DNA of 64,000 nucleotides from Octopus vulgaris (Eukaryota), in assembly GCA_951406725.2 (NCBI GenBank), contig OX597816.1:28210001-28274000 (forward strand), in the 5' to 3' direction. Made by a program: the position numbers and the translations under genes. A model generated the notes under the pieces. It saw only the letters and a program-made list of their open reading frames with translations. It did not search any database and had not been told where the DNA came from. How positions within the stretch are numbered: the stretch's first letter is position 1; the number at the start of each line of letters is the position of its first letter. This document shows, piece after piece, positions 1 through 64,000 of this stretch.

Positions 1-630
1 ACAAACATAACATACATACATACAAACATAACATACATACATATCATACATACATACATACATACATTCATTCATACATACATACATACATACATACATA
101 CATACATACATTCATACATACATACATACATGCATGCATGCATACATACATACATACATACATTATGGCTGGCCCCTCGTTATCGTGTATGGCCATTGCA
201 CGAAGCTTAACTGTTACTGGTGCTGTGATCGAATGTGACTTTTTAGCCTAGCTAAAGATCTACAATGTCTTGTACATAATTGGCAACTAATATCTTCACC
301 GGTAATAGCCGGCTGTAGATGTAACTTGGCTTCATGTACCTTTGCATGTCGTTTAAGTCCTCCTGCCGAATTACACTCTCTTCCACACGCCCGACAGATA
401 TGATCAGTATGGTGTGTAACACGACCACCAGTGGCCAGGTTGTCACTCATCTGTCTCGTACATACATACTCATACATACATACATACATACATACATACA
501 TACATACATACATACATACATACATACATACATACATACATACATACATACATACATACATACATACATACATACATACATACATACATGCATACATACA
601 TATATATATGCATGCATTCATACATACACA
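1..630. repeat. (CATA)n microsatellite, interrupted by a LINE 3' fragment
   Basis: Direct CATA repeats at 1-162 and about 457-630. Confidence 0.95.
163..456 (-). mobile_element. RTE-like LINE 3' fragment (C2H2 zinc-finger C-terminus plus 3' tail)
   Basis: Minus-strand peptide HICRACGRECNSAGGLKRHAKVH...CQLCTRHCRSLARLKSHIRSQHQ* followed by a short tail (ACGAGGGGCCAGCCA). The same tail recurs at 38158-38215. Confidence 0.65.
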
Positions 631-1364
631 CACCTACGTATGTGATTGTGTTTGTGTATCTATACCACTCAGCAGTTCGGCTTAAGAAAAAATAATTTAA
701 ATATGGGGTTCGTTATGATTTCTAGAAGTTTTCAGGAGGGATAGTAATTAATTTCAAAGTAGTACGGATGTTTAATCTCCCCGACTTCCCTAAAACTGGA
801 TCTTCTGCGTCAATCAGCTTGTAGTATCCATCCACTTTGTGAAGGCCCCATGAAGCTCCTGCAAAGTGAATACATCGAGGAACACTGTCCCTTCCTCCAT
901 GTTCTCCTTCAACTTGGGGAACCAAATTCTGGACTGTAGCGAGTGTGTGAGGGACACTTTTGGTGCTATCTCTGTCATTGTCAAATACTTGCTTACCCGA
1001 AAGCTGCACAAAAACATTTTATCCATCGACTGGCTAGATGGAGTCAGGTGGTTGAAGATGATGCCCTTGCTATGGAAACGAGGTATCATCATGAGCTCCT
1101 AAGTGGGCTTGCTTTATCTGGCCTCTTTTAGCCCCGAAAGAAAGATGCTCAGCCGATGCAAGTTAATCCATATCGTGTCTAAAGAGTTTAATACGTTTCA
1201 GTGGCATTTCCCCCAGTTTAACACAAAAGTTATTGAATGGTAAGCTTTCAAATTGTTTTCACGTCGCGACTGCTTTCTACAACCTAGTCAGCCGTGACAA
1301 GCTGTGTTTTATTAGTGTGTACACAGGCGTCTCGTATAATCGGGATGGCAGGTCAGTTAGTAAA

Positions 1365-1507
1365 AACTGTCCAAAGAACAGCAACGTGAAACTCAGAGTA
1401 ACGGGTTTTGTAGAATTTTCTGCTGCTTTAAATAAAACGTATTACTATACCACTGGTATTTGAGTACTCTTTTTTTCCATCTTGTTTCACATTTATGCGT
1501 TTACTCC

Positions 1508-1510
<3 letters not shown>
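1365..1510 (+). mobile_element. PLE-type terminal repeat with degenerate hammerhead (same family as 37915-38125)
   Basis: GAAACTCAGAGTAACGG...TGCTGCTTTAAATAAA...TTTACTCCGG(TA)n matches 38023-38125. The ribozyme 5' core is mutated. Confidence 0.65.
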
Positions 1511-1570
<60 letters not shown>

Positions 1571-1579
<9 letters not shown>

Positions 1580-1973
1580 GTGAATGGAAGAAATGGAGCT
1601 GAACGAAGATTCTACAGAATTCCTTTTATTACATTCTACACATGTTTCAAAGGCCACAAATTTCCAAATTCTGATTTGTGGCCTTTGAAACATGTGTAGA
1701 ATGTAATAAAAGGAATTCTGTAGAATCTCCGTTCAACTCCATTTCTTCCATTCACTAATTATATTAAACTTCATTTATCCGCGCCAACGCACGGTTGCAA
1801 CACCCTATGGTCATAACTCCAACCGTGTTTTTTCTGGTGTGATTTTGCTGATTTTTTTGCTACCCCAGGTATCGGTTAAACTTTATTATAATATTTTATA
1901 ACATATTATAATATTTTTACAAAATAAATATAGAATAATCCGTAACGAGATAATTCATCTTTCCATTTCAACA

Positions 1974-1976
<3 letters not shown>
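1571..1976. mobile_element. Fold-back non-autonomous element in (TA)n with ~90-bp inverted arms
   Basis: Arms 1571-1661 and 1674-1764 are near-perfect reverse complements and contain GAAACATGTGTA...AATAAA. The distal part is shared with 9600-9770 and 37655-37858. Confidence 0.8.
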
Positions 1977-2017
<41 letters not shown>

Positions 2018-2037
2018 TTTTCCGTGGATACCCACAC

Positions 2038-2111
<74 letters not shown>

Positions 2112-2372
2112 TATATACATATATCTTATATACATATATCTCATATACACATATATATGCATATATATATATACATATACATAGATATATACATACATAC
2201 ACATATATTTGTACATATGTACATGCATATACATATATTTATATATAAACATATACATATGTACATACATATACATATAAAACGATGATTGATGAATTTA
2301 CATGTATAAATATATATGGATAGGAGCAACTTACAGACAGAACAAAGGACATACAAACAAACATATATTACC

Positions 2373-2443
<71 letters not shown>

Positions 2444-2806
2444 CATGAATACACATTTTTTAATACATTGATAGATGGATATATATTTAAAATTTTCAGT
2501 TCTTAATGCTCATAATTATAAGTGTAGCTATATATAAATTGTACGTACAATTTATTTCAGATACATTTAAGAAATATATAAATATACAAGACAAATACAA
2601 AATAAAGCAAGCCGTATTATGTTTGAGCAAATAACCATAATATATTCGCTTTCAATAAAATATGAAGCTTTTTCTTTAGAATGCCAAATTTGGGTTTGGG
2701 TTTTCTTGTCTGATAAAATCGATGTTGATATTTCACACACGCTGATGGCTTTTAAACCAACATAATGTTGATATTCAATGAGTATACATATGTATGTATA
2801 TATATA

Positions 2807-3197
2807 CTAGCAGCATAGCCCGGCGTTGCCCGGGTATGGAAGAGCCCCTAGTAGGCAACGACTAATCCCAATCTAGTTCTTTCCCTCTAGGGAACGAAGG
2901 CGCATGTGTAGGTTGCAACGTCTTCTCTTCACTCGAACACTTCTATGTATACGATGTTCCTAGCTGTCTCCCGACAGAAAATGTGTTGCATATAAAAAGC
3001 TTAGATTCTCGACCACATGTCGAATTAATCGATTTTTTTCAAAACTGGGGGAACTTTTCAAAATTTTCGCTGCGTTAGTTTTGAATTATGACATTGGGTT
3101 ATGTGTGTGTCAAGTTTCATCAGAATCGGTTGAAAGCCGTGGTCAGGGTGAGGGTACAATCTGACAGACACACAGACACACAGACAGACAAACTGCC

Positions 3198-3205
<8 letters not shown>
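2807..3205 (-). mobile_element. Non-autonomous Helitron
   Basis: Minus-strand 3' end CCCGGGCAACGCCGGG hairpin, then ~8 nt, then CTAG|T. The 5' part has (TGTC)n repeats and merges into (TA)n. Confidence 0.8.
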
Positions 3206-3279
<74 letters not shown>

Positions 3280-3506
3280 GTGTATGTATGCATATATATA
3301 AATGTACATATATATATTTATTAGTATTATATATATGGAAGAGGATGTGTGGCGTTCAATCATATAATATAAATAATATATGTATATGCATATATAACCC
3401 ATTACATACTTATATCTATACGTATATATCTACATACATATATGTATATATATATATATATATGTATATACATATATATTTATATATATACATATTCATA
3501 TATATA

Positions 3507-3554
<48 letters not shown>

Positions 3555-3565
3555 TATATATTCAT

Positions 3566-3991
3566 GCATATGTGGGCTCGGGATGTCATGAAACGTGTAC
3601 AATAAAAAATACGAAGTACAAGTAAATGGAAAACGAACTATTTATTCGAACAACGAAATTCACAAATAGAAAACAATACAAAGTGCATAAAGAACGACCC
3701 TTCATCAGTTCTTGACTCGTATTTTCAACATTTTCGACTCACCGTTAATTCCAGATTTCATTTAATTTGTTTTACGTAAGCAAGTATTTTATCGAAAGCG
3801 TAAATTGTTGTTAAATGCTCGAAATACGAGGGTAGAAAAACAGCCAACAATTTATTATTGGTCGTTTTTAATGTTGTTTGTCTTGTTTTCCGTTTGTGCA
3901 TTTCGTTGATCGAAAAAATAGTTCATATTCCATGTACTCGTACTTCGTATTTTTTGTTGTACATGTTTCATGACATCCTGTGCCCACATGT

Positions 3992-3995
<4 letters not shown>
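3566..3995. mobile_element. Fold-back/MITE-like element with ~130-bp imperfect inverted arms, in (TA)n
   Basis: ATGTGGGCTCGGGATGTCATGAAACGTGTACAA... versus ...TTGTACATGTTTCATGACATCCTGTGCCCACATG. A related one-armed copy lies at 23570-23800. Confidence 0.75.
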
Positions 3996-4062
<67 letters not shown>

Positions 4063-4207
4063 ACTTATGAATAAGGGCAAATGAAAAAAATTTTCTAATG
4101 CCTAATATGCCGAAATTAGACACATAGTCCATAATCATATAATTTATCACAATACGCACGCTACTCAAAAAAGGTCGACAGAAATTTCTAAAAAAATTCC
4201 ATTATTA

Positions 4208-4270
4208 CCACATCGGACCGATTTCAGGGTTAGTTCATAAGAACCCTCCCTTCGTCAGTGATAGATGTGG
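4208..4270 (-). ncRNA. Minimal type I hammerhead ribozyme motif
   Basis: Minus strand reads CCACATC-tatca-CTGACGA-AGGG...CCCT-GAAAT-CG-GTC-c-GATGTGG. The core is intact and stems I and II can pair. It sits in a ~330-bp segment bounded by (TA)n. Confidence 0.65.
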
Positions 4271-4414
4271 CAAAGAAATCAATGTAATACTTACTCATTC
4301 CCATGGAAGGAGCAAATACTAAGTACCCCAATTAAGTACCCCAAATGCATCCAAAATAGAAATTCTCCAGCCCATTCGAGACACGTACGAATGTAAATTA
4401 TATATATATATATA

Positions 4415-4770
4415 CATTTCTTTATTGCCCACAGAGGAATAAACAAAGAGGGGACATCAAGGACAGACAAAGGGAGTAAGTCGATTACATCGAACTCGGC
4501 GGAATGTGAACTCAGAACGTAACGGCATGTGAAATACCTATTTATTTATTACCCACAAGGGGCTAAACATAAAGGGGACAAACAAGGACAGAGATAGGTA
4601 TTAAGTCGATTACATCGACCCAAGTGCTAACTGGTAATTAATTTATCGACCCCGAAAGCATAAAAGGCAAAGTCGACCTCGGCGGAATTTGAACTCAAAA
4701 CGTAGCGACAGACGAAATACGGCTAAGCATTTTACACGCCGTGCTAACGATTCTGGCAGCTGCCGCCATA
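4415..4770 (-). mobile_element. tRNA-derived SINE family B (one full copy plus a partial tandem copy)
   Basis: Minus strand GGCGGCAGCTGCCAGAATCGTTAGCAC...GAGTTCAAATTCCGCCGAGGTCGACTTTGCC. Matches 21210, 28365 and 45876. Confidence 0.85.
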
Positions 4771-4776
4771 TATATG

Positions 4777-4811
<35 letters not shown>

Positions 4812-5480
4812 TTTGTGTATAGATGTAAGTATGTACATATACGTATGTATATATGCACATATATATTATTTATATTACATATATGCATATATATATATGG
4901 AGAGAGAGAGAGAGACACACACACACACACATATGTATGTACATATATATATATATATATATATGATTGCCTTCGAGAATGTGTGTGTGTGTGTGCGAGT
5001 ATGTCTTGTGTGTATTGTGTGTACATATACATATATCGATGTTATTGACATATTTATTGTTTGTTTATATAGTTTATTCGTTGTTACTTGTTTGCTGGAA
5101 AATACCATATGAAATACCAATTTCACACTACACTAAACCCTTTCACAACTTCGAACAACGTTTATGAATTAAAACCATTAAATGCCTGAGACATGTTTGG
5201 TAAAAAATAACAGTGGGGTGATTAGTGATATTTGAAATATTCTGTTAAATGCCAGCGATAATGATTTACTTCGAATCTTATAAGAAGTGATGGAGTCTCT
5301 GCCTCACATTTTCATTTTCTGTTTGAAAGTAATGTTAATGTTCGACTTTTTCGTTGACCGCGTTCACATTTTGAATAAAAGGATGCGTTTGATTTATTGT
5401 TTAGAGATAAAGTCAGCATATATATCAGTGAGGACCACGACTACTGAATTTCTCAAGGGCATTATTAGTTTACGGTAAAA

Positions 5481-5816
5481 GAGACCCCCTTCGGTCACGA
5501 CACTGACCATGGGATTGCTCCTAGAAAGTTACCCTCCCAGTCACAAGTCCGGGCAAGATTGTTTATGGAAGACCAGCAGTCGCCCATGCATACCGGCCTA
5601 CCCTCTCCACGCCACCAGTGTCATCCAAGGGAAAGGCAAGGGCCGATACAGCTTGGCACCAGTGACGTCGCAACTCATCTCTACAGCTCAGTGACCTGGA
5701 GCAACGTGAAATAAAGTGTCTTGCTCAAGAACACAACACGCAGCCCGGTCTGGTATTCGAGCACACAACCTCACGATGATAAGCTCGACGCTCTAACCAC
5801 TGAGCCATGCGCCTTC
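5481..5816 (-). mobile_element. tRNA-derived SINE family C, full length with TSD
   Basis: Head GCGCATGGCTCAGTGGTTAGAGCG (A box) and CTCGAATACC (B-box-like). Flanking direct repeat ACGGTAAAA at 5472-5480 and 5817-5825. Confidence 0.85.
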
Positions 5817-6217
5817 ACGGTAAAATACATGCTTTGTATTAAATAGAGGAAACTCACAGAAAATTCCCCATGCAATGCTATAACGACTTAGAAGATATAA
5901 TGCTATACTACTGGAGCAGTGCATAGGCGTCAGAAGGAGTCATATGCAAAGGAACATCGTAGTCATTCTTTTCTGTATACGTTTTAGAAGAGATGAATTT
6001 TGTTTGTATAAGGTTCACATATTGTTGAAGTATTTATGTTTCTAGGACTTCATAGCCAGTTATTAGTCAAGCATTTACAGGAATATACTAAGATTCATGA
6101 AATTTTGTGTTGTGTATTCGTTCAACATTAAGAAATTCATTAAAATAAGATAGATATTATTGCCTCCATAGAAGCATGTGTAGTGATATTGAATCATGCA
6201 TGGCATTCAATCCTTTT

Positions 6218-6445
6218 TCTACCTACCTACCTACCTACCTACCTACCTACCTACCTACCTACCTACCTACCTACCTACCTACCTACCTACCTACCTACCT
6301 ACCTACATACCTACCTACCTACCTACCTACCTACCTACCTACATACCTACCTACCTACCTACCTACCTACCTCCATCCCTACCTACCTACCTACCTACCA
6401 ACTTACCTACCTACCTACCTACCTACCTACCTAACTACCTACCTA
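6218..6445. repeat. (CCTA)n microsatellite
   Basis: Direct repeats. Confidence 0.95.
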
Positions 6446-6477
6446 TCGATCTATATATCTAGCCACCCATAGTTTAT

Positions 6478-6785
6478 CTGTTACTTGCGTCAATCATTAG
6501 ACTGCGGCTATACTGGGGCACCACCTTGAAGAATTGTAGTAGAACACATCCGGTAATCATTTTATCGGTTAAATTTACCGGTGCTGAATTACGGCAACAT
6601 AAATACACCAACAGGATTGTCAAGCTGTGGTGGCAGATAAGTACACACACAAAGTCACATACACACTTGTAACACATATATAGAGGACGGGCTACTTTCA
6701 GTTTCCGTCAATGGAATCTACTAGAAGGATTTAGTCGGTCCGCAACTATAGTAAGAGAGACTTACCCAAGGTGCCATGCATTGTC
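6478..6785 (-). mobile_element. Degenerate SINE family A
   Basis: Diverged match to 42025-42427 (GACTGCGGC.ATACTGG, TTTCAGTTTCCGTC, CCCAAGGTGCCA). Confidence 0.7.
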
Positions 6786-6799
6786 ATTGTTGCATTGGG

Positions 6800-7586
6800 T
6801 AGTAGCAATTCAAAGTGAATTACTCATTTGCAATCCCACCAGACAGAGAGAAGAACATATTTCCCATGACGTTCCCTTCTCGGAGCTTTTTCCCTTTTAC
6901 CAAGCCACTGTTTACGACGTTTAACATTTCGATAGAAGATCCATATTTCGTTACCAGTAACAAGTCTATCCAAACAGGGTGAAATGAGTCCGCGAGAATG
7001 GAAAGAAAAGCAGACATCAATTCGGGATTTGCGGTTGCTTTAGGAAAATTCATGAGGTACCCATTTTCCAAGCTTAGAAACCTTTCCAAGTTGTTGAAGA
7101 TGACGATGAACTGTTGTATGGTTTGAACTAAGCTTCATTGACAACTATTCAACTGATAATGCAGGATTTCCTTTAAGTAATGCTCCAAGGAGCTTATCAT
7201 CAAACACAACTGGACGTCCGGTTCGATCATCATCTTCAAGGCTCAAATCTTCACTTCTGAATTTTGCAAGCCATCCTCTGCAAGTTCTTTCATTCAAGCA
7301 TTATTTCCTATAAACTGATTGTATGTTTCGAGAAGCTTCGGGTGCGGAGTTTCCTTTTTTGTTCTCATAAAGCATTATGTGCGTCAAATGATTTTTGGAT
7401 ACTTCCATATTAGAAAGGATTAAAATCAAAAGAAATTTTAATTGTATTATTCTGTAAAATAATATTTAATTAGTTTAAATATACACAAATGTATAAAAAT
7501 ATTTAAGTCCATTAGACATTCTAAAATACTATTAAATTTCATTCAGTTTAAAAATACTAAAATCGGACTGAACTTATGGGATGACC

Positions 7587-7590
<4 letters not shown>
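6800..7590 (-). mobile_element. mariner transposon, 5' half with TIR, defective transposase
   Basis: ATG at 7408 (MEVSKNHLTHIMLYE), then GKVSKLGKWVPHEF...DRLVTGNEIWIFYRNVKRRKQW...LLSVWWDCK with stops. TIR-like CTGGTCATCCCATAAGTTC abuts (TA)n. Confidence 0.85.
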
Positions 7591-7659
<69 letters not shown>

Positions 7660-7864
7660 AAGTCTTTAACTATGTTGTAAAGTCTATGATGTAAAGTCTT
7701 TAACTATTGTCCTCATCTAAGCATCCATAAAATAAGATAACACTGCTCTTTTTCAGTATAATTGTCCATGAATTGTCACAGTCGTCTGGATGCAGTATCT
7801 TTTCGACTGTCTGTTCTTTGAATTCAAATTCAACCTTGATTGAATTTCCGTTCTATATCTAAGA

Positions 7865-8590
<726 letters not shown>

Positions 8591-8939
8591 TTTGTCTTTC
8601 AACCTTTTTGCAATCAAACCCTGGAGTCAGCGTTTCTTTCGTCTGTCTTCTCGCCCTTTCGCTCCCACCTCTCTCTCTCTCTCTCTCTTTCTTTCTTAGG
8701 AAAACTATTTCTATAATACGTATAAATAATATTTTGGAATCAAATATGTAATGGCAAACATGGGATGTCTACGGATAAAAGCACGTTTGTATTCTTCGGG
8801 GAAAACTCCATGCTGTCAAGCACAAGATATTGATTTCAAGGATTTCACCATTATTTTGTGATCGATCTGATGGAGCAAGCTGCGAAATTCAATGTTTCCC
8901 TGCAAAAACATTTCAAACATTAACAAGCTATTCCTCGTC

Positions 8940-8985
<46 letters not shown>

Positions 8986-9519
8986 AAGAGAGAGAAAGGA
9001 GAGATGGAGGAAAGAGAATTGAGATGGATTGCTAGCATTTGAGAGACAAAATGAAAGAAAGGAGAAAAATATATCAGTGAGAAAATATATTCGTTCTATT
9101 ATTTTATCCTATATCTGTCTATTTAAATCAATTGCTATAGTTTATCTTATTATAAGGAGCTCTTAATTTATTCTATTATTAAAATGAGGATTCACCCCCT
9201 ATTGCTATCTGTATGTGTCAAATTTCCCTATTACTAAAAGGACCTCTAATTCATATGCTATTAGGATGTCAGAAAATATCTATATTATTATTATAGGAAC
9301 TTTTATGCTGGTATAATTATAGGAAGCTATTCCATACTGCCATAGGAAGTTCTCTGATTAACATATAGTTACAGCGGACACTCATTGTTTCAGAGACTCC
9401 TCGGATTCTCCTATTTTTGGTCATTTAGCCAAATAGGGTACATTTAGACTGTAAATTTACCAATACTCATTTTATGCGAGCAGAATATACTCGCTTATGA
9501 AATGTTAGATATATATATG

Positions 9520-9581
<62 letters not shown>

Positions 9582-9599
9582 TATAATATATATATATAT

Positions 9600-9767
9600 A
9601 TAAGTATATGAAAGAATGGAGTTGAACGACTAGTTAACAAATATCCTTTATTCTCGACATATGTTTCGAAGGCTGCATATCCCTAATTCCTAATTCTGAT
9701 GTGAATTTGCTACCCAGGTATCGGTTATCTTTCGAATTATCCTTAATAAGATAATTATTCAATTACT

Positions 9768-9770
<3 letters not shown>
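9600..9770. mobile_element. Short (TA)n-embedded repeat of the 1571-1976 family
   Basis: AATGGAGTTGAACGA...TGTTTCGAAGGC...TTTGCTACCCAGGTATCGGTTA...GATAATT is shared with 1571-1976. Confidence 0.65.
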
Positions 9771-9859
<89 letters not shown>

Positions 9860-9874
9860 GTATATATATATCCA

Positions 9875-9909
<35 letters not shown>

Positions 9910-10029
9910 ATATTTCATAAGGGAGTATATTTTTCTTACGTGTTGTATTACGTCGTTGCGAGTAGAGAGGCAACATTACATTGATTTCAAGGATTTCCCC
10001 ATATTAAAAACGATAAATACTCACGCAGG

Positions 10030-10945
10030 GATAAATCAAAATGTCCTTTGATGAATCTCCGTATGATTACAAATCTTGTATATAAATGTACCGTGCACAC
10101 AAGGTGAAGGCTCAATTGGGCAGACGGCTGATTCATTTAAGAATCGTTATCGTAATCATGTTTCCAGCTTTATGTCAATCAATAAGAGACATTCGACATC
10201 TTTGGCAGATTTTATATGGCGACTGATTGAGGCTAATACGAAATACTACATTACTTGGTCTATAGTTAGACATGCAAAACCATACAGTACCATTTCCAGG
10301 AGATGCCGTCTCTGCTCCGAGGAATCCCTGTTTATTCCGTGGACTAACGAAAAGATACTTAATAGAATTTCTGAAAGACTATCGAGATGCCTACACGCAT
10401 ATAAATGTACTTTCGCACAATGCAGTGAGAATGAATTTTAAGTAACCGTAAACTGAGTTTAATTGTATTTTATTTTACATTAAGGTATGGATGACTTAAA
10501 TTTACTTTAAACTTCCCGTTCTTCTTAATACCAACTAAATAACTAACTCGCTTTGTAATCATGAGTGCGTATGCTCACATTTTTGATAATGCTTGTATGA
10601 TCGTGTGTACTCGTGCCATGCAGCTTGCCCCAGTGTGTTTATACATCCATATCTGTTAACGGTTATTTTCAATACTTTTCTCACTGGATTAAGTGTTCGT
10701 CTCTCTTTTTGTCTTCTGCAATTTTATTTTTGGATCTTCTATATATATGAAGAATTTACCTCTGTCTGACTGTTTTTCTCTCTGCAAAACGGAAAGTTGC
10801 ATTATTGAACAGGCATTTTAACGATTTTTTTTTATCACTCGACGAGATACGTCTGCACCACCGCATACTCATGAACCAGATTTTGTGTGTCCCACAAGAG
10901 GAGTCGATGCTAGATGTGTCGAAACAATTGTTGCGATTAATAATA
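10030..10945 (+). mobile_element. PLE (Naiad-like) GIY-YIG endonuclease fragment plus 3' region
   Basis: CPL...LVYKC (frameshift) IGQTADSFKNRYRNHVSSF...TSLADFIWRL...ITWSIV...CRLCSEE...LNRISERLSRCLH. A degenerate HHR (GAAACAATTGTT) lies at 10921. Confidence 0.8.
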
Positions 10946-10989
10946 TATTCTCGTATATTCCATCTTCTGTTTTTTATTTGTTATACATA

Positions 10990-11635
10990 TAGCGTTAGGA
11001 ATAGTTCCATATGCTGAGAGAACACAAATGTATTCTTCAGGGACAAACCACATACTATAACGAACTAGAGAAATTGAATAATGGAAGAAGCGCAAAATAA
11101 ACTGAGAAGACAGCATATAGAAAACGTAGACAGTAAACAACGGAAAACGAAAACCAGGAACTATAATGTCAAAAATTAAAAGTAAAAGATAGCAAGGTAA
11201 AAGAGCTATCCTCCGTAGACCTTAAATGATATGGCTGGAAAGATATTAAGTGAGTCAGGAATAGGCGGAATTTTCCAATTCTTCAGAATATATTTGTACA
11301 TATGCATGCACCCACTGAAAATTTCTGACCTGGAGTTCAATAGAGTTAGAGATCTAAGATTTGAACGGGATCTGCGCTCTTTCAGCCAAGGTCTACATTT
11401 ATTCTGTCCAATCACACAAGGTATGAATTTCTCAATTACTTTCCATGCGCTGTTTCGTTATCTTTCAACGTCCATACGTACCTAGCCAACTTAGCTTTAC
11501 TTTTGTCTCTATGGCGGAAGGAGGCTATGTGATTCGCACAGCGATTTTTAAGTTTCCTTTCACATAATCCAATATAGGTCTTCATATCAGTTGTATTATT
11601 ATTTAAGGTTGCAGTAACTTATGCGTCATATATAT
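10990..11635 (-). mobile_element. Second PLE (Naiad-like) GIY-YIG fragment, convergent with the previous one
   Basis: Minus strand IYDA*VT...KTYIGLCERKLKNRCANHIASFRHRDK...LARYVWTLKD...WKVI...LLNSRSEIFSGCMH. Confidence 0.8.
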
Positions 11636-13859
11636 ATATGATAGTTTTATGCGTCCATCTTTGGTCAAGTGGACAGGATATATATATATAAAATATACAT
11701 ACATGCATACATACACACATACATTCGTTCATATATACATACATGCACGCTCACACATGTCGCTCACACATGTATGTGTATGCGTGCGCATGTGAATATA
11801 TTCAGTACAGTTATAAAGAGAATATATGCAAATAAAGAAATGCAGTTTGTCGTCACATTGTTTAAACTACTTCATATTGCTTGTACTGACAAAATACAAT
11901 CAACCTTGTAAATCTAATACATTGTAGACTAAGATGAATGAAAATTGTGATAATGTACATACACTGTTGCAAGGAAAAACGTATAGTGCACTTTGCTCTA
12001 GTGAATAATTAACCACAAAGTAACATTAAAATAAAAGAAACTAAAGACAGAAATATTCAGTTTAACTGTAAATCATAATCGGGGACCTTTATATAACAGA
12101 AAAAACACAACTTATTTAAAACGTGCCTTTCTATATAACCAAGACTTTTCAATCTGTCACAGTCTCATAGCAAATAGTTAGAATTAACAGTGTTACGAAC
12201 ATTATTACAGGAATATTGAAATACTGCTCGAACGTCATTTCAATAGTCCAAATTCTTTTTTCCAAAATGTTATAAATATACTGTTATAATTTAGATAATG
12301 TTACCAGAGTATTTCTGTCTATTAATTACTCTATTTCTCATACTCCGGTAGATTTTACTTAGGTAGATTTTTCTTATACTCTGGTAGATCTTATTTACCC
12401 CGTGGATTCTAATAGAACACTCAAACTCTCATTTCAATTGTACAGAAACATATCAGAGTGAACAATTTATGTTAGTCCATATCATACTTACTTATTTCAT
12501 TATCTGTTAAATTTAAATCGTTTTCACAGCAATGCAAATTCTCAACGTGTTCTCTCAACTAGCTTGAAAAATGAGAGAAACCAAGTTATTTCCTTGTCAT
12601 TTAAAGACGGTTCTCATTAGACAAGGTTGCCTCTAAAACGAACATGATGGTCACGATTGGAATATGTTGATTATATGTCTTCTCGACGGCCAGAGCTGAC
12701 CTCTAGCTAAGCATAATATCTGAAGGTCTATTTCATCAAGGATTCTTTAGCACAGAGCATCATACTTCTGAATATTTTCAGGACAATGGGTCTCCGTAGG
12801 GGAATGAATATACGCAATTAGCACTTCAGAGGCATCTTACAATACTTTAATAATTATATAGTTATATTTCAGAATGCAATTTAGGTGAACGTGTCTATCA
12901 ATGAATTAATTGACAATAAATGAAGGCTATACACAAATTAGGAGACACTATTCGGTTCTAAGTGAGGTTTGTATAAACTAGTAAATATCTAGTTGCATCA
13001 AATAATAAAAAACAATGAAAATAAGAAAAAAAAGAATATAAACACTGGAGTGTGCAGAGCGGAGATAAAATAATAAGAGTGGTCAACACAGAAACAAATA
13101 TTGCAATTGACTTGTTGAAAGGAACATATTAGAAAGCCAATAGATATAATGGACAGGTAACAGAATAAATAGCAACGTTAAAATAATTGCACCCAATGAC
13201 TTAACAATCAATAATGTCTGATTGATCAATCAATTTGATTGTGGTCTCACCACTTAATAAATGACCAGTGCGTTTCGCTTTTTGTAAACAACATAAACAA
13301 TTATAAAACACGGGATAAAAATCTATATTCTGTCTGGTTTACACACCTGAAACTGCTAGCATGCATTATATGTATAACCTGACTGTGGGAATTTCTGAAT
13401 GTTTAAATAAGTATTCGAGTTTGTGTGAAGTGCACACAATAGTTAATGCTAGTGGTAGATGTTAGCACTTGCTCTCTAGTTTATATGATACGCAATTTAA
13501 GGCAACTACATAGTCACGAGGTGTTCTGCGTTTAATAAATTATAGAAAATTAGTCGAATAACAACTTCTGTATGGACGGAATATTTTTGATGAGCTGGAA
13601 CCTTTATGCTGAGAAAATTGGTAGGCATGGAGACACACTAAATATTCTGTGAAAGAAACAAGAAATGCCTCTGAATAATAAACAGCATTTCAATAAACAT
13701 GGCCTGAGAAGCAGGTAATATAGGAAAAGTTCTACACGACTTTCTCTTTCTCTTGTATCTATTTTAACACCCCAGCACCACCCTATAGTTATCTACATTG
13801 CATTCAACCTCTCTATAACATATCCCCAGATGCCAATTTTTCCGGAATTTTGCAGCATT

Positions 13860-14340
13860 ATGTTATTCCCTTAGTTTTACATGTTTATACTTTTTATCGC
13901 CTTAAAAGTACTCTCCATTCGAAGCGATGCATCGGCCCAGACGCGATTTCCACTGTTCGAGTTCGTGCTGGAACTCTTACAAAGTGATGCCTCATAAGAC
14001 CTTCACCGATTTTTTTTTCACCTCTTCCACATCGGCAAATTTCGCAACACCAACTTTGTCATCAGTGATGACATTCGAAATAAAAGCTGGATCATTTACC
14101 AACTGTTTTTACAGGTAACGAAATGCATTCCATCGTGACCGCTTTTGATCTTTTGTGATCAAATGAAACGCAAATTTTGCTGCAACTCTTTTAATTCGCA
14201 AATCCTCGCTCAAAATTCGTTGGTAGGAGCTCCTGGACATACCATTCACACTAAATGATGAACTATTCGTCAATTGTTCGGTACGGTCCGCCAAGATTAG
14301 TTCGTGAATTTTCGTGATGTTTTCATTTGTTCTAGAGGTC
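13860..14340 (-). mobile_element. mariner-family transposase relic
   Basis: SYQRILSEDLRIKRVAAKFAFHLITKDQKRSR resembles the AAKFVPxLLT linker and is followed by an ITDDK-like motif. Confidence 0.7.
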
Positions 14341-14349
14341 TACCGTCGA

Positions 14350-15160
14350 AAATCCCTTACATGTAGAGAACTTGCAGAACAGTTTAACTTAGACCACACA
14401 ACTGTTCTGGGTCAACTGTAAAGGATCGGAAAGGTGTCAGTGGTTGGAAAATGGGTCCAGTATGAACTGTCTTCGAAGCATCTGCAACAGCGTGTTCTTT
14501 GTTGTCAGTCATTGCTTTCACGACACCTTAAGGAACTAATTTTAAGAAGGCTAGTTACAGGTGATGAGAAGTAGATATTTTACCATAACGTTAGACACTC
14601 GACAACATCGTCGGCATACTGATGCCTGAGAGTCGCAACAAGTGGCTTCTAGCGGTGGATGTGTGAACTACAACGGAGATCATGTAAAGTTTATAGTGGG
14701 ATAGTGAAGGAATTGTTCACTACCAACTGTTAGACAACAACAGAGAATTCACTGCTAATCTCTACTGTGAACAACTTTATAGTTTGACCACACAACTGTC
14801 TTGAAGAGTCAACTGCTAAGGATCAACAGAAAGGTGTCACCTTCCATGGGTCCATGATAATCCTCGTCCTCACACAACTCGATTGACCAAAGATGTCTTG
14901 GAAGAACTTGGTTGGGAAATACAGATTCTTCTACTTATTCTCCTACTTATTCTCCAGACCTTGCTCTTTCTCATTATCGCTTGTTCAGGAGTTACAGACT
15001 ATTTGAATGGTCTTAGATCGACATCAAGAGAAGAGGTTGAAAATTATTAATATTTCACACCAAAACCTAAACAATTTCACAAGCGTGGTATTTTGGTATT
15101 TACAAGCTTGTTTACAAATGGTATGAAGTTGTAGAAATCAACAGAAATTATATTAACGTA
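14350..15160 (+). mobile_element. mariner transposase pseudogene (5'-truncated)
   Basis: TCRELAEQFNLDHTTV...GKWVQYEL...RLVTGDEK*IFYHN...HDNPRPHT...LEELGWEI...YSPDLALSHYRLFRS, with stops and frameshifts. Confidence 0.9.
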
Positions 15161-15186
15161 TATATAGTGTCTTAATCAAGGGTTTC

Positions 15187-15221
<35 letters not shown>

Positions 15222-15683
15222 CCTTAATTGTTAATATATATATATATATATACACATATATATTTACATATATATATACACACGTACAATTACGTATATA
15301 TACTTATTTATAGATATATACACAGATATATGAGTGCGTATATGTGTGTGTGAGGGAATTTGTGTATGTGCGTGTGTGTGTATGTAGATGTTTGACTCAT
15401 ATAAAAGTAGAAAAATCTTTTAAATAAACATATTAAAATAAACTTTCATCCTATAAAATCTATGGTATATTTTGTCTTCCATAATATGTGCTGAGTGGAA
15501 ATTATGTTTTCTGTAAAATGTTGTATTGTGTAATTTAGCTTAGAAAGTATCCATACTATGTTTTATGTTGCCTGTCATTATTACGTCATAAAGCAAAGCC
15601 TCGAAAAGATAGATTTATTCCATTGAAACGTAAAGTATTGTTTGCATCTAGTATACGACTTAATCTAAAAAGGGTTCATGTTG

Positions 15684-15993
15684 GTAAGTAAATAAAACAT
15701 TATTATAAATCAATGGTGCCAATGATTATCGAAACTCAGGTATAAAATATAAAGAGAACTAAAACGCGACGTGACTCCAGTGATGATAATAACCACAAAC
15801 GTTACTAGATTTTGCAAACTGAAGAGCTAAATAATTTCGAAAATAGTTTTGCGGAAATGTATTTCTGATGTTAGCTCTGTATTTAATTCTCAGATTGATA
15901 TGTATTCGAAGTCGAAATACCCAAATCTATTTTCTATAACGATCAAAGTTATATTTAGGGAGGATTTTCTGATATAAATTCCACTCTTTCTAG
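15684..15993 (+). other. Putative 5'-UTR intron of the 421-aa gene
   Basis: G|GTAAGT at 15684 and TTCCACTCTTTCTAG| ending at 15993, one base before the ATG. Confidence 0.4.
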
Positions 15994-15994
15994 T

Positions 15995-17260
15995 ATGGAC
16001 TTATTTGAGAAAACATCAATCTCCTTTTACTGCATGTGGATTTTGATAGAGATAATCGCATCAACAAAACAAAATAGTAAATTTTCCCTGATTACACCAG
16101 CAGACATAGAATATACAACAGATTTTGTAGCACTTCAACAACGCGAGAAACGAAAAGTAATAATGAATGCCACTAAGTCAGTTGTAACTATCTTACTAAT
16201 TCTAGTGTTCATGAATACAAGCATGAAAAACAATATTTGGTATTATTGTCAACCATTTGCTAAGCTGATGGACGTTGGTACTTCTTTTCATGTATGGTCC
16301 TCCGGATTACCACTCATAGTTATCTATGGCATTTATGAATTTTGCAACATGTGCTTCGACCATTTTGAAGGAAATGAGAGAAGAAATACTGGTTTCGACA
16401 ACAAAGTGTGCATCCTTACGATAGCAATATATGTTATTGTTAATATATTTTCATTTGCTGGACCTATGTTTGCTATCTACGCATCTTTCACAATCTCAGT
16501 ATTTGTTGTATTTGGTCCTGTAGCTATTTACTATATTTCAATGAAATGTTTCCCAGTTTACTCACTACAGGAAGGATCGTTGCGAAACGAGATATTCCAC
16601 ATAGCAAATCGCAACGAAATTATCATAAGGGACATAATATTTATAACGTACCCTAGAGACATCAGAAATGTGGCCCTAAGATTTGTCTCCAAATCTGAAT
16701 GGATATTTAGAAAGCTGTTCCTCGATGCAAAGCATTTAGAATCATTGCAGTCAACGAATCAGAAAGGAAGCAATTCACGATTTCTTGTATCTAAGCTCAC
16801 TGAAAAAGAACAACGGAGTCGCCTTCTTCTTACCGATAAACTTGGACATATACAGTACAATCATCAATTGAAACTTACCATATTAATCGTTGTTAACCTG
16901 TTCGGAGCTGGATTAATTTTAAGTATGATATTTCCTCCGCAAAGTATAAATGTTAAGTGTAGCGAATACTACAGAACACTCTATACAAGGATTATATATG
17001 TACTGTTCAATATAATAATTCCATATAGCCACGCCGTCAAAATATTATACAATGCAACACAAAGATCATTCAACAAGAAAGTCGATTACTTCATAATGAG
17101 TAACTATCAAGGACATATACTAAAAAAATTACTTAAAAAGGAAATAATATCGGAATGTCCAGGCCAGTATTGGTTGTATCGATTAATTCATAATAAAGAA
17201 CGATCCTTATCAATGAGACTGTTGTGTTTAAATAAGGAGCCAAAAGTAATTTATGTATAA
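15995..17260 (+). CDS. Divergent STE24/ZMPSTE24 (CAAX prenyl protease 1, peptidase M48)-like multi-pass membrane protein, predicted catalytically inactive; CDS has no introns
   Basis: Stop-free 421-aa ORF in AT-rich DNA with several hydrophobic helices. Collinear with STE24 motifs: SLQEGSLRNEI~PLPEGxLKxxI; DKLGHIQYNH~HELGHWKLGH; IIPYSHAV..TQRSFNKKVDYF~FSPYNEVL..LSRRFEFQADAF; WLYRLIHNKERSLSMRL~WLFSMWHYSHPPLLERL. Confidence 0.8.
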   Translation: MDLFEKTSISFYCMWILIEIIASTKQNSKFSLITPADIEYTTDFVALQQREKRKVIMNATKSVVTILLILVFMNTSMKNNIWYYCQPFAKLMDVGTSFHVWSSGLPLIVIYGIYEFCNMCFDHFEGNERRNTGFDNKVCILTIAIYVIVNIFSFAGPMFAIYASFTISVFVVFGPVAIYYISMKCFPVYSLQEGSLRNEIFHIANRNEIIIRDIIFITYPRDIRNVALRFVSKSEWIFRKLFLDAKHLESLQSTNQKGSNSRFLVSKLTEKEQRSRLLLTDKLGHIQYNHQLKLTILIVVNLFGAGLILSMIFPPQSINVKCSEYYRTLYTRIIYVLFNIIIPYSHAVKILYNATQRSFNKKVDYFIMSNYQGHILKKLLKKEIISECPGQYWLYRLIHNKERSLSMRLLCLNKEPKVIYV

Positions 17261-18237
17261 TGGATTTCTTAACTACAAACGATTTCCTTGGAGGAGTTCA
17301 CATACATACTTTTAGCACACTTTCCTGTCAGTCCTTTTGTTATAAAAGGTCTGACAGATCCCACTTAAATCTGTAGATTTTGTGTGTAAAATGAAATATT
17401 AAATGCTTAATCGAACCAGTCAATGATATTGCATTTTGATCAGTCAATACTCTTAAAATGTCTCCCCAGTCAAAACTAAGCAGGTATTTGCTTCTGCTAT
17501 GTAATCAAGAACACTGTAAAATTATATCCTGAAATAACAGGCATTAAATACAATTAAAATATTAAGATTTCTTAATATAAAAGATCTGTTGAAATACAAC
17601 TGTTGGTATTACTTCTTGATGGATTTGGCCCATAATCGAAGCATTTCACCTACGATCATCTAGCCATATTTTCCAAGTGTACTCTGTTCTGATTAAAATT
17701 AACAAATGTACTTTATTATAAAGAGCATGTTGTTTTGGAGCAAATATCGTTTCTATTACTAGCAAGTTAGGTCATAAAATTCTTCCTGTGCTGGCTGACT
17801 TTCGCCAGTTGTCCTCGATGATGATGATAATGATGATGATGATTATGATAACGATGATGATGATGATGTTGATAATGATGTTGATGACGATGACGACGAT
17901 GACGACGACAAGGAGGTCGCTGAACCATAACCCTAACCAGGCATTCAGAAAACGTGTGATCAATGGTGTTTCAGTCACAATTATTCTGCCTCATGAAATA
18001 CCTACGAAAGCATTATTCAGTAACTTATACATTTTTCATTTATTAAAGATTCTAAAGAATGATTCAACGGTTGTCCGGCTTCGAATTCTTCCTGGTCCCT
18101 TACTTCACGTTTTTATTGATTTATTTACCAAAAATTTTTTTTCTTCATAACCGGCATGCGTGTATGTGTGTGTTTCTCCTTCTCTCTGTGTGTGCGTGTG
18201 TTTGTGTGTATGTATATATTTATACATTTATGTACCC

Positions 18238-18325
<88 letters not shown>

Positions 18326-18957
18326 AGAGCAAGAGACATATATCTATCTATCTATCTATCTATCTATCTACCTATCTATAAGTATGTTTTTATGTACATG
18401 AAAGTGTTTTTGTTTATGATACGTGATCTATGATTTACAGTATAAGGCACAGAAAATTGAACAAACCAATAAAGTATTAATTAACTACAATCAGTTTGGT
18501 AATTTTCTATATGAATTACTCATTAGAATTAAACAAAGAACGGTTGTTACAAAATAGCAAACGTGAGCGTTCGTATATACATACATAAATATATAAATAC
18601 AAGCATATACACATACATACTTCAATACATATGCACACACACATATATATATCTCATGATTGTATGTATGCATATATACGGAGTCTAATCGAGTTTCGTC
18701 ACGCAGCTAGCCAATAACTACAGGAATCAGCGAGTTCATTGGCTTGAGCATATGTAACTCAAGTATATTATAATAATGATGTAATAAAAATAACTGTCCA
18801 ATCTATCTCACGTATTAAGTTCCATATCTGATAATGTTTGATCCATGTATGATATGCTTTACGATATAGTTTACTGCTTAATTTTACATTATGTATAATT
18901 TGCCTTGACGTATCAATGTATATATGTGTGTATATGTATGCAAATATGTATGCACAC

Positions 18958-19025
<68 letters not shown>

Positions 19026-19031
<6 letters not shown>

Positions 19032-19408
19032 ACATCTCTTATATAAAATCCGTTCTGTCTGCCTGTGTGTGCGCGTGGCTTCTAGGATCTCGGGCATCCT
19101 CCACCCGATTGCGCTCAAATTTGATATGTAGATACCGACGGTATCATGGCGTGTATAAGTCTTGAAAGATTTCCAAAAATCGATTCTAGGCGACAGTGCG
19201 AGCGATAAATCCGTTGGAAATTGTTTTTCTTTGGAATAGAAAAAAGAGTCTATCTTTAATATCTTCTTTTGCTGGTGTCTCAAATTTAGATTAAATAAGT
19301 TTTTCTCAAGGGGGAGACGTATGGAACGGTCGGACAAGTTGTTTTGAGAAAATTTGGTTTAAATATTTGACAACCCAGCACCGTCCTTTGGACGGGGGCG
19401 TTTTGTTC

Positions 19409-19410
<2 letters not shown>
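19026..19410 (+). mobile_element. Non-autonomous Helitron
   Basis: 5' (A)TCT...TATAAAATCCGTTCTGTCTG start, a 3' hairpin CCGTCC-TTT-GGACGG, then a degenerate CTRR end (TTCG|T). Confidence 0.6.
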
Positions 19411-19496
<86 letters not shown>

Positions 19497-21209
19497 TTGT
19501 ATATATGATATGATATGATATGATATATGACAATTCAAATAATTGAGAAGAATCATACATTTACCCAATTTTTATTATTACAGATTATTATTATTACTGA
19601 TTATTAATATCAGTACATAATATTTAATTCTTTGGCATTTGTTTTTGCTGCATGGATATCTCGCAATGTGATATTCATTTGCAGCATGATTGTTCATTTA
19701 CATCATGTAGATTTCATTGATGTTAAAAACGAGTCCATACAGCGTTATTCAAGTTGTTGCTGCTATTAAAGTTTGAATTGAATAGCAGAATAATGGTTTA
19801 GATAGCTTTGCATTTTAGTAGGAGAGGATTAGTGTTGAATGCAAGGAATTAAAAAAAAGGAAAGCCCTGATATGAGTATAAAGTCCATTCTAAGCTTACT
19901 ACATCTTAAATGATATAGGGAATTTAGTCCTGGATATAACATGTGTGAATTAGATGCATGGATTACGACCAGAACGTTTTCTGGATAATTGTTCTTTCTG
20001 GATGCGTACCGACCCTGTGCTCAATTACTACAACGGCAAAACTAATGTGATGAGAGTGTTGCACAAAATTTAATATAATTGTTTTTAACCTAGAATTCTA
20101 AATTGCTTTCTAAAATTCCTTTTCTCGAATCACTTCAGTCTGCATCATTGTACTTTACATCCTACAGAATGATTTATTAATAGGTACATAAAGTCTGTCT
20201 CATCTATCTTAATACTAAAGGATATGCGAATAAATACCCCATTAAGAGTAGACTCAAATATAGATATAATTATAAAAATCATTTTTCTAGGTTACGCAGA
20301 ATAATATTGATTAGTACTCCGAATAATAGGCCATTAGTTGCCTACTGGCATTAAATCTTTGTAACCTACACATCTCGTGCAAACTTAATAATGTCAGTAA
20401 ACTCTTATGAACAGTGTAAATTACTTTTATATTATACTTACTGCATTTCCATGTCATGGAATTGTTTTAAATTAGAGCCGACCGTTATTTTAAATGACCT
20501 TAGCATTGACATATTACCATACATATCTTGAAATAGATCTGCTTGCTACTACACTAAAAACGCTCACATGATGTTAAATCTCCCAGATAATTTATACAAA
20601 AATCGATTTACTGGAAATTGTATCTTATCAGGGCTCTCAATTGTGTACTTTTATATTTGTTCTTTTATTGAAACGTGTTGCAATTCAATATGAAATTGAA
20701 ATATATCAAGTAAAATGAGTTATTAAAGCAAATACTTGGAAAAGTGTAATTCATATCTTTCAACTTTATTACGAAATAATTTGATGTTTCAATTTATCTG
20801 TTCTGTAGTCAGCCACTTAATGTAGAAATAACGACAATGGTAGCTGCTGATAGACAATTCATCATGAAAACAAGATATTCTCGTGTCGTCAAATGATATA
20901 CACATACTGAGTTCCTCAGAGTATGCTAGTGGCTTTGTAGGAAAAAAAGCAGTCGCAAACCATGTCATCATAAAAATTGATTACTTCTCTTCACATTCAC
21001 TGTTTAAATGCTATTAATCTTTCATTTCACTACATCCAATGAAATATGTGTCCGTTATTATTGTTTATCTCGCAGTCAACACTGACTAAGTTTTGACCTA
21101 CAGTCAAAACCATTCCAGCCCTAAACATTCCATATTTTATTTTACAAAGAAGTTGCGTCTGGGACCATATAATGCAATGTAACATGCCATTGTACAATGC
21201 TGAATTGCG

Positions 21210-21432
21210 TAGCGGCAGAATCGTTAGCACACCGGGCGAAATGCTTAGTGGTATTTCGTCTGCCGTTACGTTCTGCGTTCAAATTCCGCCGAGGTCGACT
21301 TTGCCTTTCATCCTCTCGGGGTCGATAAATTAAGTACCAGTTACGCACTGGGGTCGATGTAATCGACTTAATCCCTTTTTCTGTCCTTGTTTGACCTCTC
21401 TATGTTTAGCCCTTTGTGGGTAGTAAAGAAAT
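21210..21432 (+). mobile_element. tRNA-derived SINE family B
   Basis: GGCAGAATCGTTAGCACACCGGGCGAAATGCTTAG...GTTCAAATTCCGCCGAGG...GTGGGTAGTAAAGAAATA. Confidence 0.9.
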
Positions 21433-21899
21433 ATACATTTAGTAGATCTTGGGATCACGTGGTGGCTACTTGAGTTACAATGCTAGGGACTTTAAGGATA
21501 TAAACATTTTAAAGACTGTCATTGGTCAGAAATTTTTGAGGTGCGATACTCTGGATAATTGCATTTCAGTGTGAGAAAAAATGGTGTGTCAGTGCGTTTC
21601 AACGGAGTGGAACTATAATATAACGTATTGATTATAATCGAACGTAGCATTTCTTCAGTTACGTATATCAGACTACGCTGCACATACATACATGCTTACC
21701 TGTTTATTTGGTTGGCCTAATGAGTTGAAAATTGTGTAACATATTGCATACCAAATAAAAAGTCGAGAAGTGAGAGGTTGATTAATCAACCGATGATCAT
21801 CAAATGGATTGTCGAATCAGAATTACCAACATTTATGAAATGTAAAATGGGTAGGAATAAAATCTGTCTATCATGAGGGTGGATAGCAGACTGAGTTTG

Positions 21900-22935
<1,036 letters not shown>

Positions 22936-23305
22936 CATTTCTATTCTAAAGATGTCAATGCACATAATGATCACGTCCATGATTCTATAACGGCAGATAC
23001 GTGCCATGCATGACACTTGCCCCTGTTACAACATATTATAAAACAGCTACGAATGGTGTTCTAAATAAACATGTGTTGCCAAATAATAGTGAACTTTACT
23101 TCAACGATGCGTTCCGTCCTATTATCAGGGACTAATTAATTGATTTGAGTCATTTTACCTAGCAATCACTCGTGGGGCGCTTCACTTTCTGGATCTGCTT
23201 TAGGTAAATCTATCTGTCTAATTTGTATGCCCCTCTCTGTCTCTCTCTTTCTCTCTCTCTGTATTTCTTTGTCTCTCCCTCCGTCTCTCTGTCTGTCTGC
23301 CTATC

Positions 23306-23377
<72 letters not shown>

Positions 23378-23509
23378 TATACATATATATAAACTTACTT
23401 GGAGAAGAGAAATAACGCGTACGTTCGGTCATATAATAATATAGTAAATAAAATATATGCATATATCCATACATATATGTACATACTTACATCTACATCT
23501 ATATAAACA

Positions 23510-23569
<60 letters not shown>

Positions 23570-23800
23570 GTATGAGTACAGGACACCACAAATAAACGTA
23601 GAACACAACGAGAGACGAAAACATAAAATCAAACAAGGAAACGGACATTTTTTAACAACGAAAAAACAAGGAAGCGGACTTTTTTTAAAACAACGAAAAA
23701 ACAGAGTACAGGAGAAACAATACAAGGAAAATTCCCCTTCATCAGCTGCCCCTGCCGGCGAAATTTCAATTCGGGACGTAAAGACGTACAAAATGTCGCT
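23570..23800. repeat. Dispersed repeat related to the arms of 3566-3995
   Basis: AAACAATACAAGG...CCCTTCATCAG is shared with 3670-3708; the repeat abuts (TA)n. Confidence 0.5.
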
Positions 23801-24528
23801 AGATCTTTGCCCGCACGGTAAAGATTCAGTTTGTTCATCACTTTACACTAACAGAATATTAATATGCTCTTTGTTATCCGAGAAAAAACTACAGTTATTT
23901 CGAAAACTGTAAAAAACGTTAGAAGCTTATAGAGACAAATTCTTTTGATAATTTTCTTTGAAAAAAGAAAAAAAAGAAAATCTTTATATGGCGTAAAATG
24001 TCCATCTAAGTCGTATTGAAGTATACGTTCAGGAGACTTGTCCTCTATACAACGTTGTGAGTTATCGATTATTTTTCACCTTACGTCAAGAAGTAAACGA
24101 TCTTAACCATCGAACGAATTCGAAGATATAATATGCTTATAACAAATCTTAATATACTGTACTACATGCTTATTTTCATATCAAAGTTCATATGACCACA
24201 CTTCAGTCCAGAAACGCATTGAAGGAAGATGAAATGCTGTTACACTGAATAGCGAACTCGAAGAAAAACGAATTCAATAATTTAAAAAAAAATCATCAGT
24301 AATATAGGCGAAAGAATAGTTGTATGCTTTAAACGTTTGCTTTGTGTCCGACTGGTTCCCGGTTCTGTCATATGTAGTGCATGCGCAAATTCATCTTCTA
24401 TAACCTCGATCTTGTGTTTCAAGCGAAATTTGTAAGTGGAAGCATATCGCGTGTATTCATGTACATACACACACAGACACACACAAGCACACACACACAG
24501 GCTCGCACACACACACACACACACACAC

Positions 24529-24993
24529 ACGAGGAGGTGCTGAAAAGTTCCTGTCGTTGGGTAAAAAAAAACCAGGATGATCAGCTAATTATGATTTTAT
24601 TCAAGAGAATCCTCTCTCAGATTCACACACTATCTACGACGATTTCATCTCAACCGAAGGAGAGGAGGTTTTCTCCGTCCGGATTGCGGATCCGTGGAAT
24701 AAGCTGCCGGACGAGATACTGAAGATGCCGGCGACCGCTCGGTTCAAAGTCTCTCTTGACCAGAAATGGCCTGAACTCTTTGTATGACCACCCTCCCTGT
24801 ACATAACTCCCTGTCCTCCTACATGGCCTTGCTTTTGCTTTTTGAGCCAATAAAAATTGAATGGAATTGAATTGAATTGAACTTATTACAGTGGTCCATC
24901 AGGTTTTCTAAGGCCAGTAAAAGAACTCGGGAGTTTTGGCTTCCAGCCAGGCTTTTCATGATATCTGTAATAACAGGAACATTTTAGCAGCTC

Positions 24994-24998
<5 letters not shown>
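24529..24998. mobile_element. Tc1/mariner-type MITE with a nested LINE fragment
   Basis: TIRs ACGAGGAGGTGCTGAAAAGTTCCTG and CAGGAACATTTTAGCAGCTCCTCAT; the right end lies in (TA)n. Confidence 0.75.
24632..24885 (+). mobile_element. CR1/L2-group LINE 3' end
   Basis: RRFHLNRRR/FSVRIADPWNKLPDEILKMPATARFKVSLDQKWPELFV*, then AATAAA and an (ATTGA)n tail. Confidence 0.8.
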
Positions 24999-25068
<70 letters not shown>

Positions 25069-25100
25069 CTGTGTGTGTGTGTTTACACACAGACACACAG

Positions 25101-25142
<42 letters not shown>

Positions 25143-26027
25143 CTGTGTGTGTGTGTTTACACACAGACACACACACACAAAAAATTAACTAGACAGACAA
25201 ATAGATATATAGGGAATTTAGGTATATGTTTGCACTCATGCACACATGCTGTCACATACATGTAAATATGTTTCAGGTTTCTCACTGTGGTGAGAAATTT
25301 GTCTTTTTAACCACATGATTCTGGTTTCCCTTGGACAAGTGTCTTCTACTGAAACCCGACTAAAGCCTTACGAAAGGGTTTGGTTAATGGAATTTAAAAG
25401 ATCATCGTATGTGTGTCTTTAAAAGATCATATGTATGTGTGTCTTTATGTTAGAGTTAGTCCACCACCAGTGATTGACAACCTCTTTTGTTTCGTTTACG
25501 TCTCCGTACGTAAGATGTTCGGCAAAGAGACCGACATATTAAATATCAAGCTTTAAAATGTGTGCTGTGTTAACCTGATTGGAACAATTACCCTGACTTA
25601 AAAGTAAAAGTTATATTCACATATATTTTAACATATTTCAGTATCGATTGGTTAGTCGCATTCAGCATGAAACTGTTATGCTTTTATTTCTGATTTGTTT
25701 ATCGAAAAATACACGCCAATGAGCAATAAATACAGTTAATTTCAAGAGAAACGGGGCGAAAAAAGGAAAAGAGTAGAGATTCAAACAAAAAACGATAAAG
25801 AGAATGAAGATCAAAGCGTATTAAAGTTTGAGATGTCACTGCGTCTTACTTATTTTCTCTGTGATGTTTTCATTCGCTTCATCTCTCTCTCTCTCTCTCT
25901 CTCTTTCTCCCTTACCCTCTCACTTCTTTACTCTCCCTCTACCTGCATTTATTTGGAGTACTCTTGAATTATAAATGTTATCTTTCTTCTATTGTGTGTG
26001 TGTGGTATAAAATGAATGTGTGTGTGT

Positions 26028-26096
<69 letters not shown>

Positions 26097-26569
26097 TTAG
26101 GGAAAAAATCAGATTTAGGATTAAATCCAATTTTATAGTAATATATTAAACATTTTTATGTATTGATTAAGTCTTTCCTTGTTTGTTTTGCAAAATAGTG
26201 GTTTTGTCTCGAATTAATTTTTTATATATATATATATATATATATTATAGATATAGGGTAAACAATTATTAATTTATAATTAATAAATTTCACCAAGTAG
26301 TTTCGGTATGGAAAAGAACCATATTCGATAAAAACTTATACAAGAATTTTCATATATAATTATAGCAATAATTTACCTGTGTGAGTTACAGAGAGGGTTG
26401 TCTGTGGAGTCGTATTTTGTAGCGAAAAGAAATAACGGTCTTTTGGCTGCTATTTCTAATTTTTTCGGTATGTGGTTAAGCAACACGTTGCTAAACCCTT
26501 AATTATTGTTATATATATATATATACACATCCACACCCACACGTATATTATATATATATATATATATAG

Positions 26570-26766
26570 TTAATCCAAACATGAAAACACAAAGAGAACA
26601 CAGAACGAGTACGTGGAACAAATATAGTATTATTAGACGCTCAGGAAGGAAGGGAAGAAGGAGGGTTTAACTTTTCGAGCGGAGATCATCGTCGAAAATA
26701 TAGGAGAAGGAAAGATCCAGAGAAGGGAAGACGGAGGAAAAAAATCGCCAACGGTACACACGCGGT

Positions 26767-26775
<9 letters not shown>
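26570..26775 (-). mobile_element. (TA)n-embedded short element with degenerate hammerhead
   Basis: Minus strand TCGACGA-TGATC-TCC-GCTC-GAAAAGTT-AAA. The layout resembles 58100-58272. Confidence 0.45.
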
Positions 26776-26835
<60 letters not shown>

Positions 26836-26859
26836 GTATATATACATACATACATTGAT

Positions 26860-27030
26860 ATATACGACAGGCTTCTTTCGTTCTCCGTCAAATAAATCCA
26901 CTAGCAAGGCTCGTATTCGGCCTGGGGATATAGTTGAAGATACATGGGCAAGTTTTCATGCAATGGGACTAAAACCGAGACTATGTGGTTGGGAACGAAA
27001 TTTCTTATCACAGGGCCACACCTACGCCTA
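26860..27030 (-). mobile_element. SINE family A, 5' half
   Basis: Diverged match to 42025-42185. Confidence 0.7.
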
Positions 27031-27691
27031 AGCCACACTTGTACATGTCCACACAAAATCACTCGCGGTTGTGTTTGTGTCTGTTTACAAATAATTATTT
27101 CACTCCATCACTACGAGAACAGAAAATATGCTACGACCTCCATTATATATATATATATTGTATATTTATGTATGTAGGTATATTTCTGTATGCGTATATT
27201 TGTACGTATTTGATAGAGAGGGTAACAAAAATAAAAGAGGCAACGTCGTTCCAACATTTATTACATCTTGATATATTTCCTACTCTCAACCAATTCCGTT
27301 TTTAAATCTTCCCTCTTTTGATTTTAGTTGTTTTTTTTCTCTTGCATATATCTCTGTTTATTGCTTCTTGGTGTGCATTTTTGCGATAAACAAATCGGAA
27401 ATCAAAGCAAATCGTTTCATGCTCAAAATGGAACCTACAAATCAATTCTAAAATGCTTTGAAATTTTCTACGAAAACCTAATATTCGTTCTCAACAACGA
27501 AGGGAGGTAAAAGTACTTATAAATAAGACTTTGATCGATCTTTTAATAAAACTGTGGTCATCTTAAAAAAAAAATCTAGCGAGTAAAATAAGAGAGATAA
27601 CTGGATACTATTTCTAGTAAAGGTGATATCAAAATTTCGTTGATTTCAATATATGGGTGTGTGATGAGAAGTTGCGGAAACACGCCCATCG

Positions 27692-27762
<71 letters not shown>

Positions 27763-27784
27763 GTGTGTGTGTGTTTGTGTGTGT

Positions 27785-27819
<35 letters not shown>

Positions 27820-27828
<9 letters not shown>

Positions 27829-28005
27829 ACGGGTGTTCTTACGTCCCCGCTACTTAGCGGTTCCACAAAAGATATGATAATTGCGATGATATAAGTACCT
27901 GGTTTTAACAAAATAAGTATTGGGATCGACATGTTTGAATAAAAAAATTATTCAGTGCGGTGTCCCTGTATGACATCAGTCTCATGATTGAAACAAATAA
28001 AAGAA
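27820..28005 (+). mobile_element. SINE family A, 3' half
   Basis: TTACGTCCCCGCTACTTAGCGGTTC...ATAAGTAC...TGAAACAAATAAAAGA. Confidence 0.65.
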
Positions 28006-28364
28006 TGCATAAACATAAAGAATATTGCCAAATCTTTCACTGATAGATATTCCGCTCCTATGCCAAGCAGGACAGTTTTACACGTTCGCTCAGCCTACTA
28101 AAATGAGCAACCTTCAAATTATACACTATTATCATTTTAATGATAAGAATATGACAATAGCAAATATCGAACGAGAAATCGCCAAAAGTAAAGAACAGAT
28201 ACTTCTGAAGGTCTTTCATAGATTCTATCCGGTAGGATAAGGTGCTAAATAATGAAAAGAATGAGGAAGAGAGCAATACATATTCTATCCATCCACCGTA
28301 GAGCCATCTGACCTGAGCAATAGATGTTACAATTCTGGTGACAGTTAGCAAAGCGTTAGCCCGT

Positions 28365-28592
28365 TAAACTATATTCTTTTCTACTCTAGAGACAAGGCCT
28401 GAAATTTTCGGGGAGGGGGCCAGCCGATGAGATCGATGCCAGGAGGCAACTGGTATTTAATTTATCGACCCCGAATGGATGAAAGGCAAATTCGACCTCT
28501 TCAGAATTTAATCTCCGAACGTAAAGACAGACGAAATAACGCTAAGCATTTCGCCCGGCGTGGTAATGTTTCTGCCAACTCGCTGCCTTTAC
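28365..28592 (-). mobile_element. tRNA-derived SINE family B (variant tail)
   Basis: Minus strand AAGGCAGCGAGTTGGCAGAAACATTACCACGCCGGGCGAAATGCTTAGC... Confidence 0.8.
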
Positions 28593-28662
28593 CCGAACGT
28601 TATATTGCTACAGCTAAAGCCTGCTTTTAGAACAACAGAGATACACACATATAACAGTTTCA

Positions 28663-28693
<31 letters not shown>

Positions 28694-28749
28694 TGTATGT
28701 ATGTATGTATGCATGTATGTATGCATGTATATATATATATATATATATT

Positions 28750-30240
<1,491 letters not shown>

Positions 30241-30289
30241 TCATATATATACACACACACACACATACACACACATATATATATATTTG

Positions 30290-30445
30290 AAAATTGTAAT
30301 TTAGGGTATCCAAGAGATACCGCCACACTGAAAATAGCAGCCACAACCTTACTCTAAAAAAACATTAAATGTTCATATATCACCACCTTTTGGCTGCTAT
30401 TTCCAGCGTGGCGGTATCTCTCATATACCCTAAATTATAATTTTA
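30290..30445. repeat. ~55-bp inverted repeat; a third arm copy at 30835-30893
   Basis: TAATTTAGGGTATCCAAGAGATACCGCCACACTGAAAATAGCAGCCA versus TGGCTGCTATTTCCAGCGTGGCGGTATCTCTCATATACCCTAAATTA. Confidence 0.8.
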
Positions 30446-31241
30446 ATAATTATTACATTTGAAGGTTTTATTCCCATGCTGCCCACTTGATAAGATCGAT
30501 ATTTAAATTAACAATCTTATCCTTATTTATATAAATTATAAATTTATTTCGTCATTGTATTTACTGGGGTGATGTTTTAGCCATATGGCACAAAGAGTTA
30601 TAAGGCGGGCAACTTAAACTGGTCGTGTTGCATACGTGCATATATATGTATACGTTCGTATATATATAAGTATTCGCATGTTATATATATATATGCATTT
30701 ATGTTACTTTTGCGTATATTCCATTGTAGAGAAAAAGCATTTTTAATGCAAAGCCAGAAATCCCTGATCTGGAATTATCCGGTGATTCTTTGCTAGTTTA
30801 TTTTGTCTTTTTGTCTTCGTGGTTTAGAATCAGGTTTTGGCTGCTATCTCCAGCGTGGCGGTATCTCTTAGATACCCTAAATTATAATTATAATTATATA
30901 TATATATATAGTCAAACGCAAGTGTTATTCAAATCATTCATACTTCCAATATATGTTTCGAAGAGATCATTGAGATTATTCCGAAGGGAATAAAACTTAT
31001 GTAAAATAATGCAATCATCTCGCCAGGGTAAAAAGAGAAGCAAAACACATCAATAAGCCATTTTAACCGAATGTGATTACGAAGGGGAACGCTGTCAAGT
31101 TATTATTTAAAAAAACATTTATAGATTTAACGTCAAAAGCAATTCATAGAACGATAAGTGAGAGAAAGAAAGAAATTAACGGAAAATTAAGAGTGGAGAA
31201 TATAGTTTGGTAGATGAATGGGAATAAAGCTTAAAGTCTGG

Positions 31242-31305
<64 letters not shown>

Positions 31306-31369
31306 GTACTGGGAATGAAATGTCAGAAGACATTTAAAGGTCGAATTTTATAGATTGGTAGAAATTACT

Positions 31370-32060
31370 TATAGGAACTAAAGGTATGTTTTTGCCAATG
31401 TTTACAACGATAAACACGTTCTTTAAACATGTTTACAAGTCTCCAAGAAAAGGATGAGAAATTGTTTTTTGATACAGAGCGGACAAAGAAATTTCCCTTT
31501 GTGATATGGGAAGGATTGAGGTAGAATTTTCCATTCCAAATTGAATTGTTCCTTTAGAGACTAAATTAATTTACTAAGTACAATATTGTTACGTTCATTG
31601 TTATGTCTAAGTGTAGAGTAATGGTTAGATATTCTTTTCGACAACTGAGACGATGAGCAAACTATATAAAAAAAAACAAATTATAACCAGAAGTACATTT
31701 ACATTGATAAACAGTTTCTAGTCTTAGAATTACTGCGACAGAAACGAATAGGATTCGAATTTATATCAGAAATATTAATACTGTTGTTATTATTGTTCAA
31801 AGAATGGTAATCGTTAATAATATCGATGTTATTATTTTCAATAAGTGGATTTGTATTTAACAATTTATTGTTGTGTGAAGAGATGGTTTGTGAAAGGATT
31901 TTGGTGTTTGAAAACCATATCCTAATTCGGTTTAAAATGAAAATGGAATGCTATCTGGAATTTTTTTGACAATTCTTATTTATAGCTTCACGAAACTGGT
32001 AAGGGAGGTTGGATTCGATCTGCTAATAATATGGAATGATCAGTCAAACAGTTTTACTAG
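31370..32060 (-). mobile_element. Degenerate PLE (Naiad-like) linker and GIY-YIG
   Basis: Minus strand ISSHNNKLLN...TVYQCKC...SKRISNHYSTLRH...LSKLI*SLK...LEWKIL...CPLC...YRCKHWQKH. Confidence 0.7.
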
Positions 32061-32228
32061 GACACACGATGTTACCAGGGTAATTATCTTTAAAAGGCCT
32101 AGACTTATTTTTATTATGTATAGATATAAGGAACGGTTATCTTCCTTACGCAGCAAAGTTAAATTTTTCGACTCATTTATTCATTTTTCCCGTGTTATTT
32201 GTACACATTGAAAAAGTACTCATGCATT

Positions 32229-32284
<56 letters not shown>

Positions 32285-32286
<2 letters not shown>

Positions 32287-32757
32287 GTATTTTTATATAA
32301 GCTTAAAGCTTATGGCGATCACCATGCAAAGACTAAGGAAAATAATATAATAACGGGGCATATAAGCCCTCGATAGAAAAATGAAGGCTTTCCTACCCGC
32401 TTGGGATACGAACCCACATCCCTTTGTTAATGCGTGTTACTTTTGCACCAGTAAATTTGCCTCCCTGTTGCTGTCAAATTTAAGAACTATATTAGTCCTT
32501 ATTTTTTTATGTAAAAAAAATTTTCGTTATGCTTTCGGTGCGAATGGTTTTGTTATTCGGTCCTGTATTTTACAATCCTGTAAATAATAATAGTGGTACT
32601 TTTATATAAGCTTAAAGCTTATGGCGATCACTGTGCAATGACTAAGGGAAAATAGTCTAAGAACGGGACATATAAACCCTCGATAGAAAAAAAGAAGGCT
32701 TACCTACTATTGTAAAATACGACGCCGCATAACAAAACCGTTCGCACCGAAAGCATA
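32285..32757. repeat. Direct plus inverted terminal-repeat array upstream of a PLE fragment
   Basis: ~110-bp direct repeat at 32285-32398 and 32594-32705; ~48-bp inverted repeat at 32529-32577 and 32709-32757. Confidence 0.75.
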
Positions 32758-32759
32758 TA

Positions 32760-33459
32760 CGTTTATAAAAGGTATCAGTAAGCGGATTTCGAACTTATCT
32801 TCTAATAAAGATATATTCGACGCAGGGGTTCCCGCTTACAAGGAGGCGCTAGCGGCCAGTGGGTTCAAGGACCATATAGTATATACACCAGGAACGAGAT
32901 ACTGTAAAAGAAAATGCCACCGCAAGAACTAATGGTTCGCTCCCCGCTACTCCCGAGTCATACGGACATGCATAGGTAGGATTTTTCTTAGGTTGGTGGA
33001 TAAGCATTTCGCGTTATCACACAAATATAGGAAGATGTTTAAGAGAGATAGTTTAAGGATCTCTTTCAGTTGTGCACTCAATGTTAAGAAAAAATTACGT
33101 AGCACTCCTACACCACTGTCAGAGGAAAGTAGTTCATGCAGGATTAGAAATTAATGCCCAGTGGATGGTCGCTGTAACACCGAGGCTACAGTGTACCAAG
33201 CAATGGTAATCTCAAACAGGAGCAGTATAAATAACAGTAACATCAATGCCAATACAGGGACATACACTAAAATTTCAGGGTACCAGAGAGACGCAACGCA
33301 ACGACGTATGGCGCCTAAAGGACGATCGTACGCTCTTTAACATCAGATGGAAATTACTAGAAACTTTTGGACCCAATCGCAATGGAACAATGCTATGTTA
33401 ATGGCAGAAAGATACGTAATTCTCACATGAGCCAAGAGACTATCTGAAATCCAGGACGT

Positions 33460-33460
<1 letters not shown>
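32760..33460 (+). mobile_element. PLE (Naiad-like) thumb, linker and Cys-motif pseudogene fragment
   Basis: KGISKRISNLSSNKDIFD...YKEALAASGFK...WFAPRYS...IGRIFLRLVDKHF...ISFSC...CRIRN*CPVDGRCNTEATVYQAMV. Confidence 0.85.
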
Positions 33461-34815
<1,355 letters not shown>

Positions 34816-35345
34816 TATACATCTTAATCATCAGCGTCATTACCATCATCATAATGTTTACTCCCATTTCCACACGTTTGCAGAAAGTGAATGGTTAATT
34901 TGTTTAATGTATCACTCTATTGAATTTCATCCATTGTTAATGCTTTGTAAAGTTGGAAAACGTGTCTTCTTTTATATGTCTTTAACAGTTTTTCTCTTCT
35001 GTAATAAGAACAAGCATGCAACTTTTTTACAAACTATCATTCAGTCCATGACTAAACCTTAAAGATACCTCTGCAGTCTTGTACTTCCGCACGCAGAGAA
35101 TTATACAAATATCGATTTCAAATTTTGTTACAAGGTCAGCAATTTCTCGGGAGGGACAATGTCAATCGAAAACTACTTAATTCATCGAACTCGAAAGGAT
35201 GAAAAGCAAAGACCTCAGCAGCATTGGAAGTCAGAACGTGTAAAGGGACAAAATGCGGCTAAGCATATCTACTATAGCTATAACATATTTACTATCACTA
35301 TTAAAAATATATGCTTCGGTATATGTAATGAAATATGAGATATAT

Positions 35346-35760
35346 ACTCTTTACTCTTACTCTTTTACTTGTTTCAGTCATTTGACTGCGGCCATGCTGG
35401 AGCACCGCCTTTAATCGAGCAACTCGACCCCGGGACTTATTCTTTTTGTAAGTCCAGTACTTATTCGATCGGTCTCTTTTGCCGAATCGCTAAGTAATGG
35501 GGACATAAACACACCAGCATCGGCTGTTAAACAATGCTAGGGGTACAAACACAGACACACAACCATAGACACGCATACATATATATACATATATGCGACG
35601 GGCTTCTTTCAGTTTCCGTCTACCAAATCCACTCATAATGCTTTGGTCGGCCCGAGGCTATAGTAGAAGACACCTGCCCAAGGTGCCACGCAGTGGGACT
35701 GAATCCGGAACCATGTGATTGGTAAACAAGCTACTTACCACACAGCCACGCCTGCGCCTA
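35346..35760 (-). mobile_element. tRNA-derived SINE family A, full length
   Basis: Head TAGGCGCAGGCGTGGCTGTGTGGTAAG...GGATTCAGTCCC, internal (TA/TG)n and a (TAAAAGAG)-type tail. Highly similar to 62920-63326. Confidence 0.92.
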
Positions 35761-36099
35761 TATGTATACATGATAAGTATAATTGCTTTTTCCTACAAAT
35801 TTTAAGGTACGTGTTTTACGTACATATCTGTGTATGCCTTTTCCACATATGCAAGTATACGGGCGTTTAACCTTATATATGTATACAATTTATACCTTCT
35901 GATATATCTGACTTATTACGTTTATACATTTTGTATGTTGAAATTTGAACTGGCAAAATAGAAATTTATCTATTTCTTTAACTTCACTTGTCTCATTCTT
36001 TAAGTTAACTTTACGTTGGTTGAAGAGTGAAAGCACAACGGCATTTTTCTGAATAACATCATTTTCTGCAGAATAGATTATATGAACAAGAACACATCT

Positions 36100-37200
36100 C
36101 AAAATACATTGTCTGAAGAATGATAAAGAGAGATGGACTAAAGAGGTTATGAAGAGAGAGTGAATGAAAAAGTATGTGAGGGAAAAACAGAGTGGTAAAA
36201 GAAGATAATTGCGAGAAAGAAATAGTATCAACAAAGAATGCAAACCATATTTCATAATGTGAATGAGAGAATCAATGAGAAACTTAGTGGGAGATTTATA
36301 GAGCAATGTTGAGAGGTATATAACGGAGAGTAAGTGGAATTGAAGGAGAGCTGAGGGATAATGTGAGCTAAAAGAATGAATATGAAAATGGAAGATAGGA
36401 GAGGACCGACGGTGGTCGGAGAGAAAGAGAGAACGGGAGAGAGCGAAAGTTTTAGCTGGCATCGAGAAGAATAATGTAAATAGGTAGAGAGACGCAGAGG
36501 TGGAATGTGGGAGAGTAGTCGAACAAATGGAGAAAGGGAGGAAGGTAGATGGAGATTAAGAATATAGGGAGAGTGAATGTGAAAATAGTAAGAAGATAAA
36601 CAGAGGTGGAATCTCGTGGAGATATCTAGAGAAAGAGGGAGAGAGAAAGATAGAGAGGGAAAGAAAGAGAGAACCAGTTGGTAAAATATGGAAATGAAAT
36701 CTATCAAACGAGATGGGGAAATAGAAATTTGAACAAATTAGTAATATAGAAAATAATGAAAGAGAAGGTAGACTAAAAGAATGAGAGAGGGAGAGAAGAA
36801 ATAGACAAATGTGAGGAAGAGATTAAAGCAGATAAATATATTATGAAGAGTAAAGAGACGGGGAGAGAAAAAGTAAGGGTTACAGACAAAAATATTAGAG
36901 AGGCAGAGAGTGAGAGAGAGAGATAAATAGAATGAAGCAATGAATAACAGAGAAAAGACGAAAGACGGGGTGAGAGTGGCCTACATATGTTTTCAAATTA
37001 GGCCATTTACTACGTTGTTGAGAGAGGTAGAGAGAGAGAGAGAGAGAGATAGAGCGGGAGAGAGAAAGTTAAGTACATTCTTAAAGAATGTAATGGAATG
37101 AGCTATATATAAGTAATCAGATTGAAAAGCGAGCGTGAGAGTGAACGCGTGAGAGCGAGAGTGAGAGAGAAAAAATATTGAATGAAAAGAAAATTCCACG
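36100..37200. repeat. Purine-rich (GA) low-complexity region
   Basis: Strong A/G strand bias with degenerate GA repeats. Confidence 0.7.
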
Positions 37201-37555
37201 GCAAATAGGGTTGAGAAACGAAGTAATCTACTTCTGGCTTCAAATACCTATTTTTCTTGCCCCATTCCAAAAGGCATCACCAATCATAGGCTTCCGCTTT
37301 TTCCATGCATAAAGTAGTTCGTTACTGAATCAGTCTTCTGCCATTAGATGATAAATCCATCGAATATCTTGTCTCTGTATCTTTGAAGTTGTCACTTACT
37401 CGCAGGTATGGCTGCCAGATTGCGAAATCTACTTCCACATGTGCCGGGTGTGGGTTCACTCCCCATGACCAGTACATGTAGAAAATAATTATTGGTAATG
37501 CTTCAGTCAGAATAATACAATGAGAGTGAATTTAGTAGAAGGTATATATATATAC

Positions 37556-37914
<359 letters not shown>

Positions 37915-37916
<2 letters not shown>

Positions 37917-38120
37917 TTTATTTAAAGCAGCAGAAAATTCAACAAAACCTGTTACTCTGAGTTTCCCGTTGCCGTTCATCGGACGGTTTTTGCTAGAAAA
38001 AAATGTCCGATGAACGGCGACGGGAAACTCAGAGTAACAGGTTTTGTTGAATTTTCTGCTGCTTTAAATAAAGCATATTACTCTACCACTGGTATTTGAG
38101 TACATTTATGTGTTTACTCC

Positions 38121-38125
<5 letters not shown>
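37915..38125. mobile_element. Fold-back hammerhead element in (TA)n
   Basis: Arms at about 37915-37990 and 37997-38073. Each strand reads TCCGATGA-ACG-GCRA-CGG-GAAAC-TCAGA-GTA-ACAGG. Confidence 0.75.
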
Positions 38126-38157
<32 letters not shown>

Positions 38158-38160
<3 letters not shown>

Positions 38161-38215
38161 GGCCGCCCCCACGTTATCGAGTATGGCCATTGCACGAAGC
38201 TTAACTGTTACTGGT
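38158..38215 (-). mobile_element. RTE-like LINE extreme 3' tail
   Basis: Near-identical to 163-221. Confidence 0.7.
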
Positions 38216-38571
38216 GCGCGGGTATATAGAAATAAAATATATATATATATACACACACACACACCTCATACGCACATACACACAAAGTGGCGCACGAAAT
38301 ATAGCTAATGGGTGTTCAGGCACCTAAAGTTGAGGCCATCTCGTTTCACATGTGTACAGCAATTAGAAGTGGACGACAAGAGCAAACGAAATAAATTACT
38401 GCACATAGCTGCAGAATAGCAATTACACGTGGTCAAAATAACACAACGACTCTTGCAGAGAAGTTTGGCGTTCTTTTTTCGTGCGTGTAAATTTATTTGT
38501 GTATTTACGTTATACAACGAAAACAAGCTCCTTTTTCATGCGCTAACTTGTGTGTGAGTTATATATATATA

Positions 38572-38814
38572 TAACTTATAAACAAGGGCAAAAGAAAAAT
38601 TATTTCTCTTCCAATATGCTGAGAACAGACTTTAGATCGTTAATCTCCACATTACACGAAATTTTAAAAAATTCTGTTAGCTTGGTTTCCTCGATTACAG
38701 CACGACGTGTATTTACAGTGAATGTATATTGTAATGTGGAAATTGACGATTTAAAGTCGGTTCTCAGTATATTGGCATAGAAATAATTTTTATTTTTGTC
38801 CTTGTTTATAAGTT
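38572..38814. repeat. ~85-bp inverted repeat (fold-back element)
   Basis: AACTTATAAACAAGGGCAAAA...TCCACATTACA versus TGTAATGTGGA...TTTTGTCCTTGTTTATAAGTT. Confidence 0.8.
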
Positions 38815-38901
38815 GTTTAGAATTTTAACCTTTAAATGTATTTTAATATGCTGCCACTTTTGATGAATTTTTTTCTGAAAAAATATTATCCTATATAAGT
38901 A

Positions 38902-38961
<60 letters not shown>

Positions 38962-39334
38962 ACGTAACGTTTGCCACCATAAAGAGTATTAGGAAATAGG
39001 GTATATACACCATAATGAATTTTTATCAAATTTCCCAACCCCATCAATTTTTTTCTTTCTCTTTCATTTCTTGCTTAGTCTAATCTATTTTATATTTTCA
39101 TGAAAGAATTATTTGGAAATCATTACACATTCATATAACGAACGATCGTTTCACGATAATACTATTCTACTATTCAATTATTGTATTTATAATGCACCTG
39201 TTTTAAAATGGCATACAGGTTGTGTACAACTTTTTAAAAATTGAAATCCAAAACTTCTTTCATGAAAATGAAAAGCAAAATTTTGATTTAATACTAAATT
39301 GAAGTTTACCATGTAAGTTTGGAGTTTGACTCCC

Positions 39335-39436
<102 letters not shown>

Positions 39437-41157
39437 AGAGTAAGCACATCAATGTGCTATTGTGAAACGATGTGGAAAAATAGTACTCGAATAACGGAGG
39501 TAGAGTAATATGCTTTATTAATAAAGTGAAAAAGGCATCAGAAAAGCTTTTACTCAGAGTCTCAACCAAAACTGACCGATGAGCGGGAACGTATGTAGAT
39601 CAATAAATTGGTAAGATATAACTCAGAGAAATCAACCGCATGAATATCAATTATTAAATTAGTATTAGCATATATATTATGTTAATTATGAAACAGTTAA
39701 TTAGATAATTGTTTCGTGACGGGAAATGCCACTAAATTAAGCATTAACATAATTTGAATAATTTCAAATCTGATCATGAGCCATTCATAATAGAATTCTT
39801 CATTCAAAAAGACTTCAATGCAATTATTGAAAAAAATAAAGCAAGATTTTGCGAAACAAGGAAGTAGGCATGGGAAAGTAGCTTAATACAGTCGAAGAAT
39901 CGTTTCTATTGTTTTGATGTCTTAGTCTGTTCCAGTGAAGAATTTATCATCAAAGCTATATCAGTAGTGAATAATTTGTTCTCTTATGGGTAACATTTCC
40001 ATTGTTCTTGTTATTGCTATTGATGTCAATGTTTAAATTAAAGCCTGGTCTGATCCAAGAGACCTGATATCTTGACCGTGAGCTTTAAAATAAATATGTA
40101 TCGCCAAACCATTCTGTATAAATTGGCCTTCATTTCTAACACTGTGTGATCTTATAGAATGCTATTACTATTTCTAGGAACCGAAACGATAAGTTCCCAT
40201 ATACACTTATATATTTCAGGATATTACTTTTCTTTAGCGTTCAGCGAATTTCGATTTTGTTTTCAGTACTGCATAGAATTAACTTTTTTAGGGTATCCTT
40301 CCTTGCTCAATATGTTGGGGTGTGGTTTGAATGAGATCTACCTGCTAAGACGGGTCGGTACAGTGAACATGCATTCGAACCCTTCATGGGCTGCTAATAC
40401 CTACACATTTACAAAACCATAGAGTCATATTATATAACTAATACTAGGTTAAATACTGTAAGCGTGAAATTCCAGTGCCTTTTATTGGAGGACAGTTTAT
40501 TCACATCTCTAATAATATATTATGTCCCATGTTAAATATAATGCGAAATAAATTCTGCAGCCTACGTTCATCTTTCAAGTTTCCAAAATATAATTTATTA
40601 AATTTCTGTTCACATTTGACAACTAAAATAGAAAATTAACTGAAATTTATCAAAGTCTGTTATAGACGTATACATCAAAACTGCCGTATGGAAGAGAATT
40701 CTCAGAAAATTGTCTCAGAGTTTGACAGTAATATAGAACGAAGTCAACATTTCGATATAGGATGAAAAAGAAGTAAAAGCTTAAAAGAAAAACGAAAAAT
40801 AAAGAAAACAAAAATCACAGATGAAAAACTTGCAGCTTTTCCGAGATGTTCTTTACGTGCAGAGGTATAATCTTCTGTTCTAAGTTTGAAAGAGATTAAT
40901 GCTTCATTCCATCATAAAATTATTTTATTGGTAATACGTGTATGTACTGAGATATATATGTTCAATAAATAACATACGAATCGATATCATACGTATTTTT
41001 AAGTTGCTACAAAAGCAGGTACATACACTCGCATATATATCCGTGCACGGACGGCGCACAAACACAGACACACACACACACATACACACACATATATATA
41101 CATATACATACTTATATGTATATATACCTATATGTTTGTGTGTGTGCGTGTGTACAC

Positions 41158-41204
<47 letters not shown>

Positions 41205-41228
41205 TATGTACACACACTCAGTTATGTA

Positions 41229-41267
<39 letters not shown>

Positions 41268-41326
41268 ATTTATATATGTATATATGTGTAGGTATACATA
41301 TATATACATACATATATATGTGTGTG

Positions 41327-41359
<33 letters not shown>

Positions 41360-42024
41360 GTGTATATATATATGTATATGTATATGTATATATATATGTA
41401 TATGTATGTATGTATATATATATATATATTAGAAGACTGTGTGGGCGGTACTTAGAATATATGTTGCCATTTGACAAAATCAATGATAGTAATCAGTCTG
41501 CCCGAGTGTGTATCATTACACGCAATAATAAATCTTGCAGAACTAGCTGCACGTGTATGCATTTTGCTGATGTTATGCAATGTTGATCTCTCCCCTTTTC
41601 TGCTTAAACATACACACACACGCGCGCTCACTCACATGCACGCACACATACACACACTGACACGTATATGCACACACACACATACAGATGTGTGAGTATG
41701 TGGATGGATGGTTATGTATGTACGTATGAATATATATAATATTTGTATATATCTTTCTAAAATATACATGTGTGTATGTGTGTACGTGTTGTGTGTGTTG
41801 CGTAGGTTTCTGAATGCTTGCTTGCAGGTGTCTGTATGTTTATTTTTTCTATTGTTTAACAGCCATTTGTGTTTAACGAATCATGACTTAGCAGTCCGGC
41901 AAGAAGAAACTGTTGAAAAAGTACTAAACCTAAAATGTTAAATGGTATCTGAACAACTCTCTTTTTAAAGATTGTGCTCCATCATGAGCACAGTTCAGCA
42001 TGGAGACGATATAAAATATTAATT

Positions 42025-42427
42025 ATGGAGTGGCTGTGTGGTAAGTAGCCTGTTTACCAACCACATGGTTCCGGGTTCAGTCCCACTGCGTGGTACCTTG
42101 GGCAAGTGTCTCCTACTATAGCCTCGGGCCGACCAAAGCCTTGTGAGTGGATTTGGTAGACGGAAAATGAAAGAAGCCCGTCGTATATATGTATATATAT
42201 ATATATGTATGTGTGTATGTTTGTGTGTCTGTGTTTGTCCCCCTAGCATTGCTTGACAACCGATGCTGGTGTGTTTATGTCCCTGTCACCTAGCGGTTCG
42301 GCAAAAAGAGACCGATAGAATAAGTACTGGGCTTACAAAGAATAAGTGCCGGGGTTGAGTTGCTCGATTAAAAGGCGGTGCTCCAGTATGGCCGCAGTCA
42401 AACTACTGAAACAAGTAAAAAGAGTAT
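42025..42427 (+). mobile_element. tRNA-derived SINE family A, near full length
   Basis: GGAGTGGCTGTGTGGTAAGTAGC...GGTTCAGTCCCACTGCGTGG...GCCGCAGTCAAA...GAAACAAGTAAAAAGAG. Confidence 0.92.
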
Positions 42428-42959
42428 ACCTAATTACTTATCAGTTGTAATATTCGGAACCTCAATACTAGAATACTTCTCAATCTTGGAGGGAGGAGAG
42501 ACAAATTATCCCTATTGGTATTTGAATTCCAAACTAACAGAAATAAGAAAAACGGAAGAATTTCCATTGATGCTTTTCTTCCCTGTTCTAATGATTTTTC
42601 GCTTCATCCACCCGTATTATTGTATATTAAAGCGCCAAGAAACGTTAACACACCAGGCAAAAGGCTAAGTGGCCTTACGTCAAATTCGACCGCAATCGAA
42701 ATTGCATTTATTTCATCCTTTCGAAGATGACAAAATATGAACCGATTGAGAACCGATGTAGTCGAATACCCGCATCCCGAAAGTGCTGGCCTTACACAAA
42801 AACTTGAAATGAATATGATAGTGGTATGTATGGTGGCGAGCTGGCAGAACCGTTGCCCTGCCTGAAAAGAAAAATTTGGAAAAGAACAAATATCTCCCTT
42901 TCATAGGCGACTTGAGACTCTTTAGAACAAATGAAGACCAGCTGAATTCACGGATTGAA

Positions 42960-44290
42960 CAGTGTATTATTTTATCGAGGACATTGGAATGGAATTTAGA
43001 CTGCAAAATACGTTAAAAAGTCCAACAAGTGGATGTCATGAAGAGGCCTACAAGAGAGGTAATGAAGAGAATAGAAAAAGCAGGATACAGGCATATGCGT
43101 AAACTGGGCGTTGGTGAACTTATGGAAAGTAAAATAAATAAGTTATTCTCTAGGGAGTATTGCAGGAATTGATTCTGAAGATTAACTCGAATGTAAGGAA
43201 TAAGTTCTAAGCCATTATTCATGCGCATTTGCTCTCTTGGGATGAAGCAGAAGTGCAGCGAATATATCAGAGGCATCGCAAAGTTTGGATAAGAAAGTAG
43301 CGAAACTGCTGACAATATACAGACCCTTCTAACTAAAGAGTGATGTTGATATTTACACCTTACTAGAAATAAAATGAAGGAGGTGATTGAAAAGTTGTAA
43401 GGATTGTACTCCGACAAAGGAAAGCAACATTGTTTAGACTATAAAAGGGAGCATTATATACACAAATAAGGAAGATAGTTCTATTACATACGAAAAGCAA
43501 CCAGGACATGCTGAATTTCGAAATAATGGCACAACGATTTGATAAAGCCAGTGGAACGATAAGATAATGCACAGTCGTTTCTTAAGAGAGATTCCGCGGG
43601 ACGTAGACTCAGATGAAAAAAGGTTGTGGTTACAAAGGAGCGATCTGAAACCCTAAACGGAGGCCTTGATACCTGCAGTGCGGGAACACTCATTGAGATC
43701 TAAATGCGTCACGCACAGAATTGGCTAATCTGCAGAATCTGAGAATTGCAGAATGTATAGTGGTACCGATGAGACACCGTATTTTTCAGCCAATTCTTTA
43801 AACAAGTCGACAGAGAATCCAAGAGAATGCATAGCAATGACGACAGAATTGTCCACTGGAAACTAAGTAACACATTTCGATTGAAAAGGGCGAAAGGATG
43901 TGGTAGAAAATAACAGGGTTAAGATGCTTTGGAACTTCATGATCCAATGTCGTCACAGAGTTAATCATCAGAGAGCCGATATTGTACTGGTTAATGAAGA
44001 AAACACATGCCTGATCATACCCCCACCCCGCTTGCCCTATTGATTACAGAGTCGTCGAGGATGGGGAATCTAGAGGATAGAAATCAGAAAGCTGTGGTTA
44101 ATGAGAAAAATTTATATACTTCCAATATTTGTTGATGCGCGAGGAATATACAGCAAAAAAAAAAACTAAAAATATGTTGGCAATGTTAGGTATAAATACG
44201 AATAGAGAGCACATGCACGAAACAATATTACTTCGTAGCGCAAAGAATCTCTCTGGAATTCTGGAGATTTGAAAAGAAACCACCTCCTTA
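42960..44290 (+). mobile_element. Degenerate RLE-type non-LTR retrotransposon (R4/Dong/NeSL-like) C-terminal fragment
   Basis: KYLGVGE...KSDVD...WLQRSDLKP*TEALI...ENCRMYSGTDET...RIVHWKL...KMLWNFMIQCRHRVNHQRADIVLVN, i.e. remnants of the CCHC/RH and PD-(D/E)xK region. Confidence 0.7.
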
Positions 44291-44797
44291 GTTCATGGTA
44301 AGTAAACAAGTGGTATATTAATGATACCTCCAGCAATAAGTCCAGCAACAACAATCATAATAATTCTTTCGACTATATGCACATGGCCTGAAATACGCGG
44401 GTGTGAGTGGGGGGATGAGCTAGTTGATTACACCGACTATTCGACTGCAGCGTGCAGAAACTCCAATGTCAGTTTTCATAATATTTACACAAAACTGTTT
44501 GATTAAATATTCTTCCTTTTCCTTTCCTTTTTCCGTTTCTTTTCTACTTTTTTCTCTATTTTTACTTTCTTGTGTGTATAAGCCATTTAAAACGCTCTTA
44601 TTTTCCAAATCGTTTGCCATAACAAATAGTAAAATTAGTGAATGATAGAGGTTTCCAGAACATTGTCAATAAAATATATATCACTAAAATAAAACTTTCC
44701 AGCGTATCAAAAATACCGCACATTACGCAATTGATTTATTTCTCGTAAGAAGTTTTCTGAATAATTAAACACAACCTATCTTGGCTTTATATTTAAC

Positions 44798-44892
44798 AGA
44801 TGAGGAATTAGGTACATTATTTACATTTGACGGATATTTGTCCTCATCTTCTATGTTGTTAACACAACGTTTCGGCTGATTTACCCTCCAGT
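44798..44892 (-). mobile_element. Terminal fragment of the PLE hammerhead cassette (3' half of the HHR)
   Basis: Matches 7865-7957 (CAGCCGAAACGTTGTGTTAACAAC...AATGTAAATAATGTAC). Confidence 0.8.
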
Positions 44893-45679
44893 CGAATAGA
44901 TTTTTTTTATACTTCTACATTTTCCAACACTCACACCAATCACTCTCACTGCAACTCTTCATAATTGATGATCGTTAATTAATTTTTCATTAACATCTTA
45001 GAAATCATCAGATGAAACTAAAATGAATTGTAATCAAGTACTTTTTCAACCCCAATAAATACCCAATAAATATCACACACATCACGTTCGCGCACGCACA
45101 CTCACACACCCACATACACATATGTACGTAAGTATAGTAACATATAGTTATTGTATATGTATTTTTTAGTTTCATACGTCAGTTTTCTTTAAATAGAAGC
45201 ACATCTTAAGAAGTTGTTGACTAAATCCTAATATTAAAAGAAAGATATTTGACTAATCTTTACGCGAGAGAAAACGGCATTTTGAGTGAATGAGTTTTTT
45301 TGTTAGTTGCAACACCCCTTTAACAATTTGTATAATTTGTATTCAAATTTTTCAAGTGTTTAAATTATTTGTTGACGCGTGTGTTGCTGTGGCTGGTTTG
45401 AACGATGGTCATTCTTTGTATAAGAGATTTTATTATTAAATGAGAAAGAAAATAATGATTAATTTACATGGTGATTTGTGTAATTGCTAGACTAGTACAA
45501 GACGGCTGCCAGATTGACTTCACAGATAGATTTCTTAATTATCTTTTCTGAAGTGGTCGTATTTCTTCCTGCTAAACAAAATATGCAAACTGTTTGCTAC
45601 TAAGCTACTTCAGTTAAGACTAACTTAAGAAAAGTTCCTGGTTGTGCTAGATAACCATTTTCCCTATAATTATAGATAC

Positions 45680-45875
45680 GACTGTCGCTACCAACGATCG
45701 AACGGTCCGGTGAGGTCCTCAGATCTGGCCGACGAGTCCGCTTACGCGCAGCGGCCTTCCGCGCCGTCGTCGGTGCGTTCTCTGATGGCCCAGAGAAGAC
45801 GACCGAATCGGATCGCTTAGACGAAGTAAAATTCGTAACAAGGCTTCCGTAGATGAACCTGCGGAATGATCATTA
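45680..45875 (+). pseudogene. 18S rRNA 3'-terminal fragment (retrocopy)
   Basis: GTCGCTAC...GAAGTAAAATTCGTAACAAGGCTTCCGTAGATGAACCTGCGGAATGATCATTA is the conserved 18S 3' end (AAGTCGTAACAAGGTTTCCGTAGGTGAACCTGCGGAAGGATCATTA) with point changes. No ITS1 follows. Confidence 0.92.
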
Positions 45876-46108
45876 AAGGCGGCGAGCTGGCAGAAACGTT
45901 AGCATGTCGGGCGAAATGCTTAGCGGTTTTTTGTCTGCCGTTACATTCTGAGTTCAAATCCCGCGGAGGTCAACTTTGTTTTCGTCATTTTGGGATCGAT
46001 AAATTAAGTACCAGTGGCGCAATGGGTCGATGTAATCGACTTAATCCCTTTGTTTGTCCTTGTTTGTCCCCTCTGTGTTTAGCCCCTTGTGGGTAGTAAA
46101 GAAATAAG
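45876..46108 (+). mobile_element. tRNA-derived SINE family B, full length, fused to the 18S fragment
   Basis: AAGGCGGCGAGCTGGCAGAAACGTTAGC...GTGGGTAGTAAAGAAATAAG. The shared TSD AATTATAGATAC lies at 45668-45679 and 46109-46120. Confidence 0.92.
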
Positions 46109-47188
46109 AATTATAGATACACAGGGATCTTCGATCAGTGTTCCATGAAGGTAAGTTTTATTGCGATCCTAGGATGAAGACGAGTAGGTGAAGTAAACTC
46201 ACCATATGCAGAAATTCTGATCCTCGGTGGAAAGAGACATCCGCATTAAGCCGATGAACTATAATAACTAGTAAGTACATAAATTTCAGAACAGACCTTA
46301 TTACAACTATCCATACAGGTAAATCAAAACTATTCACCTGAAATTTATGAGGATATTACCATAACTACAAGAATTAGCAATCAGCTGCACAAATGACCAT
46401 GCCAGTAAATAAACACTAATTGAGATATTTCTCTAAAGTTCTTATCTAATTACAGAAAAAAAAATATCCATAATAACTTTATTTGAATACACGATCTCTA
46501 TTAACCAATTTTTAACCGACTAAGGCATCCGAATTATCCATCCGACAGCACACAAACCAACAACGAGTTGAACCATTTTACCGACAGTCAACCGTGCCAG
46601 CCTTAGTTTTCGGCGCAAAAAATATAGTAACGTGATATCAACGCACGGTATAGTGAAGACCCTACATCATCGTCAACCACTCAAAACTTATCCTAAAGAT
46701 ATAATAATTTGAGCTTTGTTTGTTCTATAAAAACAAGACATATTCTTCCTGAATTCCGATCAGAAGGAAGGTACTTAAGTTGAAGCACCTTGTTAGGTCG
46801 GGATAATATATGCACCCAACAATATTATGTAAAAACCATGAAACATGTCTGTAGATGTCTGACTAGCAAGGTGAAGCGGCTGACATCCCCTGTTCGAAGG
46901 TTGTAATGGACGCAGGTTCGTGTCTCATATAGCTAGCTAGAGGCGATGGCCTCTTGGAACTAATCAGCGACAGTTTTAGTCTTATATTCATAGACTGCCA
47001 TATTAGTATGGCGATAACTATTAATATATATATATATATATATATATGTATATGAATAAAAAAGTGGAGTTAATGCAGGTTTAAACAAGTATTTTTACTT
47101 TCTACATATGTTTCGAAAATTCCACTGATACTATTCAAAAGAATAAAAGGTATAAACAATGCAATCTTCTCTTCGGGAAAATACACTC

Positions 47189-47223
<35 letters not shown>

Positions 47224-47232
<9 letters not shown>

Positions 47233-47615
47233 TTCGAGACAAAACCACTATTTTGCAAAACAAACAAGGAAAGACTTAATCAATACATACAAATTTTTAA
47301 TATAAAGAAATAAACCGCCACTACAATCGTTTCATGTCTTCAATGACATTCGTCAGGGGATTTTCGATCTCCTAATCTGTTTTAATTCATAAATTAAAAC
47401 AGATTAGGAGATCGAAAATCCACCTGACGAATGTCATTGAAGACATGAAACGATTGTAGTGGCGGTTTATTTCTTTATATTAAAAATTTTTATGTATTGA
47501 TTAAGTCTTTCCTTGTTTGTTTTGTCTTTTCTCGAATTATATTATATAATATTTTACTATAAAATTGGATTTAATCCTAAATCTGATTTTTCCCTGTAAA
47601 TTTGGATTTATTCCC

Positions 47616-47622
<7 letters not shown>
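47224..47622. mobile_element. Fold-back hammerhead element with ~133-bp near-perfect arms, in (TA)n
   Basis: Arms at about 47252-47387 and 47392-47524. Related partial copies at 26095-26220, 28750-28800, 30120-30190 and 39290-39342. Confidence 0.85.
47420..47462 (+). ncRNA. Intact minimal type I hammerhead ribozyme
   Basis: CCAC-CTGACGA-ATGTC-ATTGAA-GACAT-GAAAC-GATT-GTA^-GTGG: full core, 5-bp stem II and 4-bp stem I. Predicted cleavage after 47458. Mirror copy at 47318-47360 (-). Confidence 0.8.
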
Positions 47623-47689
<67 letters not shown>

Positions 47690-47869
47690 GATAAATATAT
47701 TCATGCATTTATATATTTAGTTACATGCATGTATATCGATATTGATATCAATACTTTGTTGTTCAATTTCTTTCAAAATGTTTTCTATATGCTTGCAAAG
47801 TTTAAATCAGGTCTTTGGCATTGCCAACTCGATAAGATTTATATCTTTTATCACGATTACTATGATGGC

Positions 47870-47998
47870 GTTGGCGACGTTGATGTTGGCGATGAATGTG
47901 GGGATGACGACGAGGAAGATGACGACGACGACGACGACATTGCTGGAGATAATGACATCATTAGGACAGCCATGAAAATGAACCACTGCTGCTGCTGC

Positions 47999-48034
<36 letters not shown>

Positions 48035-48062
48035 CACCACCATCACCACCAATACCACCACC

Positions 48063-48143
<81 letters not shown>

Positions 48144-48152
48144 GCTGCTGCT
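47870..48152. repeat. Compound trinucleotide repeats (GAC/CTG/CTA/CCA)n
   Basis: Direct repeats. Confidence 0.9.
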
Positions 48153-49132
48153 AGCAATAAAAATAATCATGGTAGAAATGCGTTTTAGTATTGCCGATGG
48201 CCAATTAGTGATTGTAGTTTCAGAAGAAGATTGATAGCTGAAGAAAAATGAAACCAACACATGAAGGAAGAAAAGTAAAAATATCCTAGAGACAAAAAAA
48301 TAATAAATTCTGCATGCAATCCGGTGCTCAGTATATTGTCAAAAAAAAAAAAAAAATTAGCCGTTTTGAGAAATAAAGATATGTGGAAGCTATGGAATCC
48401 TGATCCAATTGAAGTAAGAGGAATATCATAAAAAATATAAATTCGAAGTCTGTTTTACCAAGAAATGAATTTGTTGTTTAAGATTTTGTTTAATCATGCG
48501 TTTCTTTTATATTCTTTTTTTGATCACTTTTACTTTAAGTATAAATTGCTTTTATTTTTGTTATCAAGTATTTTTCAGAAATCCGTCTGATTACCTCAAA
48601 ATGCAAAATAAATTGTCAATAAAATATTTTTGTTACAAATAGTTTTGCTAAAGAGTAAAAGATAAATAAAAAAAACAAAACAAAACAAGACAATACAAAA
48701 AAAGCATTAAAAAGGAAGTAAGACGAGAGAAATTGTGGCATGTTGTGGAACGAGTGATTCTAGAGCTCCATACTGATATAGAGATTCTGATTATAATAAA
48801 TGTTTAGTTTCAGAAATGAACATATTTCAATACTGTAAAAAAAAAAAAAGTTGGAGCAAAAACACACACAAACATACACACACACACACATAATGTAAAG
48901 GTAAAAAACCAAAATAAATATCAAGCTTATTTCGAAACTTTCAAAGAAAGAACGTCTTCAATAAAAGATATTTTGCCATAAAAGATGTCATTTGAATTTT
49001 GTGTGTATTTTCAAAGAGATTAATAGGGAATCTTTGATATTGAAATACATGTAGCAGCATGAGCTGGGGAATTGTGTCATAACTTTTGTAATAGTTAACG
49101 TCAAGACCAAAAGTGTGCGTGGGCGAGTGTGC

Positions 49133-49168
<36 letters not shown>

Positions 49169-50859
49169 GTGCGTGGCTGAGTCTGGTTTTGAGCAGAGCA
49201 CGTTATATTTTGTCGATTTTGAAATATAATTATAGATATAAGTTTAAGGAATCCACTAATTTTTATTCAAATGAATTGAGGATTACGAATAGCGGTAGTA
49301 GTGCATTGGAGAACAACAAACATACGTAATAACGTACACGTATATAGACACGCACATATATAATTTGCATGGAATATTGACGGTAAATTCGAAGTTTCAC
49401 TGCCGCATGTTTGTCAGAAAAATATTATTTGATGGCTGGAAGCAAACGCATGGAGCAAGGAAGTGGTAAAAGTATGATATTATATAGAAAATGGAAGAAG
49501 TAAACCCAAATCACTCAAGATTTAGAGATAATTTGATTAGGGTGAGATTATATTTGAAAAAGAAAATGGGAATCTATTCAAAGATAAAGATGAAAAAGGG
49601 AAAACGTGAACTAAATGGGAGACTGGAAGATAATCATAGACGCTCAAATATGCCAGACATGTTGGTGCATAAAATTACTGATACTATTTCAATACATACA
49701 TACAATCCGTAAGCCCACGTAAAGGCACACTTCTCCAGATAAAATTATGTAATAACTGAATGCGTACGTGGTTCATACCGACAGACACATTATCATTCAT
49801 GCATGTGTGATCATAAATTCAAACAAATTCTCATAGATGGTCAATATATATAGCAAAATTGACTTGCATAAATACAAGATCTATATATACAGACACTGTC
49901 ATACATGGCTAGATTGTCCATATATGCTAATAAATTGTCAAACATAAGTACATCATCCATTAATACTGATCGGTTTTCATAGATAAATTCTGACGAGTGC
50001 GTTTGTATGCTTCTATGTAAGATGAGTAGTTAATGCATCACAGTGTACAGTTACATATTGGAGAGTGTTCTGTTTTACACGCAGGTACTGTGACCTGCTT
50101 ATGCACTCGATACATGTTAGTGAGTACAGACATAGACGAACGTCGGTGCCATGATAATATTAGAGTATCCAATGGCGTAGGGCGCATATAATTTGAATTC
50201 TTGACAATTAGTTTGTTCAGTTAGTGTGTGTGGTTATGTGAGGACATCAGTGTGGCTGCTTTATGTTAGGTCGAGTTTGTGGTTGTATGTGCCTAGTCAT
50301 CCGCGACCTCTTTAAGGAATCATTCTTTTGTCTCTTTCATTTTTGCTCACCCTCATGTCTGCTGAGGCTTTAAGGGTTCATGCGTTTGGGATGTAGTTCG
50401 TTATGTGAGGTTGTGGAGTGGGAGGAGAGAACAGAGTAGGCGTGTTGGTGTGTGTGTGTGTGTATGTCTATGAACGTCTGTGTGCACGTGTGTGTTTGTA
50501 GGTCAGTATGTACGTGCGCATGTATGTGCGTGTGTGCGTGTGAGGGGAAAAGAGTGACCGCGTGTGGTGGCTATTCAAAAAAGAAAAAAAAAAAGAATCA
50601 AACCGCCAGATAAACTCACACGTATGCTAGAATACATAAGAAAAGAGATACATGTTCATAGACACATATACTCACAGCACCACACAAAGAAGCAGACTAG
50701 AAATCACACAGGACCGCATGCTGTATGCTTATTATACACTTAATGATTTTTAGATTAAACAGCCGAGGTTAAACAAGAACAAACAATAACACAATGAGTG
50801 AACTGCATAGTCTTTGTTGTTATCACCATTACCACTACTACATTTAATTAACTACAATC

Positions 50860-50891
<32 letters not shown>

Positions 50892-51190
50892 GTCATGATC
50901 ATCATCATCATCTCCAACAGCACATAGAGCGACAAACAAAGACACAAATATTTTACCATATTGTTTTTTTCTGATACAGTATATTTCTTTGTAGTTTATG
51001 ATGTGAATTTTTTCAATAATATGTGAAATAGATTCTGTGAGATCTCTGACAGTGTAGATTCTAGACACCCGTATCTCGTTATATTTCGATGGAAATTTAT
51101 GTAGTTTCGGAACTGAATTCCATAATAACTGTGAAAACATGCTGTGAAAGTTAGAACAATGTTGATGATATTCTGTTAAATATAATTTAA

Positions 51191-52138
51191 CTAATAATGC
51201 ATACCGGCGTTGCCCGGGTGTTATTACTTACAGCCACATTGTATTATATGCTTATATACTCAATTTTGGAGTTCAAGTGGAACTTAACGCACCGCACACA
51301 AAGCAGTTTAGCGTTGCCCGGGTCGTTGATAACAATAATATCACGCCCAACTGGTATTGCAGTACATGTCTCTGATAAGGAAATATTGATTGGAAATTGT
51401 ACCAATCAATGAACACGGTGGGCATCCCGTCCAATGAAGTGACACACACCATGGGCAGACTCATGTGTGTATGTGACCGTAATTTGACTTTACAAAAATG
51501 CGCGGTGTTGTTGTCTTCAATGAGGTTATCAGGTCAGACATTTGTTTTCCATCAAAAATAGGGGGATCCGTGACAAAATCCTTACGAAATTTGAGGCTTA
51601 GGGCATGAATTTTCTGTTGAAAAATAGGGCTTCGTGCAGAGAAATAGTATCACAATACTTCAAAGGCATTGTTGAATCATGGAATACTGAAGACATTCAC
51701 ATTAGCAGTTCAGTTGTGACACAAAGGCCATCATTGACGGAAAATGTGTCAATAATTGTTCCAAAAAAGAATGGTCTTTTGGTCAGTTTTCATTGACAAA
51801 TAGAATGTTCTGCATCACAAATGCACTCATAACTCTCCTTATAGATTGCTGCATATTTTGACACCGCAAACATTAAAATTGGCAACGGATATTAGAAGAT
51901 AATCCAAATATTGCCCGAAAATAACCTCAAAAGTGTGCGATCCTACCTAGTTTTCGAGGTTATTTTTCTAATAAAAAAGAGTTGTTTCGCAAAAACTATA
52001 CTTCATTTGGTAGCCGAAAGATTTCTTGATTTTTTGATACCTCATACGTCAAAATCAGCAACTAAGTTTTCGAATACATAAGGAACATACACACCACAGA
52101 CAGACATACACACACACAAAATCTATTATATATATAGA
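51191..52138 (-). mobile_element. Non-autonomous Helitron (~950 bp)
   Basis: Minus strand starts A|TCTATATATATAAT...(TGTC) and ends CCCGGGCAACGCCGG hairpin + TTAG|T. The hairpin is the same as at 2819-2834; a second partial hairpin lies at 51311. Confidence 0.75.
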
Positions 52139-53430
52139 TTATAACAACATTATCAGTGCTATTAATATAAACATGTATTGATTAAAATATCTGCAGATTT
52201 TGTCTTAATATTAAACGAGTTCTGAGAATGACCTATAAAGAGGAACTCATAATCAAGTTTATGATTTATTATTATGATTTATGGCGACATAGTTATTGTC
52301 AAATTCAGGAACTGACTCAGGAATCGGAAGGACAATTGCTATATTTAGGACACTATAGTTAGTAAGATACACTTTATGTAGCATTATATTTATGTTGTTA
52401 CCATGGAAATCAATTTGATTGATGCGAAATCATATTAAACCTGGAATATGTTGATGAAACTTTTAGAATATTGGACAAAATTCCTTACGGTATTTGAGAC
52501 TATTTACACGAGTTCAAATACTACCTAGATCAACTGCGTAATTTAACGTAGCACACCCATAAGAAAAAGTGCCACCGAAATAAAAATCGACTTAATATTC
52601 CTGTCTTTCATCCAGGTTGCAAATAAAAATGTACAAGACTTGATGTCACAATATAAAGCTTTTCGTTTCTGTCGATTAACTTTTCCGAAATGTCAAGACG
52701 AAATTGTTTCGGGATATTATCCATAGATAGGCTGAGAGACAAGAATGAAGCTTGTAATTTTCCAAAGAAACTGCCCAACCTTTTATCATATTCAATATTG
52801 TTGCTCTTTAATAATATGATCCAGCCATAAGAATTAGAAGTAGAAGAAAATACTATAAATGTTTTATAAAGAACTCTCTATTACCATTCACTTAAGACTA
52901 TCTAATCTTAATTAAATCTGAAGACAACATTATTTCGAGAACAAACCAATTCAAATATTTCGTATAAAGTTTATTATTTATAGCACCAAAAGCAGCCAAA
53001 TGGAGAACAACCATTTGTGTTTCTTAATCGAAAATACCCAGCAGGCGTACTTATACGAATGTCTTCCTTGTATACACACATTTATAGAACCTAATCTTGG
53101 TCAATTTACAGATAAAATTCATGGCGATGCCACTTTCAGTTTTAATGGAATTATTCTGCCTGATATCCGATAATGATAATTTCCATAGGGATAACTCAAA
53201 ATGGTTTAAGGAAACACTAATTATCTGTAAACAATATCCTAATGTTGATGTATTTATTGAAAATCAATTATATTGAGATAACTAACCTTTTTCTTTCCTA
53301 GAAACCAGACGATCAGGCTGTCTGCTCACGGTTTGTCTCTTGTCTGTCTATTTGTCTGTCTGTCTGTCTATTTGTCTGTCTGTCTGTCTATTTGTCTGTC
53401 TGTCTGTCTATTTGTCTGTCTGTCTGTCTC

Positions 53431-53463
<33 letters not shown>

Positions 53464-53471
53464 CAAATCAA

Positions 53472-53510
<39 letters not shown>

Positions 53511-53518
53511 ATCTATCA

Positions 53519-53609
<91 letters not shown>

Positions 53610-53892
53610 CATCCTTTCTGTCTAGGCCTGTGTGCAACTATCTATCTGACTATTTATCTGTTCTGACGCCTATCAATCTATGTGTTGGTCTATATGTCTG
53701 CCTCTCTGTCTTTACATATATATTAGGATAAGAGGTAATGCGAAAAGTAGATACTAATATATAGACCCATGTCATTTCATACATACACAAACACGCACAT
53801 CGGCATCATTCGTCAGTTTCGATGATCGCCTTACCCACGGTCTTTTATACAATATATTCTACACAATGCTTCATAGTAATTATTCCATTATA

Positions 53893-53947
<55 letters not shown>

Positions 53948-54386
53948 TATATATATATGTGTGTGTGTGTATGTATATATATATATATATATATATATAC
54001 ATGAAATTGTCATAAGCGTTGAATATACTCTAGGCACATGAACAACTAAGACACCAGAACTGGCTGGGTACGATAACAATGAGGTGAACATCATTGAATT
54101 ATCAAGTATTGATAGGATACTGTAGATTTTTAAGTGACAATTTCAATTTACACCGTAGACTGCTTCTTTGGTAGAATGTTATTGATGTACTCAAAGATTA
54201 CGTCATAAAATATAATACATAATCATCGGGTAAAAAATTAAACAGGTAATGTTTCAAACTCGAGGTATGTAATTCATCAACTTCGACAAATTCAACATAG
54301 TATTTCGCTGTACATCTCGTAATAATGTACCATTTTTTCCACCTTGCTTTGGGCCAATATACTGAAATACTTACTTACATATAAGT

Positions 54387-54452
<66 letters not shown>

Positions 54453-54549
54453 GTGTGTAAGTGTGTGTGAATTATATCTGACATGAAAATTATATCAGTA
54501 TATACATATGATATATGTATATATATGTATATATATATATATACATATG

Positions 54550-54591
<42 letters not shown>

Positions 54592-54599
54592 ATGTGTGT

Positions 54600-54755
54600 A
54601 TAGGTAGTGGTAAGAAGCTTGTTTCCCAACCACATGGTTCCAGGTTCAGTCCCACTGTGAGGCAGCTTGGACAAGTGTCTTTTACTGTAGTCACAGACCT
54701 AGCGGAGCCTTGTGAGTGGACTTGGTAGACAGAAACTGAAAGAATCCCAGTATAT
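54600..54755 (+). mobile_element. SINE family A, 5' half
   Basis: GTGGTAAGAAGCTTG...GGTTCAGTCCCACTG...GAAACTGAAAGAA. Confidence 0.8.
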
Positions 54756-55703
54756 ATATATGTTTGTATGCACGTTTGTTTGCAACTAACATATATATAT
54801 ATATATATTCCAAGATGATTCTTTTTCGATTTGGAAACGACATAATTAGAAATTAAGCGCCATCCAATATAAAGCAGGAATTTTAATATTCTTCCATTCA
54901 TGTAGAAATAAATACCAGTTGAAATTAAACTCTGGAAAAACGTATTTACGTTATAATATTTATCTAAATTCGAATAATATATTTAATATCATCAATTTAT
55001 TATTAATAAATATTTATTAGATTATAACGAAAATATGGATATATTTTAGTTTTCTTTAACAGTGGGGAACAATTTGGAATATAATTTCTGCTCAATGTTT
55101 CACTTCATATTCAATGTTTCACTTCGTTTAGACTGAAATTGGCAGGCTGATTTCAAAACTAGAATCAGCTTTGTGCTATCATGTCATATATTTTTTACAG
55201 GTTACTCTCTGAATTATGCACAAACGTATTGTTCCTCCGTGATCTGTAGGACTCTGCTAGTTGCTCATATTTTATTGATGAGGTGTGAGAATTGTTCAAA
55301 TGTGGTGATTTATGTTGTATTTTAAAAAGCATGGCAGCTTATACTTAGTTTCAAATCTCACTCCCAAAATAATTCACAATTATTGACCAATCAGATGCCA
55401 CATCCTTATAATAGCCAGCTTCCTGTTAAAAGATGGAGGTACTAAACTGACTTAGTGTTAAGAAGCATGAAATTACATGAATGTAACCATATGGATGCAT
55501 CATGCACATCAGTACAGACGATTCGAAGTTAGGCGTCTAGACAATAGATTTGTACTTCGAAGGAGTGCTGGGAACTCTTTGAGCTGTGTGAAATGGTGGT
55601 TTGAAACATGAAAGGATTGGGTCCTATGTCTAAATTCCCAACCTGTTGTTTTTCTTATGGAGTATTTCTGAGAAAGTACATGTAAGAAAGGTGTATTTGT
55701 ACA

Positions 55704-55778
<75 letters not shown>

Positions 55779-55789
55779 CTATCTCTCTA

Positions 55790-55838
<49 letters not shown>

Positions 55839-55907
55839 TTTATGTCTGATCACATAAAATATTTTTCTCTATAAAAATACTAAGTGTCGAAACGAGGAAA
55901 GCAATCG

Positions 55908-55966
55908 TGGCTAGACGATTTAAACTCTATTTTTCAGCATATTGGCAGATATTTTTTTTATTTTGC

Positions 55967-56041
<75 letters not shown>

Positions 56042-56330
56042 AATGAGTGTGCGTGCAGGGTGACCAAAGTCTTATGAGTGCATCTAGAAGTTCGCCATGT
56101 ATATATCTATATCTATATCTATATCTATCTATCTATCTATCTATCTACCTGGCTAGACGATTTAAACTCTATTTTTCAGCATATTGGCAGATATTTTTTT
56201 TTAGTTTGCCCTTATATATAATTGTATATATATATATATATATCAACATAAATGAGTGTGCGTGCAGGGTGACCAAAGTCTTATGAGTGCATCTAGAAGT
56301 TCGCCATGTATATATCTATATCTATATCTA
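55908..56330 (+). repeat. Recent ~240-bp tandem duplication
   Basis: TGGCTAGACGATTTAAACTC...GAAGTTCGCCATGTATATATC at 55908-56110 and 56150-56330. Confidence 0.9.
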
Positions 56331-56417
56331 TCTATCTGTCTATCTATCTATCTATCTACCTATCTATTTATCTCTCTCTGTCTCTATCTCTCCCTCTCTC
56401 TCTCACTATAATTATAA

Positions 56418-56805
56418 ATGGATGGAAGCGCTCCTTCGGTTACGACGACGAGGGTTCCGGTTGATCCGATCAACGGAACAGCCTGCTCGTGAAATTAACG
56501 TGTAAGTGGCTGAGCATTCCACAGACACGTGTACCCTTAACATAGTTCTCGGGGATATTCAGCGTGACACAGAGAGTGACAAGGCCGGCCCCTTGAAATA
56601 CAGGTACAACAGAAACAGGAAGTAAGAGTGAGGGAAAGTTGTGGTGAAAGAGTACAGCAGGGATCACCACCATCCCCTGCCGGAGCCTCGTGGAGCTTTA
56701 GGTATTTTCGCTCAATAAACACTCACAACGCCTGGTCTGGGAATCGAAACCGCGATCCTACGACCGCGAGTCCGCTGCCCTAACCACTGGGCCATTGCGC
56801 ATCCA
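56418..56805 (-). mobile_element. tRNA-derived SINE family D, full length
   Basis: Head GCGCAATGGCCCAGTGGTTAGGGCAGCGGACTCGCGGTC...GGTTTCGATTCCC and 3' CGTCGTAACCGAAGGA. Imperfect TSD CTATAAWTATAA. Confidence 0.85.
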
Positions 56806-57107
56806 CTCTATAAATATAATATATATAATATATATATATACAAAATGGGACAAGAACGCAAAACATTCAGAAGACGATACAAAAGACACGGACGGGTCAT
56901 TCGAATCCTTTAATCTTCAGTCAAGAACCGGATCATCTTCTCAAATTCGGCTGATTAATCTTGCGATTGCTCCAATCCAGCCAGCCCCAAGGGAAATCTA
57001 AGCTAAACGCATTAGATTCCTTGAAAAAAAAAGCTTCGAATGTATACGAATCATGTATACGGACGATGTCACACGAATAGGAATGCAAAAATAATACAAA
57101 AATCAAT

Positions 57108-57145
<38 letters not shown>

Positions 57146-57539
57146 TAACAGAATATCACAACAGGCGTCTTTCAACTTAGACGAATTGAACTCAGCTGGC
57201 GTGTTAGGAATGTGCTTTGGAGCAGAGAGAAAAGAATGTTGATGTTACCACGAACGCTGCTAGACCTAAAAGGCCAGTAGTCAGACAGTCGGTCACATTT
57301 GAGGAGAAGAGAGAGGAAAAGCGGGGCAGAGGAATTAAGGAGAGGGAGAAGAGAGAAAAATTGAGGAACAAGGAATTAAGGAGGAGGAGAAGAGAGCGAG
57401 AAAAAGAGACAGGTACAAAGTGAAGTGCAAAGTAAGAAATGCAAAGTAATGTAGGAGAGGAGGAGAGAGACAGTGTTGTAGAGTCGTACCAAGTTTAGGG
57501 AAATGTGTACTTACATATAAGAGAATAAGGGTATATATA

Positions 57540-57624
<85 letters not shown>

Positions 57625-57920
57625 GGGGGGGGTGTAATTGACACCCGTGTATTGGCATTCTGCATTTTACTGTTCGGTAAAGGACCAGAAAATGAAATAA
57701 GTAGTAATCTTAAAAGATAGTCCTGATTTCGATTTGCTCGACTAAAAGCCGTCAAGGCCATACCGTAGTATGGCCACAGTCAAATAACTGAAACAAGAAA
57801 CAGAAAAGATAAAAGAAACAACAGATGCATGCATACAGACGTACATACATGTATACATACATCTACACATACACCCACCCACAAACTCTCCCACATACAG
57901 ACTCTCATACACTCACACAC

Positions 57921-57979
<59 letters not shown>

Positions 57980-57980
57980 T

Positions 57981-58272
<292 letters not shown>

Positions 58273-59114
58273 ATATATATATATATACACACATAATTAT
58301 ATTATGCTTAAGCAAAATATGTTGAGATAGAAATATTTCCTATTCGCATATATTTAGAAATAGTGTGTGAGAAACTGAGAGTAAGAGCGAGTGAAGGTGA
58401 GTTGTAGATATATAGCAAGTGTGATAAGAGCATAGAGAGGGACAGAGAGTAATGTAACAGTAATGGAGAGGAAAAATAAAATCATTGAAAAAATACGAAA
58501 GAGTGTAAAGGGAAAAAAGTATCACTAGGATTCTATTGGTAATTGTTCTTATGTGTGAATGATGTAGGTGTATTGATCTTGCATCGACCTGTTACCAACA
58601 ATGGTGATGTAAATCTCGTTAGAACGAGTTGGAGATCTGGTGCAGACGTTAACTAATAATTCAGAATGACAACAACAAATGCTTTTAATATCTGAGCAAT
58701 TATCACTTAGCAGTCTCTTGTACATCTTATTGATATGACCGACAAAATGTTTTTTTTTTTACTTTCTCCAAATATGCGAAGGAGAGCAAACAAAAGATGG
58801 TAACTAGGAGAAGATGATCAAAGTGTTTGTTGGTGATATTTAGGATTTACTTTCACAACTAAATAAACATAAAGGCATGGGTTTTGTTTGGAACTAAGAA
58901 AGCATATGCGCATATGTAATATGAAGTAATGCACTAGCAAGAAACTATTGTTTGTGAGTGTGAGTGAATGTGAGTGCGTGAGTGAGTGTAAGTAAGTGTG
59001 AGTGAGTATGAGTTTGTGTGAGTGAATGCGTCTGAATGTTAGTGTATGTGTATGTAAATATGTCTGTAAAAAAATTCAATGCGCCCTTTTAAAGCTTAGC
59101 CAGTTACATGGGCT

Positions 59115-59325
59115 TTGTTTGTGTCTGTGTTTGTGCCCCTAACATCGCTTGAGAACCGATGGGGGTGTGTTTACGTCCCAGTAACCTAGTGGTTCGGTAA
59201 AAGAGACCGATAGAATAAGTACTAGGCTTACAAAGAATAAGTCCTGGGATCGATATGTTCGATCGACTAAAGGCGGTGCTCCATCATGGCCACAGTCAAA
59301 TGACTGAAAGAAGTAAAAGAGTAAG
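59115..59325 (+). mobile_element. SINE family A, 3' half
   Basis: Matches 42220-42427. Confidence 0.85.
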
Positions 59326-59719
59326 AAAGTATCTGTCTCAAATGAAAATATATTGCGGTTAGATTACATGATCTATATTTAGTGACTAAGGTTAGTATTT
59401 GAAATGTTATTATTAATGTGTTAATAATATAGATGTATTTTCTGAAGAAATTTACGAATTTATACCCGCATTTGATTTCCGTGAATTCTTGCATACACAC
59501 ACACAGGAATACATACATACATACATTTGTGTGCGTACCTGTGTGTATGCATGTGTGTGTATTTCAAATCCTCGCTGGGGGTGCAGTGTGCTTTTAATGT
59601 GTAGAGAAAGAGACCTTGCCCGATGGAGCGTTTCAATATGAACATTTTGAGCATTTCTTTTAGCTCTCATATGAAGAAACTTTTAAGGCATAAGTTCAAA
59701 CAAAATACCATATAAATTA

Positions 59720-60800
59720 ATTTTTTCCTTTCCACTCTAACGCACACATATATCTCTTGTTCCTTCGTTGAGGATGACAAGATGGTTAAGAATATAGAAA
59801 AATATGTCTTGCTAGAAACAAGGAACTGGAAATCTTGGAAGCAAACTACTTGGATATCACTCCCAAGCTAAGATTCCATAAGTCCTTTATTCCCTCTCAA
59901 CTTTAGCTTTGTTAAGGCATACAAAAGCCGAAGATACGTCTTTAACGACAAAACTAAGAACATATATATATGTTATAGATAACAGAACATGCAAGGGTTT
60001 ACAAACAAACATTACATAACATACAATATAATTTCCTCTCATGTTTAAGATAGTATTAAACACAGCTAAGCAGATAATTATTGGGATGAATATTGAGGGA
60101 ATATGCATTTCTAGCAAATCCTTGTGTTTCTGTAAAATTCTGTTTGAAATTGCCTCTCTGCGGAATTAACTGATACGAACGTAATATTGTGATGATCTAG
60201 TGATTCAAATTAGGATGACCATCCTTTGGAGACGACATCATGTACGGGTAAATGTCCACGATCAGAAGAGCAATACATTTGCAATAAATGCTACTGGGAT
60301 TCCTTAAAATCTTCTCCCAACTGCTCAAGAAATATCGAAATCTCTAAGAGTCTTTAAAAATTAGTGCATCGATGTTACATTCATGCAAATATAATTCATT
60401 AAAGTTTGTTCCTTTATTCTTCGGAAAATGTGCATGAACTTCAATCATCTTCAAGTTTTCATTTAAAATTATGCCCTAAAATGTCTCTGGCCAGGACTAT
60501 AAATGTCAACGTGAAATATCTCATAGGCTACGATAATGTATACTGTCTACTTTGATTGGAATAACTCCTTTGCTCCAGCCGAATGATCAAGTTGTGATAG
60601 TTAACTTCAAGGCATATTATATGAGAACGTCCAAACAAATTATGAAATACTGTGAATAATATAGCTCAGTTCTGGGATGGAGTGAAACTTCAGCTTCGAA
60701 GAGTGCTTGGAAAAGTATATTGGCAGACTGTATCCATGACATTACAATTTTTTCTCAAGTTAAAGTCTACATCAAATTCGAAAATCAAAAGAAAAAATAT
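59720..60800 (+). mobile_element. Degenerate pogo/Tigger-like DDE transposase relic
   Basis: TPLLQPNDQVVIVNFKAYYMR (60564-60628) resembles the TSLIQPMDQGVIxxFKAYY motif. An upstream INATG resembles LDNAxGH. Confidence 0.55.
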
Positions 60801-61267
60801 GAATCTTGCCAATGATGCAGCATTTGAAAATTCATAGAGAATGATGCGGTAGAGTTGGTAGTGTCCCAGAAAGAAAATTTATCTAACAGGGCGCTGGTGC
60901 TATCACACAGTAGTCAATATCTTATGTGGTGGGAACGTATTCTTACGATAAAAGGATACTTTTAATAAGCTTTTGAAATATTTTTTGTTGTTTTACTGTA
61001 TCGTGTATGTTTAGAAATAGTTATTTTCTTGTATGAAGGGGAATGTGTTGTTTGCTCTCTTGCTTCCTTGTGCTACTTTTGGTTTCGAAAATTTCTTTAC
61101 AGGAACGCAATAATATGAATATCAAAAGAAAAATAAATTCGTCATTACGGTCAGATTTTCGGGGTCATATTACTTCCGCAAAGAAAGGGATATGTGTATG
61201 TATGTATGTATGTATGTATGTATGTATGTATGTATGTATGTATTTATATAAGTATGTATTTATATAA

Positions 61268-61311
<44 letters not shown>

Positions 61312-61592
61312 ATATATATATATATGTATATGTCTGTATTTATGCATATATATATATGCATATATACACACACAGATATATATATATATTTATATATATA
61401 CATACATAGATATAGATATATAGATATATATAGATATATATAAATATACGTACACACAAATATATATACATATATGCAAATATATATATACACATGCATA
61501 TGTATATATCTATATCCCTATTCATCTATCTCTCTATGAATCTTGCTATCTTGATATCTCTATATCGATATCTATCTATCTATCTCTCCCTC

Positions 61593-61663
<71 letters not shown>

Positions 61664-62189
61664 ATACACACACATATACATATCTACTTATATGTATATA
61701 TGATATACAAATATAAATACATATATATGTATGTATACATATATATATGTGTGTGTTTATGTGTATACAAACATACATATGAGTCAGACATACTTACTGA
61801 AGTTCTTTTCCGCAGCTAACAGGCATATTGGAAATGCAAGAAGCTCGTCAATAAGTCTCCGAATATACAGAAGATTATATGTAATTAAGACTTCAACCTA
61901 TTATTATTCTAATGGACACCCTACTTAGTATCTTACAAATAATCTCTGTAATTCATGTCTGTATCTCTCCCTGAAATGATCGCTAGTTTGTGTTTTTGAA
62001 GCACTAACTACTCACAACCACTGCACCCCTTCCATATATCTGCTGCTAAAGAAACCTATCACTCTGTATAGGATTGGAGCTATTTAGCTAGCAACGATAT
62101 TAACCTTTGTATACATGCTTTTTTCTCATCATTTTCTCTCACTACGATACGCTTATAGCTCTGCTTTCCTCAAACTGCATCGCATGTAA

Positions 62190-62243
<54 letters not shown>

Positions 62244-62822
62244 ATATATGTGTATGTATATATATGTATATACGCATCTATATATATATATGTGTGTGTG
62301 TGTCTACATGCACTTAAGCATATTTATATATTTACATATATAATATATATGAATATGTACGTTTGTATGTCATTTTAACTTAGTGTTCTCGATTATTATC
62401 AGACATTTTTCTGCGTTGTACTCTTGCAACCCAACCAAACACAACGCAAACATCATACACACTCACAGGCATAAGCTTATATAGAAGCCTAGTGTATAAA
62501 GTAACGTTGGTTTTCACGTCCTTATTATTATAGAAATAAATATATGAAATAAATAGAAATAAATATATGTCTTTATGTACATTGTACGTGTTCTTCAGTT
62601 TTTCTCTAAAACCAAATGCAACAAATGTACTCTATCATTATCTACATAATTCATTGCACTAACACAAATGCATACATACATGCACATACAAATACTTACA
62701 AATATAATCATAATCGTATCTATCTACCTGTCGACTTCTCTCTCTCTCTCTCTCTTTGCACATATCTATATACATATTTAAGTTGCTGTTTCAGCATGGC
62801 CACAGTCAAATGACAGAAACAA

Positions 62823-62914
<92 letters not shown>

Positions 62915-62919
62915 TGTTA

Positions 62920-63324
62920 TTCTGTTACTTGTTTCAGTCATTTGACTGCGGCCATGCTGGAGCACCGCCTTTAATCGAGCAACTCGACCCTGGGACTTAT
63001 TCTTTTGTAAGCCCAGTACTTATTCTATCGGTCTCTTTTGCCGAACCGCTAAGTAACGGGAACATAAACACACCAGCATCGGTTGTCAAGCAATGCTAGG
63101 CGGACAAACACAGACACACAAACACATACATATATAAATATATAAATATATACATATATACGACAGGCTTCTTTCAGTTTCCCTCTACCAAATCCACTCA
63201 CAAGGCATTGGTCGGCCCGGGGCTATAGCAGAAGACACTTGCCCAAGATGCCACGCAGTGGGACTGAACCCGGAACCATGTGGTTGGTTAGCAAGCTACT
63301 TACCACACAGCCACTCCTGCGCCT

Positions 63325-63326
<2 letters not shown>
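62920..63326 (-). mobile_element. tRNA-derived SINE family A, full length
   Basis: TAGGCGCAGGAGTGGCTGTGTGGTAAG...GGGTTCAGTCCC...GCCGCAGTCAAATGACTGAAACAAG. Confidence 0.92.
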
Positions 63327-63383
<57 letters not shown>

Positions 63384-63652
63384 CGTGTCTGGTGAGAGTC
63401 ATTCCCTTTTAGTGCCTTAATAATTAATACACCCAGCGGCTCGATTTCCACTCATTTACACAGTTATGTTTTTCTAAAACTTCCTTTGTGTATTGAAATC
63501 TTTTCAGTTGTCGTTGACGAAAATAAATGAGTGAAATCGATTTGTTGAGTGTGTTAAGTGATAAGGCATTAAAAGAGAATGACTCTCCCTAGACACAATG
63601 AAATAGGCTTTCACACACGAATTCCCATAATCATGCAAACCAAATATAAAAA

Positions 63653-63709
<57 letters not shown>

Positions 63710-63711
<2 letters not shown>

Positions 63712-63982
63712 CAATTGCAGCGTGGAAGGTGTTTATAAGCCATTTAAGAAACACACAAAACCGTTAGATTCACTTCAACATTTAAATTTAATTTGTCAAA
63801 ATATTATCGTCGCTTTGGGACCGAGACCTCTTTTGACAAATTAAATTTTAAATGTTGAAGTGAATCTAACGGTTTTGTGTGTTTCTGAATTGGCTTATAA
63901 ACACATTTCACGCTGCGATTGTTTTCGTTCCAACACACGATCTCAGATCAAGTCACTCGCTATGCAAGTACATCTCCGTAAT
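63710..63982. mobile_element. Fold-back element with ~90-bp arms, in (TA)n
   Basis: CAATTGCAGCGTGGAAGGTGTTTATAAGCCA...ATTTGTCAAAA versus TTTTGACAAAT...TGGCTTATAAACACATTTCACGCTGCGATTG, followed by a ~60-bp unique tail. Confidence 0.8.
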
Positions 63983-64000
63983 ATATATATATATATATAT

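Follow-up and report, generated by a model that had tools for sequence, protein, structure and literature searches.

An intact, transcribed single-exon octopus gene for a probable STE24/ZMPSTE24-fold pseudo-protease

ZMPSTE24 is a membrane protease linked to progeria. In Octopus vulgaris, we describe an intact, transcribed gene without introns whose protein (P0001) has replaced residues of the catalytic site, and which is very probably a real pseudo-protease gene of the STE24 fold. The gene lies on chromosome C3, within the 64-kb stretch of DNA that was analysed here as a whole (28210001-28274000, hereafter the window), and a search of P0001 against the 2.8-Gb genome of its own species returned this locus as the sole match. 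The explanation that we favour, and to which we give a probability of about 0.5, is that an intact and transcribed but enzyme-dead STE24 barrel serves the membrane as a chaperone or as a natural trap for substrates, probably in the male germ line. The purpose of the large ZMPSTE24 chamber, and of any non-proteolytic job that it may have, is posed as an open question in the available text of PMC6078402. A naturally dead copy that is kept by selection would be a ready test of it, since its conserved parts mark the regions of the barrel that are needed without catalysis.

The reading frame of the gene runs for 421 codons to a TAA with zero internal stops, just as an earlier reading made from the sequence only had claimed. 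Measured from stop to stop it spans 433 aa, the longest of the 42 frames of at least 120 aa in the window, with the runner-up at 261 aa. At the local base composition, the chance of an equally long frame is ~3e-15 per start and ~1e-6 per genome. Its start codon is preceded by an A at -3 and followed by a G at +4. The three altered motifs reported by the sequence-only reading, namely DKLGH, NKKVD (aa 360-364, 17072-17086) and ERSLSMRL, were found at exactly the positions given for them (Table 1), and their register against STE24 was reproduced both by hhalign and by MAFFT with 47 rows of active STE24s.

Table 1. Positions of the gene, its transcript and its altered or retained motifs, numbered within the window.
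Feature	Position	Strand	Remarks
5' leader, transcribed	15699..15994	+	contig starts at 15669, 15699 and 15725
Four upstream ORFs	starts 15783, 15857, 15868, 15900; all end before 15995	+	15, 3, 23 and 25 codons; span 15783-15977
Pseudo-protease ORF (P0001), probable STE24/ZMPSTE24 fold	15995..17260	+	single exon, 421 aa
DKLGH, replacing HELGH	16835..16849	+	aa 281-285; first zinc His to Asp281, catalytic Glu to Lys282, second His285 retained
His290, retained	16862..16864	+	last His of HWKLGH; the same in all 47 rows of active STE24s
RSFNKKVD, replacing RxFEFQAD	17063..17086	+	Arg357 and Asp364 retained; third zinc ligand Glu to Asn360
ERSLSMRL, replacing HPPLxERL	17198..17221	+	aa 402-409; His to Glu402, Arg408 retained
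3' UTR, ~0.8 kb	17261..18067	+	contains a (GAT)n repeat (17817-17902); poly(A) added behind 18067
ATTAAA polyadenylation signal	18042..18047	+	the 13 untemplated A in X9 follow ~20 nt downstream

The replacements in these motifs affect the residues on which an STE24 protease depends. E415 and H459 both have established roles in human ZMPSTE24, and the His of the HP..xxR motif stabilises the transition state. In the octopus protein the equivalents of human H335, E336, E415 and H459 read D, K, N and E, and P0001 falls short of an active M48A protease in its HEXXH motif, its third-ligand Glu and its HP..xxR His. The claimed loss of catalytic residues is confirmed beyond this single genome, with D281, K282, N360 and E402 being identical in all three close orthologues (P0001, P0002 and P0003). 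For comparison, changing either H335 or H339 alone to Ala leaves the human enzyme with less than 2% of its activity, according to the accessible part of PMC6078402. The loss of the H335, E336, E415 and H459 equivalents argues strongly that P0001 no longer carries out proteolysis. Other residues of the site are retained, namely H285 (human H339), H290, R357, D364 and R408. An alignment of 47 active STE24s has 34 columns with an invariance of 95% or more, and each of the three orthologues keeps 13 of these. Furthermore, P0001 is basic, with a pI of 9.4 vs a median of 6.7 in active STE24s, and it is without ~11 residues that these have before helix 4; the two features together suggest that the chamber may have changed its use.

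The relationship to STE24 is remote, and standard family models do not register it. Pfam assigned P0001 to 0 families, PF01435 (Peptidase_M48) and PF16491 (M48_N) both staying below the cut-off, so that the HMMER match to these two models anticipated by the first reading did not materialise. The M48 models of Pfam had no match in P0002-P0004, and neither NCBIfam nor PDB sequence searches with P0001 gave an M48/STE24 match. Weak matches of P0001 to STT3, MarC and Fab were dismissed as noise. A reference set of active STE24s was collected by a motif scan of proteins from metagenome contigs, and 28 of these were aligned into a profile, which recovers the human (ZMPSTE24) and yeast (Ste24) enzymes with E-values of 1e-144 or lower. 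Against the 28 active STE24s, the four-member family that includes P0004 (described below) was aligned by hhalign over 337 columns with a probability of 93.9% and E 1.6e-7, with the motifs in register; leaving out P0004 lowers the probability to 52.5%. On its own, P0001 scores 13.0 bits against the STE24 profile, more than any of the 499 reported local shuffles, the best of which reached 8.8, and P0004 on its own does not rise above its shuffles, 74 of 498 of which score as high. The identity of P0001 to active STE24s is 15-19% at best, and 15-17% in structural alignments.

Structure prediction points the same way. In the ESM Atlas, the features of the orthologue P0003 gave a score of 0.93 with 203 of 256 features shared, and 30 of 30 matches fell in the M48 set; the Atlas's own model of P0003 reached a TM of 0.69 over residues 1-414. 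This predicted fold match is a test that is independent of the STE24 alignment. AF2 run on the family's four sequences alone had a pLDDT of 33, which became 77 when 47 STE24 rows were added. The resulting homologue-guided model matched ZMPSTE24/Ste24 in Foldseek (E 1e-10, TM 0.66-0.69) and in VIA (Z 24.2, rmsd 4.3, 382 aligned; next family 7.0), figures that are partly circular because the 47 STE24 rows had been fed in. The likeness to the ZMPSTE24 structure that the first reading had proposed to look for was therefore recovered in two ways, one independent (the Atlas model) and one partly circular (the Foldseek and VIA matches). Simple hydropathy places 5 segments of P0001 above threshold. 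These comparisons support P0001 as a remote STE24/ZMPSTE24 homologue, predicted to form a barrel of membrane helices with a zincin domain as its cap.

Transcription was read from the pattern of contigs in 24 listed sequencing runs, none of which is on record as RNA and for which tissues are not given. In run X9, a single contig covers 15725-17810 at a depth of 716, with zero depth at 14732-15655, and a contig of the same run ends at 18067 with 13 untemplated A. Run X19, which comes from another study and another organism, covers 15699-18050 with three contigs. There are no splice joints inside the gene in the contigs, and the expression that was to be checked was thus found in the form of an unspliced, poly(A)-ended transcript contig (X9, X19). 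Six short and shallow contigs of run X15 also fall inside the gene. Run X4 has no contig on the gene and runs X21-X24 hold next to no sequence words of it, and neither was counted as evidence. Taken together, the contigs support a single-exon polyadenylated mRNA of ~2.3-2.4 kb. TATAAA occurs at 15704, 15741 and 15748, within the leader region, and the upstream ORFs listed in Table 1 may delay or damp translation.

Close relatives of the protein are few. A search of 5.8 billion proteins led to one cluster, comprising P0002 (91% identity to P0001) and, as its second member, P0003 (95% identity to P0001), an Octopus bimaculoides protein that UniRef lists as A0A0L8I4K0, 'Uncharacterized protein'. 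When 1.84 billion representatives were searched exhaustively, the one addition was P0004 (E 1.6e-6, 22-25% identity), an unnamed Logan protein of 393 aa that reads HALGY at the zinc motif; its sequence ends soon after this motif, so P0004 may be incomplete. The best match of P0004 in the O. vulgaris genome is the window gene, and P0004 is possibly a distant orthologue in which the active site decayed by another route. A profile search brought no homologues beyond P0002, P0003 and P0004, both it and the cluster search having scored only ~8,000 candidates of near length, and no named orthologue from squid, cuttlefish or another mollusc was found in these homologue searches. P0001, P0002 and P0003 all have full-length open frames with no indel and no stop, P0003 and P0002 differing from P0001 at 21 and 37 aa, respectively; the orthologues, on whose integrity the first reading had staked its case, are open at 91-95% identity.

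The octopus gene is under purifying selection, and the claim that its frame was kept by selection is upheld by a dN/dS below 1 together with the open frames of the orthologues. Over 150 codons, the listed differences of run X19 comprise 11 synonymous and 13 non-synonymous changes, which give a dN/dS of 0.30-0.42 (p 0.006-0.036 vs neutral), on the basis of 24 of the contig's 96 differences, a listing from which sites are probably missing. A whole-protein approximation, which combines the dS of X19 with the 21 aa differences to P0003, gives ~0.18-0.25. Neutral drift would be expected to produce 5-9 stops, and none is seen in the orthologues; X19 has only two gaps relative to the genome, both in the 3' UTR. 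Positions that differ between the three orthologues number 36 of 276 in the N-terminal part and 10 of 145 in the C-terminal part, a modest contrast (Fisher p 0.07). Around the dead site, none of the 39, 46 and 24 positions of aa 277-315, 332-377 and 385-408 varies, these segments having been picked post hoc.

How did an STE24 gene come to be a single exon? The canonical ZMPSTE24 gene has many exons, and from the absence of introns we infer that the octopus gene is an old retroposed STE24 mRNA. A genome search with PF16491 led to a second copy, a single frame of 439 codons on chromosome C24 at ~18325.7-18327.0 kb (L004:799-2118, minus strand). This paralogue is an STE24 homologue (95.8% in hhalign, and 30 bits for PF16491 vs a cut-off of 27) whose zinc motifs read HQISQ and LKEAD, which makes its site dead as well, and it is 97% identical in O. 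bimaculoides, where it carries the name 'CAAX prenyl protease 1 N-terminal domain-containing protein' (P0006). Both the C24 paralogue and the window gene are single-exon dead STE24 homologues, but they have lost different residues, and a direct comparison of the C24 paralogue with the window protein detected no similarity (0.9%). An O. vulgaris gene model, P0007 (257 aa, 'hypothetical'), joins 26 residues of the C24 frame (L156:9839-9916) to unrelated exons; since it uses just these 26 residues, the C24 paralogue appears to be mis-annotated in that assembly. In a tree of 25 of 53 rows, the window gene and the C24 paralogue group together at 98/99, a grouping that is unreliable as a joining of long branches; with long branches meeting, a skewed composition and molluscan STE24 absent, the tree cannot place the origin.

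Queries with 10 motif patterns, with 4 proteins and with 2 Pfam families did not reveal an active multi-exon STE24 parent, in what was a loose search of a possibly incomplete assembly; a gap in the assembly, exons of small size or a true loss could each account for this. The matches were translated or scored with the STE24 profile, as were the surroundings of the three best of them (two stretches on C1, of 70 kb and 80 kb, and one of 60 kb on C22), and none of these candidates proved to be a STE24 exon set, all being chance or OMA1-like. One exon with HELAH, at C23:48685.6-48685.8 kb (L002:1414-1653, plus strand), passes PF01435 with 38 bits and is presumably OMA1-like. The sequence-only reading had proposed an old retrocopy or lineage-specific paralog that lost catalysis and kept its frame. 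The dead site, the kept frame and the single, unspliced exon all stand; the retrocopy origin, with no multi-exon parent located, continues to be argued from the missing introns.

The gene might have arisen in a way other than retroposition, as a DNA-level duplicate, as a gene that moved and shed its introns, or as what remains of an intron-poor ancestor, with the same holding function as proposed below. This is unlikely in our judgement. The parent has not been located and the genome has no A-run behind 18067, which would suit such an origin, but tails vanish from old retrocopies, neither a poly(A) remnant nor a target-site duplication would be expected to last this long, and two single-exon copies on different chromosomes fit retroposition. 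It is improbable, to a somewhat greater degree, that octopuses have lost the active ZMPSTE24, near-universal in eukaryotes, or altered it beyond recognition, and have kept only two ancient, enzyme-dead, single-exon descendants. If true, this would be the first natural evidence of a selected, non-cutting membrane-chaperone job for the STE24 barrel that is separable from proteolysis.

Of the known systems, ZMPSTE24/Ste24 (M48A, CAAX prenyl protease 1; PDB 4aw6, 5syt, 6bh8, 4il3) resembles the octopus protein in a full-length collinear alignment and in the predicted barrel, and the equivalents of H339, H343, D419 and R465 are kept (human numbering via the 5syt alignment). In contrast, the octopus protein has D/K/N/E at H335/E336/E415/H459, is basic, stays below the Pfam cut-offs, shares 15-17% identity and is encoded by a single exon. 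A natural parallel is found in Drosophila, for which the portion of PMC3362292 at hand reports that a tandem STE24 cluster (CG9001, CG9002, CG30461) is needed for spermatid maturation. The same portion describes CG7573, a full-length STE24 paralogue on another chromosome with an altered HEXXH; this gene lacks introns in 6 of 12 species, has been proposed to be a retrocopy, evolves fast yet is conserved, and is testis-enriched per FlyAtlas (PMC3362292). As far as that text goes, the octopus gene is like CG7573 in being an STE24 paralogue with an altered active site that was probably retroposed, a likeness drawn at the level of an altered HEXXH, and unlike it in that CG7573 arose independently in flies. 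The octopus gene would then be an independent case of an STE24 with an altered active site, a kind already seen in Drosophila. Literature searches for ZMPSTE24 in cephalopods and for CAAX prenyl protease in octopus found nothing, and no paper on this gene was among the matches listed.

An engineered parallel is the catalytically dead ZMPSTE24-E336A, which, in the available parts of the two sources, binds IFITM3 more strongly than the wild type, traps IFITM3 in an inverted form and continues to restrict the fusion of membranes (PMC9601121; bioRxiv 10.64898/2026.02.27.708584). Like the octopus protein it is a barrel without the catalytic Glu, and it is this form that binds a membrane client more tightly. 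However, E336A is a single laboratory mutation with its zinc ligands kept, whereas the octopus protein has also lost two of three ligands and is 15-17% identical in sequence.

In the non-cutting holder that we propose, the octopus STE24 barrel would persist without zinc and catalytic residues and so would not cut. It would sit in the ER or the nuclear envelope, where its chamber might still let in a prenylated tail, or a membrane segment in the wrong orientation, and hold it uncleaved. Expression would be in testis or sperm-forming cells, by analogy with Drosophila only. The model draws on the persistence of the predicted barrel and on the residues near the former active site being the most constrained (Fisher p 0.07, with segments chosen post hoc), and indirectly on the behaviour of ZMPSTE24-E336A. 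We put a testis bias at slightly better than an even chance, and the holding of clients, a tentative mechanism, at somewhat less than one. It counts against a holder that STE24 requires catalysis for its roles at the translocon and in topology, according to the accessible text of PMC9601121; the basic pI and the ~11 missing residues also speak against it. A dead STE24-fold protein might instead have a structural or membrane-shaping role only, for instance in the membranes of sperm or in slowing membrane fusion, with no client in its chamber. The dead human protein still blocks cell-cell fusion (PMC9601121, same text), and a pI of 9.4, the retention of only 13 of 34 family-invariant positions and the very high transcript depth in one run would all agree with such a role. 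We nevertheless consider it rather unlikely, as conservation among orthologues peaks around the former active site (a weak trend, p 0.07) and H285, H290, R357, D364 and R408 are retained.

The conserved surroundings of the dead site could also be read as a residual binding site, in which D281, H285 and the nearby acidic residues D364 and E402 would hold a metal or small ligand and the protein would be a metal or lipid sensor, or a rewired hydrolase. Asp can ligate metals, and all four of these residues are invariant in the three orthologues. Yet a Lys stands at the position of the catalytic Glu and an Asn at that of the third ligand, and P0004 (HALGY) and the C24 paralogue (HQISQ) decayed differently, which means that they have no replacement site in common; we regard this reading as quite doubtful. 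It is far less probable still that the gene is an expressed pseudogene drifting neutrally, or encodes an unrelated multi-pass membrane protein. Such a reading could appeal to the missing Pfam match, to an identity of 15-19% at best to active STE24s and to the lack of direct similarity to the second paralogue (0.9%), but it is already largely refuted by the open frames in three orthologues, a dN/dS below 1, indels confined to the UTR and the independent fold match in the Atlas.

If the holder model is right, partners pulled down with the octopus protein would name its natural clients. If expression turns out to be testis-biased, flies and octopuses would have made germline pseudo-proteases from STE24 copies independently. 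In addition, the analysis provides an annotation for the 'uncharacterized' octopus gene A0A0L8I4K0, which Pfam misses, and flags a second gene, the C24 paralogue, which is only partly absorbed by one Octopus vulgaris gene model.

The surroundings of the gene within the window were also surveyed. Of the 41 other long frames, 19 were scanned with Pfam, and these yielded no convincing candidate for a host or a neighbouring gene. The transposon remnant nearest to the gene lies upstream of it, at ~14500-15150 (plus strand); it is mariner-like and broken by stops and frameshifts, and we take it to derive from a Tc1/mariner-like transposase. Multi-copy reads accumulate at 13800-14700, likewise upstream. 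A short frame at 214-633 (minus strand) closes with two zinc-finger motifs of a C2H2-like type; it has weak Pfam matches below the cut-off and is possibly an exon or a piece of a retroelement.
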